Assembly (NCBI GenBank): GCA_048013815.1
Contig: CM106586.1
Location: forward strand, 9,300,001 to 9,364,000
Direction: 5' to 3'
Length of the DNA: 64,000 nt
DNA from: Setoptus koraiensis
Lineage: Eukaryota > Animalia > Arthropoda
This document shows, piece after piece, positions 1-64,000 of this stretch (its first letter is position 1; each line of letters opens with the position of its first letter). The position numbers and the translations under genes were made by a program. Below the pieces are notes generated by a model that made no database searches, was not told where the DNA came from, and saw nothing but the letters and a program-made list of their open reading frames with translations.

Positions 1-152
1 TGTTGTTGTTGTTGTTGTTGTGACGATATGATTCACATGGGATAAATGGAAACAAACATCTCATCGAGTCTCGATTGAATAATCGACTGTGTTACACAAC
101 AACCAATGGGCGCTAATATCTATCTATTTATCTGGGCGAATGTAGTTGTCAA

Positions 153-154
<2 letters not shown>

Positions 155-213
<59 letters not shown>

Positions 214-217
214 GTGT
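155..217. repeat. (TG)n microsatellite
   Basis: Near-perfect TG run read directly. Confidence 0.95.
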
Positions 218-847
218 CGTTAGGTCATTAGAAAGCGGCTGTTCTTTTTAAATAATAATTTATTTATGTGCTCCATTATTGTTGTTGTTGTTGTTGTTGT
301 ATCATATAAACTTGTTTCGCTAAATATATAGAACATACATAGTAAATTTATTTCTAATCTAGAACCATTGTGTGCTTAGGCAGACATAGTCACAGGGCTA
401 GAGGATCTTTCGTTGGCTTGCCATTGCTCACTCGCTGCAATTTGCTGTTGCACTATTCATGTCAATGTTTCATCTCGCTTTCGTTTCAATGCTCGCTGTT
501 GGTTGATTTTTTAACTTTTGGATGAGATTTGTATTTTAGATCTGATCAGCATAATGAATTTCATTCACTACGACTCGCACAGAGAGTCATTTAGCGAGAT
601 GAGTGTGTATGTAGATGAGATAGTAGTTGCTACCGCTAGAGAAACCGCTTGAGACGCCTTGGGTGCGTTTGTGTCGCTTCGAATATGGTGAGAGTCGTCA
701 ATATCGTCGTGTGTGTGTGTGAGTAGCTTTTGTTTATTTGTATATTGATCTATTCATCCATTCATCTATCTGGAGTATTTAGTATGTGCCACGACGGCTT
801 CGAAGGGCTCATCCGTCGCCACCATGAATAATGATAATGTCTATTAG

Positions 848-924
<77 letters not shown>
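848..924. repeat. (TC)n microsatellite
   Basis: Pure TC run; explains the ERERER and LSLSLS ORFs in the track. Confidence 0.95.
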
Positions 925-926
<2 letters not shown>

Positions 927-2239
927 GCTCGCTCTATCTCTCTCGCTCTCTCTTTATCGCTCGCTTCTTTTTTATGCGGATTCTCAGCGGAGAGAGAAGA
1001 AGCGAGATCAAAGTAAGCGAGCGCAGGGAGAAGGCGAGCCACAGAGGAGAGAGAGAGAGAGAGAGAGACGAATTAGGCAACCTAATTTAATGCAATATGT
1101 TCATGTCATCTCCAAAGTCGCTCTCTCGTTCTCGACTCTCGGCGTGCATCTTGAATAAACAGATAAACTGAAGGCATGCTCAGCAACAACAACAACAACT
1201 GGGCCGACCTCAGTGTCGCCGTTTAGAAGCGCACCGAACGCTCGCGAGCGAACAAACAACAATCCTAGAGTAGTGGCAACGAGCGAAAAGAAGTGAAAAG
1301 TCGGCAGTGAAATCACAATGATGATAAATATATATATATATATACTGTGCTTGTGTTGGCTCAATGACAAACTATAAATTAGCCAACTACAGCTGCCAGC
1401 CAGCCAGCCAGCCAGATAGATAGATAGATAAATGGATATATACATAAAGTGAGAGAGAGAGAGAGAGCCAGAAAGAAACAGCACGATTAGAAATATAGAT
1501 ACTACCTCGGTATTCGCTCGCTCAAATTACCTATCACTTTCTATCTCGTTGCACGCAACAACACCGACAAAAACATGTCGCTGCTGTTGCCACTAGCCTA
1601 ACTAACGACTGATCATGTTGGCCCGCTGTTAAAGGCTTACGCGAAATGAAAATGGAAATAAATATAAATAAAGAGTTACTAACCAGCTAGCAGCCACGAT
1701 AATATAGCGATAATCCTAGCTGGTGTTTCGTGTCGTGTTGTGTCGTTGTTATAACACAGTGTTCGACAGTGTGCATTAGCCCGGGTGAGATCAAAGTCGT
1801 CTATCTATCAATCATTTGTGGTGCACAAAATTTGTGCTATCCGCACTGCGATACAAACTGCGAACCGGAAGTGCGCATAAGCCATGCTCTTGAGTCTTGG
1901 GGCAGGCATCAAATTATCAAACTTTGTCAGCATTGCCAAGAGACTATCGCTCTGGCTATTGCTTAATCTGTCTGTGTGTCAGCAAATAGCTTTTGCTTTG
2001 CCATGCTCACTGATTTTGATTGGTCGTCGAGATTCGCTTTACCTCTGCAGCGAAGTTGGGGTGAATTAGTGACAGTGTCATATGGTCTTATGGTCGTGTG
2101 GTTCGGCACGAGAGTATGTTCGGCGGTGAACTTGATATTGTCGCCGATGAAAATACTTGTTGTGAAATCAACGGCATCGAGAATTGTCGCTAGCTGATGC
2201 CATTGTTGCCGTTCTGCATCATGCACAATCATATATCCG

Positions 2240-2361
2240 ACGGCGGCGGCAGCAGCAGCAGCAACGACAACAACAACAACGACAACAACAACAACGACAA
2301 CAGCAACAACGACGGCAACAACAACAACAACGACAACAGCAACAGCGACGGCAACAACAGC
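2240..2361. repeat. (CAA/CAG/CGA)n trinucleotide repeat
   Basis: Mixed CAR/CGA repeat; no recognisable host CDS. Confidence 0.9.
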
Positions 2362-3042
2362 TAACTAACAACAGCATCTAGCGACCTTGAATAGCTAGCT
2401 GATAATGGCAGCCAGTGAGAGTAACATATTGCCAGTGTTGTGAGCTTGAACGAGAAACGGTGCACTTTCACAATCCGGCCAGCAGCCTGTCTAATATACG
2501 CGTTGCCTCTGACAAGCAGTTGCAAATTTGAGAGCAGTGTGTTGTTTGGAGCAACAATCTCAATGGTAGCCAAAATCGCTAGGCGAACTCAACAAGCGAA
2601 ACAAATCTCTGGGCTAGATTAACACGCTCGGCAGCAAGCAGCCAGCTTGCAGTGTGCGATATTGAGTAGAGATATGACTAAATGTTAATAACTAGTTACT
2701 GTTTACTGTTTCTTGTTTCTTGTCTCTCTCTCTCTTTCTTCAATTATTATTGTGATTAGTGGCCTAGAGCTCTTAATTAGCGCCATTAACTCGGCATATA
2801 GCGTGCAATTGTGTGTATACGTAGTCACAAGCAAAGTTGACTCGCTTTGCCTGGCCATCAACTTCGCCATGACAGCCCAAATATGATGGCGGGCCCCCCG
2901 CCCCCATCCTCACAACAGGCTTGCCTTAAGACAGCCGGCGGGCCCCCGCTCGGACGTTTCCAGCACTGCGTCCGGACACTATTCGACGAGACACCAAGCA
3001 TTCATGAATATTTATCTAGATCAAATAAATATTCACAATTTT

Positions 3043-3066
3043 TTTGAAATTGGCGCGCCAAAAACA
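3043..3066 (+). promoter_or_regulatory. CHR-like plus E2F-like composite element upstream of BolA2
   Basis: TTTGAAATTGGCGCGCCAAAAACA; 19/24 identical to the minus-strand element upstream of RpS10 and of the 68-aa ORF. Confidence 0.55.
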
Positions 3067-3219
3067 TCAACAGGGAACCCACGTTGTGCCAGACAAAATA
3101 TGCTTCTTGGCCATAGTTTGATGATACAATAATAAAGTTGGTGATATTTGCATACTCATCTCATTTATATCAAACCACCAAATAATCGAATCTTGTTAGG
3201 CCCACAAACTGACGGTGAT

Positions 3220-3612
3220 ATGAGCTTATTAGCAGCCAACACCGCTCTAAAATTAGTGACTAGATTAACAAACGCCAACTGTCAACGCATACTTTGCGCG
3301 TCATCGAGAAACATGTCCAGTGGTGCAGGTGAAAATGGTCCCATCTATAGCGCCGACTATATCAAGGACAAATTGACGACAAAACTGGAAGCCAACCATG
3401 TGGATGTTGAGGACATGTCCGGCTGTTGTGGTATGAAATTTAACGCACTCATTGTATCGCCCCAATTCGACGGCAAACCAATACTACAGAGGCAACGACT
3501 CGTCAATCAGGTGCTGGCCGACGAAATGAAGATCATACACGCTTTCACGATGAAGACATTGACACCCAGTCAATGGGACGATATAAAGCAACAGCAACAA
3601 CACAAACAATAA
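3220..3612 (+). CDS. BOLA2: BolA-family protein, BOLA2-like, with N-terminal extension
   Basis: YIKDKLTTKLEANHVDVEDMSGCCGMKFNALIVSPQFDGKPILQRQRLVNQVLADEMKIIHAFTMKTLTPSQW matches the BolA2 pattern. First ATG 3220, second in-frame ATG 3313; single coding exon. Confidence 0.9.
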   Translation: MSLLAANTALKLVTRLTNANCQRILCASSRNMSSGAGENGPIYSADYIKDKLTTKLEANHVDVEDMSGCCGMKFNALIVSPQFDGKPILQRQRLVNQVLADEMKIIHAFTMKTLTPSQWDDIKQQQQHKQ

Positions 3613-3655
3613 ACATGGTGATCAATTAATGATCACCAGCCAACATCATCAAACT

Positions 3656-3934
3656 ATGACAGAGAGACATAGGTACGTTGCTCGAGATGAAGTCCGATTC
3701 GACTTAGACGAATAGTTAGAAACGGGCACAAATGTTATAGGGCAGCTTAAAAACCAAGGAAACGCGCTTGGCTCTATTCACAAACGACTTTACCACGTCA
3801 AGAGCAATAAAGGCATGTCTAGGACTATCATGAAATTGATCGAAAGCCGATTCAGTACCGACGAACTGATACTTTTTGGAGGAATGGCATTGTTTACTTT
3901 ACTCATGTGCCTGGTCTGCTCTTATCTTTTGTAG
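3656..3934 (+). pseudogene. GOSR2: Membrin/GOSR2 (Golgi Qb-SNARE) C-terminal remnant with in-frame TAG at 3713
   Basis: Frame reads MTERHRYVARDEVRFDLDE*LETGTNVIGQLKNQGNALGSIHKRLYHVKSNKGMSRTIMKLIESRFSTDELILFGGMALFTLLMCLVCSYLL*: SNARE motif plus tail anchor typical of membrin. Absent from the ORF track. Confidence 0.7.
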
Positions 3935-4028
3935 CAATCCGTGTATGAGTGAAGTAATAAAGATTACACATTTCGTTGTGATTTTTAGAGTGAGAAAATA
4001 TTAGTATAAAATAACAATCAAATCAAAA

Positions 4029-4616
4029 TCAAGGCTTCAATAGCGAATCCAACTCAGTCTGAATTTTGTCCAAGTTGTCAAATAGATCGCTCAGCTCTTG
4101 TTTGCCCAGGTCCAACGACACGGTCACGCCGTCGGCCCTCTTCAGATTCAATTGTACCAGGTTGGCCTGGATAACTTTATCGCTCTCAATCAGTGACGAG
4201 TTTCGTTTCATCAATGTCTCCACTGCTACTATATGATTGGGATTTATGTTGTCCGTATAGGAGCGCATCGCCTCAATTGTTTTGGCACTATAGTAAGACC
4301 AAAGTTGTCCGAAAGCATTTGAGCGCTGGTCGTCCACTCCGGATAGCCTCAATGAATTGACCAGAGACTTCAACTTGGCCGATCTCCTAGAGGCTGTCAT
4401 CCAGATCTGAATTAATCCCGAAACAAGCTGGCGCTGTCTGGTCTTGTCAACAGCGTCGCCCTGAAAGCAATCAGTCAACAATAGCTTGTCAATAAATTCG
4501 TTCGAGTCAACGGCTTCCTTATTCACTATGGCGTCCAATATTATTTTGTTGATGTTGTCAAGTAGTTGTAAATCAACATCATTAATGAGATCGCTAGGAA
4601 TTGTTTGGTTAGACAT
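4029..4616 (-). CDS. COMMD10: COMM-domain protein, COMMD10-like (195 aa, intronless)
   Basis: C-terminal VSLDLGKQELSDLFDNLDKIQTELDSLL and central AFGQLWSYYSAKTIEAMR resemble COMMD10; first ATG at 4616. Confidence 0.75.
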   Translation of the reverse strand: MSNQTIPSDLINDVDLQLLDNINKIILDAIVNKEAVDSNEFIDKLLLTDCFQGDAVDKTRQRQLVSGLIQIWMTASRRSAKLKSLVNSLRLSGVDDQRSNAFGQLWSYYSAKTIEAMRSYTDNINPNHIVAVETLMKRNSSLIESDKVIQANLVQLNLKRADGVTVSLDLGKQELSDLFDNLDKIQTELDSLLKP

Positions 4617-4739
4617 AATTGAGTTGATTGGCACTCACTTAAGACTGTCAAAAATCGCCACACTTGTCATTTAGTTTACTAATGTGACAATATTGTTGTA
4701 TTTTGCATTATACTGTATCATTATTGCATGTATAGGAAA

Positions 4740-5190
4740 TAGAGATGGGGCAAATTGGGAATTTGCAGGCGCAAATTGGCACAGAATTCATTTGCTAAAT
4801 GTGCAAATTCCCATTTGCAATTTGCACGCAAAAAAAATGTGCAAATTGTAGCAAATTTGTGCAAATCATTTGCCGATTTGCAATTTGCAGGTGCAAATTC
4901 GGACATGCAAATGTGCAAATTGCAAATCTTTTGCACAAATTTGCTGAAATTTGCACAGATTTGCACGCGTCCCGTTCAGATGCTCGATCCAAGTATATTA
5001 TCCATTCTTTGAATTGGCTTTCATGTGCAAATTGCAGCAAATTGCACATGCAAAAGATTTGCATGTGCAAAAAATTTGCTCGCAAATTCGCGAATTCGCA
5101 TCAGCTGTGGCAAATTGAGAATTTGCACATTTTGCAAATCTTTTCTGTGCCGGATTTGCACCTGCAAATTCCCAATTTGCCCCATCTCTA
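4740..5190. mobile_element. Non-autonomous hAT-type MITE (451 bp)
   Basis: TIR TAGAGATGGGGCAAATTGGGAATTTGCAGG(C/T)GCAAAT at both ends; identical 8-bp TSD ATAGGAAA at 4732-4739 and 5191-5198; interior packed with TTTGCA/TGCAAA words; no transposase. Confidence 0.9.
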
Positions 5191-6364
5191 ATAGGAAACG
5201 TGTGTAATCAGCTGATGCTGCTTCTTGATTTTTATCAGTGAGAGTGATCAATGATCGCTCGTACGACCAACGTAAACAATTCCCGTGTCAGTTCCTGTTA
5301 TGTGTATTGTTATTTGTTGGGTTGAATTGTTATATGGCATTTGTTGTCTATATTCACTGTTTCAGTTGATGACCCATTTATAACAAATTTAATAGATAAT
5401 TTATTTATTTAGCCCATTGATGCTAGCAAACACAGTCTCTTTCTCTACTTCAAGTGGCTGTCATGAGACCCCCTGTCCAGTGTCTCAATGCCGACAGTAG
5501 ACAGCATCTTTCTAAGGTCATCAATCTGTCTAGACTATGACGCAGCTTATCATTTTGTGATGTTTTTGTAATGGTTGTAATTGGTGAAGATTCGCACGAC
5601 AACAACATTTGTAACAAACATTGCAACATTTGTTTGTTTGTATCTGTATACACGATGTGTGTGTGTCTAGTGACGATATGAGGCGATGACAAGAGTGCCG
5701 TTATCCATCTAGCCATCTAGCCTAGCATTCGATAGACAACTTCGTCTGGTGTGGTCTGGTCTGTGACAATAATCAAGTCTAGATGCCTGTGTGTTATAGT
5801 GTGTATAGTCGACTCAAAGAACCTTACTGATTCACTCGAGACGGATGTCACGGAAAAACAAATATTGTTCAGACGAATGTGGCGATAATACATGCCAACT
5901 CACTCTCGGTCGTTCGAGCAATTCTTCGTCGTTCGAGAGTTGAATACAAGTGTCACCATACAAGTGTTATCAAAGGTGAAGATGTTGACAGAGTTGGCCA
6001 GTCCGCAACAACATGCCACGACGCCCACGCCAATCTAACAAGTGTATCAATCACATCCTGGAGATCAGGATAAACAACGCGAGGTGCAAGTATAGTAATA
6101 ATAAGAATATTGCTTTTACTTCATCCATTGTTATCACTATTGGTGATATTATTGGTATCATTATTAGTATTATTAGTGCACTCAAAGTTTACTGACTCAT
6201 GAGCGAACATGTCATAAGTCATGTTTGTTTTCTGTTTAAAACAAACATCCACTACATGAAATAGTGATAGCAGCAGGTTCTGTGGGTCTCGCAAGCGGCC
6301 TTATCAAGAAGTGATCTATCTCTTAAGCTCACGACAGCCACCAACCATAAGGCGACTCGGCGTA

Positions 6365-6503
<139 letters not shown>

Positions 6504-9424
6504 CTTGGCGGGCTGCTGATGGAAATACATCAATTATCATCTCAAGTATCATTTCAAGAGAGATAATATTGTCTAATTGTAATATGTGTTAACCAATATT
6601 GATGTTGATCTTTATGAGTCAGCGGGCGAGCAGAAAATAGACAAACGACACAAATGACAAATACAAATTTATATCATCTCTAGACTGCCAGCAGACAGTG
6701 TCGCTCATGATACATCTAACCCAAAGTGAGACGTGAGTCTCTCCTACCCCCAATGTCTACGCTCTGTCTGGGCGCTGTTGGCGTTGTGGAAGCTAAAGGA
6801 TATTTGTCAAGATTGTCACCAAGATGATTCCCTGAGACGTCACTGCCAGCAAAGAGACTTGGTTCTCTTTGCTGGCGTGTGGCGGCGAGTTGTGTCAGGT
6901 GCCCTATGGTATAGTTATAGTATATAGTTTGTTTAGCGGAAATTGCACACTTTTATCGGCTGCATACTTACGTACTGTCACGCTAAGATTCGGGTCCAAG
7001 CCACCAAAATGTCGTGGTCAGCTCAACTTCCTGAACAGGAGGCGATTTTTCTTTCCATCCGCAACAACCTACCAGCCAATGCAAACTCTCTTTGCAAAAA
7101 AACGTGCGTGATGAACCATCGAATACACATACACTTTAGCGCACATTTATTGCAATTTGTCACCTTAGACCCAAATGTGGGTGTGACTGTTCGTGGGGTC
7201 CCCTCGTCAGCGGACTCACCTATCCCGATACTTTGTGGCACGACAACAAAAACCTGAAAGTTTGATAAGCTAGCTAAACTGACCACTGGCAGGCTCAAAT
7301 AGCTATAGCTTATAGTCGACTTGTTGCTGTGATGCCAAACGGTCTCGTCTCTTGTGTCCCTCGTGCCGGAAGATAACATCCGACAAGGTTCAAACCAACA
7401 AGTCAAATGACTTCATTATCACTTGATTATCTGCAATCTGTGGACATTGTTCACAACAACAACAACAACAACATTACATAGCCAGTAGCGAATCTGTCAT
7501 AGTGGTGATATTCTTATAGACACCATTCATTTGGCTAGCCTGTGGTTTTCATGCCTAGGCTGTTTATTATCACCACGAGACACAGCTTACTTATGCCCTA
7601 ATCAAGCACAATATCTGTATCAGTATTTTATTGTCGCTGTTTTTGTTGTTTTTGCTGTTGTTGTTGTTGTCGTTTCACTGAAGTTGGTTACACAACATAT
7701 ACACAAATATACTACAGACAACAACACAATTACTATCAACCAGGCATAAATACAATAAAAACAATATGGAAGAAATTGCTAGGCAAAAGAATAAGAAAAA
7801 GAAGAAATATAAACCAAGCAGATAGACAGACAGCTCGACAGTCATTATTATCTCTAATGTGCTCACTCAAATTACACCACCAATATCAAAAACCAAATTA
7901 GTCTTGACACATAGACATAGTCACATAGTCGCACATGGTAATTCAAATGCAACTGAACTAAGCTAAGACACGACAAGACACTAATTAGATATGATCATGG
8001 CTATCGTAATCATAATTATGCTATATATAAATGCTATTATAATTATGATTATTATTATCATCAGTGTTTTGATAGATCAGTTTGACAATCGTCTCACTCG
8101 GATAGTGAGTGTGTAGACGGGCAACATGGCCTAGTTAGTTGCTGTTGTTGTTGTATGTGTTTGCTAAACATATACACTGAGCTTATCATCTTGCAACAAG
8201 CTAAATCTGCCAACAGCATTTTTGCAGTCAATTTTGACGCCTTTTTCCTCATTTTTGTTGTTTTATTCTTGCTTCTATCGCCATTGGTTGTCCTCGATGG
8301 GCCATCATGTATCTCTCTCTCTTGTGCTGCTGCATTGCTGCAACTAGATCCAAATTGCGCACCGGTGATAATCATTTGTTGCCGCGATAACAATCGCGTC
8401 GTGGCGGCTGTTGACGATGACTAGCAGTAGACGACTCCTAAAGATTCTAGAAGTCGTCTACTAGAGAAAGATTATGAAGATATTGTGGCTGCCAGGGTTG
8501 TTGTATAATGTGGATGGATATTCATCCATCCACTAAGGCGCAAAGGAACAAGGCGCCAGTTCTGCAAGTGGCGCTACCCAAAACACTTACACAAAATCGT
8601 TGTCAATTAATATCGGGAATACTCGCCGACTGACTGACGGAATTAGTGGCTGTCTGTCTGGCAAGCTAGCAATTAAATTGCGTAGTCGATGGGGAGGCAC
8701 CGATACGACAACGAGCGACAAGATTGGAGAGAGTCAGACACTTGCCATGAGAGGCTGGGGGAAAGAGTCTATATATATATATATATTGGTATATATATTT
8801 ATAGAGAGAGGCGGATGATATAGGGAAAAAAGTTAGCGACACCACATAGTTAGATACCATCACACAAGCTGGTTGTTGAGTCTTCATTAGTCGGCTGCTA
8901 ATCATCGCCACTTAAGGTCCTAAGTGATTCCCCATCTCGAATACGTCAACACTTCTTTGAATCTGAATCTTATTAAACATATATTGTTGCTGTCTGCTGT
9001 CATCGCATACCAATTATCTTGCAATGTTTGTGGTTGTGTGAGTGTGCGTGTCTACAATTAATCGGAAGGTATTTCACCACAACCAATTGCTTGTAATGAA
9101 TGCTCCATGTGAATGTGTCGCTGAAAGAATAATAATGAAAAGAAACATTTCTAGACATGTCTAGTTAGCTTTGTTGTCTAGCAACGCTGTTTATTGTCTT
9201 TGTTATTATTCATCATAATTGTTAAACTTGTTGCTATCGTTATTCATCATCAGTAATGAATCATTGCTAATGGTGATCGCGCCAGTAATCACGACATATA
9301 ATCATCATTTAGTAGAAGCCGATCAATTGTTAGATAATCACAACTTGTTGAATCATCACTGAGATCATGGATGGTCCAACCATCACAGCCATCGCAGCCG
9401 CCATTTACACCGTGCATACCATAT

Positions 9425-9442
9425 AGAGATATAAATATATAC

Positions 9443-9473
<31 letters not shown>

Positions 9474-9552
9474 AATATGTAAACACGTATATATATATAT
9501 ATATCATTATATAAATATCAATATATATATATATAAATATATAACGAATATA
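9425..9552. repeat. (TA)n-rich low-complexity tract
   Basis: Imperfect TA repeat read directly. Confidence 0.9.
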
Positions 9553-10187
9553 TAGTGAAATAATGCCAATAGTTACCACGGTCATTAATTTATAGTTGCT
9601 GCAATGATTTCTTTCCTTTTTAATTCGTGTTACATCCTCAAGTCGTCGTGCTTGTCGTCGTCTTCGTCGTTGTTGTCTTTGTCTTTTTCATCACCATCGT
9701 CGCCATCATCGCCGCCGTCTTCGTATTTGTCGTCGTCGTCGTAGTCTTTGTCGTTATCGTCGTCTTCGCATATATAAACGTTATCAACGAGCAAACAAGC
9801 AAAAGAGTTGCACTTTTCATTCGTGGAACTTTTAATTGCAAGCCATTTAAGATGAAATATCCTGTATGAAAGAAACAACACAACAAATTGAATTTCTTAG
9901 AATTTACACAAGTGAGATAATCAGTGAAATATCTTAATTTATACACGATATTGTATCATTTGTGCACGACACACCGACGGACAACAACAGAATTCATCCT
10001 CACAAGTTGGTGAGAGAATAACACAACAACAAGAAGAAAAAAAGATAATGAAAAAATAATCTATAATTAATCCTCTTATCAAATTCTCCTGAAATTACAA
10101 ACCTGAAAATTAGCCCTAGCAACAAAATAACAATTGCAACATTAATAACAACAATAGCGACCGATATAGCACGTCGACAATAGCAAC

Positions 10188-10665
10188 ATGCGGAAATTAT
10201 TTGTGTCACAAACAATAAACAACATAAAACAGTATAAATCTTGCCTAACGATCTTAGCAGCATTTATAGTATTTGTGACACTTATGCAAGTGTCATATAA
10301 GCCAGTCAATTGCACATGTGCCACTTGTCACAATAACTTATTTAATGCCGCTGGCAGACACAATAACAGCACCATCGACAACGTCACCCACCGAGCTCAT
10401 AGAGCCGCCGAGAGAAGTGTCATCGGTCGGAATAACGATGACCTTAATCACAACACCAACAACCAACAACAGCCACACCACCACCACCACCAACAACAAC
10501 AGCAACAACAACAACCGCAACAACTGACTGATCTTAGCCAAGTGGAGCTAAACAACATTAGGACGGAGTTTTTTAAATACAAGATCCTCGACAAGCTTGG
10601 TCTCAGCGACGAGCCGCGGATAGGCGCCAGATCGTCTGAGGTGGAGCGCGATTTTATCAACAATT
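10188..10665 (+). CDS. TGF-beta ligand (activin/Dawdle-like) exon 1
   Basis: Hydrophobic leader LTILAAFIVFVTLM; prodomain helix ELNNIRTEFFKYKILDKLGLSDEP; donor T|GTGAGT at 10666, phase 1. Confidence 0.85.
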
Positions 10666-10850
10666 GTGAGTATCGTCATTCTTTTGATGCTGCTACTTTG
10701 AGTACTATACTGGCTGATTGCATTCAATTCTTTATAGTAACAATTGACAACAATTAGTTACTATAAAGAATCGATACTATACTGACTGTTTGTCTAATTA
10801 ACTAACCTTTTTGGGCTTGCCTTCTTTGGATCATTTCACCACGACACTAG

Positions 10851-11731
10851 TTCTCAAAAGTCAATATCGACCGCTGGATCATGTCAAGGATGAAGCAACG
10901 GACAATTCAATCAGCAGAACAACGGCAACTGCAACTGCAACCACCATGCGTGAAGCCGATAAAGTAATCCTTACGGGCCACCAAACTGGGGCCAACAGAC
11001 TAGAGTTCGATTTGGCTCAATCGCAACTGCTATCTATGATAAACGATAAATTAAGCTCGATCATGTTATCAATTCGTTTAAGAAAAGTGCCAATTACTAA
11101 CAGCTCCACTGCTTCTGTTGCTGATGATACCGCTAATACCGCTACTAATGCTAGCGCTAATTCTGTTGCTTATGACGACGTTAGCAATGATCCATCCTAT
11201 ATTAGACTGTCATTAGAAGAATACATTACAAAAGCGGGCAACTCTTATGATACTACAACGACAACAAGTAAAGAGATACTGATCGCTAATGATAGATTAA
11301 TATCATCGCCACTAATCAATCAAAACAATGCCGATAATGATCCAACTAAACCTATAAAGGATGCTGCTGTTGCTGTCAATTACACAACGGCAGCAACGAC
11401 AAATACAATGACAACAACACCAGCAACAGCAACAACAACAACAACAATGAATGACGCAGACTATATCACACGTAATAAACAGCGAAATAGTCAATCATTG
11501 ATACACGAAATTGAATTGCTACCATCTATTGTTGATACATTGCTGAAAAATCGCGTCAACAATAAACAAAAGTCAACTATAGGGGATAGTATATTTGAAA
11601 AGCTGACACTGCAAGCCAGCAACGATGACGAAAACTATAGACACAAGCTTGTTTTGTTTCTACCAACTGACAGCAACATTCGAATCACTTCAGCCTATCT
11701 GAGCCTGTTCAATAAAGTGCCTGAAACAATG
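10851..11731 (+). CDS. TGF-beta ligand exon 2 (prodomain with T/A/N-rich insertion)
   Basis: Phase-1 acceptor CTAG|TT matches exon 1; ITSAYLSLF resembles the prodomain AELRLY strand; donor ATG|GTAAGT at 11732, phase 0. Confidence 0.75.
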
Positions 11732-12459
11732 GTAAGTACAATTACTAATATATCCATTTCATTTATATAATTTATTTATCAAACTTTATACAAACACAGA
11801 ATGTAATTGGTGTGGCAAGATGTGACAAAACAACTCTTCAACTCATATGACACAGCATATGTAGCCATTCTCGCATAGTGCCATGAGGTTCAACGTCACA
11901 TACACAACCAATAATAATATATTATTATTACTACCATAGTTATACTTTATATGGCAATTGTTTCTCTTTACACTTTATTTATATATTTATATATAAATAT
12001 ATATATATATCTTTGTGTGTCTGTCGTTCAAACTATAACTATAGTTTGCTTTTGTGCGCTTCACTTATTACGTAATATATATATACTTTGTGTGTACCAC
12101 TTGATGTTAGCTTCATTGAGACACACTTGTTGAGATTGGTTGCCTTTACTCGGTTGAGTGTCTTTTAATTAACTCTAGACTTGATTATTTTGCCAGCTAG
12201 TACCACTACCATTAAATAGATAGTCACAAGTTGAGTATGAGTTGTCAACTATCGATTCAATCAGCCTATAATGTTTTCAATCACACTTGCACACAAACAT
12301 TTTAACGATTCTAGCTTAAACTTATAAGCTTGACATCTCTGGCTCTTCAGTCAACCTCTACCAACAATCCTATATAATCTAGATAATAATATACAATTGC
12401 CCCTTTTTTGTTCACCTACTCATATCACCTGCTCGAATGAATCCATTATTTGAGAAAAG

Positions 12460-12798
12460 GTCTCCCGATCAAAGAGATCAATTGATTGTGCCACCATAAA
12501 AAACAACAAGAGCTCATGCTGCCGAGAGTCCTTCTATGTCAATTTCACTGATATAGGCTGGGATAAGTGGATTCTTCATCCGCCAGGATACTATGCCAAT
12601 TATTGCAAAGGTCATTGCGATTTGTCTCATGCTCGCTTCTATCATTCGTCTATCTTGAGTAGATTCTCTAATTTAATTACCTTGTGCTGCTCGCCGAAAC
12701 AAATGTCTCATCTGACATTGATATACCTGGACCAAGATCACCAACTACATCAGAAAGTGATGCCTGATATGACAGTGGAAAGTTGTGATTGCTCTTGA
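12460..12798 (+). CDS. TGF-beta ligand last exon (furin site plus mature cystine knot)
   Basis: VSRSKR-SIDCATIKNNKSSCCRESFYVNFTDIGWDKWILHPPGYYANYCKGHC...LCCSPKQMSHLTLIYLD...MPDMTVESCDCS*; 9-Cys activin/myostatin-branch pattern. Missing from the ORF track. Confidence 0.92.
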   Translation, partial: VSRSKRSIDCATIKNNKSSCCRESFYVNFTDIGWDKWILHPPGYYANYCKGHCDLSHARFYHSSILSRFSNLITLCCSPKQMSHLTLIYLDQDHQLHQKVMPDMTVESCDCS

Positions 12799-13376
12799 AA
12801 GAAACAAACAGCATCTGATTCAGAGAAACTGTGGAAATGAAACTATCGGCCATCGACTGGCGCTTTTAGGTCAATGATGATACTGCAGTTGTCATCGAAA
12901 CGACGTTATGAGTTGAGGCAGATCACCTCTTATTCTGGGCATCGTCGTGGACAAACATCTACCTGGAGCAATCAAGGACACTAGCAGACCCAACATGCCA
13001 GAATGGTTACCGATGAAGATGAAATTCCAATAGAAATTAGTGAAATATGATCTCGTTGTTCTTGTAGTCCTTAAAGTATTATCAGTATAATATGAAATGT
13101 TAGCTTAGGTGAAAATATTAGTCAGTTTGCTGCCAGCAAAGCCGAGATTTAGTATAATTTGATTAATAAAATAACAAAACCATCAGGTTCAATGTGAGAC
13201 ACATTGAACCTTTTGATAGCCGGAAGCGGGTGTGGCATAATTTTCTGTGATCATTCGCTAATGGCGATTATATATTTATTATTCAATAAAGATATCATTG
13301 TTAAATACAAAACATCGATCGATTGCCAATCAACGAATGTGGAAAACGATGACCATTGGTGTGGGTAACTTGCAGC

Positions 13377-13579
13377 TTACTGTGCAACAGGGGCCATGCT
13401 ACCGCGACCAAAACCAGAGCTTGCGTAACCGCCACGACCGCCTCCGTAACCTCCTCGGCCGTAACCGCCCATACCACCAGATTCGCCGGCAGCCCTGTAA
13501 CCGCCAGACCTATATCCACCTCCGAAACCTCCGTCCCTCGGTGGTCTGTCTGATTGTGTACGGTCTGAATCGCCGAGTG
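13377..13579 (-). CDS. RpS10: 40S ribosomal protein S10 exon 2 (G/R/Y-rich tail)
   Basis: Acceptor ATGCAG|CA, phase 1; reads PLGDSDRTQSDRPPRDGGFGGGYRSGGY...GFGRGSMAPVAQ*. Confidence 0.85.
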
Positions 13580-13738
13580 CTGCATGTGTAGGAATTGTGA
13601 GGGTGAAAGATTAGTTGTGTGATGGTGAATCACAATTAATACGAAAATTTCAACAAAACAATCTGAGGAATGTGAGTCTATGAGCAGAGGTACTGCAGTG
13701 AGAGACTCTTCGGATCAATAGTCTACATGCATACTTAC

Positions 13739-14048
13739 GTTTGCCTGCCTTTTTTCTTGGGTCGTCTTTCTTGAGAGTTTCGGGTAGTGTCTGTGATGGT
13801 AAATGTAAATAATCCCTAAGATATTGGATGCCTTCGTTTGTGAGATACCAGTAGTAGTGTCTCCAGGCGAATTGTTCTTTTACGTATCCCCTCGATTTCA
13901 TTGATTGTAAGGCCTTGATGACATGGAGATTTGGTACATCGTGCACATGTGGATGTTTGGGAGCATTGAAATCCTTCTTGGCCACTATGACTCCTTTCTC
14001 TAGCAAATACGAGTAGATAGCTTTACGGTTCTTATTGGGCATCAACAT
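13739..14048 (-). CDS. RpS10: 40S ribosomal protein S10 exon 1
   Basis: [32 protein letters not shown]...[31 protein letters not shown], the eS10 signature; donor C|GTAAGT. Confidence 0.97.
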
Positions 14049-14343
14049 CTTGTCTAGATTTTATTCAATTGAATCGTGCCTGGAGTTTAAATTAAATGTT
14101 GTTAATGGTTATTATTCAAGAATAGTACCCCTCGGAATAGTGTTTATCCTAGATTGATCATTTAATATTGTGACAGGCTAATAATAGATAATTAATTAGT
14201 AGTTCTAAATGATGATGATGATAATATTAGTTATCCTGGCAAGTTTGGGCATCGAATAATATATAAGTTGACCACGCGATATGCAGTTAATGCAGTATGA
14301 TGAACATCAGTGAGCCTGCTGCTGCATGCGGTTCGCAACACAC

Positions 14344-14353
14344 AAAAAGGAAG
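14344..14353 (-). promoter_or_regulatory. TCT/TOP polypyrimidine initiator of RpS10
   Basis: Minus strand CTTCCTTTTT about 300 nt upstream of the RpS10 ATG, as expected for ribosomal-protein genes. Confidence 0.7.
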
Positions 14354-14366
14354 TGTTCGCGTTCGC

Positions 14367-14400
14367 TGTTTTTGCGGCGCCAGATTCGAACTGACGAAAG
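14367..14400. promoter_or_regulatory. 34-bp element in the RpS10/AP1G1 divergent promoter (copy 1)
   Basis: TGTTTTTGCGGCGCCAGATTCGAACTGACGAAAG, identical to 17256-17289. Confidence 0.8.
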
Positions 14401-14653
14401 GTCAGAAATTCTATTGAATAACGCGCTCCGATCATTTTGCTGAAATCAAAACATACGCCGACAACAATATTGGCGTAACACTCGCATATTGCAGTGACAA
14501 CAACACAGATGCAACTAGCTGGAGTTGTTTGGTATTATTAGATACTATTGTTGTATCACACTGATATCTTAGGTTATCATTATTATCCCTTCTATCTTAA
14601 ATTAATTATCAATCAATTTATCATCATTTGTACGATACTGGATCATACGCATC

Positions 14654-16846
14654 ATGGACAACATACAGCAAACTATATTGTCGAAATTTAGCATCCAAGC
14701 GCCCATCAGGCTACGGGACCTAATTAGACAGATCAGGGCAGCCAGGACGGCCGCCGATGAGAGGGCCGTCGTCCACAAGGAATGCGCCTACATTCGAACA
14801 ACATTCCGCCAAGAAGACAATTTATGGAGGTGCAGAAATGTTGCAAAGTTATTATATATTCATATGCTCGGTTACCCAGCTCATTTTGGTCAGCTAGAAT
14901 GCCTAAAACTGATTGCTTCGCCTCGGTACACGGATAAAAGAATTGGCTATCTAGGTGCAATGTTGTTACTGGATGAGCGACAGGATGTTCATTTGTTAAT
15001 TACTAATTCCCTCAAGAATGATCTCAACAATTCCGAACAATTCGTCGTAGGATTAGCTCTTTGCGCACTCGGAGCAATATGTTCGCCTGAAATGAGCAGA
15101 GACCTAGCTGGAGAAGTAGAACGCCTCATGAAATCATCCGCACCTTATATTAAAAAGAAAGCCATCTTGTGCGCCGCAAGAATGATCAGAAAAGAGCCTG
15201 AATTAATGGAGATGTTTATTCCAGCCACTCGGACATTGTTAAATGAGAGGAATCATGGCGTTCTTATTGCTAGCATTGTTCTTATAACTGAAATGAGCGA
15301 AAAAAGTCTAGATACTTTGAGTTACATGAAAAAATCCATCCCTACCCTCGTCAAACTAATGAAAAATCTTATAATGTCTGGCTACTCGCCTGATCATGAT
15401 GTCTGCGGTATTAGTGATCCATTCCTTCAAGTTAAAATACTTAGATTGCTCAGAATATTTGGTCATAACGACACCGAGGGAAGTGAAGCAATGACCGATG
15501 TTCTTGCTCAAGTGGCAACCAACACGGAAAGCAGCAAAAATGTAGGCAATGCAATTTTATATGAAACCGTCCTAACTATTATGGAAATCAAATCAGAAAG
15601 TGGCCTCAGGGTTTTAGCAATCAATATTCTTGGAAGATTTTTACTTAATATGGATAAAAACATACGTTATGTCGCATTGGAAACTTTGTTAAAAACTGCC
15701 CAAACAGAATACAATGCTGTTCAACGTCACAGAAGGACAATTAATGAATGTTTGAAGGATATGGATACATCCATTCAGAAAAAAGCGATGGAGTTGTGCT
15801 TTTTATTAATTAATTCTTATAACTACAAAACTATGACGAAAGATTTGATATGTTTTCTAAGTCGTGCCGATTCGGAGCTCAAGGAGATATGCGCATCGAA
15901 TCTCTGTATTTGTGCGGAGAAATTTGCCCCAAATACCAAAGTTAGGATCGACACCATGATCAAGGTATTAACTACTGCCGGCAATTATGTGAGGGATGAT
16001 GTCGTTGGGACCCTTTGTCAGCTCATATCGGATTCTTCCACGTTGCATGCATATTGTGTACAACACTTATGGCGACAATTGAAGGGCGATTTGGATACAA
16101 TGCAACCTTTAGTCCAAGTAGCTATGTGGTGCCTAGGAGAGTATGGTGATCTTATAAATGAAGATGTATCCTCTATTGAAAATTCATCTGCAAGCCAAAC
16201 TTGCACTCTTGGCTCTGATGACGTTAGCCCTGTGAGTGATACAGTTTTAACTGACAAATTCGCAGCGTTGGATGAAGAGCTGAAAGACGAAATACCAGAT
16301 ATGATCGGGATTGATGTTGTTCCCATTACTAAGATATCACAGAGAGAACATATAAATGAAGAGGATATTATTGAGAAATGTCGTTCTGTTTTAACCCATC
16401 CACTTGTCACCATATCAACTAGAGAATATACATTATGTGCCTTATTTAAGTTGAGCGTTCGTTATCCGAACCAATCGGCCGAAGTGAAACGACTCACCGA
16501 TGGCTTCACAACAAATCTAAGTATTGAATTACAACAGAGATCTATTGAGTTTTCATCCATATTTTCACGTCACGAAGATCTTATGCCGGCAGTATTTGAG
16601 CGCATGCCTCCAATGGAAAAACCGAATAACAATAACTCGGAAAAACAACAACAGATACCTGATGATAGTCCAGCTTTATTAGATGAAAATCTAACGGATT
16701 CGCAATCTATTCTAGCAGATAGTGGCGCCGGTGAAGAGTTGCTGGCGGCTTTCAGTAGCGTCACGCCATCGGCTACAATAGTAAACAACAATGGACCAGA
16801 TCAATTGCAAACCCTCAAGGATCTGGATGAACTGATCAAATGGTGA
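14654..16846 (+). CDS. AP1G1: AP-1 complex subunit gamma, intronless, trunk plus hinge only (730 aa)
   Basis: [17 protein letters not shown]...[47 protein letters not shown]...[13 protein letters not shown]; AATAAA at 16856-16861. Confidence 0.96.
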
Positions 16847-16865
16847 AATATTGAAAATAAACAAT

Positions 16866-17072
16866 CTATTTATCAAATCTGTCTAGTTTGTCTCTCTCCT
16901 CCGGTATGGCGCTCAAGATTGGCCGCTTTAGCTCGGCCAAATATGCCTCCGGGATGTTTCGATACTTCTCGATTGAAGTTATGCCGTTTGTGGCTAGCAT
17001 GTAGCCTCCCAAGGCGGTGATCCCTAACAAATAAGCGGCTCCAATGAGCGGGCCTTTAGACTTGATCGACAT
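16866..17072 (-). CDS. 68-aa single-pass membrane microprotein, family not recognised
   Basis: ATG in AAAAATG context; hydrophobic LIGAAYLLGITALGGYMLA then a charged tail; has an upstream promoter copy and a minus-strand AATAAA at 16675-16680. Confidence 0.6.
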   Translation of the reverse strand: MSIKSKGPLIGAAYLLGITALGGYMLATNGITSIEKYRNIPEAYLAELKRPILSAIPEERDKLDRFDK

Positions 17073-17074
17073 TT

Positions 17075-17289
17075 TTAATGGTGTTGGTGTTATTAAAAAA
17101 TAATATTACTCAAAAGAGCGTTTATCCTAGGTTGGTCGTCTAATATTGTGTCAGGATATTGGTCCTTGATTGGAAATTCTAAATGATGATAAACTGAAGA
17201 CTGTTGAACATTAAATGGTGGGGCGGTTGCTCGCAACACTCATTTAAGTGATCGTTGTTTTTGCGGCGCCAGATTCGAACTGACGAAAG
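17075..17289 (-). promoter_or_regulatory. Diverged duplicate of the RpS10 promoter and 5' leader (copy 2)
   Basis: Collinear blocks: 17117-17155 vs 14139-14177 (33/39), 17177-17190 vs 14203-14216 (14/14), 17223-17239 vs 14328-14341, 17256-17289 vs 14367-14400 (34/34). Confidence 0.85.
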
Positions 17290-17397
17290 ATGAGAGTTTC
17301 TTGTTTGTTGTTACGTTTTGTCACAATAGTCTCTACACACAGTTCGTAGAGTATATCTAGGTAGGTTTAGCGAATTCTGATTACGTAGGTTGATGTC

Positions 17398-17556
17398 ATC
17401 TTCTCAGAATAGATAGACCAGTGATAAAATTATTGTTAAATTAAAATTTTATCACTGGTCTATCTATTCTGAAAAGATACACAAGAAAAGAATTGAAAGA
17501 GCTTATCACAAGGATATCACAAAAATAAGTTCTTTCAATTCCTTTCTTGTGTATCT
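17398..17556. other. Two adjacent long inverted repeats (hairpins)
   Basis: Arms 17398-17431/17445-17478 (34 bp, 1 mismatch) and 17475-17506/17525-17556 (32 bp, 1 mismatch, 1 G-U). Confidence 0.9.
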
Positions 17557-18277
17557 GATGTATTAATATCTTTTGCGGTAAAAAGCTGAATGACTAGTGA
17601 ATTCCGCGTTTGATTGGAACGGTATTTTGAGTGGATTCTAGCCTAATTTTTGATGTTTACTTTTCAAGTTTCACTTGTTTAACTCAACGCGACTGATTCA
17701 GTACCAGTCCTATTTATATCAAGCTTGCTGACGCGTGATTCATTGCCGCAGGAAGTTTTTAAAAAGACGCCCCTGTATTTCGCAACAAGATACAATAGCA
17801 CTTTGGTAGATCCGAGCTTAATCGTCAGGAGGCTTACCTTATGAGTTTAATTCGGAATAACTGAATCAAAACCGCCACAAGTAGAGATGTTTACCCTTTT
17901 TCTCTATTGAAACATCGGTATATCTCCAAGACTGGCTGTACCCCTGTAAGAGAGATCCTCGAATCTATAATCGCCCCAGTATTGAGTAATTGATGCACCA
18001 GCTATTGCGAGACTTAGAATAAACTTAGTTAGTAATTCAACAAAGATTGTTTATTTGTTTCACTTGATATATACAAGGCAAAAAGGTAGTGATTACACAA
18101 TATACAAGATATAAATATTGCATTGTATTGTTGGAATAGTTGAAGTTGCGTAAGTAAATTGCGTAAGATTTCTAGTGTCTATGTTGATTGTTTGTTTGTG
18201 ATTTGTTTGTTTGTCTGTGTTACTGAAAACCTGATTAGTTGGTTGTGTCAAGCTTCTCACTATTGTTAATTTAATCA

Positions 18278-18970
18278 TCAATGTAGCATCCTCGTTTGTC
18301 TGTCATCATCTATGTCCTCTTCGTCGCTCCTTTCCTCGCTATCATGATCGTCATTGTGATGATGCAAATGATGATGATGAGGGTGAATGTTGTTCGACTG
18401 TTGTTGTTGTTGTTGACTCGCTCTGAGATGATTGTTTGTTTGACTTCTCTCAGACGACCAACTTGTGCCACTATAAACCGATCTCTCGGACATGTGATCA
18501 GCGGCCTGGTGATGCTGATGATGATGATTGTGATTATCCTCTTCGCTGTCGGTTTCTTCATCGTCCGAGCGACCATTGTTGGCGTCTAATAGGTGAGGGG
18601 GCCTGTGATGATGTTGTGCAGCCAAATGGGCAGCAGGTATAATCCTTTTTGAGCTAGGTACGCCGCCCATGGCCGACGCAACAATCACCTGTGATGAATT
18701 TTGGTTTAGCAGATTGTTGACGTCTTGCTGACCAGCAGAACTGTTTACGTTGTGTTGCTGTTGAACCGTTATATGATTGGCGTGTGGAATGACAAGATTG
18801 GCTTTGGCGACACCCGCGGGCCCTGAATTGGTCAAATTGACCTGACTGAGATTTCTGGCCAATGTCAGTGGCGGTTGTTGCATGAGCATGGCATCGTGAG
18901 CTAGTTGCTGTTGTCGGTTTCTGGCTGTGTGTTGTTGATTCTGATCGAATCCATTGTGATTCTTGTTACT

Positions 18971-19006
<36 letters not shown>

Positions 19007-19954
19007 GCTGTTGGTATGATTGCCGGAGCCAGAGGATCGCTTGTACGATATCAAACTATCCACGTACTCGCTACTGTTTGCTCCGTCACCTGTTGAATAG
19101 GTGGAATTTGAGTGGTGACCGTTGGTCATTTGGCTCACTATGGCCAGGTCGCGACCGCTCATGTAGGCGTTTGGGTTGGCGCCCATGAGGGCGCCCTGTT
19201 GTCCCTTTTGATGGTTGGTCATAAGGGGATTCTTGAGGCTGTACAGGCGCTGTTGCTGTTCCCACAGTGACTGTTGGCCCGTTGAGGCATTAGATTTGTT
19301 TGCTTTACAAGTGGAACACAACAATAGTATGGCCAATATAGAGCCCACGAATATAACGGAACTTAGCGCTATTATGGCAATCTCTGTAGCGCCCATTTGG
19401 CTTATCTTTTCTTGTACAGTGACGCCCTGAATGCGACGTATCTTGAACTGATGCAAATGAGACAATATAGTCTGAGATGATTGTCTGAACACATTGAGTA
19501 GGGTCTCTGTGTCAACAATGTTATTTAGGGACGGATTAACCGCATACAGGAACATATCCGTGCTGAATGGTTCTGGACTTTCGCCCTCCATGTGCGGCTC
19601 TAATTTGGCCATTTTAACCTCAAATCCTGTTACGTTGCTAAGATAATTGATGACATCAGCTGAGCGTTTTTCCATCACAATAGGCTCGGTGTCTGTCACC
19701 ATGAGCACCATTTTAGTCTCTGGCAGCACATACACAAATATGGGCGTAGAGGCCGAGTTTCCGTTTTCGGCGCCGTCGCGATCCGTTGCCTTGACATCGA
19801 AATTGTACAGGCGTCCGTTGTCCAGGGCAAAGTTGACCATTGATCTCACTATGCCCGTGCTGGGATCTATGTAGAATTTGCTGGAGGCGTCGTCGCCGCG
19901 CGAAACAATCTCGTACTTGATGAGAGCGTTCAGGCCAATGTCCTGGTCCTTGGC
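18278..19954 (-). CDS. Cad89D: Cadherin last exon: final EC, membrane-proximal domain, TM, N/Q/H-rich tail
   Basis: Acceptor CGCCAG|GCC; AKDQDIGLNALIKY...; TM EIAIIALSSVIFVGSILAILLLC; TGA at 18278-18280. Confidence 0.9.
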
Positions 19955-20092
19955 CTGGCGATGGTGCGGCGATATTGGATTGGCGGTTATGTTGGGTTTG
20001 TTGGTTGGATAAATGCGGCAAACAATTACAGTTAGTAACAATGTTTCATGACAATGTCAGACAATGCAATCATATATCAATGGGCTGCTTAC

Positions 20093-20505
20093 CGTAACGC
20101 GAGCGATCTCGTAGCCGAATGAGGCCTCGAGCGGTATCGCGGACACTATGGGCTTGTTTTTGTTTGTGAACACTGGCGCGCAATCGTTCTCGTCCTCGAC
20201 ATTGATGGACACAAACGTCTCGTCGTAGGCCAAATGGTAGCTTTGCAGCGACGTGACATTGTGCGCCATTGTCTGATGATGGTACCGGAAGTTAGCGGGT
20301 AGCTCGTGGCCGACGCTGCCTATTGAGGGCTGCGTCGAGGTGAGCGTCGAAGCCGACCAACGGCCATTGATGTCTCGCTTCTGGCGAGCGCCATTCAAAT
20401 TGCCCGTTTCGGCCTTGATCTTGACAGTGTAACTGTCTCGTCGTTCTCTGTCTAGACTCTTCACCACGGACAAGCGGCCGGTGTCTGGCTCAATTCGGAA
20501 CAGGC
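20093..20505 (-). CDS. Cad89D: Cadherin exon
   Basis: GLFRIEPDTGRLSVVKSLDRERRDSY...VEDENDCAPVF...IARVT; phases 1 to 0. Confidence 0.92.
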
Positions 20506-20667
20506 CTGTTATGCGTGATGATAGGATGAAATAGTTTGTCAGTACACTATGATGGTTTGTTAGCACGCAATGATAGTTTCTTAATGGCGCGTCGAGCGAA
20601 TCACAAAAGTAAATCCGTTCGCTAGTGGGTGCCAATCAACACCAATTTGCCTAGCTCATCAACTTAC

Positions 20668-20839
20668 CCCTGTGATCGGTGCCCACAATGGAATATTGCA
20701 CGGGCTGATGAATCATTTCGTCGGTGGAGTTAAGATCGATGAGAACTAAGGGGGCCAGTTGATTCTCGAGCACGTTGACCTCGTAGACGCGCTGCGAGAA
20801 CAGTCGCACTCCCTGTCCAGTGCCCACCAAAATGTTTAT
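20668..20839 (-). CDS. Cad89D: Cadherin exon
   Basis: INILVGTGQGVRLFSQRVYEVNVLENQ...YSIVGTDHR; phases 0 to 1. Confidence 0.9.
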
Positions 20840-20982
20840 CTGTTTATCGTTTGATTGCGTAATTATCAATGGTCAGATCGATTTTCGGATGATTGATTAA
20901 CATTGAGAACAGATTGATTGTCGGTTAGCTGTTTGTCACATCATCGGCACAGTCATACTAATTGATTATTGCGACAACTCAC

Positions 20983-21140
20983 CTCTGCCGTGTCAAACTT
21001 GGGCGGGTCGCTCTCGTCTTGGGCCCTCACAAGCAGCCTGTAATGGTTCCTCTGGACACTGTCCAACGGTTGGGCCAGTTTTATGTGGCCGCTGTTTGGC
21101 TCAATGGTGAACGTCTCAGTGGAATCGGATCCCGGCGCGC
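20983..21140 (-). CDS. Cad89D: Cadherin exon
   Basis: APGSDSTETFTIEPNSGHIKLAQPLDSVQRNHYRLLVRAQDESDPPKFDTAE; phases 1 to 0. Confidence 0.9.
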
Positions 21141-21317
21141 CTGCAGCACGTTATGCGACACGATTAGTTAGACCATTAGTTAGTTGAGTTGAGTGAGTGC
21201 GAGATTTTCGCCACACTATCATGTATCTATTATGTTACCCATCTATTAATATAAATATTATGCTAATTGATCAATTAATCAACTAATCAATTGATTGATT
21301 GATTGATTGGTACTCAC

Positions 21318-21575
21318 CGGACCAGGAATATTTGAAGGCGCCCTTGCCGGCGTTGAGCACGAATATTGTGTCGCCCAACTTGGCATTTTCTGCCACCTCA
21401 AGCGTGTACACTGCCTTGGCAAAATTTGGCACCGCGTCGTTCATGTCGGCCACCGTGATCCACAGTTTGGCCATAGAGCTCAAGCTTGGAGTTCCGCGAT
21501 CATAGGCGATGATGGTGATATTGTAAAAGTTTTTCTGTTCATAGTCGAGACTGGCCAGAGTCCACACGGTTCCGT
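21318..21575 (-). CDS. Cad89D: Cadherin exon
   Basis: DGTVWTLASLDYEQKNFYNITIIAYDRGTPSLSS...ADMNDAVPNF; phases 1 to 1. Confidence 0.92.
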
Positions 21576-22113
21576 CTGCGTGCGAGATGCGTTAACAATT
21601 TAAGCGAGATTCAAAGAGTTGAAATTAGTACTACAGTCCGTAGTATTCAGCTTACGAGTAGCTGAGCTGATGACAAGCGAATCTGGTAACAATCGTAATC
21701 ATATGCTACCAGTCATGTATTTAATCAATTGCCTAATTAATGAATTGACCGGCACCAACGACAGAGCAGCAACAACTGCCGAAATTGCGCCAACGTCGAG
21801 GCTAAATGGAAAAAACTTTTAAACAGTGTGTCGAACACAGGGACCAACTGTTTAAAAGTTGAACTGTTTGGGTTGGCACAGAGGCCCAGAAAACATTGGC
21901 CACGTTTGAACAATGCCAATGCGTAATACAATGCGTTTTTCCCAAGTGCAATTACCCAAAAGTGGGCCACTTTTCGGTGCCCAATTTGCAATTTACTGGC
22001 CCCAATCAATTTACTGCCCCCAATCAATTTACTGCCCCCAATCAATCGACATTGTGACTTTGTAGCCAGTAACAAAGTAAATAACAAAGCAGTTGCTTTG
22101 GTTTGGCGCTTAC

Positions 22114-22216
22114 CTTTGCCGTCGATGTAGAACTTGCCGTCGTGACCGTCGCCTAATTTATAAAACACTTGACCGTTTTCGCCCGAATCCGGGTCAAATG
22201 CTGCTATCTGGGTTAC
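22114..22216 (-). CDS. Cad89D: Cadherin exon
   Basis: VTQIAAFDPDSGENGQVFYKLGDGHDGKFYIDGK; phases 0 to 1. Confidence 0.92.
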
Positions 22217-23915
22217 CTACAAGTGAAATGAGATCAGTAGTGAGAGTGAATTTGAGTTAGTTGGTCAATAGAGCACTAAAACCAGGTCATCGTCCGCAAG
22301 CAGTAAAAGTGACATGCGTAGTTGCGCAACATGGTCGTGTCTTGTCTTGTCTTGTTGTTGTTGCTGTTGCTGTTGTTTGTATCTCTTGAGAAGAAGACGC
22401 ACACACACACAACTGCAACGATATGGATACCTCCCACTCCTTGTTGTTTGTCTCCCTCTCTCTCTCTCCCTGGCGAGCCAGATTGTCTGGCCCAGATATC
22501 GCCATTTATCTCGCTCTCCCTCTCTCTCCCGCCGTCAAGTGAATTGTCTCGCTCGCCAGTCGCCAGCGGAGACAATTCACTCGCAGTTGGCCAAGACAAA
22601 CAATGTTTGTCGGCCGACATGCTTCTTTTCTGGCACCACTGACTTGCAAATAATTGTGAGCCTGTTGTCGTGGCCAATAATAGCATGATTCCCCGATGAT
22701 TCACGTCATCAGTTGCGTCGTTCAGTCTAGTCGCTCGGTATACTCAGTATCTATTAGCCAGTAGCTTAACTTGGTTATTTTTGCAACAAATTGTCACACC
22801 TCAGATATGTCGTCTATTGCGTAATATTACGCAATAGTAATATAGTATTCACGCAATAGTAATATAGTAATATAGTATTCACGCAATAGTAATATAGTAT
22901 CCACGCATGAATAGTACTCCATTGAATAGTCAGAGCCTGACACTATTCACAGTGTCAGTTGAGCGGCTGGCAACAACAATGGCAAACAACAACTTGCTGC
23001 AACTCGCTCTACTTTATCCACTGCATCTTTCCACCGCTACACGGCGCTGCTCAGGCGCTACCCACAGCTACCCGCGCGGCCACACAATTCCAGGGTAGTA
23101 TCGGGGTAGCGCCATATGCACCTCACATTCACCCAATTGAGATTGTCGGACACCTCATTACCAACTGACAAAGCGTAACACCATAACATACTGCACTATG
23201 AACTGGCAAGCTAACAAGCAAGCTTTGTGCCCAACATCACTACCCGACGCATGACCGGACAAATACCCATGTGTGCGGTTTGTCCAGTGTGCTTGTGGGT
23301 ATTTGCTTGCAGATACAAGCAGACACTGGGGCACACACACCGCAAAAGGGGCCGATGACCTAGTTCGCATGCTTCAACAATGGTGTCAGCAGGCACGTGG
23401 TGCACGTGACGCGCACAATGTTAGTGCGCTAGTAGGTCATTGTTGCGTTTGCTCCCATTTGCTCGCTTGCACATATATCACCATTACGGCACAGCACAGG
23501 TCACGCCTCATTGAAGGCGCACCTCTGTTCCACTCAAATCGGCATATAGATATTTGTGTATAGAGATATCCGGCGCGTTGGGGGCCTCATTGCTGTGCCA
23601 GACGCGCTGCCGTGTGCCGCACAGGGGCCCGATTGTTGGGTGCTGGCAGCGGCTGCGCCAAACAATTGGGTAATGGAACCAGGTTAGGGGGTGACACACA
23701 AACTGGCTCAAACTGGCTCAAACTGGCGCAAACCGGCGCCAACTGTCTCGCACGGCGACCTTGGCGCGGCCCCGTTGTCGCCACTGACGCGTCTCTTCAC
23801 GCTGATCTGATTATCTCGTCGCACTGGCGCCACCATCGGCGCCATCGTCGGGCCGCATCGGGCCGCATCGGCGGGCCGCGTGGGCGCCCTCGTCGGGCCG
23901 CATTGAGTGTCTTAC

Positions 23916-26900
23916 CTTGTGTCCGGGGTCCAGGTTCTCGGGCACCAGCGCCAGGTACGGGTCCGTGTAGAAGCGCGGCGCCTCGTCGTTGATGTCCTTC
24001 ACTTTGACCACCACCTCGCAGGTCGAGTTGAGCGCGGGCTCGCCCAAATCGAGGGCCATCACCTTGAACAGGTAGGTGTCGCGTTGTTCGCGGTCGATGA
24101 AGCCGCGGGCAAACAGTTCGCCCGTGTGCACGTCGATCGAAATGGGAAACTGGCCGGCTTGCAATTGGTTTTGCTGCTGCTGCTGCTGCGGATGGTGCAA
24201 CGCGGGCAACATTTGCGGGCCCGTGGGCGGGTCGTACTGCGGATCGGTGACGAGCAAATACTCGACTAGGCCGTTCTTGCCGATGTCCTCGTCGCGCGCC
24301 TTCAGCGAACCCAGCTTGAGCGCCCCCTTGCTGTAGTTGCCCTCAATCACGACGAAATTGTAAGCGTTCTTCTCGAATGTGGGCCGGTGATCGTTGACGT
24401 CCACAACGGTCACGTTCACCTGGGTCTGGGCGCTCAGGCCGCCGCCGTCGATGGCGCTAACGTTGATGTTGTACACGGTGGCCGGCACGAGCTGACCAAC
24501 GACAAACATTTCGCCCGTGAGCGCGTCAATGCGGATGTCGTTGGACCCGTTGCCCGACGTTATGGAATAGTGAATGTCGCTGTTGGGCCCGGGCTCGTCC
24601 ATGTCGCGCGCCTTCACCTGTACAACTTTGCTGCCGGCGCGCGCCGTCTCGGGTATCAGCACAAACAGCGGGCCGGTCTCGAAGACGGGCGGATTGTCGT
24701 TTTCGTCTTCGATCTTAATGGTGAGCGACGTCCTCGACGACAGATTTCCGTTGTCTATGGCGGTGACGTCGAGCTTGTACTCCGAGCGCAGCTCCCGGTC
24801 GAGCACTTGCGACGCCTCGTTGGGCGTGTATATGACCGTGCCCGAGTTGAGCACAGTGAACCGGTCCGAACCGGGACCGCTCAGCAGATAGTGAACGCGC
24901 GAATTGTTGCGCGTGTCCCGATCCACCGCCTCTATGCTGCCCGGCGTCACAAATACCTGGGTACCGGGCGGCGAGTTCTCCCTGATGCTGCCGTGATACA
25001 CGTGATGAAAGGCGGGTATTTCGTCGTTTTCGTCCAGTACGTCCACTATCACTTCGGCCACGGTCAGTTTGCTGGTGGCGCGCTTCTCCTCTAGCATGAC
25101 CGTGAACGCGTATTGGGCCCGCTGTTCGCGATCTAAGCCGCGCAACGTGAACAATTCCCCGTTTTGGTTGATCCTAAATAGTGAGCGCATCTCGCTGTTG
25201 ACAATCTGATACCTTATTTGGGCATTTACCCGCAATTTGCGCGGCTTCAGGTCCACCTGACCGACCAGCGCGTCCGCCTGGTTTTCCATGACGCTAAACT
25301 TGTAATGGTTTGTGGCCTCGCTGGAGCGGGCGCTCACGTCGCGCGGGTCCTCCACCTCGTTGATGAATATGCGCAGCGTGGTGGTGGTGCGCCACAATCC
25401 GTCAAAGGCCTCCACTTGCAACAGGTACTGCTGCTGCTCGCTTATGTCCAGTTGGCGCGAAACATTGACCACGCCCGTGACCGGATCCAGCACGAACGGG
25501 ATGGACGACGCGGACTTACCCGGCGCGCCCGTCGACGGCCCGGCGCTAGCGAGCGCCTGCAGGGGCGCCGATTCCTCGCCCGATGCCACGGCGGCCGCGT
25601 GCCTTCGCCTGCGCACCAGCCGGCCGTGCATCGGGTGACCGTACATGTTGTTGCCGCCCGTCAGTTGGCCCGGGCGCATCTGGCGCGGCTTGAACGGCTG
25701 TCGCACGGCCACGTTGGTGTTGTCCGAGGGCCGGTGCGGTCCGGGCGGCGGCGCCATGGCCACCGCGGCGGGCGCCGACGGGGCCGCCTGCTGGTGCGCC
25801 TGATGTTGCGTCATCTGCGGCGCCACGGGCCTCGCGGGCTGTATGGCGGCGGGCTGTATGGCGGCGGGCTGCATGGCGGCGGGCGGTGGCGGCGCCGGCG
25901 GGTAGTTGGCGCCCGCGTGCTCGCCCGCGCGCACAAACGAATAGGTGAGATTGGTGTTGGCGGCGCTGTCCAGATCGAGCGCGTGTATGGTGGTGACCAC
26001 GGTGCCCACTGGCGCATTCTCGTCAATGAACTCGTAGTAGCTCTCGTGCGTAAACTTGGGCCCGTTGTCGTTGATGTCGTGAATGAATATCTGTACCTGG
26101 GTCTTGCCCACCCGGGCCGGAATGCCCTTGTCCTTGGCGGCAATGTAGACGGTGTGCACGGCCACCTCGGTGGCATTGGCGTACTTCTCTCTGTCTAGCT
26201 CTTGCACGATGGTGAGCAGCGGGCCGCCCTCGTCCACGTCGAGCCGGAACTCGTTGCCCGCGTTGCCCTCCACAATGTATACCTCCATCTGGCGGTTGAG
26301 GCCGTCGTCGTAGTCGAACACGGGCAACCGGATGCGCGTGCCGATAGATGTGGGACCCTCGGTGACATTCATGAAGAACGTGTCGTTCAAAAAGGTGGGC
26401 GCCCAATCGTTTTCGTCCTGGATGACAATATGCAAATTAGTCCAGCCGGTGTTGTTTGCGGTGTCGATGGCCATGACGCGCAACACGTACGAGGGCGCCT
26501 TCTCGCGGTCAATTTCCTGTTTGACGCTCACCACGCCCGTTTTGATTTCCATGTCGAACAGTTCGGACTCGGGCGAGCCGTCCGCGATCATGTAGCGCAG
26601 CTTGCCCTCGTCCAGCTCGTCCAGATCCTGGGCACTCACCCGGGTAACAACGTGCCCAATGGGCGTGTTCTCTTTCAGATCGACAAAGTAGTCTTGTTTG
26701 TCGAATGCGGGCGAATTGTCGTTCTGGTCCTCGATGAGTATTTTCACTCGGGCCAGTGCGGCGCACCGCTGATTGGAGGCGGTCACCGTCAGGGTATAGA
26801 TGCCGCCCAAGAATTTGGGCATGAGTTCGCGATCGAGCGCCTTCTTGACGCGCAGCGACACCGTGATCTTGCTGCCCGCTGCCTGGCCGCTCTTTGCCTG

Positions 26901-29900
26901 TGCGCCGGCGGTACCCGAGCCGGTACCGGCGGCGGCGCCGGCCTGTGCGGCCGAAGTGCCCACGTCGATGAAAAAGTTGTCGTTTGAGTTGTCCTCGGTG
27001 ATCTGGTACGACAGCTTCTGGCCCGCAAAGCGTTCCACGTCGTCGATGACCAAATTGGGCACCACTATCGAGTCAATGCGGGCGCTCTCCACTATGGAGG
27101 CGTAATATTCCGTAAACGGGAACTTGGGGCAGCGGCTGTTTGTGTCCCACAGGCGCACTATGACGCCCGCCTCGCTGAACAGTTCCGGTTGGTTCTTGTT
27201 GGTAGCCTTGACGATGAAGTGATATATGTTCTTGTAGCTGGTGTCGCTGGGTTCCAGTTTGCTCGTGGTGGTTATCTTGCCCGATTCCGCGTCGATGGCG
27301 AACCGCTTCACCAGGTTTCGCTGCTTTGCGGCGGCGGCGGCGCTGCCGCCGGTCGGGCCGGCCTGCAGCTCGCGCGGTATGCCGCTTTCTAGGGCCGCAG
27401 CGGCGGCACTGCCCCAATTCACCAGCGTAATGTTGTACAGGACCGAGTCGCCGTTGGGCGTGGTAGCGCGCGGTATCAGTACCGTGGTGCCGGGCTCAAT
27501 GGCGTTGTCCGACTGCACAAAGTATTGGTTGCTGTTGAATACCGGATGCGCGTCGTCGCCCTGATCCTTGTAGATTTCCACGTCGAGCGTGGTGTGCGCG
27601 GTCAGTTGCTTGCCCTGAGCCGGCTTGTCGCTGGCCACAATGCTCAACGTTTCCATGGTGCCCAGGCCCTGCACACTGACGGGCGCGGGCCCGGCGCTGT
27701 CCGGCGCGGCCGCGCCGGTGCCCCCGGTCGGTTGGGGCAGCGGCTGGGTAGCGTACAGTTGGCCCGTTTGCGGATGTATGGCAAACAACTGAGACGGGGG
27801 CTCCAGTCGGTACTCGATGTCGTTGTTGCCCATGTGACTAGAGTCGCCATCTATGGCCTGCACCGTGTAAATGATTTCGCTATTGGGTTGCGTGGAGCTG
27901 GGTATTCGCAACAGCTTGGGCATGGACAAAAACTCCGGCTTGTTGTCGTTGACATCGAGCACTTGCACCTGAACCATTGTGGTGGTCGCTTGCGAGTCGC
28001 TGATTGCTTCGTCGCGGGCCTCAACCACAATCTCGATGTTGCGCGTCTCCTCGAAGTCGAGCGGCTCCAGCAGCATCATTTTGCCGCTTGATTTGTCCAT
28101 TTTAAACGCGGACCTCAGATACGCCTGGCTGGCCTTGCTGCCGGCCGGCTGCTGCTGCTGGCTGCCGGGTCGCTTGCCCGCGGCTGGCTTGTCGTTGTTG
28201 TCGCCACTTCCGGTTCCACTTCCGGTTCCGCTAGCCGCCGAATAAATCTTGACGATGCGATACACAATTTTGCCCGCCTTGCCCGGATCGGGATCGCTCG
28301 CTTGAACCTGTAACAATTGTACGCCCGCCACATTCTCGTCCACGCTCACCTGATAGGAGAATCGCTCGAATTTGGGCGCGTGATTCTCCGTTGTGGTGGA
28401 CCGAATGAGCAGCGTTGCCTCGCCAATGTTGGGCGAAATACCCTGGTCTTGGGCAAAAACGCGCATCTCGAAGGTTTGGTTCTGGGCCTGCGCGGGCAAT
28501 CGCGTCACCAAACGCACCTGGCCCGTCTTGGCGTCGATCTGAAACAGCCCGTGCGTGTTCTTGATCCAGTACTGAACGATGCCGTTGGCGCCCGCATCCG
28601 GGTCGTGGGCGTGCACGTGCAGAATGGAGCGGCCCGGCTGCGAGTCGTACGGTATGGATATCTGGTATTGTTCTTGGTCGAATTGGGGCCTGTTGTCGTT
28701 CTCGTCCAATATTTCCACAGTGATGGGCGCCTGCGACTCGAAGCGGCCGTCGTTGGCCGTCACAGTGAACTCGTAGGTGGCGCGCTGTTCGCGGTCCAAT
28801 GGTGCCCGGCTGCACACAGTGCCCTTGCTGGGATGTATCTCGAACAGCGAGGCGCCCTGCTTTGCGGCGGCCCGCGCGGCCGCTTGGCCAGCCTGGTCTG
28901 CCGGCCCGCCAACGTTGGCGGGTCGCTCCGTCGATTGCGGCTGCTGGTGGGCGTGCCCCCCGGTGCCCAGGGTGGCGCCCGAGGCTGGCGCGATCGAGTA
29001 CACGATCGGGTCGTTGGTGTCGCGCGAGTCCGCCTCTACCTTGAAGAAGCACGTGCCCACGGGCGCGTTTTCCATAATGGTGGCGCTGTAGGCGGACTTT
29101 GAGAATACGGGCGCATGATCGTTCTGATCTATTACGTCAATGGTCACCATCGACAGCCCGTACAGCGGGGTCTCGTGCGAATCGCTTGCTTGCACCAACA
29201 TTGTGTACTGTTTGCGCTTGTCGTAGTCCAGTTTGGCGCCCTGCTGAGCGGCTATGCGGATGTCGCCCGTGCGCCGGTCGATCACAAATATGGCGTCGTC
29301 GTTTCCGCCCACGATCGAGTACGTGATTGTGTTGTTTTGCAAGTCCTTGTCGCTGGCCTCCACTTTGACAATGCGCTTGTCGCTGTCCCGTTTCTCGATC
29401 ACCTGTCCGCGGTACGAGTTTGAGGTGAACACGGGCGCAAAGTCGTTTGTGTCGCGCACCTTAATCAGTACCTGAACGCCCAAACTATAATTTTGCGGTT
29501 GCCCGTCGTCCGTGGCGCGCACTATAAACGAGTACTGGGTACGGGGTACTAACTGACGCGCCACATATATCTTGCCCGTTTGGGGCTCTATCTGAAAGTA
29601 GTCAATGTCGCCGTCGCTCATAGAGTACGTGATGCGGTTGCCGTCCTGGTCTTGGGCGCGCACTTGGCCCACTTGGGTGCCCGCAACCGCGTTCTCCTGA
29701 ATGGTGTACTCATACGGTAATTGGACAAATTTTGGCGAATATTCATTGATGTTTGACACTTGTATCACCACTTCCGCTTGGCCTTGCAACGCCTGCGGTT
29801 GGCCCGAATCCGTGGCCAGTAGCTGAAAGCGATGCAACGATTGTCGCTCGTAGTCTAGCGACGCCTTCAACGTTATCGTGCCCGTCACGTTGTTTATTTG

Positions 29901-31802
29901 AAAAATATCCATTTCCGCTTTGGTGCCGTTCAGCTGATACGATCCAATTTTTCCGTTCAATCCGCTGTCCAAATCGTGCACCTTAAAGAAGGCGGGTATC
30001 GTTGTGCCGGGCGGCAGATTTTCGGGCATCTCCAGCGAGTAACGTGACTCGTCGAAAGAGGGCGCATTGTCGTTGACGTCTATCACGTCTATGACCATGG
30101 GCACCGACGCATTGTGCTTGTTTATGCTCAAACGATCGCGTGCAAACACGTGCAACTTGAACGATTGCTCGTTGCTGGGCGCGTCCCTATCCACCTGTTC
30201 CAACAGAATGAGTTCGCCCGTTTTTTCGTCTATCCACAGCTTGTTTTTCACCACCACGGGCTGCGGTGCGCCGTTTCCGGTTGCGCCAATGTCCGCCGCG
30301 GCGCCCGCGGTCTGCTGCGACGGCAGGCGGCGCGCCGCCGGCCCGGACGGGTGCGCGGGCTGGCTGAACACCGGCCCGAGCCAGTACACAATGTCCTGTT
30401 CTTGGCTTGCGCGGCCCGGATTGGTGGCGTTCAGCCGCCCAATGATGGTCTGGCGGGCCGTCTGTTCGCTGATGCGCCAATGATAGGCGGCCCGCTCGAA
30501 CACCACCAGCTCGTCGTTGATGTCCGCAACGCGCACCACCAGCTCCACGGCCGGATTTGTGATGGTGCGCGCTTGCGGACCCTGGAACGGTTTCACGTTG
30601 CGCGCCGCCACCTGGAGGCGGTGCTCGCGCTTCTGCTCATAGTTGAGCCGGCCCGCGGTCGAGATGAGTCCCGTGTCCGCGTTTATGTTGAACAGGTTGT
30701 CCTCGTTGCCGCCCACAAACAGGTACTTGATGATGGCGTTGTCGTCGCGGTCGCGATCGTGCGCCTTTATCTGGAACACGTCCACGGGCGCCTCCATTTC
30801 CTCTTGCACCTCGATCTCGTAGGCCGTTTGCTCGAATTTGGGCGCCCAATCGTTGAGGTCGTCGACGCGCACCCGTACGTTTGTGGTGCCCGTCAGCTGG
30901 GGTATTCCGCCGTCCGACGCTAGCACAACAAAGTCAATGTTGGCCTCTTGTTCGCAATCTAGCGACCGGCGGGTCTTCAGTTGACCGCTCTGCGGATCAA
31001 TGTGAAACGCCTGTTGGGCGTGCTCGCCCACAATTGTGTACAAAATGTGCGCATTTTTGCCGCTGTCCCGATCGAGCGCTTGCACGGCGCCCACTGTCAC
31101 GTTGGCGCCCTGTTCCTCGACAATGCTAAAATTGTAAAACTGATGCGAAAATTGGGGCTGCTGATCGTTGATGTCGATAATGTTGACAATGAGCGGCGCC
31201 ACTGCCGTATTGACGCCATCGCTCACCTGTATGAGCAAATCATACGATTGTTTGCGCTCATAATCTAACACGGCCGCCGTGTACACCTTACCCGAGCGGC
31301 TCTCCACGAAGAACAACTTTTCGTCATTTCCGGCCACAATTGAGTACTCCAGAATGTCGTTGATGGCGTCGTCATCTTTGGCGTATATTTGCGTCACAAA
31401 GGCGCCCTCTGGCAGCGACTCGCCCACGTACGCCTCAAATGGCGCAGTGCCTATGAATTGGGGCACCGAGTTGTTGATGTCGGTCACGTTGATTTGCACC
31501 ACCGCCACCGAGTGGCGCCGCTCGAAATGAATGGCGGCCGAATCGGTGGCTTTCACGAACATGGTATAAGCCTGTTGCTTCTTCACTAGCCGCGTGAACT
31601 GGGGCAACACGTAAATGGTTCCGTTGAGCGGATTCACATCAAATGGGGCCGTCAGCGAGATGGAGTCGTTTTGCTTGAAGTACTGGACGCGCCCGTTGTC
31701 GCCCAGGTCGCGGTCGTACGCGTACACGTAGCCGACCTGCGTGCCAGGGGGCGCTGTCTCGAGCACGTTGAAGTTGTACAGGTTGATGGGCACCACGCAG
31801 TC
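23916..31802 (-). CDS. Cad89D: Cadherin giant exon (7887 nt, about 21 EC repeats)
   Basis: Open frame with repeated DxNDN, LDRE/LDYE and AxDxD motifs; donor AAG|GTAAGA at 23915; NAGNAG acceptor (31802 or 31805). Confidence 0.97.
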
Positions 31803-32011
31803 CTGCTTGTCAGTTGTCAAAGTTGTCAAAGTTGTCAGTTGTCAGTTGACAGGGTCGTCGGAGTCGTCGGAATTGGGCAGAGTCGACGTGAGAGCAATGA
31901 GAGCAATGGGACAGGTGAGTTAATCAGAGTGATGCGGTGATGAGCTCAGTGCGTTAATTATGCGGAGTTAATTATGATGAGTTAAGCAAACGCTCAGTGT
32001 GTCACACTTAC

Positions 32012-32094
32012 CGAGTCCGAGCTGGCGGCGCCTGTCACATTGAGACAGTTGTGTTGCTGCTCCAAGTTGTTGAACGACGACGACACCTCATCGC
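32012..32094 (-). CDS. Cad89D: Cadherin exon (inter-EC insertion)
   Basis: DEVSSSFNNLEQQHNCLNVTGAASSDS; needed to restore phase 1 to 0; GTAAGT donor. Confidence 0.75.
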
Positions 32095-32440
32095 CTGTTG
32101 CAGCGTTACGTAATTCAATCCAGGTTTTGAATGCGACGAGGCGAGCAAATTCCAATAGGCCAATATGAAAGAAATAGATGATTGCAAGGGTGGCAAGAGT
32201 TAAATCATCAGTTTAAATCATTAGCGAGCTGCAGGCAGTGTGATTAATCTGAGAGTAGTTAATGAATTTGGCGACGACGCGCCGCGAATAGAGCGCATCG
32301 GGCGCCACTCACAGCCGGCACAATCTGATAGTCATAGCATTTGAATATCTCGCCGGACTCGCAAAAAGTATCGCAAAACGAACGAAGCGCCACTGATCGT
32401 CCACAAGCGTATAACAACATCCGATAACAAACAAGTCGTA

Positions 32441-32834
32441 ATGGCCAGCCAAGCGGCCTCAATCACGACCTCGGTGGCCATCTACTGTCTGATGGCTGTC
32501 GCCTTTCAGCACTTCTCAGACCGTCTCCAAGTGACCGCTTACTACAGCGACTTGCCCGCATTGCCGGCACCAGTTGCTTCGTCGCCCAGCCAAGACAATG
32601 GGCGACCGTTAATTGCAACGGATAATCAGCAAACGGCCGCCAATGGTGGCCAAACGCAACAAACAAATGATCAACAGTTGGCGAGTCAAATCCACTATGA
32701 ATATCCACACAACAACATCAAGCCTATGAAGAATAAGAGAAAGAGTCTGGCCAGACAATTCAGATACGACAAGTCGCACGAGGCAGCCAATCTGAACAAG
32801 GCCGAGTGTAAGCAGGCCATGGAGGCCGTCAAGG
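32441..32834 (+). CDS. Nested antisense gene exon 1: putative secreted protein
   Basis: MASQAASITTSVAIYCLMAVAFQHF... signal-like leader; phase-1 donor G|GTGAGC at 32835 (alternative T|GTAAGC at 32808). Confidence 0.7.
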
Positions 32835-33044
32835 GTGAGCCACTGATTGATTCGCTTGCCCACGAGCGTTGAATTTAATCCGAAGCGGGCCAATTCAAAC
32901 TGAATTGAATGCAAATTGAATGTTGCCTGCGACCCTCAATTTAACTCAATTTATAACAATAACAGTAACTATAAATAACCAATAATATCTTTGTCACTCT
33001 CCTGTCCGCTGAACTGGCTACTAAATAGAGGCGAATCTGATTAA

Positions 33045-33105
33045 CTAATTAACTAATTAACTGATTAACTAATTAACTGATCGACTAATTAACTGATTCA
33101 ACAAT
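33045..33105 (+). repeat. (TTAACTRA)n branch-point-like tandem array in nested-gene intron
   Basis: About 7 copies of CTAAT/CTGAT-containing units upstream of the acceptor. Confidence 0.8.
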
Positions 33106-33188
33106 TACTTAACTACCAATTGCTAATTATAATTATTGCTAATTATAAACAATCAATCAACAATGTACGCGCTGAACAAAAAATAAAG

Positions 33189-33514
33189 ACACCATAAGCG
33201 AGTGGCACAGGCTGATTGGCACGTTGCGCTCGGGCCTGGCCAACGGACAGATCAAGGTGAAGGCAACGGTGCGCAAAAATCTAGAGCGAACCCTCACCAC
33301 TTTGCAGGGCTACGCCGACGGGGCCCGCCGATCGCTGGACGAGGGCAACTTGAGAGACGCAAACAGAAATTGTCGCAAGGCCGGCTTCGAATTGGCCCGA
33401 CTGGCAGTGAACAAAGAGGTGGCCAGATCAGAGCCCCAATTGGAGGCGAACGCCAAGAGGGCGCGCCAGATTTACAAGAGCTACCGCAAGGCTTGCGGCG
33501 GGCCGGCCTACTAG
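33189..33514 (+). CDS. Nested antisense gene exon 2 (helical, Cys-containing)
   Basis: Phase-1 acceptor TAAAG|AC gives KDTISEWHRLIGTLRSG...YKSYRKACGGPAY*; AATAAA at 33731. Confidence 0.7.
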
Positions 33515-33768
33515 TTGCGGCCTGTGGTCGGTCTGCAGCGACTGGCGCACCGGACACCCGGATAAAAAGTGATGCGCGTTGAATACCCCATCGGGTAAAC
33601 CGGACATTGGGCACACACCAGTTGACCAGTTGACCAGCTGACCAGCTGACCAGCTGACCAGCTGACCAGTTGACAGACAGACGGACGGACAGGTCCACAA
33701 TTGCGGAATGGAATCATCGAATTCATATCAAATAAATGTTGTCGTAGTAAAGAGAGAGAGATAATTAC

Positions 33769-33847
33769 CCAATTCGTTGATGCTGGCAGTGCGCTGTTTG
33801 TTGTTGGCCGTGGTGCCCACGAAGAAGGGCGTGTTGTCGTTGGAGTC
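33769..33847 (-). CDS. Cad89D: Cadherin exon
   Basis: DSNDNTPFFVGTTANNKQRTASINEL; phases 0 to 1. Confidence 0.85.
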
Positions 33848-34000
33848 CTGAGACGGATAATTAATTGAGAGACAAACAATCAATTGGGTTGATTAGTCAA
33901 GTGGGTCAATTAGGTTGGTCAATTGAGTGGGTTAATTAATTAGGTTGATCAAGTGATGGCTTAAATGGAGGTGAGTGTTTTAATTAGTTGCAAAACTCAC

Positions 34001-34309
34001 CAGCAGGTTGATCTCGACCGAGGTGCCCCGTTTGCGCTTGCTGATGTCGGGATTGACGTTTGGCTTCCTTTCCATTGTTGTGACGTGCATGCGTATCTTG
34101 TCCGTTGTTTCGCGATCCAATTTGGTAGGATCTTTCACGCTGATCCAGCCAGAGTTTGCGTCGATCTTGAAGGCGCCCGACTCGTCGTGCAGCACGTACT
34201 TGAATTGCGCGTTGTCGCCCTGATCGCTGTCGGTGGCAAACACCTGTAGAACGGTGAAGCCCGGGGGCAGGTTCTCGATCACCGTTATGTTGTACATGTC
34301 ATACTCGAA
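34001..34309 (-). CDS. Cad89D: Cadherin exon
   Basis: FEYDMYNITVIENLPPGFTVLQVFATDSDQGDNAQF...LDRETT...VEINLL; phases 0 to 0. Confidence 0.93.
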
Positions 34310-34339
34310 CTATGTGGCGCGTACGTGCGATTTGCCCAT

Positions 34340-34438
34340 TTCAAGTTTTCAATTCGGGGTTTCCATTTGCCGATTCGGGGTTTCCATTTGCCGATTCGGG
34401 GTTTCCATTTGCCAGTTCGGAGATTCCATTTGCCGATT
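34340..34438. repeat. 21-bp tandem repeat (CCATTTGCCGATTCGGGGTTT), about 4-5 copies
   Basis: Read directly; abuts a cadherin acceptor region. Confidence 0.85.
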
Positions 34439-37400
34439 CAAACAGAAACGAAAGTTGCAAACGTAACGTTCGTTCGTGCACGTAGATTTCGGTTGTGCAT
34501 CACGGGCATAATCGTTGGCAGGGTATTTATCGGTTGCGGCGACGCAGTTGGCACAAATGGGACCGATCGGAGGCGAGCGAAAGTGGAGAAAAGTTGATTA
34601 GTTTTAGCATTGATTGCTGATTAGTTAGCAAGGGCAAGTTGCACAATGACACACAATTTGGCCGAAATTGGACGGGCCGATATTGAGCGAGATCGATCGG
34701 GTGGCGTGATTGGCCGCTCGATTGATTGATTGACCGTCAATGACGTTCAATCGTCGCCCGGCCAATTCGCCATACAACACCGTTCGCTCGTTATCGCTCA
34801 ATTTGGCTCGCGGGCTCACCCGACCATCGGCCCGCTCGTCCGACCGTTGGCCGGCCCGCCGGCCAGTCGTCAGGGTCAGCGCGGCGAGCGTGAGAACGGA
34901 CTCTCGTCGCCATTCTTGCCGATCGCGCCGTTTCCCTGGCGAGTCGGTCTCGCTGGCAAGCCGCTCTCTCTCTGGCGAGCCGCTGCAACTTGTTGCAATT
35001 CATTGCAATTTATTGAATTATCGGCAGGCACAAAAATAGCCAAAAATGCACGCCAGTGAATAACTTATCGACCCGCCGGCCCGTACCCGACAGCGCGCTT
35101 GTTGTTGTTGCTGCTGGCCGGCCGCGGGCACGACCGTCCGGTTGGCGTCGTTGCCGTCGCTGTGGTTGGCGTCGTCGTTGTCGGTGTTGCTGTTGCCGTT
35201 GTCGGTGTTGCTGTTGCCGTTGTCGGTCGGCATTGTTGCGCAACAAGTGTAACAAGTGCAAATCGTGCGAACGCTCTCAAGCCGGCCGGCCATTGGCGCA
35301 TATCGCACGACTTTTGCTGGCTAGCAGCTCGCAATTGTTATGCTGATTGCAACGCAATTGCCCCTCTATGGGCACGCTAATGAATCTAATTCAAACAACG
35401 AGCATAATAAGAATTCAATTTGGCCGCAATGATGCAAATTCCAGCATCATTATCATTATTATGATTACTGTGTTAGAATCGCCAGGGACACCGCATCATT
35501 TTTCATACTATTCACTGCGTATATTATTTGCGCGCAAATTCTCAGTGCGACTCGCAATTTGTGAGTCACAATAGTCTGACTGAGTGAGATTCGCATGAGA
35601 ATAGCCGAGAATCGGGGGACAGCAACAGCAACAGCTGAACCGTTTTCACCGAGCCCGCAGCTGACCTTTACCTGGCCGGCCGGCCCGCTGACCGTTGGCC
35701 CGGCTAGCTTGGCCCGAGCTGGCTGGCCGAGTGTTGTGCTCACGTTTTTTGCGATAATTGAATGCTCAAAATGAGCGATGATGCTCGCACGCCGGACAGC
35801 TCGTTGTTTCGCGGGCCGGCCGCTCACTCGAGCACGGTTTTGTAAGTAACGGTTTCGCGGGCAGCGGCTTCGTAAGTGACGGTTGCGTCCAGAGGAAGGG
35901 TGCAAACTGAAGCGTTTTCATTCGGGCATAATTCTCTTTCGGGCTCGAATAATAATAGTAATAACGCGTTCGTTACCATTATTATATGTATTATTGCTTG
36001 TATTATTGCTCGAACAAGGCCCATTCGTCGGCTCGCCAGCCGCAAGTGAATGAAACATTGTGAGCCGAGCCGAAACATGTTATATCGAAATATTGCCTGT
36101 TCCGTGCGTCTTCACAATGGTTACGCAACGGCGCATCCGTTACCTGGTTCGGTCAATACGTAACGTGATCAATGGCACACATTATTGCATAATAGCATCC
36201 ATGTGAGTGGCTATTTGAGGCCATTTGAATACACTCAGCTGACTGTCAGTGTGTATGTAATGGCACAATGGGCAAAACAAACAAATTTACTCTCGGCCGG
36301 TTTGATAACTCACACTGGCCACTGTGAGTAATCGGACTGATTCCGGCAACAATTCACCGCCATTCAATTGCGACCGGCCTCACGTAACGTCTGACATTAT
36401 ATGCGCTATCTGACGTAACGGCCCGAGCCTCAACTAACGGTCGCTCGAGATTGTTCAGTCACAGTATGTTTATTATGCAATACTGGCCGTGCACAGTCTG
36501 TTCAATGTTGTCCGGCAGTATAATGCGGATCAGCAACGAGCAAGGTGAGCGATGGCCATGGTAAATCACGACGATCACGTTAATAGCGCAGCCCCCAAGT
36601 TAATTAGCATCATCGCTTGATTGCACCGCCGCTTGCCGGCACCGTCGCTCGCTTGCACCGCTGCATCTTTGCATCTTTGTATCGCTGGCATAATGCAAGT
36701 CGCATGAGAGGCCGGCACAGGTGAGTGGCAGTGCGCGCTGATTAGTAAATAATAATAAAACACAATACAAAGTATACAAATGCCCTCACCGGCTGCTCAC
36801 TGGCTCGCCGCGTCTGCAGCATCATGCTGCTGCATCATGTTGCTGCATCGTTGATGATGCAGCAGCCGTTACGTAACAGATGCAAGTTGCATGTGTTACG
36901 TAACGGCTGCAAAATAACTGTAAATACTGTCTGCTGATCACACAACTTTGTGTGGCTGCCGGGACATGCCGTGTCCAGATATACGCATCGGGGCACAGGG
37001 CAGGCCTTAAACAGCCTTAAACAGCCGCCAGTCGGCTCACGACCTGGCCGGCGCATTTTTATTTTATTCTCATTTTATCTCGTTCATTTTATCTTTTGTG
37101 CCATCGTTTCTGGCCCAACAAACGGCGCCACAATTGCCAGACTTTGCATCACTTTTGCGCCCGCTCGCCAGAGACAAAAGTGGCAGCAGCAAGCGATTCA
37201 ATTCCATTTAAATTGAGCATGGCTCATTATGCAACAACGCAGCCATACTCGCCAGTCCAATCCTGCCTGTGATACTGCCAGCGATACTACCTGCATAGCA
37301 CAGGTAACTACCTGTGGAGACTTCTTTTCTCGCCCCATCGCCGTTGTTCTCTCGCCGCGTCGCCGCTCTGTTCTCGCGGCGCCGGCCCAACTGTTCGGCC

Positions 37401-39396
37401 AACAGGTCGCGACTTATCCGTTTGTCCGTTTGTGGTCCGTCCATTCGCCCATCTGTCGGCTTATAATGTCGCCCCATGTCCGTGTGCCGGCCAGTAGATG
37501 TCGCGCGAGCAGATGAGTGAGCAGCCAAGTATCACTGCACGAATTCATCATGTCGCACTCCGTTGGCCGACACTGTTGTAATGGCACAATAATTGTCATT
37601 GGGCTCGTTGATGCGCAAACAGACGCTCACATTCACCTGTCGAATTGGCGTGTATTCCACTCAAGTTGAATGGTGTGTGGTTGCATCACTGATTGCGTCA
37701 TTCATCATTCAATGAATGCTTGTGTGTTGGGCGCCGCTATCAACAGTCATTACGTAATGATTGTTGGACATTGGCTAGATGTTGCATGAAATATGTTGCG
37801 TCATGCATATGTTATGAGATGTGTATTAAACGTTAAAACTTACAAGTTAAAAGTCTCAAGTGGCCACTCGACAGGCGCAAGGCGGGCTAATATTGAACGC
37901 TAATATTATACGTAATATTATGTAATATTATAAGTAATATTATGTAATATTATTACGTTTCGCAAACAGTGAGTTGTGTGTCCGGCGGCAAACATTGCTG
38001 TCGATGATGAGACACGAACAAGTGTCATTTGCGTCAATCTTTTGCCGCTTTCTTTCGCTGGCGCGCTCGCTGTGCCAGTTAGCCAGCGATACACACAACA
38101 GAGATAGATGGATTACGTCATTGTCATGCTAATGAGCCAATGTATATATCAGTAATGAGCGGCATTATCAGTGGCATGAGCGGCGGCATTATAATTATTG
38201 CAACGGCCAAGTGGGCCTAATTGATGACCAATGAATTGTGTTTGCATGCGCCGGTCTTGCCAACGGTCACTGTTGAACGGTCACTGTTGAGCAAACTTTT
38301 TGCAGCGGTTCCTGGTGAACGGAACTTTTTGCAGCAACAACGGCAACAGTTTGCTGATCGATCATCACTCTTAATGAGTTATTAGCATTGACGGCAGCGC
38401 CAGCATCATGTAATTGAGACATGTTAATATGCTGCCAGCGACGCTCGAGCAGCAACAAGCTGAAACAATTGCCGTCATCGCAAATTACACGACGCACACC
38501 ATTCAACAAACAAATTAAATCAAATCAAATCAAGCCAAATTAAGATTGCGCATTGCACATAATTATTACTACATAATTGCATAATCATGGGCTCATTACG
38601 ACGTTGGCCGTTGCATCATTGTGTTGTTGTTGTCGCTGCCGTTGTTGTAGCCGCTGTTGTTGCAGTGATTGCTTGTCGGACGGACACGCTAGCCAACGAG
38701 CAAATTCAACATTTTAAGAGCGGATCGACGGACACATTCGTTTCGTCAGGCGCAAACACGAACAACAATTGCAAACACAAAACACAATCGCTGGATAAAA
38801 CAAATGAGGCTACCTGCGGGTTGCATCATCATGCGTCTGTGATTCGCAAACTGTGATTCGCAAACTATGATTCGCAAACTGTGACTTCTAGGCACAAAAT
38901 ACCATTCATAAATGTGTGCGAGTTACGTCAGTGCGGCTGTTGGCCTGAATACAACCAGCCCGTTGGTCACTCATTTAAAACAAAAGCGGCGGCCACTTGT
39001 TGCCGATCTCGTTGATTGCGTCACTTTTCAATGTGCGCATCCCCCCCGCCCGCCAATGGCATTGGATCGACGGCGAGCGATCAGATTGAACTTTGTTGCA
39101 CATTCGCACTGTACGAATGCATTGCGCGCCAGTCGGGGACCCTGGGCTCAAAATATCCCATGAAATATCCCGCAAAATACCCCGTAAAACATGCCGCAAA
39201 ATATTCCGTAAAACATCCCGCGAAATATCTCGTAAAATGGCCCACTAAGTAGCCCAAAGTGCTCGCAATATTAAGCGTGACGAGGGTTGGTCGACAGGGC
39301 CCAGTGGGCAATAAACTGACCGAATGAACTGACTAAGTAAACTGACCGCATAAACCGACCGGACAAACTGACCGGATAAACTAAAATGCTACTCAC

Positions 39397-39590
39397 CTCG
39401 GGAGAATTGTCGTTGATGTCCATCACGTTGATGTCGACGCGCGCCAGCGCCTGCCTGAACGGATTGTCCACTTGCGAGGCCTGAATTTGCAAGCTGAGCA
39501 CGGGGTTCGTCAGCCGCTCCAAATCTATCTCCCTAATTAGGAATATTTCACCACTCTGAGCATTCATTTCGAAGAATCCGCCCTCGTTTC
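39397..39590 (-). CDS. Cad89D: Cadherin exon
   Basis: GNEGGFFEMNAQSGEIFLIREIDLE...LQIQASQVDNP...MDINDNSPE; phases 1 to 0. Confidence 0.93.
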
Positions 39591-40126
39591 CTGTGAGTCG
39601 TGTGTATTTTGTGCGTGAATAATGGTCGGTTCGCAGTGACGGCCATTGCAATGGCGGCCGCGATGAGCAGGCGAGTCAAGGTACAAGTGGTGAGTATAAA
39701 TTGGCAAAGTTGAAAATAATCGGAGCAGCAGCGCCATTAGCATATTGGCTCTGTCCAGTCCGGCCGACATGATTGTCGGTCGACATTAGTAATGGCGGCC
39801 TCGCACCGGCGTTGCCAGTGGCGCGCAGTTGGCTAATTTGCATATTGTTTATGCTCTACATAATCATTATCGTCGTCATGCTTTGCTCGCCGGCGCCAAG
39901 ACGCCGGCGATCTGTCTACACGCATCAGTGGTGCAGTTGATCAAGATAGATCACGGGCCAAACGGCGCGAGCACAAGCAACGGCACGATTTTTGCGGGCC
40001 AAACTGCGCCAATTTTGTGCCATTTCGCGCCGATTTTGTGCCATTTCGCCCCGATTTTCGCCAATTTGCGCCAATTTTGCACAACAACAACAAATAGTGA
40101 CGCAACTATTGCGCAATAGTACCTAC

Positions 40127-40226
40127 CCAACACAATGCTGTAGCGCAACCGCGCATTTATGCCTGTGTCCTGATCGAAGGCTAGGATGGCCGGCTCCACG
40201 AGCACTTTCTCACGGATTCGTTTGCC
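40127..40226 (-). CDS. Cad89D: Cadherin exon
   Basis: GKRIREKVLVEPAILAFDQDTGINARLRYSIVL; phases 0 to 1. Confidence 0.9.
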
Positions 40227-40244
40227 CTATTTCAGCGCATTTTC

Positions 40245-40380
40245 GGGGTGATATATGGGGCGATATATGGGGTGATTTATGGGGCGATATATGGGGTGAT
40301 TTATGGGGTGATATATGGGGTGATATATGGGGTGATATATGGGGTGATATATGGGGCGATATATGGGGCGATATATGGGG
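40245..40380. repeat. 12-bp tandem repeat (GGGGYGATWTAT), about 11 copies
   Basis: Read directly; ends about 18 nt before the acceptor at 40227 on the minus strand. Confidence 0.92.
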
Positions 40381-40499
40381 AAGACACGAGAATCGTTAGA
40401 TCATGTTGCTTGTACGGAGACCGGCGCTAGAAACTGGCGGCCAGAATGGGTGCGAGGCGAGCAAAGTTGCACACTTGGCGACAGATGGCGCCAACTTAC

Positions 40500-40573
40500 C
40501 GTTATTTGAGCCGATTCCGACACGCTGGCCGTGTATACTTCGTGCGAGAATATGGGATTCTGGTCGTCGGCGT
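40500..40573 (-). CDS. Cad89D: Cadherin exon
   Basis: DADDQNPIFSHEVYTASVSESAQIT; phases 1 to 0. Confidence 0.9.
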
Positions 40574-43500
40574 CTACAATTTGCGGCGCAAATACAAATG
40601 GGTGACACGATAATGGAGTGATGAGAGTGACGAAAATGGCGAGAGTGACGGCAATGGCGAGAGTGATGCGCAATGCGAGCGGGAGACTCCCGACGGGAGA
40701 GGTCAGCGGGGGCGAGCCGATTCGGGACGAACTGACGCTTGGATTGGTGCGACGAGTTTATCGCAAGTTGTGGCCGGACGGGCCGATATTCGCAGCAATT
40801 GTTGTGTGCCAGAGGGTGCCATGGGCGAGGTCGCCTGGCGGCCAGAGAGCGACTCACTTGCCGTTCAAGTTGCGCAAGTGGCCAGTGGCCAGCGACAGCA
40901 AAACAAACGGCCGGCGACAACAGGTGAGCCGCCGGTCGCAGCAGCAGGCTGTCGGCGAACCTATTTTTGCATTCGAAGCATCGACAACAGCCAACCGGCG
41001 GCTGATTGGAAGCGTCGACGGCATCGGAAGCTTCGAGGGCGTCGATTTGGAGGCTTCGAGAGCGTCCATTCGAAGGCTTCGAAAGCGTTGAGATTCGAAC
41101 GACGAATTCGCGACGAGTCGCTGAAACGCTGAATAGCGCGCCATGAATAGAGAACGACGCTGACGTTGAGGACGACGCTAATTAATGGCGCTGCAGCTCG
41201 CTATTCATCGGCGCTATTTATAACGCCATTCATAGCGCTATTTACGGAACGTTATGTGGGTACAGCTCATTAATGTTGGCTTGCATTAATGAGTTGGCTT
41301 GCTGTTGGTGGTCGGTCGGCGCCGCCGGTCAGCCGAGCCGCCGGTGGGCCGGCGGTCGTCGGACGGCCGTGCCACAGTGGGCCAGTTGTCCACCGGCAGT
41401 CGGCCGGCAGTCGGCCAACGATCAGTTGGGCCAACGGTCAGTTTGGCGGCGGTAACAAGTGCAAACGCATTATTTTGACAAGTCTCCGGCCAGGCGAACT
41501 GTGCGATCGAGCGCCGTTTATCGCGCCGTCTAGCCAGCGATAAAAACAGTTGTTATCTCTCTGGCAAGCGAGCACTGGCAAGCGAGTGATGGCAAGCGAG
41601 CGATGGCGAGCCAGCGCCGAACAGTCGCGCCACCGTCATGTTTGTTTGTCTTTACAGTTTGTGTCAGACGGCGGCCGTTATCCGTTATCGCGCACATAAC
41701 ACTGTCTAGTCGATGCGGGCCGCCTAGCGGGACGCTGCCAGCGCCGCTCGGTCGGAGCGGACACACACACACGACAACAATCTGGGCGCTTGACTCATTT
41801 TTATCATGCCCATCGTATCATATCATATCATACGATTCATATGTTTCCGTTATTCCGCTTGCTCGGCGCCCGTTTGCCGCCGCCTCGGTCTCGCTGTGGA
41901 GTCCGCAGTGCGGAGTGCAAAATGTGCACTTGCACTTGCTGAGACGCCAACAGGTAGTTGCAGGCTAGTGTGTCGCGGTATTTGCTGTTCGCATTGCGAT
42001 GTCCGGCGAATTGCGGCCGACCGCGGCCGAAAACGCGCCGCCAAGCATAGACCCGTGCGGTCAGTGATTGCGCCGATTGCGGACGCCGCAGCGGGGATAA
42101 CGCCAAAGCCGGGGTAAAGCCAGAGCGGGGATAACGCCAAGGCGGGGATAATGCAGCCATGACAAGGCACTGATTAGGGCCCGTCGAGAGTGCGCCAATA
42201 ACGAGCGGAAACAAGCGAGCGGTAAGACCGACAATTTGTTTCGGCTAGACGGCGATTGGGCAGCCGAACAGCTGACGGCGCATATCTGCATAATGGTGTC
42301 GATGCGGCAACACTGTAACAGGGTATAAATGATGGTGGTGGTCACTATTGCGTCATCATGACATGCTAATGACATTAGCAGTGACAACAGTGATACATAC
42401 ACAGGCCACAACAGCGATTGGCAACAGGTGAGTGTGCTGTTGACGCGCATAATCAGCTGCTCATCAGCGGCATGACAGGCGTCACCGTTACACAATTTGT
42501 GGCTCTCACAAGTTGTGACTTACGTAACAAGTTGTGACTTACGTAACAAGTTGTGACTTACATAACAAGCCGTGGCTCAAGTGACGGAGTGAGCGAGCGC
42601 GACAACAATAATAGAAGAGAGTGAGAAAAAGACGGACACAACAAGCAGCTGATCGCAGTCAGCTGACTGCCAAAATTTGACAGCCGCACATTTGGACAGG
42701 CGCACTTTGGCCAGCAGTCAGTGTGTGTGTAAAGTGTCGGCCGGCAACAATGCGATATCATCGACAGGGGTGGTCACACCTAATGATGACATAATCGGCC
42801 TGAACAAAACAACCGGCACTGGCCGCGCATCATAAATCACATCGTGCTCTGTCGCAATGATTGCGAGTCACAATTTGTGAGTCACAAGCCGACAATCTCA
42901 ACTTGAGAGTCGCAATTGCGACTCTCAAGTTGAGTCGTCAGTCGTTTTGTTTGTGCACTCTCCCATCGATAAATTATATTATCGACAATATGATATCGAC
43001 GCACTCACATAATCACATTAGCCCATGGGCATGCCGCTAACAGGAAGTGACCAAGTGCAAGTGATGTCGCATTAGCATCGCATCAACTGCCATCAGCTGT
43101 TTAGTGGCTGCACTAACGCCGGTGTGCAAGTGGCCGCAAGAGGGCACATTTCAAATAAATCTCGACAGTCTCGATATCCTCTCCAAACGATATCCATTTG
43201 GCCTCATTGCGGGGGCGCGCGTCGTGACGCAACACAAACTGCAACATGATCTGTTGTTTTTATTATGGCAACTCTATTATGTTGCTATATGAAGTTGGCT
43301 TGTCATAAACATCTGCAACGGGCCGCGGCCGACACGGCAAATGCCCGACAAGACGTTGTGCCCAGATGCGGGTAAATGTAACAATGGAATCACTTTGTCC
43401 GCCACAGTCTGTCGAAAGTGCTGCCAGCGCTTATTTTGAAGGGCACAATATTGGGCATTTTCAGCATGGGCTCGCCACGGGCGCAGCGGCTCGGCCCGTG

Positions 43501-45416
43501 GCACGCCCATGTCTCATAGACTATGGGTCACAGATTGTGACTCACAGTGGTCAAGTTGCCCAAATTGTTGCGCAACCCGCAGCAAAATGCTAACGATGGT
43601 TGTAGACTCTACAGTGTAAAGGACAGCCATCGTTAGCATTCAATCTGGGCGAAATGCCCAGATTTCTCACTGTCCATCACAAAATACCCTAACATTAATA
43701 TTTGCAGTGGTGGCAGAATGTGTTGCGTCAGCTAAGGTCGTGTTGTGATTGTTGCTCGGCGGCTGGCCGGCGTCATGTTGGCAATGCCACACCGGCGCAC
43801 ACCGACGAAAAGAATCGCCGGCAAGTCTCACGGCAATCGAAGAGAAAACAAAATACTCATATGTAATCATGGATAAATATACTGTTGCAAAACTGACACA
43901 CATATACGGTATATATACGGTGGTCAGTGGCAACGAGACGCATCTCGTTTCTCAGCAACATCCAGCCATTATGTAATATGTTGCGCGATGCATTATGTAA
44001 CATGTTGTGCGATGCATTATGTAACATGTTGTGCGATGTATGGCCGGTTGTCTGGCCGGCGTCGGCGGCTTGCAGGCTGTCGGCATGGCGAGACGGGATC
44101 GGATATCTCGTTGCCGCTATCGAGTGGCAGCAAACAAGCCGATGGACGCAACAAGTTAACGGTCCAGTGAGCCGACGAGTCACGACTATTACATATTGAT
44201 CAATTTGCTAAAGATAGACTCATCATGCTGCCAGCGACACAGTTTAGCCCCGATGTTGCACTGGACACATCGGCCGCACTGGACACATCGGCCGCAGTGG
44301 CCTTGTTGGCCGGCAGTGCAAATTGGCCGCAAAATGCAGCCGCTGAGCAACGGCGGCGCCGCAAGAGAAGTGATTCGATCTTCGGGCAGTCGCGATGGCC
44401 GCTGCGAGCGTCGCAATTCGCCGAGAAATTCCTCTCGAATTTCGAAACTCGCCTCTCTAATTCCTCAAAGTTCGAAGCTCGTATTTCGAAGTTCGCATTT
44501 CAAAGTTCGCAACTCGCAGTGCGAGCGGCATTCTCACGGCGAGTCGCGCCGGGCCGGCAACGCAGCCAGCATTCGCGACGCCCGGCGCCGCATTGACAAA
44601 TCAATCAATTATGCCATCAATCAAGCGAGCTCTGCCCCGAAAAACCAATCACATGTTGCATCACTATTACATAACCCTGTTGTGTGCCGTGGTTGCGCAA
44701 TAGTTTCACTCTTGTCGGCTCGATTTGTTACGCAACGCCGACGTGCTGTCGCGTCGTGGTTGGCGCATGGGCGAAAATATGTGCGCGATAAATGCGAGCG
44801 AGGCGAGAAATGTGGGGCCAGTGGAAATTTCCGAGCGCCAGATCATGCGCGACCAATCGCCCGCCGAGCCCGCAATGTTGCCGGCCAGCTAATCGCGATT
44901 TATCGCCAGCTCGACATCATTTTTCAACAAATCAATGACCTGTTATATATACATTTGTTTGTTATATATATATATATACCGTCATACATGCCGTTATATA
45001 TACCGTTATAACACCGTTATATGTGCACTGTTATCTGAGGGCTGCTGGCAATAATAACAGTCGCGAGCTCAGATCACCTGGTGGCCGTTTTCGGTGCGCA
45101 TGGTCAGTGGAACAATGGTCAGCTGGCACGACTTTTCGGCCGAGCCGGGCACTGGCCGAAGCCTCGTTAGCCGGCCAGTGCCCGGTTTGGCCAGCGACTC
45201 AGCTGATGGGAGCTCGCCGTTGAGTTGCCCGTTGCCGTTAAATAATGTGATTAGTGGCTGCAATATGATGCGCACGAGCTGGCCGGGTCAAGGACAGACA
45301 GAGAGTTGGTCAATTGAATTGGTAGTGGAGCTTAGAATTCGGAGCGATCGCATTGGCGCTCCAAATTATAAACTGCAAATTATCGACTTTATTTAGCCAA
45401 CCAACAATGAGCCAAT

Positions 45417-45510
45417 CATGACATTACATGACGCAACACGACATTACATGACGCAACATGACACTACATGACGCAACATGACATTACATTGGGCAACACG
45501 ACATTACGTT
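45417..45510. repeat. 20-bp tandem repeat (ACATTACATGACGCAACAYG), about 4 copies
   Basis: Read directly. Confidence 0.8.
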
Positions 45511-47302
45511 TGGCAACAGGTGACTCCAAAGTGACCAATGGACGCTGTTTATTGTTGTTGTTGTTGTTGCTGTTGCTGTTGAGCGGGTCGGCGTGACAGC
45601 TTTGGGTGGCAGCACCTTCGATCAGCTGCTCAGGTAGCGGTCGCACTGACAGTGGCCGCTCACTGGTGATGATCGGGGCGCCATTAGAAGCTGTCAATTA
45701 GCCGGCCGTGCACCAGCAGCAGCATGCTCACACGTCATGGCATCATATAACATGGTTACGTAACAGGCCACTGCAATTGTCAGGCAGCGTGATGATGGTC
45801 TAATTGACATTGACTGTCGCTAACTTTTGGTTGTTTGGCTCAAAGTGGGTGCGAGTGATTCACACTGCGAGTGATTCACAAGTTGCGAAGTCTCGCAACT
45901 CACAGGCAGTTGAGAGCGGTTCGCAGAGACAGCGCGTCCAATGAGAAGCCTTTGTTTCAAAAGCAATTATCGCGTCGCCAGGCTCGATTTAAATCTCGGA
46001 TATTGTCGATAGTGCGACACGATAGCCGCACAGTTGGTTGCACAGTTGGCTGCACAGTTGGTCGCAGTGTTCGGGTGGTCAAGTTCAGGGTGCTCTCGTT
46101 GCGTTGGCTGGCACAACTTGTGAGGCCGCCTGTATTATCAATCAGGCTGCACATCAATCTCACAATCAATAATATATGGTGGCCAGTGTAACGGTCAACG
46201 GTGTCTACAACTAGCATACATAACGTACATAACTAGTGGCCCGCTAGCGGCAACAGGTGAAACAAGAGACAACAGGTGAGCTGCTCGGTTTGTTGAACAG
46301 TTCAGTTGCACTTTGGGTGCGCTTTGGTCACACCAACTTGGTTAATAATCGGATGTGCGAACAATGGCGAAAAGTTGTGAGCTCGCCTGACACTTGACTT
46401 TCGCCACTCGCCACCCTTCGGCCGGCCAACAGCTGATCGGCTTGACAACAGTTGATCGGCTCGACAACAGCTGATCGGCTTGACAACAGTTGACTGGCTC
46501 GACAACAGCTGATCGGCCTGCAGTTGATCGGCCAACAGCTGATCGGTTGACAGTTGATTGGTGTGCAGTTGATCGGCTCGACAACAGCCAGATTGACTGG
46601 TGGCCGGCTGCAAAGTGACAGCGGGCACAGGTGAGCATGGTGATATGGCACAAGAAACAATTTGTGTGCTGTCTCTCTGCCTGGTGGCAGCATAGACATA
46701 ATAATATTTGCACAAGTATAATGCTTGCGCTGTGCAATAATAATGTCACGTAATAATAATGTTACGTAATAATAATTGTGAGTCGGGTGCGCATCAAACT
46801 GCTCACAAGCCACTTTCGCGTTTTGCCAAATTTTGTTTGACAAAAGAGGCGCCGAAAGGGTTGCCAGTGCACACCCGACCGATCAGCTGCTTGTCACCGA
46901 TCAGCTGCTTGTCGCCGATCGGCCGGCCGCTGGTCAGCTGAGCGGCGGCCAGAATGACAGGTATATGAGAGTGTGAGACAGCAAGTGTTACGACGACAAG
47001 CGCGCTGCTTATGTCACTTGAATCTGTTGTGGTGTTATTATGCGAGCAACGCTGTTACAAGTCGGCTATCGCCACTGCACAACAGGTTGCGAGCGACTCA
47101 CAGTGAGTCACTCACAGTGAGTGTGTGTGTGTGTGTGTGTCGTAGTCAAGTGCAACACACACACACACACACGACAGTGAGAGCGAGCGACGAGTCGCTT
47201 ATTAAGTTGAAACAAACAGATGATCTTGCGTCTTGAATAATGAATGACGCCGACAATGACGCCGACAATGACGCAATGAATAGAGCGAGACTTTCAACTT
47301 AC

Positions 47303-47357
47303 CTTTCACTTTGATGGTCATGGTTGTGACCGAGCTCAGCGTCGGACTTCCGTGATC
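47303..47357 (-). CDS. Cad89D: Cadherin exon
   Basis: DHGSPTLSSVTTMTIKVK; phases 0 to 1. Confidence 0.88.
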
Positions 47358-48557
47358 CTGATGATTCGCACACACACACACACGATAGCATCAGCGGTGA
47401 CCAGATGAGAGATGATTTAATACACGATGATGACGACCATTGAGTTAGCCACGCAACCAGCGCCAACAGGCAACAGGCAACAGGTGAATGAATAAGTGCA
47501 CAGGTGAGCGTCGGCCGAGCCAATTGGGCGAGCAAAGTGAGAAAAGAGGAGAGTTGTCAATTTGTTAGAACAGTTATTACGGTTGCAGTATCATACTTGT
47601 ACGGTTATGCTTGACTGCTGGCACAGCCGCTCACGTATATTGTGTTGTTACGTAAGTTATTATTGTGCTTGCTTGCTGTGTTTGTTTGTTGAGTGTGTCT
47701 TGTTGCGAATGGACTTCACACTCGGACTGTCCGAGTCGAACAGCGACAGCAACGACAGCAGCGACAGCGCCAACACCAACGGCGACGGGCGCAATCCCGA
47801 CAAAACTCGAGCAACTCGAGGACGACGCAAACCCTTGGCAAACCGTTGGCGCGGCCAGCGCCAACCGACGACCGGTCGGCGACGGTCAGCCGCGCTAACT
47901 AGCGCAGCCAACTGACAAACCGCTGGTGAGTGCCCGCCGACAGCCAGCGACAAGAATGGCCGCGCAATCGTCTAATTGTTTGCCCAGACCGAGCTGTTGC
48001 GTTGTGTCCGTCATATCGCTTTTTATTTATTTATTGTTGTTGTGCTCGGCATGAAATATAATGGCCGCAAGTGTGTTGCTCGTTCGTTAGTTTGTTCATT
48101 CGTTAATTGTTATTAATCAGTCAGTTATTAAGAGTCACTTATTGCGAGGGTCGGTCACTGTTGTTGCTGTCGCTGTCGTCGTGGTTGCTGTTGTTGTTGT
48201 CGTTTTCGGTGCCGGTGTCGCTGCTGTTGTTGTTGTTGCGAGCGAGCCAGCCGGCCACTTGGCGATCATCATCAGTTATCATTCGCTGCGAGTCACTTTC
48301 GGCCAGTCCGCTCTGGCGAGACCGTTACCGACGGTCGCTGGTCAGCGCTCGCTGGGATGAGTCAGTTAGCGAGCTAACTAGCTCATCCCGGCAAATATAA
48401 TAATATAATATAATGGCCGGCCGAGACAGGATGTGTGACTTGTTCATTGGGTGATACATTAATTGATAATAATTGCCAGCGGCCCATTGCTGTTGTCTGT
48501 CACTTGGCTTCGCTGATGCCCGCTGATGCTCGCTGGTGCTCGCTGATGCTCGCTGAT

Positions 48558-48638
48558 ACTCGCCGATATTTGGCGAGACTCGCCGATATTTGGCGAGACT
48601 CGCTGATATTTGGCGAGACTCGGCGATATTTGGCGAGA
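48558..48638. repeat. 20-bp palindromic tandem repeat (ACTCGCCGATATTTGGCGAG), 4 copies
   Basis: Read directly; head-to-tail, no spacers. Confidence 0.88.
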
Positions 48639-48735
48639 CCGGCGCAACACGGTGTGCGTATCGTCAATCATTATTAATATTAATATCTTTCATTAGCTGG
48701 CTGCCATTAGTTGCGCTACCGGCGCCACTACTCAC

Positions 48736-48855
48736 CGATGCCTGTATTTGTATCTTGAATTCGCGACTGCCGTGATCGTAATCGAGAGCCTTGTTTATCA
48801 CTAGAATGCCCTCGATGGGATCGGATAAAATGAACGAATCGTTCTCGTTTCCACC
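48736..48855 (-). CDS. Cad89D: Cadherin exon
   Basis: GGNENDSFILSDPIEGILVINKALDYDHGSREFKIQIQAS; phases 0 to 0. Confidence 0.92.
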
Positions 48856-49436
48856 CTGCGTTGTGTTGCGTTGCGTTGCGTTGCGTCCAGTTCATTTCAA
48901 TAACACCATGTATACATTTGGGTGAGAGAGCCAGAGGTGTGTACATAATTAATTAAATAGTAATGGTCAAACTGATAACTGGCCCAGTGGCCACTTGTTG
49001 CCACTGGCCGGCAATATTAACAAACGAGCGCCAATGTCGCGCCAAGTGGCCAACCATCGGACATATCATCATCATCATCATCAGCAGCAGCAGCGGCAGC
49101 ATAATATATAGAGATGTTGGCGTCATCGTTTATTATTCATCATGCGGCCGCTTGGCGGACCGCATTATGCACTCCATTATGCAATAGTAATAATAATGTT
49201 ATCATTATTATAATAATCAATCCAGGCCCGTGAAACGCGCAATCATTGCGTTTAATTCGAGTTGTCTGAATTTTAATCTAAATTTAATTTAAATTTTCAT
49301 TCCGATTTCGAGTTGGAATCAGAATAGTTGCAGCCTGATCTCAACGAGGCCAGCGCCGAAATCAGGGGGGCCGCTTCGAGGCAACAAGCAAATAAAACGA
49401 ATGGCAATATAATAATAATAGTAGTAGTAGACGTAC

Positions 49437-49532
49437 CACGATCGAGTAGGTGATGTCCGAATTGGCCGTGTTTGGCTTGTCACGATCGATGGCGTGAATG
49501 CTCCTGAATATAGTCAATCCGACAGGAGTGAG
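49437..49532 (-). CDS. Cad89D: Cadherin exon
   Basis: LTPVGLTIFRSIHAIDRDKPNTANSDITYSIV; phases 0 to 0. Confidence 0.92.
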
Positions 49533-49850
49533 CTGTGGCCAAAATAGAATAAAACCGGCATAAAAACAGTTGAATAAATAGCAGCAAAAACAGTTAGATA
49601 AGTGGCTAAATAAATTGGCATTGGACATTGGTCAAATCACTGGCTGACCATTTAGCGATGGCGCGCTCGATTGCTGGCCGCCAATCCAATCGTGTGATTG
49701 CGGCTAATTAACGGGGCTCGCAACGACGGGCTCGCAATCAAAGAGCCAATCGAAGAAGCGCCGCCCCTCTCTCTGGTGCATTCAGCGCAAATCGACGGGA
49801 CCCGAGCGGCCGCGATAATGGGACTCCCATTATGGGAGAGGGAGTCTTAC

Positions 49851-49888
49851 CTCGTCCACCTCCAAGTGATAGGGAACATTTTGGAACT
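49851..49888 (-). CDS. Cad89D: Cadherin small exon (38 nt)
   Basis: EFQNVPYHLEVDE; phases 1 to 0; GTAAGA donor. Confidence 0.85.
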
Positions 49889-50334
49889 CTGTTGTTGCCG
49901 TTGTCGTCGTTTTCGTTGCCGTTGTTGTTGTCGTTGCCGTTGTTGTTGCCGTTGCCGTTGTTGTTGTTGTTTGTTGAGCGACGCCGGTCGGCCAGGGTTC
50001 GAAAATTCAAAATTGGGGTTGGCATCGCGATGGCAACAATCGGCACAATTGACATCCGCCGGCCAATGCAGGTGAATGAATAATTAATTATTTGAGTTTT
50101 AATTTAATTTCGCATGTTGAGTGAGTTAAATATTTTAGCATTTTAATTGGTAGTTTATGGCCGCCGAGCCTGACAAGTTCGGGCCATAACTCAAAACTCA
50201 CAACTCACAACAATCTCATTTGGTGAGTTATGCCACAAGTTGGTCACAACTTGTGACTCACAAGTCACAACAAACGACAATAACAACACACGATATCGTT
50301 GTGAGGAGCCCCATCGAGAGGCCACTCGACTTAC

Positions 50335-50355
50335 CTGGCGCATGATCATTGACAT
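50335..50355 (-). CDS. Cad89D: Cadherin micro-exon (21 nt)
   Basis: TAG|ATGTCAATGATCATGCGCCAG|GTAAGT encodes DVNDHAP(E); phases 1 to 1. Confidence 0.85.
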
Positions 50356-51935
50356 CTACGGTTGCGACGAGAGCCGATCAAAGTTAACAATGGCGAGCAG
50401 TGTGATAAGAGAGAGAGAGAGCAAAGAGATTGGCAGTGATTAGCAGTTGATTGCAGTGATTTCAAAATGGGCAAGCTCAACTCGGGCTGCCCAAGCGAGT
50501 TTGACTCAAACTGTCTGAGCGGTTCGTTGTCATTGTTGCACAAATTGCATTTGTTTGTTGGCGCAACAAACAAAGTGATTCAACAATCAGAATGGTCAAT
50601 TGTAATTAGTCGCACAACGGCGACAACAACAACATTGGCACGCTTTGCCTTGATTTGGCGACTGGGGGCGAGCGAGCGCCTTCGTAATTTGAGACAATGA
50701 ACAATGAAATGAATGATTAGATAATTGAATGATTTGTTGCCTGCGCGCTGATCACTCGCTTGCGTCCGTCCATTGTCGGCGCCGTTGCGTGCCATACCGT
50801 CCACCGCGTTGTTGTTGTTGTCTCTGTCGCTGTCGCTGTTGTTGTTACTGCCGTCGCTGTTGTTGTTGGCGCTGCTGTTGTTGTTGTTGCCGCCGCTGTT
50901 GGCGCCGTTGTTGCCGCTGCTGTTGGCGCTGTTGTCGAGATGGGCGCAACCGGCCGGCCGGCAAAAGTGGCGCCACAATTAGCCGTCAATCTGCAAACTT
51001 ATGCCAATTGCGTAATGGATAGCGGCGCCAAATTGCCGGCTACACCTAAGTGTGAGCCAGAGTGTTTGCCTTTGTTGGCGGCTCGCCAGCAGCGATTGTT
51101 GTCAGAGCGATTCGTCCCAAACAAAGGCTCCGATTGCATGCGCGCGAACGGCCGACGCGACGCTCGCGTTCTCGCCAGGCCAGCCCGTTCTTTCGCCGTT
51201 CTCTCGCCGTTCTCTCGCCGTTCTTTCGCCGTTCTTTCGCCTTTCCTTTCGTCGTTATTTTCGCCGTTCCTTTCGCCGCGCTGCCATGAACCGCTCACGA
51301 TCAGCGCCGAGCGGCGAATTATCATAACTCCCCCACTGGCAGTGACACTGGCCGTCGTTTCTTGCGTCGTCGTCGTCATTTCTTGCGTCATCGTTGTCGT
51401 TTCGCCCGTCGTCGTCGTGGTCGTTTCAGTCGTCGCTTCGTCCGTCGGCGCTGGCGCGGTCGTTCTGTGCAATGGCCGGTCGGTCACGTAATGGGCTCGA
51501 TGATCGCCAAATACAATTGCGCAGTGGGCTGTTGTTTTTGTTTTGGCCGCCGCACGGCCGACGCAATGGCCGGCCATTATATCAGCCGTGTTGTGTCGCT
51601 AATTAAGCCAATTTGTTTGTTGCGCCCAGTTGCGCAACCAGCGGCCAGCCTGGCCAGTCCAGTATTGGTTTAATTTGGCGTGTGTGTGTGTGTGTGTGTG
51701 CGTTTGTTGTGTCTACACTCACCTGTTGCTCACTCATTTGTTTGGCGCAACAGGTGAGTGAGTGTGACAGCGACACAACGCCGATCCTTTGTTTTGCGTG
51801 CACTGCCAGCGCTGTCCAGTTGCAGCCAGCTGACCAGCGTAGGTCAGCCGTCGAGAGGCCAATTGGCAAACAATTGCGACACACGCTCACTCAATAGCCA
51901 GGTAAGAGGATATTACCGTTATTGTTATTGCTTAC

Positions 51936-51972
51936 CTTGTATGTAGACGGTCACTGGCAGGAAGGTGTCATC
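51936..51972 (-). CDS. Cad89D: Cadherin small exon (37 nt)
   Basis: DDTFLPVTVYIQ; phases 0 to 1. Confidence 0.85.
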
Positions 51973-54517
51973 CTAATGACAGTTGTTTGTGTAACATTGC
52001 GCAACGTTGGCCGGCCGACAGACGAGACAAAGATGAGAATTAGTTATTAGTTATTGGAGTTGTTAGTTTTGCGTTGTTGTGGTTGTTGTTGTCGCTGTTG
52101 TTGTTGTCGCTGTCGCTGTTGTTGTCGCTGTCGCTGTTGTCGGCGTCGCTGTTGCGTAATTGCAAATTAGTATGCAAATAAGTAGACAAGAATATCAGCG
52201 CTGAGCCGATGAGCGACAGTGAATTACATCGCTGTGCCCGTCGTTGCGGTGCGGCCGACACTGCAACGGCAACCGCCAGTGAGAGCCACCCAAATCTAAT
52301 CAACATCAGCCTGCTGTTGCAAGGTTGTTGTTGTTGTCGTTGTTGCTGTCGCTGTCGTTGCTGTCGCTGTTGTCGTTGCTGTTGCTGTCGTTGCAATCGC
52401 TGTTGCTGTGTGGCGGCCAAACAATCGCCAGCAATCGATTGTTCACCACAGCACCTGTTGTGCTGTTGCAGTACAAGTTGTGTTGTTGCGCAACACACAC
52501 ACACAACTTGTAAACACATTGTCAGATGTTGAATCACAATGACCAGTGGCCATTTCGTTTGCACTGTGTGCCAGCGCTGTTTATACCCGGCTCGCCCGTG
52601 TCCAAGCGCGGGCAATCTCACTGCGCCGCTCTGGGCCACAGATACAACAAGACACAACAATGGCAACGGAAGCGCATCTTGCTCCTCACCTGGCTGCCCT
52701 ATTACGCAACAAACCGCGCCAATGTTACGCAACAAACCGCGCCAATGTTATGCGTGCCGTCGCTTGCACACTTGGCAAATTCACTCATGCTCTCGATGCT
52801 CACACTGTTGATACTCACACTGTTGATACTCGCACTCGCGGTACTCATATATCCTGGCAGCGAGTATGTGTTGCGTAATACGCAATGCGAATGTATGTAT
52901 AACACACACACAGGTATTCTGGTCGTCGAGTGGCTCGCCGGCAGCGCTCAGCGAGAGTCACAACTGACAGCTCTGTTTTGCCGGACACTGCAACTGACAC
53001 ACAACAGAAACAATCCCTGCGTTACGTAATAGTTATTGCTGCAGTGGCTATTTGCAATAACTGACACACAACTTGTGCGCACGGCGCCGATCAGCCAATT
53101 GCGCAACGCAACGGCACAGCCGACTGCGTTACATAACGGTACAGCTGACATAACGGTAATTACATACGGCAATTCTCGCGGACACAAAGCAGCAGGCTCA
53201 GTAATGGTCGTGTCATTTGCACATGTGTGTGTATTACATAATAGTATTATCATAATATTATTATGTAATACGGCATTATACGGCATTATGAGGCCGTGCA
53301 TTGTGCTAACACTGCTTGTTGTGTGCGTAGTCAATTATGTCATAACAAAATTATGACATAACAATGCGAGCATCTTCATCATCATCATCGCGTCAGCCTC
53401 CACCGGCGGCCATCACTCTCTCGCTAGTTGTTGCTGTTGATCGGCAGCATCAACCATAATTAACATTAATTGAGTTGGCTCGCCGGCTCGCCACACTTGG
53501 CCATAATGATGCAACTCGCACAATGACGCCATTCGCACAATGACGCCATTCGCATAATGATAATTCGCGCAATAATATATGCGCGCCATAATAATGTATT
53601 CGCCATAACGAGTCATTACGCAAACTGAAATTAAATTGGCATTACCAAATAGGTAATACCGATATCCGAACGCAGCTCGCCAGCGAATTCAATCGCTTGC
53701 TAACGGTTAATTTTGGCGCGCGATCACTTCCGTTTTGTCCACAACAGCAGCCCATTCTGTTGGTGTTGGTGTTGGTGTGGCCCAACAAGAATGGCCACTT
53801 TCACTGGTCATTATTGTGGTGTTACAATGAGCACAATAGAGCGGCCACAACAAGCACATGATGATGACGCAACACCGACATCGCAAACACATTGCGCCAA
53901 TGATAACTCGGCCGAACGTTACGAGCCAGTTACGTAACATTGGTACATTGCAATATTATGTAACATGTAATATGTTGGCATATTATGGCATAATATCAAA
54001 AATAACAAAATATCATAATCGACCAGACGACAACACGCCATAAATTAAGCTGCGCATCCTGTTGTCAGTGTATCTGTATCCGTATCCGTACTGTTACAAA
54101 GTGACGCATAATGGCGCATAATGACGCAAACAATAATTATGACGATAACATTGTTGAATCCGTTATCGGTTGCCGGTTGTGCGGGCGGCCCGCGGGCCGG
54201 ATGCGGCCGCCCGCACAACAGCCGAGCCGGTCAGTTGGCGGTGATGTCGCAATTCGTACAACAACAACAATCGATGAAGCGATCCGCATTCGACATTCCG
54301 GAATCCGGATGCGGTGCGGAGATGCTAAAAGAGCGCCCTATTCAAACACAAATCTTTTTACCAACAACAATTTTTTTTATCAACAACAACAACTTTTTTA
54401 TCAACAACAACAACTTTTTTGCTTTTCTTCGGCCACTCAACTCTCGCTTGATGCTTGCAATAATAATTATGCAAGTATACAAGTAGTGGCGGCGTGGATA
54501 TTCATGCGGTCACTTAC

Positions 54518-54574
54518 CAGACTTCCTATGCCGCGACAAGTTAACTTGAATTTGAGCACATTTTGAGGATCTCT
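54518..54574 (-). CDS. Cad89D: Cadherin exon
   Basis: RDPQNVLKFKLTCRGIGSL; phases 0 to 0. Confidence 0.85.
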
Positions 54575-54729
54575 CTGTCGTGCGGTACCCGTTGGTTTTG
54601 GTTGGTTTGGTCGGGGGCCACAACAAGACGGATGCAATTGCGATAATTGGGCGAAAAGAAATCAGTTAGCGCTGTCGGCGGTCATCGCAGAATGATTTAT
54701 TGAGATTTATTTATTGTAGACTGACTCAC

Positions 54730-54890
54730 CCTGTCCACCAGATCCTCGAGGGACTGGTTCAATTTTATGGCAACTGATCTGTCATCGATATCGACGTATT
54801 TGAAATAATTTACATCACTTAAGCTATTGTCTATGGGCTCGATGCGGAACTCGGACCTCGGGTGCACCTCTAGCTTGAATATCTCGCTGC
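54730..54890 (-). CDS. Cad89D: Cadherin exon
   Basis: GSEIFKLEVHPRSEFRIEPIDNSLSDVNYFKYVDIDDRSVAIKLNQSLEDLVDR; phases 1 to 0. Confidence 0.88.
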
Positions 54891-55100
54891 CTGTTTGTAC
54901 AATTGAGATTGGTTGAGTTTGTTGGATTGAGTGAGGTTATTTATACATTTCTGGCCCGAATCAATCAAATCATCGTCTGCCGAGTCTCGAGAGTCTCGAC
55001 TATCGAGACTCGTTCGGATTTGCCCAGATTTGCTGCCAACTGGCGGAGATTTGGGCCGATTTGGGCCAAATCGCTGCAGCGGCAAACCCGTTGTACTTAC

Positions 55101-55166
55101 CGACGGCCAGGTTCTCCGACACTCGCTCAAACCTTCGATTTTCGCCTATAGGATAAAATTTACAGC
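55101..55166 (-). CDS. Cad89D: Cadherin most 5' exon identified
   Basis: GCKFYPIGENRRFERVSENLAV; phases 1 to 1; GTAAGT donor. Confidence 0.85.
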
Positions 55167-57483
55167 CTGCAAGGGGTAGAGTGGACAGCGAGAGTGGGAT
55201 TAGTTTCGAGTGGGAATTATTATTTTTGTATAAATATCTATCTCGTAGAAATATCTGTGTGTTATTTCTGTGGGTCAGTTATTTCAGTCTGCTGTATCAG
55301 TGGACAGATACAAAAGAGTCTGCGAAAAATCTGCGAAACGATCCACGATAAGCCGCTTGCGATAAGTTGAGTGATAAATTATGTTGGATTATTTACAACG
55401 GTGCCAGTCGGACAACAATCGCCACGATGACCAACTATCTCTAGTGGCCGCAGTGCTGTAAATAAGCCGTCTTGTTCAAACTTTCCAATTGAATATTAGC
55501 AGCTAACTCAAATGGCTCAAAAGGCTCAAATGGCTAAATAGCGCCGGCGATTGATTGCCCCGGCTGCTGGCTGCATCGCACGAATCCATCATGTGTATCG
55601 GACCGATTGCAACATTTGTCCGTCCGACTGGCACAGTCTGACGGATAAATTACAAGCAAGAGGAGCAGTAGCCAGACGAAAGAGTGTGGCCGGATAAAAC
55701 GGACGCCAGGTAGCCAAATAAGAAACATATAAATAAATGAACACATTAAATTAGGCACAAACAGTTGTTGTTTGCGCTTATTTATGGGGCAATTAATTTG
55801 CATATAGATAGATTGCCGGTCGCTAGTTGTGTCTGGCCACTGGCCGGCTCAGCCGAATCAATTTGCGGCCAATTTTGGCCGCTTTCAGCTCTGTCCGGCA
55901 GAGTGTGTTGGGCTCGTCGGAGCTTCACCGAGCTCGGCTGTTCGAGCCGGCTCAGCGGACGGCGTCGGGACGGCTCGAATTGCTCGCAATGGGCTCGCAA
56001 TGGGCTCGCCGTAAGCGGCCAACGGCCAGCCAGTTGGCTGGCTACAAAATGGCAATGAATTTTGATGGGCATTTGGGCTCGCATCACTTTATTACGATCG
56101 CTCGGCGAGCTCGCCAACGCGGACACTGACACTGCTGCGGCCAGTTGTGGGACTGAGCTGATTGGCGAGACCAAGTTGAATTCGGTTTTATTGTTATTAT
56201 TTACCGCAACATGCGCCGGCTCGCTGCTGCTTGTTGTCGGTTGTTGCTGGCGCGCCAACCGCCGGCAACAGCCGACAACAGCAACAGCCGACAACAGCCG
56301 ACAGCAACACAAACCGACAACAGCAACAACTGACAACAACCGCCGACAACTGACGGCTACAAAGTCGCTCGGCGAGCCAACAGGTGGGTGCACCGTTATG
56401 TTTTGATTTAGTTATATTGCCAGTCAAAGGCACACAGTGGAAACAAGAGATTGCTTACACCTGTAGCTTTGATTTGTTGGCATGACTTGTTGAGCCGTTG
56501 ATGCTGCCCAACAGCGACAACGATGCGATGATACCAACAACGAGCAAAAATAGACGACTGCTCGCAGGCAATCGAGACTCTCAATTCGAGAGACGTTATA
56601 ATCAGCATGATTGAGCGACCTTGCCGGGCCGGCCGGCCAACTAACCGACTGCGCCGGCAGCGAGACAAGGCCGCGCTAAATTGAATGATTGCAAAACAAA
56701 CAAACGATTTGCCCGTGAAACTCGAGACTCTCCGACGGGGCACCTCCAACAACCGCCGACAACCACCGACAACTGACAACAACAGCAACAACCGCCGACA
56801 ACCACCGACAACTGACAACAACAGCGACAACAGCAACCACATGCATGCTAATCAAGTTGATGGCCGACTTGCGCCCGGCCCGAGTTTATGGCCTTGGCGG
56901 TCGGTCCGGCGGCGACGCCGACAGCCAGTGACCGACTTTTGTCGTGTTGTCGGCCCCCTCCAATTGTGGCGCACAGCTCGCCTTATTATGGCCGGCCGTG
57001 TGCCGGCCATAATAAGGCTCGCGCTGTCCGCCAGGGCTTGCCGCGCCGGCGCCCAGGTGGCGCCCATCAGCAGCCATACGTCATATTGGCACAGGTTGCA
57101 TCATGTAACATGATTCATGTAACATGTTACGTGATGTTCATGTTACGTGATGTTCATGTTACATGATGTTCATGTAGGCACAGGTTGTATCACGACGGCA
57201 CAGGTTGTGTGACGATGGCACAGGTGACCATTAGCGAGTGGTCAGCTGGCGCGATACTGTTATTATCGCCTGATATTTTGACAGTGGCCGTACGGCCGCC
57301 GCTGCTGTCATAATACGGCGCTGTCATACGGCGCTGTCATACGGCGCTATCATATGGCGCTGTCTTGCGGCGCTGTCTTGCGGCGCTGTCATGATGTGAC
57401 AGCGCCATGTTATGACAGCGGCAGCAGCAGCGACAACAGCAACAGGTGGCGATGATTCTTTTTTCTAGCGCCGCATCGCATCG

Positions 57484-57484
57484 C

Positions 57485-57545
<61 letters not shown>
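57484..57545. repeat. (CAA)n microsatellite
   Basis: Pure CAA run. Confidence 0.95.
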
Positions 57546-60500
57546 GCATGTTAAGTGGCCACAATGGACAGAAACAATGGACTAGATCTGGTGTCTGGTT
57601 CGTTCCAGACAAGCCGGCGTCGACGCTGACAATGCCCGATGGCGCCAAAAGAAGCGAGCCGATCGCTGATTTGATTTGATCTGACGCAACACTGACAGTG
57701 TCGCCGAACAAACTGAAGCCGAACAAACCGAAGCCGAGCAAACCGAAAGTGGCCGCCAGCGCAACTACTGTCCTTTGCGCGACAACCGCTGGCAAACCGT
57801 TGGACAGTTATCTTTCAATCATTTAATCTGTTGCGTCAGCTGACAGTGTCAGTGTGACAGTGTCAGCCGTGCAACTGTCAGGCGCAACACCGTCGTATAC
57901 AAGTGACGCACGGTGCGTTGCAGACAAACATTTATAGCAACAGCTATGAATGAGCGATACTGGCAAGCGATATTGGCCAGCGGCGACAATGACATCATGA
58001 CCATGTTGTGTACAAACGGCAACAATGACAACAACGACAACAACGACAACGACAACAACGACAACAACGACAACAACGACAACGACAACAAAGTAAATTG
58101 TCGCTGCCACTTACAAGCGCCGCACAGGCCACATACAAGCGCGACACAAGCGGCTTACGTAACAGTATAAGCAACGTTGTATGGGCATTACGCAAGCTGG
58201 CCATTATCGTTATATCGTATGTAATGACATTACACAGTGTGTAAGCGCTGTTATCGCGTCCCGTCATCTCGCTCGGCCCTGGCTCGACAGCGGCTCGCCG
58301 GCTGATATCGGCTGCTGGCTGGCATCGGCCGGACTGGTGGCCCGAAATCAGTGCAAGTTGTTGGCTTGAACTTGCCAGGCTTCGAGCCATACAGACACAC
58401 GTTACATTGTGTACGAATTATATCTATGATGAGCGCGCAGATAGAGGGCAAGCAAGGGCGATCAAATTACGGCACTGATATCGGGCGACGAAGCGACAGT
58501 TTAGCCACTTTCGGCGGCCGCTCTCGGTGTCAGTCGGCCGCTCTCGGTCTCAGTCAATCGCCTTCGGTCGGCCTGGGCCGGTCGGAGCCGCTCGCGCTGA
58601 AAAGTCGCCAGTCTAAAAAGCGACAGGCCAAAAAGTAAACTGAAACTAAAAAATCGTCGGCCGGCCGGGCAATTCGGCCAAAACACGACCGAGTGACATC
58701 AGTAGCCGCTCGTAGAGCCGCTCCAAATCAAATCAACGGCGACACACTTGATGTTATCGGATTACTCGGCTTGTTTGTCGTCTATTAATTCGGCCAGTCG
58801 GCGTTTTTATCGGCGCGCCATCGTGATTGTCGCTCGTCCGCAACAACAGCCCAACAACGCCAACAACGCCAACAGCGGCGGCTCTTGTCCTGTCAAGAGG
58901 CTGCTGCCGCTGCAACTCGCGAGTGAGTTGTTGCTTTTGTGCCTCACCTGTCATGTCATGAGCGCTCGAAAAAGAATCTTCTTTTTCACTTGTTCGAATT
59001 CGCGCCAACCGACCAATTGCAGCCAATCCGCACTGACAATTGCGAATTCGCCGCTTAGCGCAAGTGCTCGCCAAGCGATCGCACCAGTGACGCAACAGCG
59101 CGCCATAATTGACAACAAAATGACACATTGGCTCGACTTGGCAACGTTGCGGCATGCGTCCACTTGGCCACACTGACGCATCAGCGTCAGCTGACCTTTA
59201 TGATCATCATCTGACGTATGGTCAGCTGACGTATGGTCAGCTGACGTATGATTATCAGCTGGCGTATGATCAGCTGACGCATGATCTGGCGTCTGGCGAC
59301 GCCAGACTGGCGTTCGGTCATATTCACGCGTGAATGTCTTGGCATGTCAGACGACCATATCCAGTGTGCAATCAGCTGTGAGCGGGCCCAAAACGTAATG
59401 TAATTAATGTCTTACAGCAGGTCATCCATCATAAATGGGCTGTCACAAGCGGGCTGTCACTGATAGCTTGTCAGTGATACAAAGATCAGTGATGGGTAAA
59501 CAAAGCGACCGATCGAAAGCAATCAAGCGATATCATTTGCGCATTTATCGGCTGTTTGTAGGCTTGTTGGCGGGTCGCGGCCATCGCAGCGCCCCTGCAT
59601 TACACACCCTGTACTACAAACTGTGTAGCTTGTCAAGGTTGCCGTTGACAGTCGGTCTGGCAAGTGTTTTTGAAAAGTTTTCAATGAAAACCCGCCAACT
59701 GGCAGTTGTTCGTAAAACTGACCCAAACAGCTGACCGGCGCCTCGCACCTGTTCAACAGGTCCTGTTGCATCAACAGCTGTTTGTGTTTACATATGGGCG
59801 ATATGTAAACGCACATGACACATCAGCTGGTTGGCTGTCATTAGTGTCATGTTGCATTCAAAATATCATTACACTGCGAGAAGATATCCCCGTTCGCCCA
59901 GAATACACCGAGAAATGGCCCGGCGAACAGGGATAATCGGTCAGCGGAGATGCTGTTACGTTTCGTTGCCAGTCAACATGTTGCCTGTCAGGTGGCGCAA
60001 ATATCGAGTCTTGCGGGGTATTCGAGTCGAGACTCGCGAGGCATTTGCACCTCTGGCCGGCGTCCAATGGTCGGACATTGCGATGATTGATGCTGCACTT
60101 CTCTGCACCATATTTATGCGAATTGATTTAGCCTAGACACGCAACGAGACGCGACCCCACGACAAACAAACGCACCACTGCCGTTAATCGAGCAGCTAAT
60201 TCGGCTTGGCGGCGAGTCGAGTTTAAATATTTACGTTCGAGTATGATGTCATGTCGACCACAGCGGACACAACAAGCGATTTTTAAACCCAATTTAACAG
60301 CAGCAGCGAATATTTAACTGTTATTTCAACATGCAGCTTGATTGACCCACAAAATCGTTGCAATTGACGCTCGCTGGCAGCACTGTTATTAACAGTACAG
60401 AGACACCCGCTGTGGTCTTGGCACTAATGAACTAATGACTATTAAATTGGCATGAATGTCCCATTTATCTTGTTTGGCTGTTCGGCTGCGCTGGCCGTTG

Positions 60501-61692
60501 TTTATTGATCGTTTTTATTTATCGTTTGTTGTTTGCTGCGGCCACCACCGCACACCAGACACATTCATTATTCATGGTGGCATGATTACAGGCATGTTAA
60601 CTATGCTCATGTCAGCTATTTGCATATCACATGATCATGTAATGTCATCATGTAATTTGAAAGCCGTTGTCTGTTGCCTGTCGGCGCTGTTGTCGCCGGT
60701 TGCGTAACCGTCGAGCTGCGCAACCGTGGAGCGCCGTGGAGCGCCGGCGACGCCGGCGACGACGGCGACACTGGCGCTCGACGGAGCGAGAAAGAAGCGC
60801 CAGAAAAGGGCCGGCCACTGGCGGCCAATCGGCGGCTTGTAAATCGCAGTGGCGGCCATTGAAAACATTTAAACTTCGCCTAATGTCCATTTATCCATTC
60901 GATTGTGCGCATTCCACCATCGCTAATGGTATTTGGCGCCCCCGTCATCGCAATTCACGGCGACCCTTGTGGCGGCCACTCGTCAGCTGTCTGTCACCGT
61001 TGTTTGCCGGACAATCGTCAGCGAGGCCAAAGCCAGCAAACACTCTGCAGCAACGATGAGACCATGTTTTTATTTATATTTTTTCCTCTCTGCTGCCATA
61101 TCTGCCAGCTCGCCTGCCTGCGCTACCTGTGCGAGACGAGGTCAAGCCTGGCGGCATTGCGACCACTGGCTGTTACGTGACCAATGGCCATTACCACTGG
61201 TCCGTCCCGGCCTGACAACTGTGGCATGGGAGCGGCCGCCAGGGGGAGGCTCGCTCGGGTGCCCAAAAGTGTGCTTTGGCTCGGCCAGCGCCAGCATTCT
61301 TCGGCTGGCGACCACTAACCGGCACTGGCGACATCATCAATGTTTGCATAAATAAACATAAGTGCTCAAATGTCTATAAATAAACAGGTGAACACAGGCC
61401 ACCAACGGCTGCAGCGTCCTCACAGCGGCACTGTCGGCACTGTTGCGTCATCATGGCGGCATTATGCAACATTTGAGCACTTATTTGCATTATTGCCTAG
61501 GCTGCCTATACGCACTCTATAGTATGCAGAGATTGCGAACAAAATTTTCTTCTATTCACAGAAAAACATTGACTGTCAATGATTGACACACCTAATATCA
61601 GCTGACTGTTAACGGTAACAAGTGGGCGACATGTGCGCAGTGCAATATTGCTGCCATCTGATTGCGCAATTGTCACCAATGACAATCAGCTG

Positions 61693-61775
61693 GCAAATCA
61701 AACGGCAAATCAGACGGCAAATCGGACGGCAAATCAGACGGCAAATCAGACGGCAAATCGGACGGCAAATCAGAT
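61693..61775. repeat. 12-bp tandem repeat (GGCAAATCRGAC), about 7 copies
   Basis: Read directly. Confidence 0.88.
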
Positions 61776-62369
61776 GATGACGATAACCGATGCTCGAGAC
61801 CGTGAACCTCATCGCTTGTGATGACAGCCAAGGGCCAGCAGCAATTACAGTGCACATTGTCATAAATAGTCATAATGGTCATGGCGCACCACCGAGCCAG
61901 CTGTGACAAATGTCAAAGTCAGCTGATCCGTTTGACTGTCAAACTTTGACAGCGCAATTAGGCGACAATGGTAACAACAACTGACGGCCAGCCAATATCA
62001 CTGGCTACTCATGCGTCAATAGCAGCCATCAATACAATGTAATAGCCGGCAAGCTGGCAAGTTGTTGTCACTGGCGAGCTTGTGTGTTTACACTCTGTAG
62101 TGTGCTCTGTAGTGTGCTCTGTAGTGTGGAGTTGCAAACAAGGGCAACCCGTCAGATAACATTGCAGAGAATATCGCAGAGAATGACATTAGAGAGACAT
62201 TGTTTTATTATCGCGGCCGCGGCAAGTGTGCGTCGACCACGCTTGAACTGTCATTTGGCTGTCAAACTGCATCGGCCTGTCAAACTGATACGAGCCATCA
62301 TATGGCTCATATCATATTGGCCATATGATATGGCTCGTATGACGGCTGTGAGAACGGTGTGTGACTTGC

Positions 62370-62480
62370 GATGACACTGTTGCGATGACACTGTCGCGAT
62401 GACACTGTCGCGACGACAATGTTGCGATGACACTGTTGTGACGACACTGTTGCGATGACACTGTCGCACTGACGACAGTG
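62370..62480. repeat. Imperfect 14-bp tandem repeat (GATGACACTGTYGC), about 7 copies
   Basis: Read directly. Confidence 0.8.
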
Positions 62481-64000
62481 TCATCACAACGGCGGCCGGC
62501 AGCGTTGCGTCCCAGTGACAAGAGTCGGTTGGCCCTCGTTTGTGGCGGTGTGGTCAGTATCGGCATCCCTGGCGACGCTGCTGGCAACACCAACGGCATC
62601 AGCTGTTCGTGACAGTTGCCCGACTGGCCGCGAACAGCTGAGCTCGGCGAGGGCCAGTGCGCAGGTTTCGAGTGGGCAAGTTTTATTGCGCAACAATGTT
62701 TATTACAATGTTTATTTGTATCACTTTCATCGGGTTAATCGTGTAAATAATGCGCTCGTTTTGCCATTGTGCATGGCCAGTGGTCACTTGCGCAGTCACA
62801 CTTAGTTGGCTGGTCAGCTGTTGTTGCCTAAACTGGCAAGTGGTGGGTGTTGCTGTACATATGTCTGTATATCTGTATAAATATCTGTATGTATCTGTGT
62901 ACATCTGTTTGGCGAGCGATGATTGATTTCTCGGCCGGCCGGCCGGCCGGTGTTCGACGGCGGCGGCGGCAGCAGCAACTGTCAGAGGCAACTGTCAGAG
63001 GCAACTGTCAGTCGCAACACCAACAACAACAACAACGAGCCAATTTGACAATTGCCGCGCGCACTGACAGCGGCAATGGTCAAATTGACGGCGACATGGG
63101 CACACGGCCCAACGATCGCGCAGAGGCCATCAGATAGGCAGCGGATAAATGCGCACAGTGCGCGGACAGTCGGCGGCCAATAACGGCGAGCGCAATTTGG
63201 CGAGATTAGGTCGCTGTAGCAAATTGGACAAATGGTTGCAAATGGTCGCAAATGGTTGCAAATGGTTGCAAATGGTTAGCTAACAATATCTATCAGCTAT
63301 CAGCTGATGGCCGGCGAGTATTGCGCTCAATATTGAACTCAATTATGGCAAGCGGACAGACGAGAGCGATTAGTGTAGGAGATTAACTTAATGATACACA
63401 CCAACAACTGGCCGCTATCTGTTGAAAAATCTCTGCAACCAAATGGTAACATCTTACAAGTGTTGTTAGGGCTAATAAGCTGTGTTTTGGGCAGCAAGTG
63501 CGCGAGCAAAAATACTCGCTAAATACTCTCCGCTTGCTAAATAGTATTTTGTTGCGATAACGCGCTCGGGCCGGCCGATTCAAATCAGCGCGCTGTGGCA
63601 ATCGATTTGATGTGTCATTCGCCAATCCGATCGCTTAGCCAGACCGCAACAAGTGCCTTGCCAGCGAGCGACTTGGCTCGTTAGACGATTGTTGTCGCTC
63701 GGCTTACGACGCGCTGCCCGTTGCGACCGGCCGCTAACTGGCCGCCACTTTCAAGGTGTCCAATAATAATAATAATTCCGTTATCCAGCCGCCAGATTAT
63801 CTGACCATCAGTGCGTGTACAGTGTGCCGCTCGTACAGGAAGTTGTGCAATTATCGCCAATGCCATTGCCGATAACACAAACCGGCAACAGGTCGCTCTG
63901 ACAGGTTGTTGCCGTTACTGGCCGCCGTGTTGTGTCACTGTCGCCGTTGTGTCACTGCTAACTGCCCATGCCAGCCAACAGTGACGCAACGTGTCCACGC

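Follow-up and report, generated by a model that had tools for sequence, protein, structure and literature searches.

The 64,000-nucleotide stretch analyzed here (the window), from the genome of the tiny plant-feeding eriophyoid mite Setoptus koraiensis, carries two collinear, directly repeated paralogous copies of the 5' region of the ribosomal protein (RP) gene RpS10, at 14040-14412 and 17064-17301. Copy 1 (14049-14412, minus strand) represents the native 5' region of RpS10, while copy 2 (17073-17301, minus strand) is a diverged paralogue that abuts the ATG of a 68-codon frame, ORF68. The two copies are spaced 2.9 kb apart, with the gene for AP-1 gamma adaptin in between. The reading that we favor, at a probability of about 0.45, is that the duplicated RpS10 5' end recruited the adjacent sequence and thereby gave rise to a young gene or proto-gene, a route by which new genes are known to arise. 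That copy 2 and ORF68 make up such a young gene is, judged from the DNA, plausible but unproven.

The duplicated RpS10 5' region

The relationship between the copies was explored by gapped local alignment, which gave a score of 119.5, compared with 20.5 ± 2.6 (maximum, 29) for 300 shuffles. The alignment contains a gap of ~75 to 80 nt, and in it CACTTCCTTTTTGTGTG is changed to CACTTAAATGAGTG. A repeat search of the window resolved three direct-repeat blocks, namely 14112-14180 versus 17090-17158 (69 nt, 77%), 14192-14216 versus 17166-17190 (25 nt, 84%), and 14363-14412 versus 17252-17301 (50 nt, 90%). The matches counted in the earlier note proved exact: 33/39 for 14142-14180 versus 17120-17158, 14/14 for 14203-14216 versus 17177-17190, and 34/34 for 14367-14400 versus 17256-17289. 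Copy 1 comprises 48 nt at the ATG, a leader or possible 5'UTR intron, the ACTTCCTTTTT element (14343-14353), and an upstream module (14367-14400), all on the minus strand. Copy 2 has diverged from it by ~25 to 30% and carries deletions of ~80 nt and 48 nt, the latter being the stretch that precedes the RpS10 ATG in copy 1.

In the 48.7-Mb genome, a DNA search placed the 226-nt block at two sites only, and a pattern search with a 26-mer allowing up to 3 mismatches returned the same two sites. The block is thus a local two-copy duplication, as had been proposed, and a dispersed repeat is rejected on this count. It had also been stated that the homology ends right at the ORF68 ATG. Strong homology does stop ~5 nt short of this codon, but a faint in-register similarity continues past it.

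RpS10 occupies a single locus in the genome. Its exon 1 (13739-14048, minus strand) encodes the S10_plectin domain (Pfam PF03501, E = 2e-44) and is 82 to 87% identical to eriophyoid RpS10. The coding region is interrupted by an intron with a GTAAGT donor (13580-13738, minus strand), which is followed by exon 2 with the Gly/Arg-rich tail (approximately 13377-13579, minus strand; acceptor predicted). The frame and acceptor of exon 2 are those that bring ...AGKPL... and GGYRSGGYRAAG into agreement with the RpS10 tails of Fragariocoptes and other eriophyoids; the search query was exon 1 alone, and the two exons were joined solely for the choice of acceptor. In the relatives, RpS10 is a single-exon gene, called as unbroken ORFs of 154 to 166 aa.

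The regions upstream of RpS10 have diverged across species, with nothing alignable except short motifs. Four other eriophyoid lineages (L021, L022, L026, and L028) carry ACTTCC 240 to 351 nt before the RpS10 ATG. In the S. koraiensis genome it occurs at −305 of RpS3A and −236 of RpS6, reading ACTTCCG in both. Moreover, TTTCGTCA...GAAT..GCGC is present upstream of Fragariocoptes RpS10 as well as of the S. koraiensis RpS6. Because ACTTCC(T) is kept upstream of RpS10 in four relatives and a related module is found in Fragariocoptes, copy 1 is, on this comparative basis, the ancestral RpS10 promoter region.

Promoter elements retained and lost in copy 2

The perfect 34-mer (14367-14400 in copy 1 and 17256-17289 in copy 2, both on the minus strand) holds GTTCGAAT-N3-GCGCC and TTTCGTCA. 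Genome-wide, GTTCGAAT-N3-GCGCC was found at 17 sites, compared with 1 for the control. Outside the two copies there are 15 sites; two fall in Ty3/gypsy leaders, and others lie 97 to 900 nt upstream of ORFs for enolase, an RRM protein, Cdc37, an IF3-like protein, RpS3A, and LisH and PWWP proteins. The distance from the motif to the ORF68 start, 208 nt, is inside this range. The motif sits ~35 to 60 nt upstream of ACTTCC, and a module related to the 34-mer is located upstream of the RpS6 and RpS3A genes of this mite and of Fragariocoptes RpS10. As a general RP motif, TTTCGTCA-N-TT(C)GAAT was rejected, having four genomic matches only: one in each copy, one at RpS6, and one that looks like a chance occurrence.

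Given 72 to 78% identity over 230 columns, a perfect run of at least 34 has a probability of 0.0008 to 0.01, and conservation between the copies is therefore truly uneven. The earlier note had read this unevenness as selection on the promoter. The genome-wide motif held by the 34-mer fits selection in both copies, and a short gene-conversion tract could be another source of the perfect match. Describing the captured element as a "strong ribosomal-protein promoter" was an overstatement, since the retained motif is of a general housekeeping kind, as at enolase, Cdc37, and the RRM protein.

The TCT consensus was reportedly given by Parry and colleagues in 2010 as YYC+1TTTYY. In copy 1, TCCTTTTT, inside CACTTCCTTTTTG (14343-14356, minus strand), matches YYCTTTYY as a sequence match only. 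At ~17240-17253, copy 2 has CACTTAAATGAG where copy 1 has CACTTCCTTTTTG, and it does not present a C-initiated polypyrimidine run there. A second, proximal TCT-like candidate of copy 1, ATTCTTGA, near 14117-14125, reads ATTTTTTA in copy 2. The change in the RpS10 initiator that had been noticed before is thus borne out, both candidate pyrimidine initiators being destroyed in copy 2. A start at the distal motif, ~300 nt from the ATG, would require a 5'UTR intron. Copy 1 resembles the TCT/TOP-type core promoters of RP genes (e.g., PMC5737516 and PMC6954239) in its C-initiated, eriophyoid-conserved pyrimidine run with a GC-rich module upstream. This likeness is one of sequence, and ACTTCC(G/T) could be a TCT-type initiator element or, equally, an ETS-type site; copy 2, in contrast, fails the motif.

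ORF68 and its neighborhood

ORF68 (16866-17072, minus strand) consists of 68 codons and a stop, with a hydrophobic helix at residues 9 to 27 (hydropathy, 1.69). Its codon-usage log-likelihood of +0.04 per codon is the best of the six frames (others, −0.19 to −0.75), its GC content is 0.49 versus ~0.30 in the flanks, and its ATG has an A at −3. Compared with 149 non-genic small ORFs, its codon score is in the top 11%; compared with real 68-codon chunks, it stands at the 41st percentile. Other features weigh against its being a gene. The 149 non-genic ATG ORFs of 50 to 110 aa found in the 64 kb include 11% that score as high as ORF68; the copy 2 leader, if its start is homologous to that of copy 1, would be ~180 nt long and contain two short upstream ORFs; and the surroundings of the presumed 3' splice site are deleted in copy 2.

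The orphan status earlier ascribed to ORF68 stands, as none of the searches run returned a relative. No Pfam family was found in it at E ≤ 1, the UQCC3 and COX14 families included, and the suggestion of a UQCC3-like or COX assembly factor is accordingly not upheld. A word search and an exact-protein look-up gave no match, the ESM Atlas gave no usable match, no locus was confirmed when metagenomes were searched with ORF68, and metagenome contigs scanned for relatives with exact 22-mers gave no match. With phmmer, 1.84 billion representatives yielded two matches only, and both were dismissed, one being a multi-VWA protein and the other a repeat protein on a contig with bacterial-looking neighbor genes. 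Neither ORF68 nor the duplicated block was found at nine loci of other eriophyoids. The earlier proposal of promoter capture or the birth of a new gene is supported in part, in that a paralogous promoter region and leader adjoin an orphan ORF absent from these loci; the strength ascribed to the promoter was overstated.

The residues M1, K6, and Y14-L15-L16, previously reported as shared in register by ORF68 and RpS10, are present. An ungapped in-register comparison past the ATG gave 73/201 matches (ATG excluded), compared with 53 ± 6 in codon shuffles (p = 0.0008), and this register ranks 1 of 310 offsets, with 76 matches including the ATG versus 72 for the runner-up. The start-codon region reads ATGTTGAT versus ATGTCGAT in register, with 12/13 matches at codons 14 to 17, yet the runner-up offset is close. 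Gapped alignment of ORF68 with the RpS10 coding sequence was not significant (p = 0.16). At positions where the RpS10 of this mite departs from five orthologues, ORF68 agrees with the former 17 to 23 versus 6 to 13. The identity of 36% at the coding start, compared with ~72% for the flanking non-coding copy, weighs against a shared coding origin, and this shortfall makes it unlikely that ORF68 is a neutrally decayed RpS10 fragment. An inherited RpS10 start codon would, moreover, need a 48-nt deletion directly upstream of the ATG. It is in our view rather doubtful that ORF68 is a translated and selected membrane microprotein whose start and N-terminal codons descended in frame from RpS10, with its promoter having exchanged the TCT/ACTTCC character of RP genes for that of an ordinary housekeeping gene and the new gene uncoupled from growth-linked control of RP mRNAs.

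Between the two copies, AP-1 gamma adaptin (14654-16846, plus strand; Adaptin_N, E = 3.5e-133) is intronless and is the sole gamma-type adaptin of the genome. It lacks the ear domain (no PF02883), which is missing also from the eriophyoid orthologues of 689 to 762 aa. AP-1 gamma and ORF68 are convergent, with stop codons 20 nt apart. In four eriophyoid lineages, ABCA-COX6B is head-to-head with RpS10, with an RpS10-COX6B spacer of 390 to 770 bp, and in three lineages pinin is head-to-head with AP-1 gamma. In S. koraiensis, COX6B lies at a distance of 6.6 Mb and pinin on the other chromosome. Since both pairs are broken, a rearrangement probably accompanied the duplication; that the duplication sits at a site of rearrangement had not been considered in the earlier note. 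The synteny check proposed there found that in none of the available eriophyoids does RpS10 or AP-1γ have the neighbors seen here.

The arrangement in the four lineages is like that of head-to-head promoter pairs of RP and mitochondrial genes. Since RpS10 and COX6B diverge from this spacer in the relatives, the duplicated region descends from such a shared spacer. Unlike in such pairs, here AP-1 gamma faces copy 1, and copy 2 is without an adjacent plus-strand gene. Beyond copy 2, an inverted-repeat search revealed two adjacent near-perfect hairpins (17398-17556, no strand assigned), which start 108 nt from the 34-mer and may possibly belong to the unit. They have a folding energy of −88.5 kcal/mol (z = −14.9) and are unique in the genome; in Rfam they gave miRNA-like matches only, far below the gathering scores.

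Proposed origin and alternatives

The origin that we propose would begin with a partial duplication, specific to the lineage of this phytoptid eriophyoid mite, in which the RpS10 5' end was copied while a rearrangement brought AP-1 gamma beside RpS10. The duplicated segment would have run from the upstream promoter module through the initiator region and the leader, possibly as far as the start codon and first codons. Copy 2 would then have diverged, keeping the 34-bp housekeeping module base for base and losing the pyrimidine/ACTTCC element. It would still act as a promoter for RNA polymerase II, directing minus-strand transcription across the adjacent sequence, in which the first good ATG opens the 68-codon frame of a putative single-pass membrane microprotein. 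Expression of ORF68 would be housekeeping-like and without a TCT/TOP-type start, any link to TOR signaling in this mite being hypothetical. The published genome paper (PMC11920263) contains pooled Illumina reads (~194×, from over 100,000 individuals) and no RNA-seq.

In tandem duplications of Drosophila yakuba, 5' gene fragments activate previously untranscribed neighboring sequence, and 28/43 inherit the parental start codon (PMC5460883); partial and chimeric gene duplicates are reviewed in PMC3449122. As in these 5' partial duplications, a parental promoter and leader, possibly with the start codon, are set here against foreign sequence and a lineage-specific frame. Unlike the D. yakuba cases, which were defined by RNA-seq, the RpS10 case is read from sequence and has an RP gene as its parent. 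The event is also old, at ~25 to 30% divergence, and the copy has been remodeled, with the initiator lost and deletions present.

An alternative with a real chance of being correct is that the duplicate is an inert, decaying by-product of the rearrangement, left either as a flanking duplication by staggered breaks or by tandem duplication followed by loss, and that ORF68 is a chance silent frame. In the staggered-break model, duplications flank rearrangement breakpoints, as at Drosophila inversion breakpoints. Here too, two copies of a short segment bracket a relocated AP-1 gamma block, with ancestral synteny lost on both sides; unlike in that model, the RpS10 copies are direct and not inverted. 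The absence from copy 2 of the ACTTCC/pyrimidine element and of ~80 plus 48 nt, including the region at the RpS10 ATG, would be expected of such decay, and an ORF68 without relatives among plentiful, equally scoring small ORFs is consistent with a chance frame. However, the part of copy 2 that has stayed perfect in a 72 to 78% background is the part with the genome-wide promoter motif, the ORF68 frame clearly outscores the other five and has raised GC, and some luck would be needed for 68 codons to remain open despite such divergence.

It is improbable that copy 2 is an active promoter with a product other than ORF68, that is, a non-coding RNA running antisense into AP-1 gamma over the 3' part of that gene or, should the promoter be bidirectional like the ancestral RpS10-COX6B spacer, a plus-strand RNA through the twin hairpins. 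The minus strand has no AATAAA for ~190 nt after the ORF68 stop, so that any transcript would enter AP-1 gamma antisense, given the close convergence of the two frames. The head-to-head arrangement of the ancestral RpS10 promoter with COX6B and the proximity, uniqueness, and stability of the hairpins point in the same direction. The sub-threshold Rfam matches of the hairpins and the coding-like codon usage of ORF68 argue against it.

Less probable still is that ORF68 is an old conserved microprotein gene, for example UQCC3-like or COX-assembly-like, whose shortness hides it from detection and which merely came under a duplicate of the RpS10 promoter. Many mitochondrial inner-membrane microproteins have a short basic N terminus, one Gly/Ala-rich helix, and a charged tail. 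ORF68 has an architecture of this type, and short proteins elude sequence searches. Its likeness to UQCC3, COX14, and SMIM20 is nevertheless one of shape only (~60 to 90 aa, N-terminal Gly/Ala-rich transmembrane helix, charged tail), with no sequence relationship found, and neither the protein searches nor the nine eriophyoid loci nor the metagenomes gave a relative.

A mobile or dispersed origin of the block (as a MITE, a SINE, or a tRNA-derived element), or a resemblance through shared promoter motifs without common descent, is effectively refuted: although a tRNA T-arm (GTCAG-TTCGAAT-CTGGC) can be drawn from a portion of the 34-mer and the motif recurs elsewhere, including in the Ty3/gypsy leaders, the block and the 26-mer are confined to two places each, ARAGORN finds no tRNA at 17/17 motif sites, the block has no terminal repeats, and three collinear blocks over ~230 nt exceed a shared motif.

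If copy 2 is silent, it would be a mere scar of the rearrangement. If it is active, the locus would offer a natural experiment, set in an animal genome of extreme compactness, in which an identical upstream module with differing initiators serves an RP gene and a lineage-specific microprotein. The role of the pyrimidine/ACTTCC element in transcription and translational control would then be testable outside insects and vertebrates, and the seeding of a new gene by a duplicated 5' end would be directly testable. The comparison also provides a first sketch of the architecture of housekeeping and RP promoters in eriophyoids, together with two gene neighborhoods, ABCA-COX6B-RpS10 and pinin-AP-1γ, that are conserved among eriophyoids and broken in the Setoptus koraiensis lineage.

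Layout and rearrangement of the RpS10–AP-1γ locus

The window is eukaryotic, and its AP-1γ adaptin and RpS10 are nearest to those of eriophyoid mites (66% identity to the Aceria tosichella orthologue and 86% to that of Fragariocoptes setiger, respectively). The genome searched comprises 48.76 Mb in two contigs, of which the one carrying the window measures 24,533,333 bp; the published Setoptus koraiensis assembly has two chromosomes and an N50 of 24.53 Mb (PMC11920263). RpS10 lies on the minus strand, with exon 1 at 13739–14048, a coding-region intron of ~159 nt with a GTAAGT donor (13580–13738) and exon 2 reaching down to about 13377. Fragariocoptes and the other sampled eriophyoids have RpS10 in a single exon and lack this intron. 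Copy 1 of a duplicated block occupies 14049–14412 and is followed by the intronless, earless AP-1γ gene (14654–16846, plus strand), a 68-codon frame termed ORF68 (16866–17072, minus strand), copy 2 of the block (17073–17301) and the 3′ end of a cadherin gene (18278, minus strand). RpS10, AP-1γ and ORF68 each occur once in the genome.

The duplication of the RpS10 5′ region is real and significant. Three collinear direct-repeat blocks are present in both copies, and gapped local alignment of the copies scores 119.5 versus 20.5±2.6 in shuffles. The counts in the earlier note (33/39, 14/14 and 34/34) are exact. Copy 2 is missing ~75–80 nt from the middle as well as the 48 nt directly 5′ of the RpS10 ATG, and it shows some small indels; CACTTCCTTTTTG of copy 1 has become CACTTAAATGAG. 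Identity over the aligned non-coding part is ~72%, and a perfect run of 34 at 72–78% identity has P = 0.0008–0.01, which indicates that the conservation is genuinely uneven. A dispersed repeat was rejected, as the 226-nt block occurs at just two genomic places and a 26-mer from it, searched with up to 3 mismatches, returned the same two only.

Four eriophyoid lineages have ABCA followed by COX6B and RpS10 head-to-head (ABCA >, < COX6B, RpS10 >), and three have pinin and AP-1γ head-to-head (< pinin, AP-1γ >). In this genome, COX6B (G000:C2:15964563) is 6.6 Mb from RpS10, without ABCA alongside, and pinin (G000:C1:12568928) is on the other chromosome than AP-1γ. Both ancestral gene pairs are therefore broken. 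Two copies of the RpS10 5′ region now flank AP-1γ, as would be expected had the duplication accompanied the rearrangement. One possible origin is a flanking duplication on either side of an inserted block; the other, neither being favoured, is a tandem duplication that took in both the RpS10 5′ end and AP-1γ, with later loss of the second AP-1γ.

The AP-1γ product consists of the Adaptin_N trunk only, without the gamma-ear (PF02883). Its closest orthologues (689–762 aa, including that of Aceria tosichella) are likewise earless, whereas other mites, ticks and spiders retain the ear, so ear loss looks like an eriophyoid-lineage trait rather than a peculiarity of this locus. Two adjacent, near-perfect hairpins (17398–17556; stems of 34 and 32 bp) lie past copy 2 and short of the cadherin 3′ end; they are unique in the genome, with a fold of −88.5 kcal/mol (z = −14.9). 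Their Rfam matches are miRNA-like only and all sub-threshold; they could represent a young hairpin-RNA locus.

Putative promoter elements in the two copies

Four other eriophyoid lineages (loci L021, L022, L026/L027 and L028) have ACTTCC(T) at 240–351 nt before the RpS10 ATG, with GC-rich GCGC-type motifs preceding it; in Fragariocoptes the region upstream of RpS10 reads TTTCGTCA...GAAT..GCGCGC, then CTTCCGG. From these motifs in relatives, copy 1 is the promoter native to RpS10. Two other RP genes were examined in this genome: RpS3A carries CAGTTCGAAT-AGC-GCGCC with ACTTCCG 58 nt further on, and RpS6 carries TTTCGTCA-T-TTGAAT..GCGGCGCAA with ACTTCCG 57 nt further on.

The loss of the TOP motif proposed in the earlier note is borne out at the sequence level, given that TCCTTTTT of copy 1 matches the TCT consensus and is lost in copy 2. 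An element of this type lies ~300 nt from the ATG in RpS10, and also in RpS3A and RpS6, pointing to a putative 5′UTR intron in these genes. A second, proximal TCT-like candidate, ATTCTTGA, lies ~75 nt before the RpS10 ATG and reads ATTTTTTA in copy 2. The word conserved over the RP genes, ACTTCC(G/T), fits an ETS-type binding site equally well; whichever reading holds, TCT or ETS-type, the RP-typical element is absent from copy 2. Copy 2 may have been freed from TOP/mTOR control.

The base-perfect 34-mer (14367–14400 and 17256–17289, minus strand) contains GTTCGAAT-N3-GCGCC, which may be a promoter element in this mite. It occurs at 17 genomic sites, including window positions 14376–14391 and 17265–17280, versus 1 for the reversed control. 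At other sites, in motif orientation, the ORF that follows 97–900 nt downstream encodes enolase, an RRM protein, Cdc37, an IF3-like protein, RpS3A, or a LisH or PWWP protein, and two more sites are in Ty3/gypsy leaders. The extended form TTTCGTCA-N-TT(C)GAAT is common, besides the copies, to RpS6 only. Since motif sites stand upstream of housekeeping ORFs, the 34-mer appears to be a general housekeeping promoter-proximal module, and RP-specificity is rejected. The pattern fits the selection on the promoter suggested earlier, the apparently constrained element being a general housekeeping motif. Chief among the reasons to think that copy 2 may still work as a promoter is the base-perfect survival of its 34-mer.

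The 3′ half of the motif often resembles the E2F-type TTTGGCGCC. The two Ty3/gypsy-type elements (L037, G000:C2:404239; L048, G000:C2:22476269) encode gag, a zinc knuckle and an aspartyl protease, and are identical around the motif, which lies ~200 nt upstream of gag. From part of the 34-mer one can draw a tRNA T-arm with a 5-bp stem and a TTCGAAT loop, next to a 7-nt acceptor-like tail, and the sequence resembles a B-box. No tRNA was predicted at this sequence, and none was found at the 17 motif sites.

ORF68 and the origin of its sequence

ORF68 would encode 68 residues with a basic N-terminus, a single Gly/Ala-rich hydrophobic stretch at residues 9–27 (Kyte-Doolittle 1.69) and a charged tail. 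Several of its features look coding-like. The codon-usage log-likelihood of ORF68, +0.04 per codon, exceeds that of the other five frames by a clear margin, ranks in the top 11% among the window's 149 non-genic small ORFs and falls at the 41st percentile of genuine 68-codon chunks. Its GC content is 0.49 versus ~0.30 in the flanks, and its ATG has A at −3.

Its orphan status was confirmed, with no detectable relative in any search. Pfam gave no family at E ≤ 1 and a word-index search nothing, while the only phmmer hits among 1.84 billion representatives were a multi-VWA protein and a repeat protein, the latter on a contig with bacterial-looking neighbour genes. The ESM Atlas yielded no usable match, the mite's own genome no paralogue, metagenomes no confirmed locus, and tblastn against nine loci from other eriophyoids no match. 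A remote orthologue is conceivable, the protein being 68 aa and the relatives compared including no close congener. The suggested identity as UQCC3 or a COX assembly factor comes down to a resemblance in general shape.

Comparison with the RpS10 coding sequence, ungapped and in register from both ATGs, gave 73/201 matching nucleotides (ATG excluded) versus 53±6 when ORF68 was codon-shuffled (p = 0.0008). Matches cluster in the first 60 nt (28/60), with 7 of the first 8 nt and 12/13 at codons 14–17, and offset 0 ranks first of 310, narrowly (76 versus 72 for the runner-up). In comparisons with five orthologues, one at a time, ORF68 sides with the mite's own RpS10 at 17–23 of the sites where the two RpS10 sequences differ and with the orthologue at 6–13. 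A gapped alignment of the coding sequences was not significant. True homology over at least the first ~50 nt is a tentative proposal, falling a little short of even odds. The coding part is 36% identical without indels, and the non-coding part ~72% with several. If the homology is real, divergence has been far greater in the coding than in the non-coding part, a pattern that would fit rapid protein change with the reading frame kept. A neutral relic of RpS10 would not be expected to look like this, and we judge that reading unlikely.

A candidate young gene

From the sequence, copy 2 may be active as a promoter and drive a genuine young gene, a reading to which we give a probability of roughly 0.45. 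The promoter capture and new gene originally proposed are supported in part: the promoter copy and the orphan ORF stand, and 'strong ribosomal-protein promoter' says too much. That copy 2 is an inert scar of the rearrangement, which both broken gene pairs attest and against which the intact 34-mer is set, is a somewhat less probable reading. It is unlikely that copy 2 yields other transcripts, or that ORF68, for all the empty searches, is an old gene undetected. Duplicated 5′ gene fragments are known to activate formerly untranscribed neighbouring sequence, often with the parental start codon (PMC5460883), and the outcome for the Setoptus RpS10 5′ duplicate matches this documented route to new genes. 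The locus is a good candidate for a known kind of event, and is not in itself a surprise.
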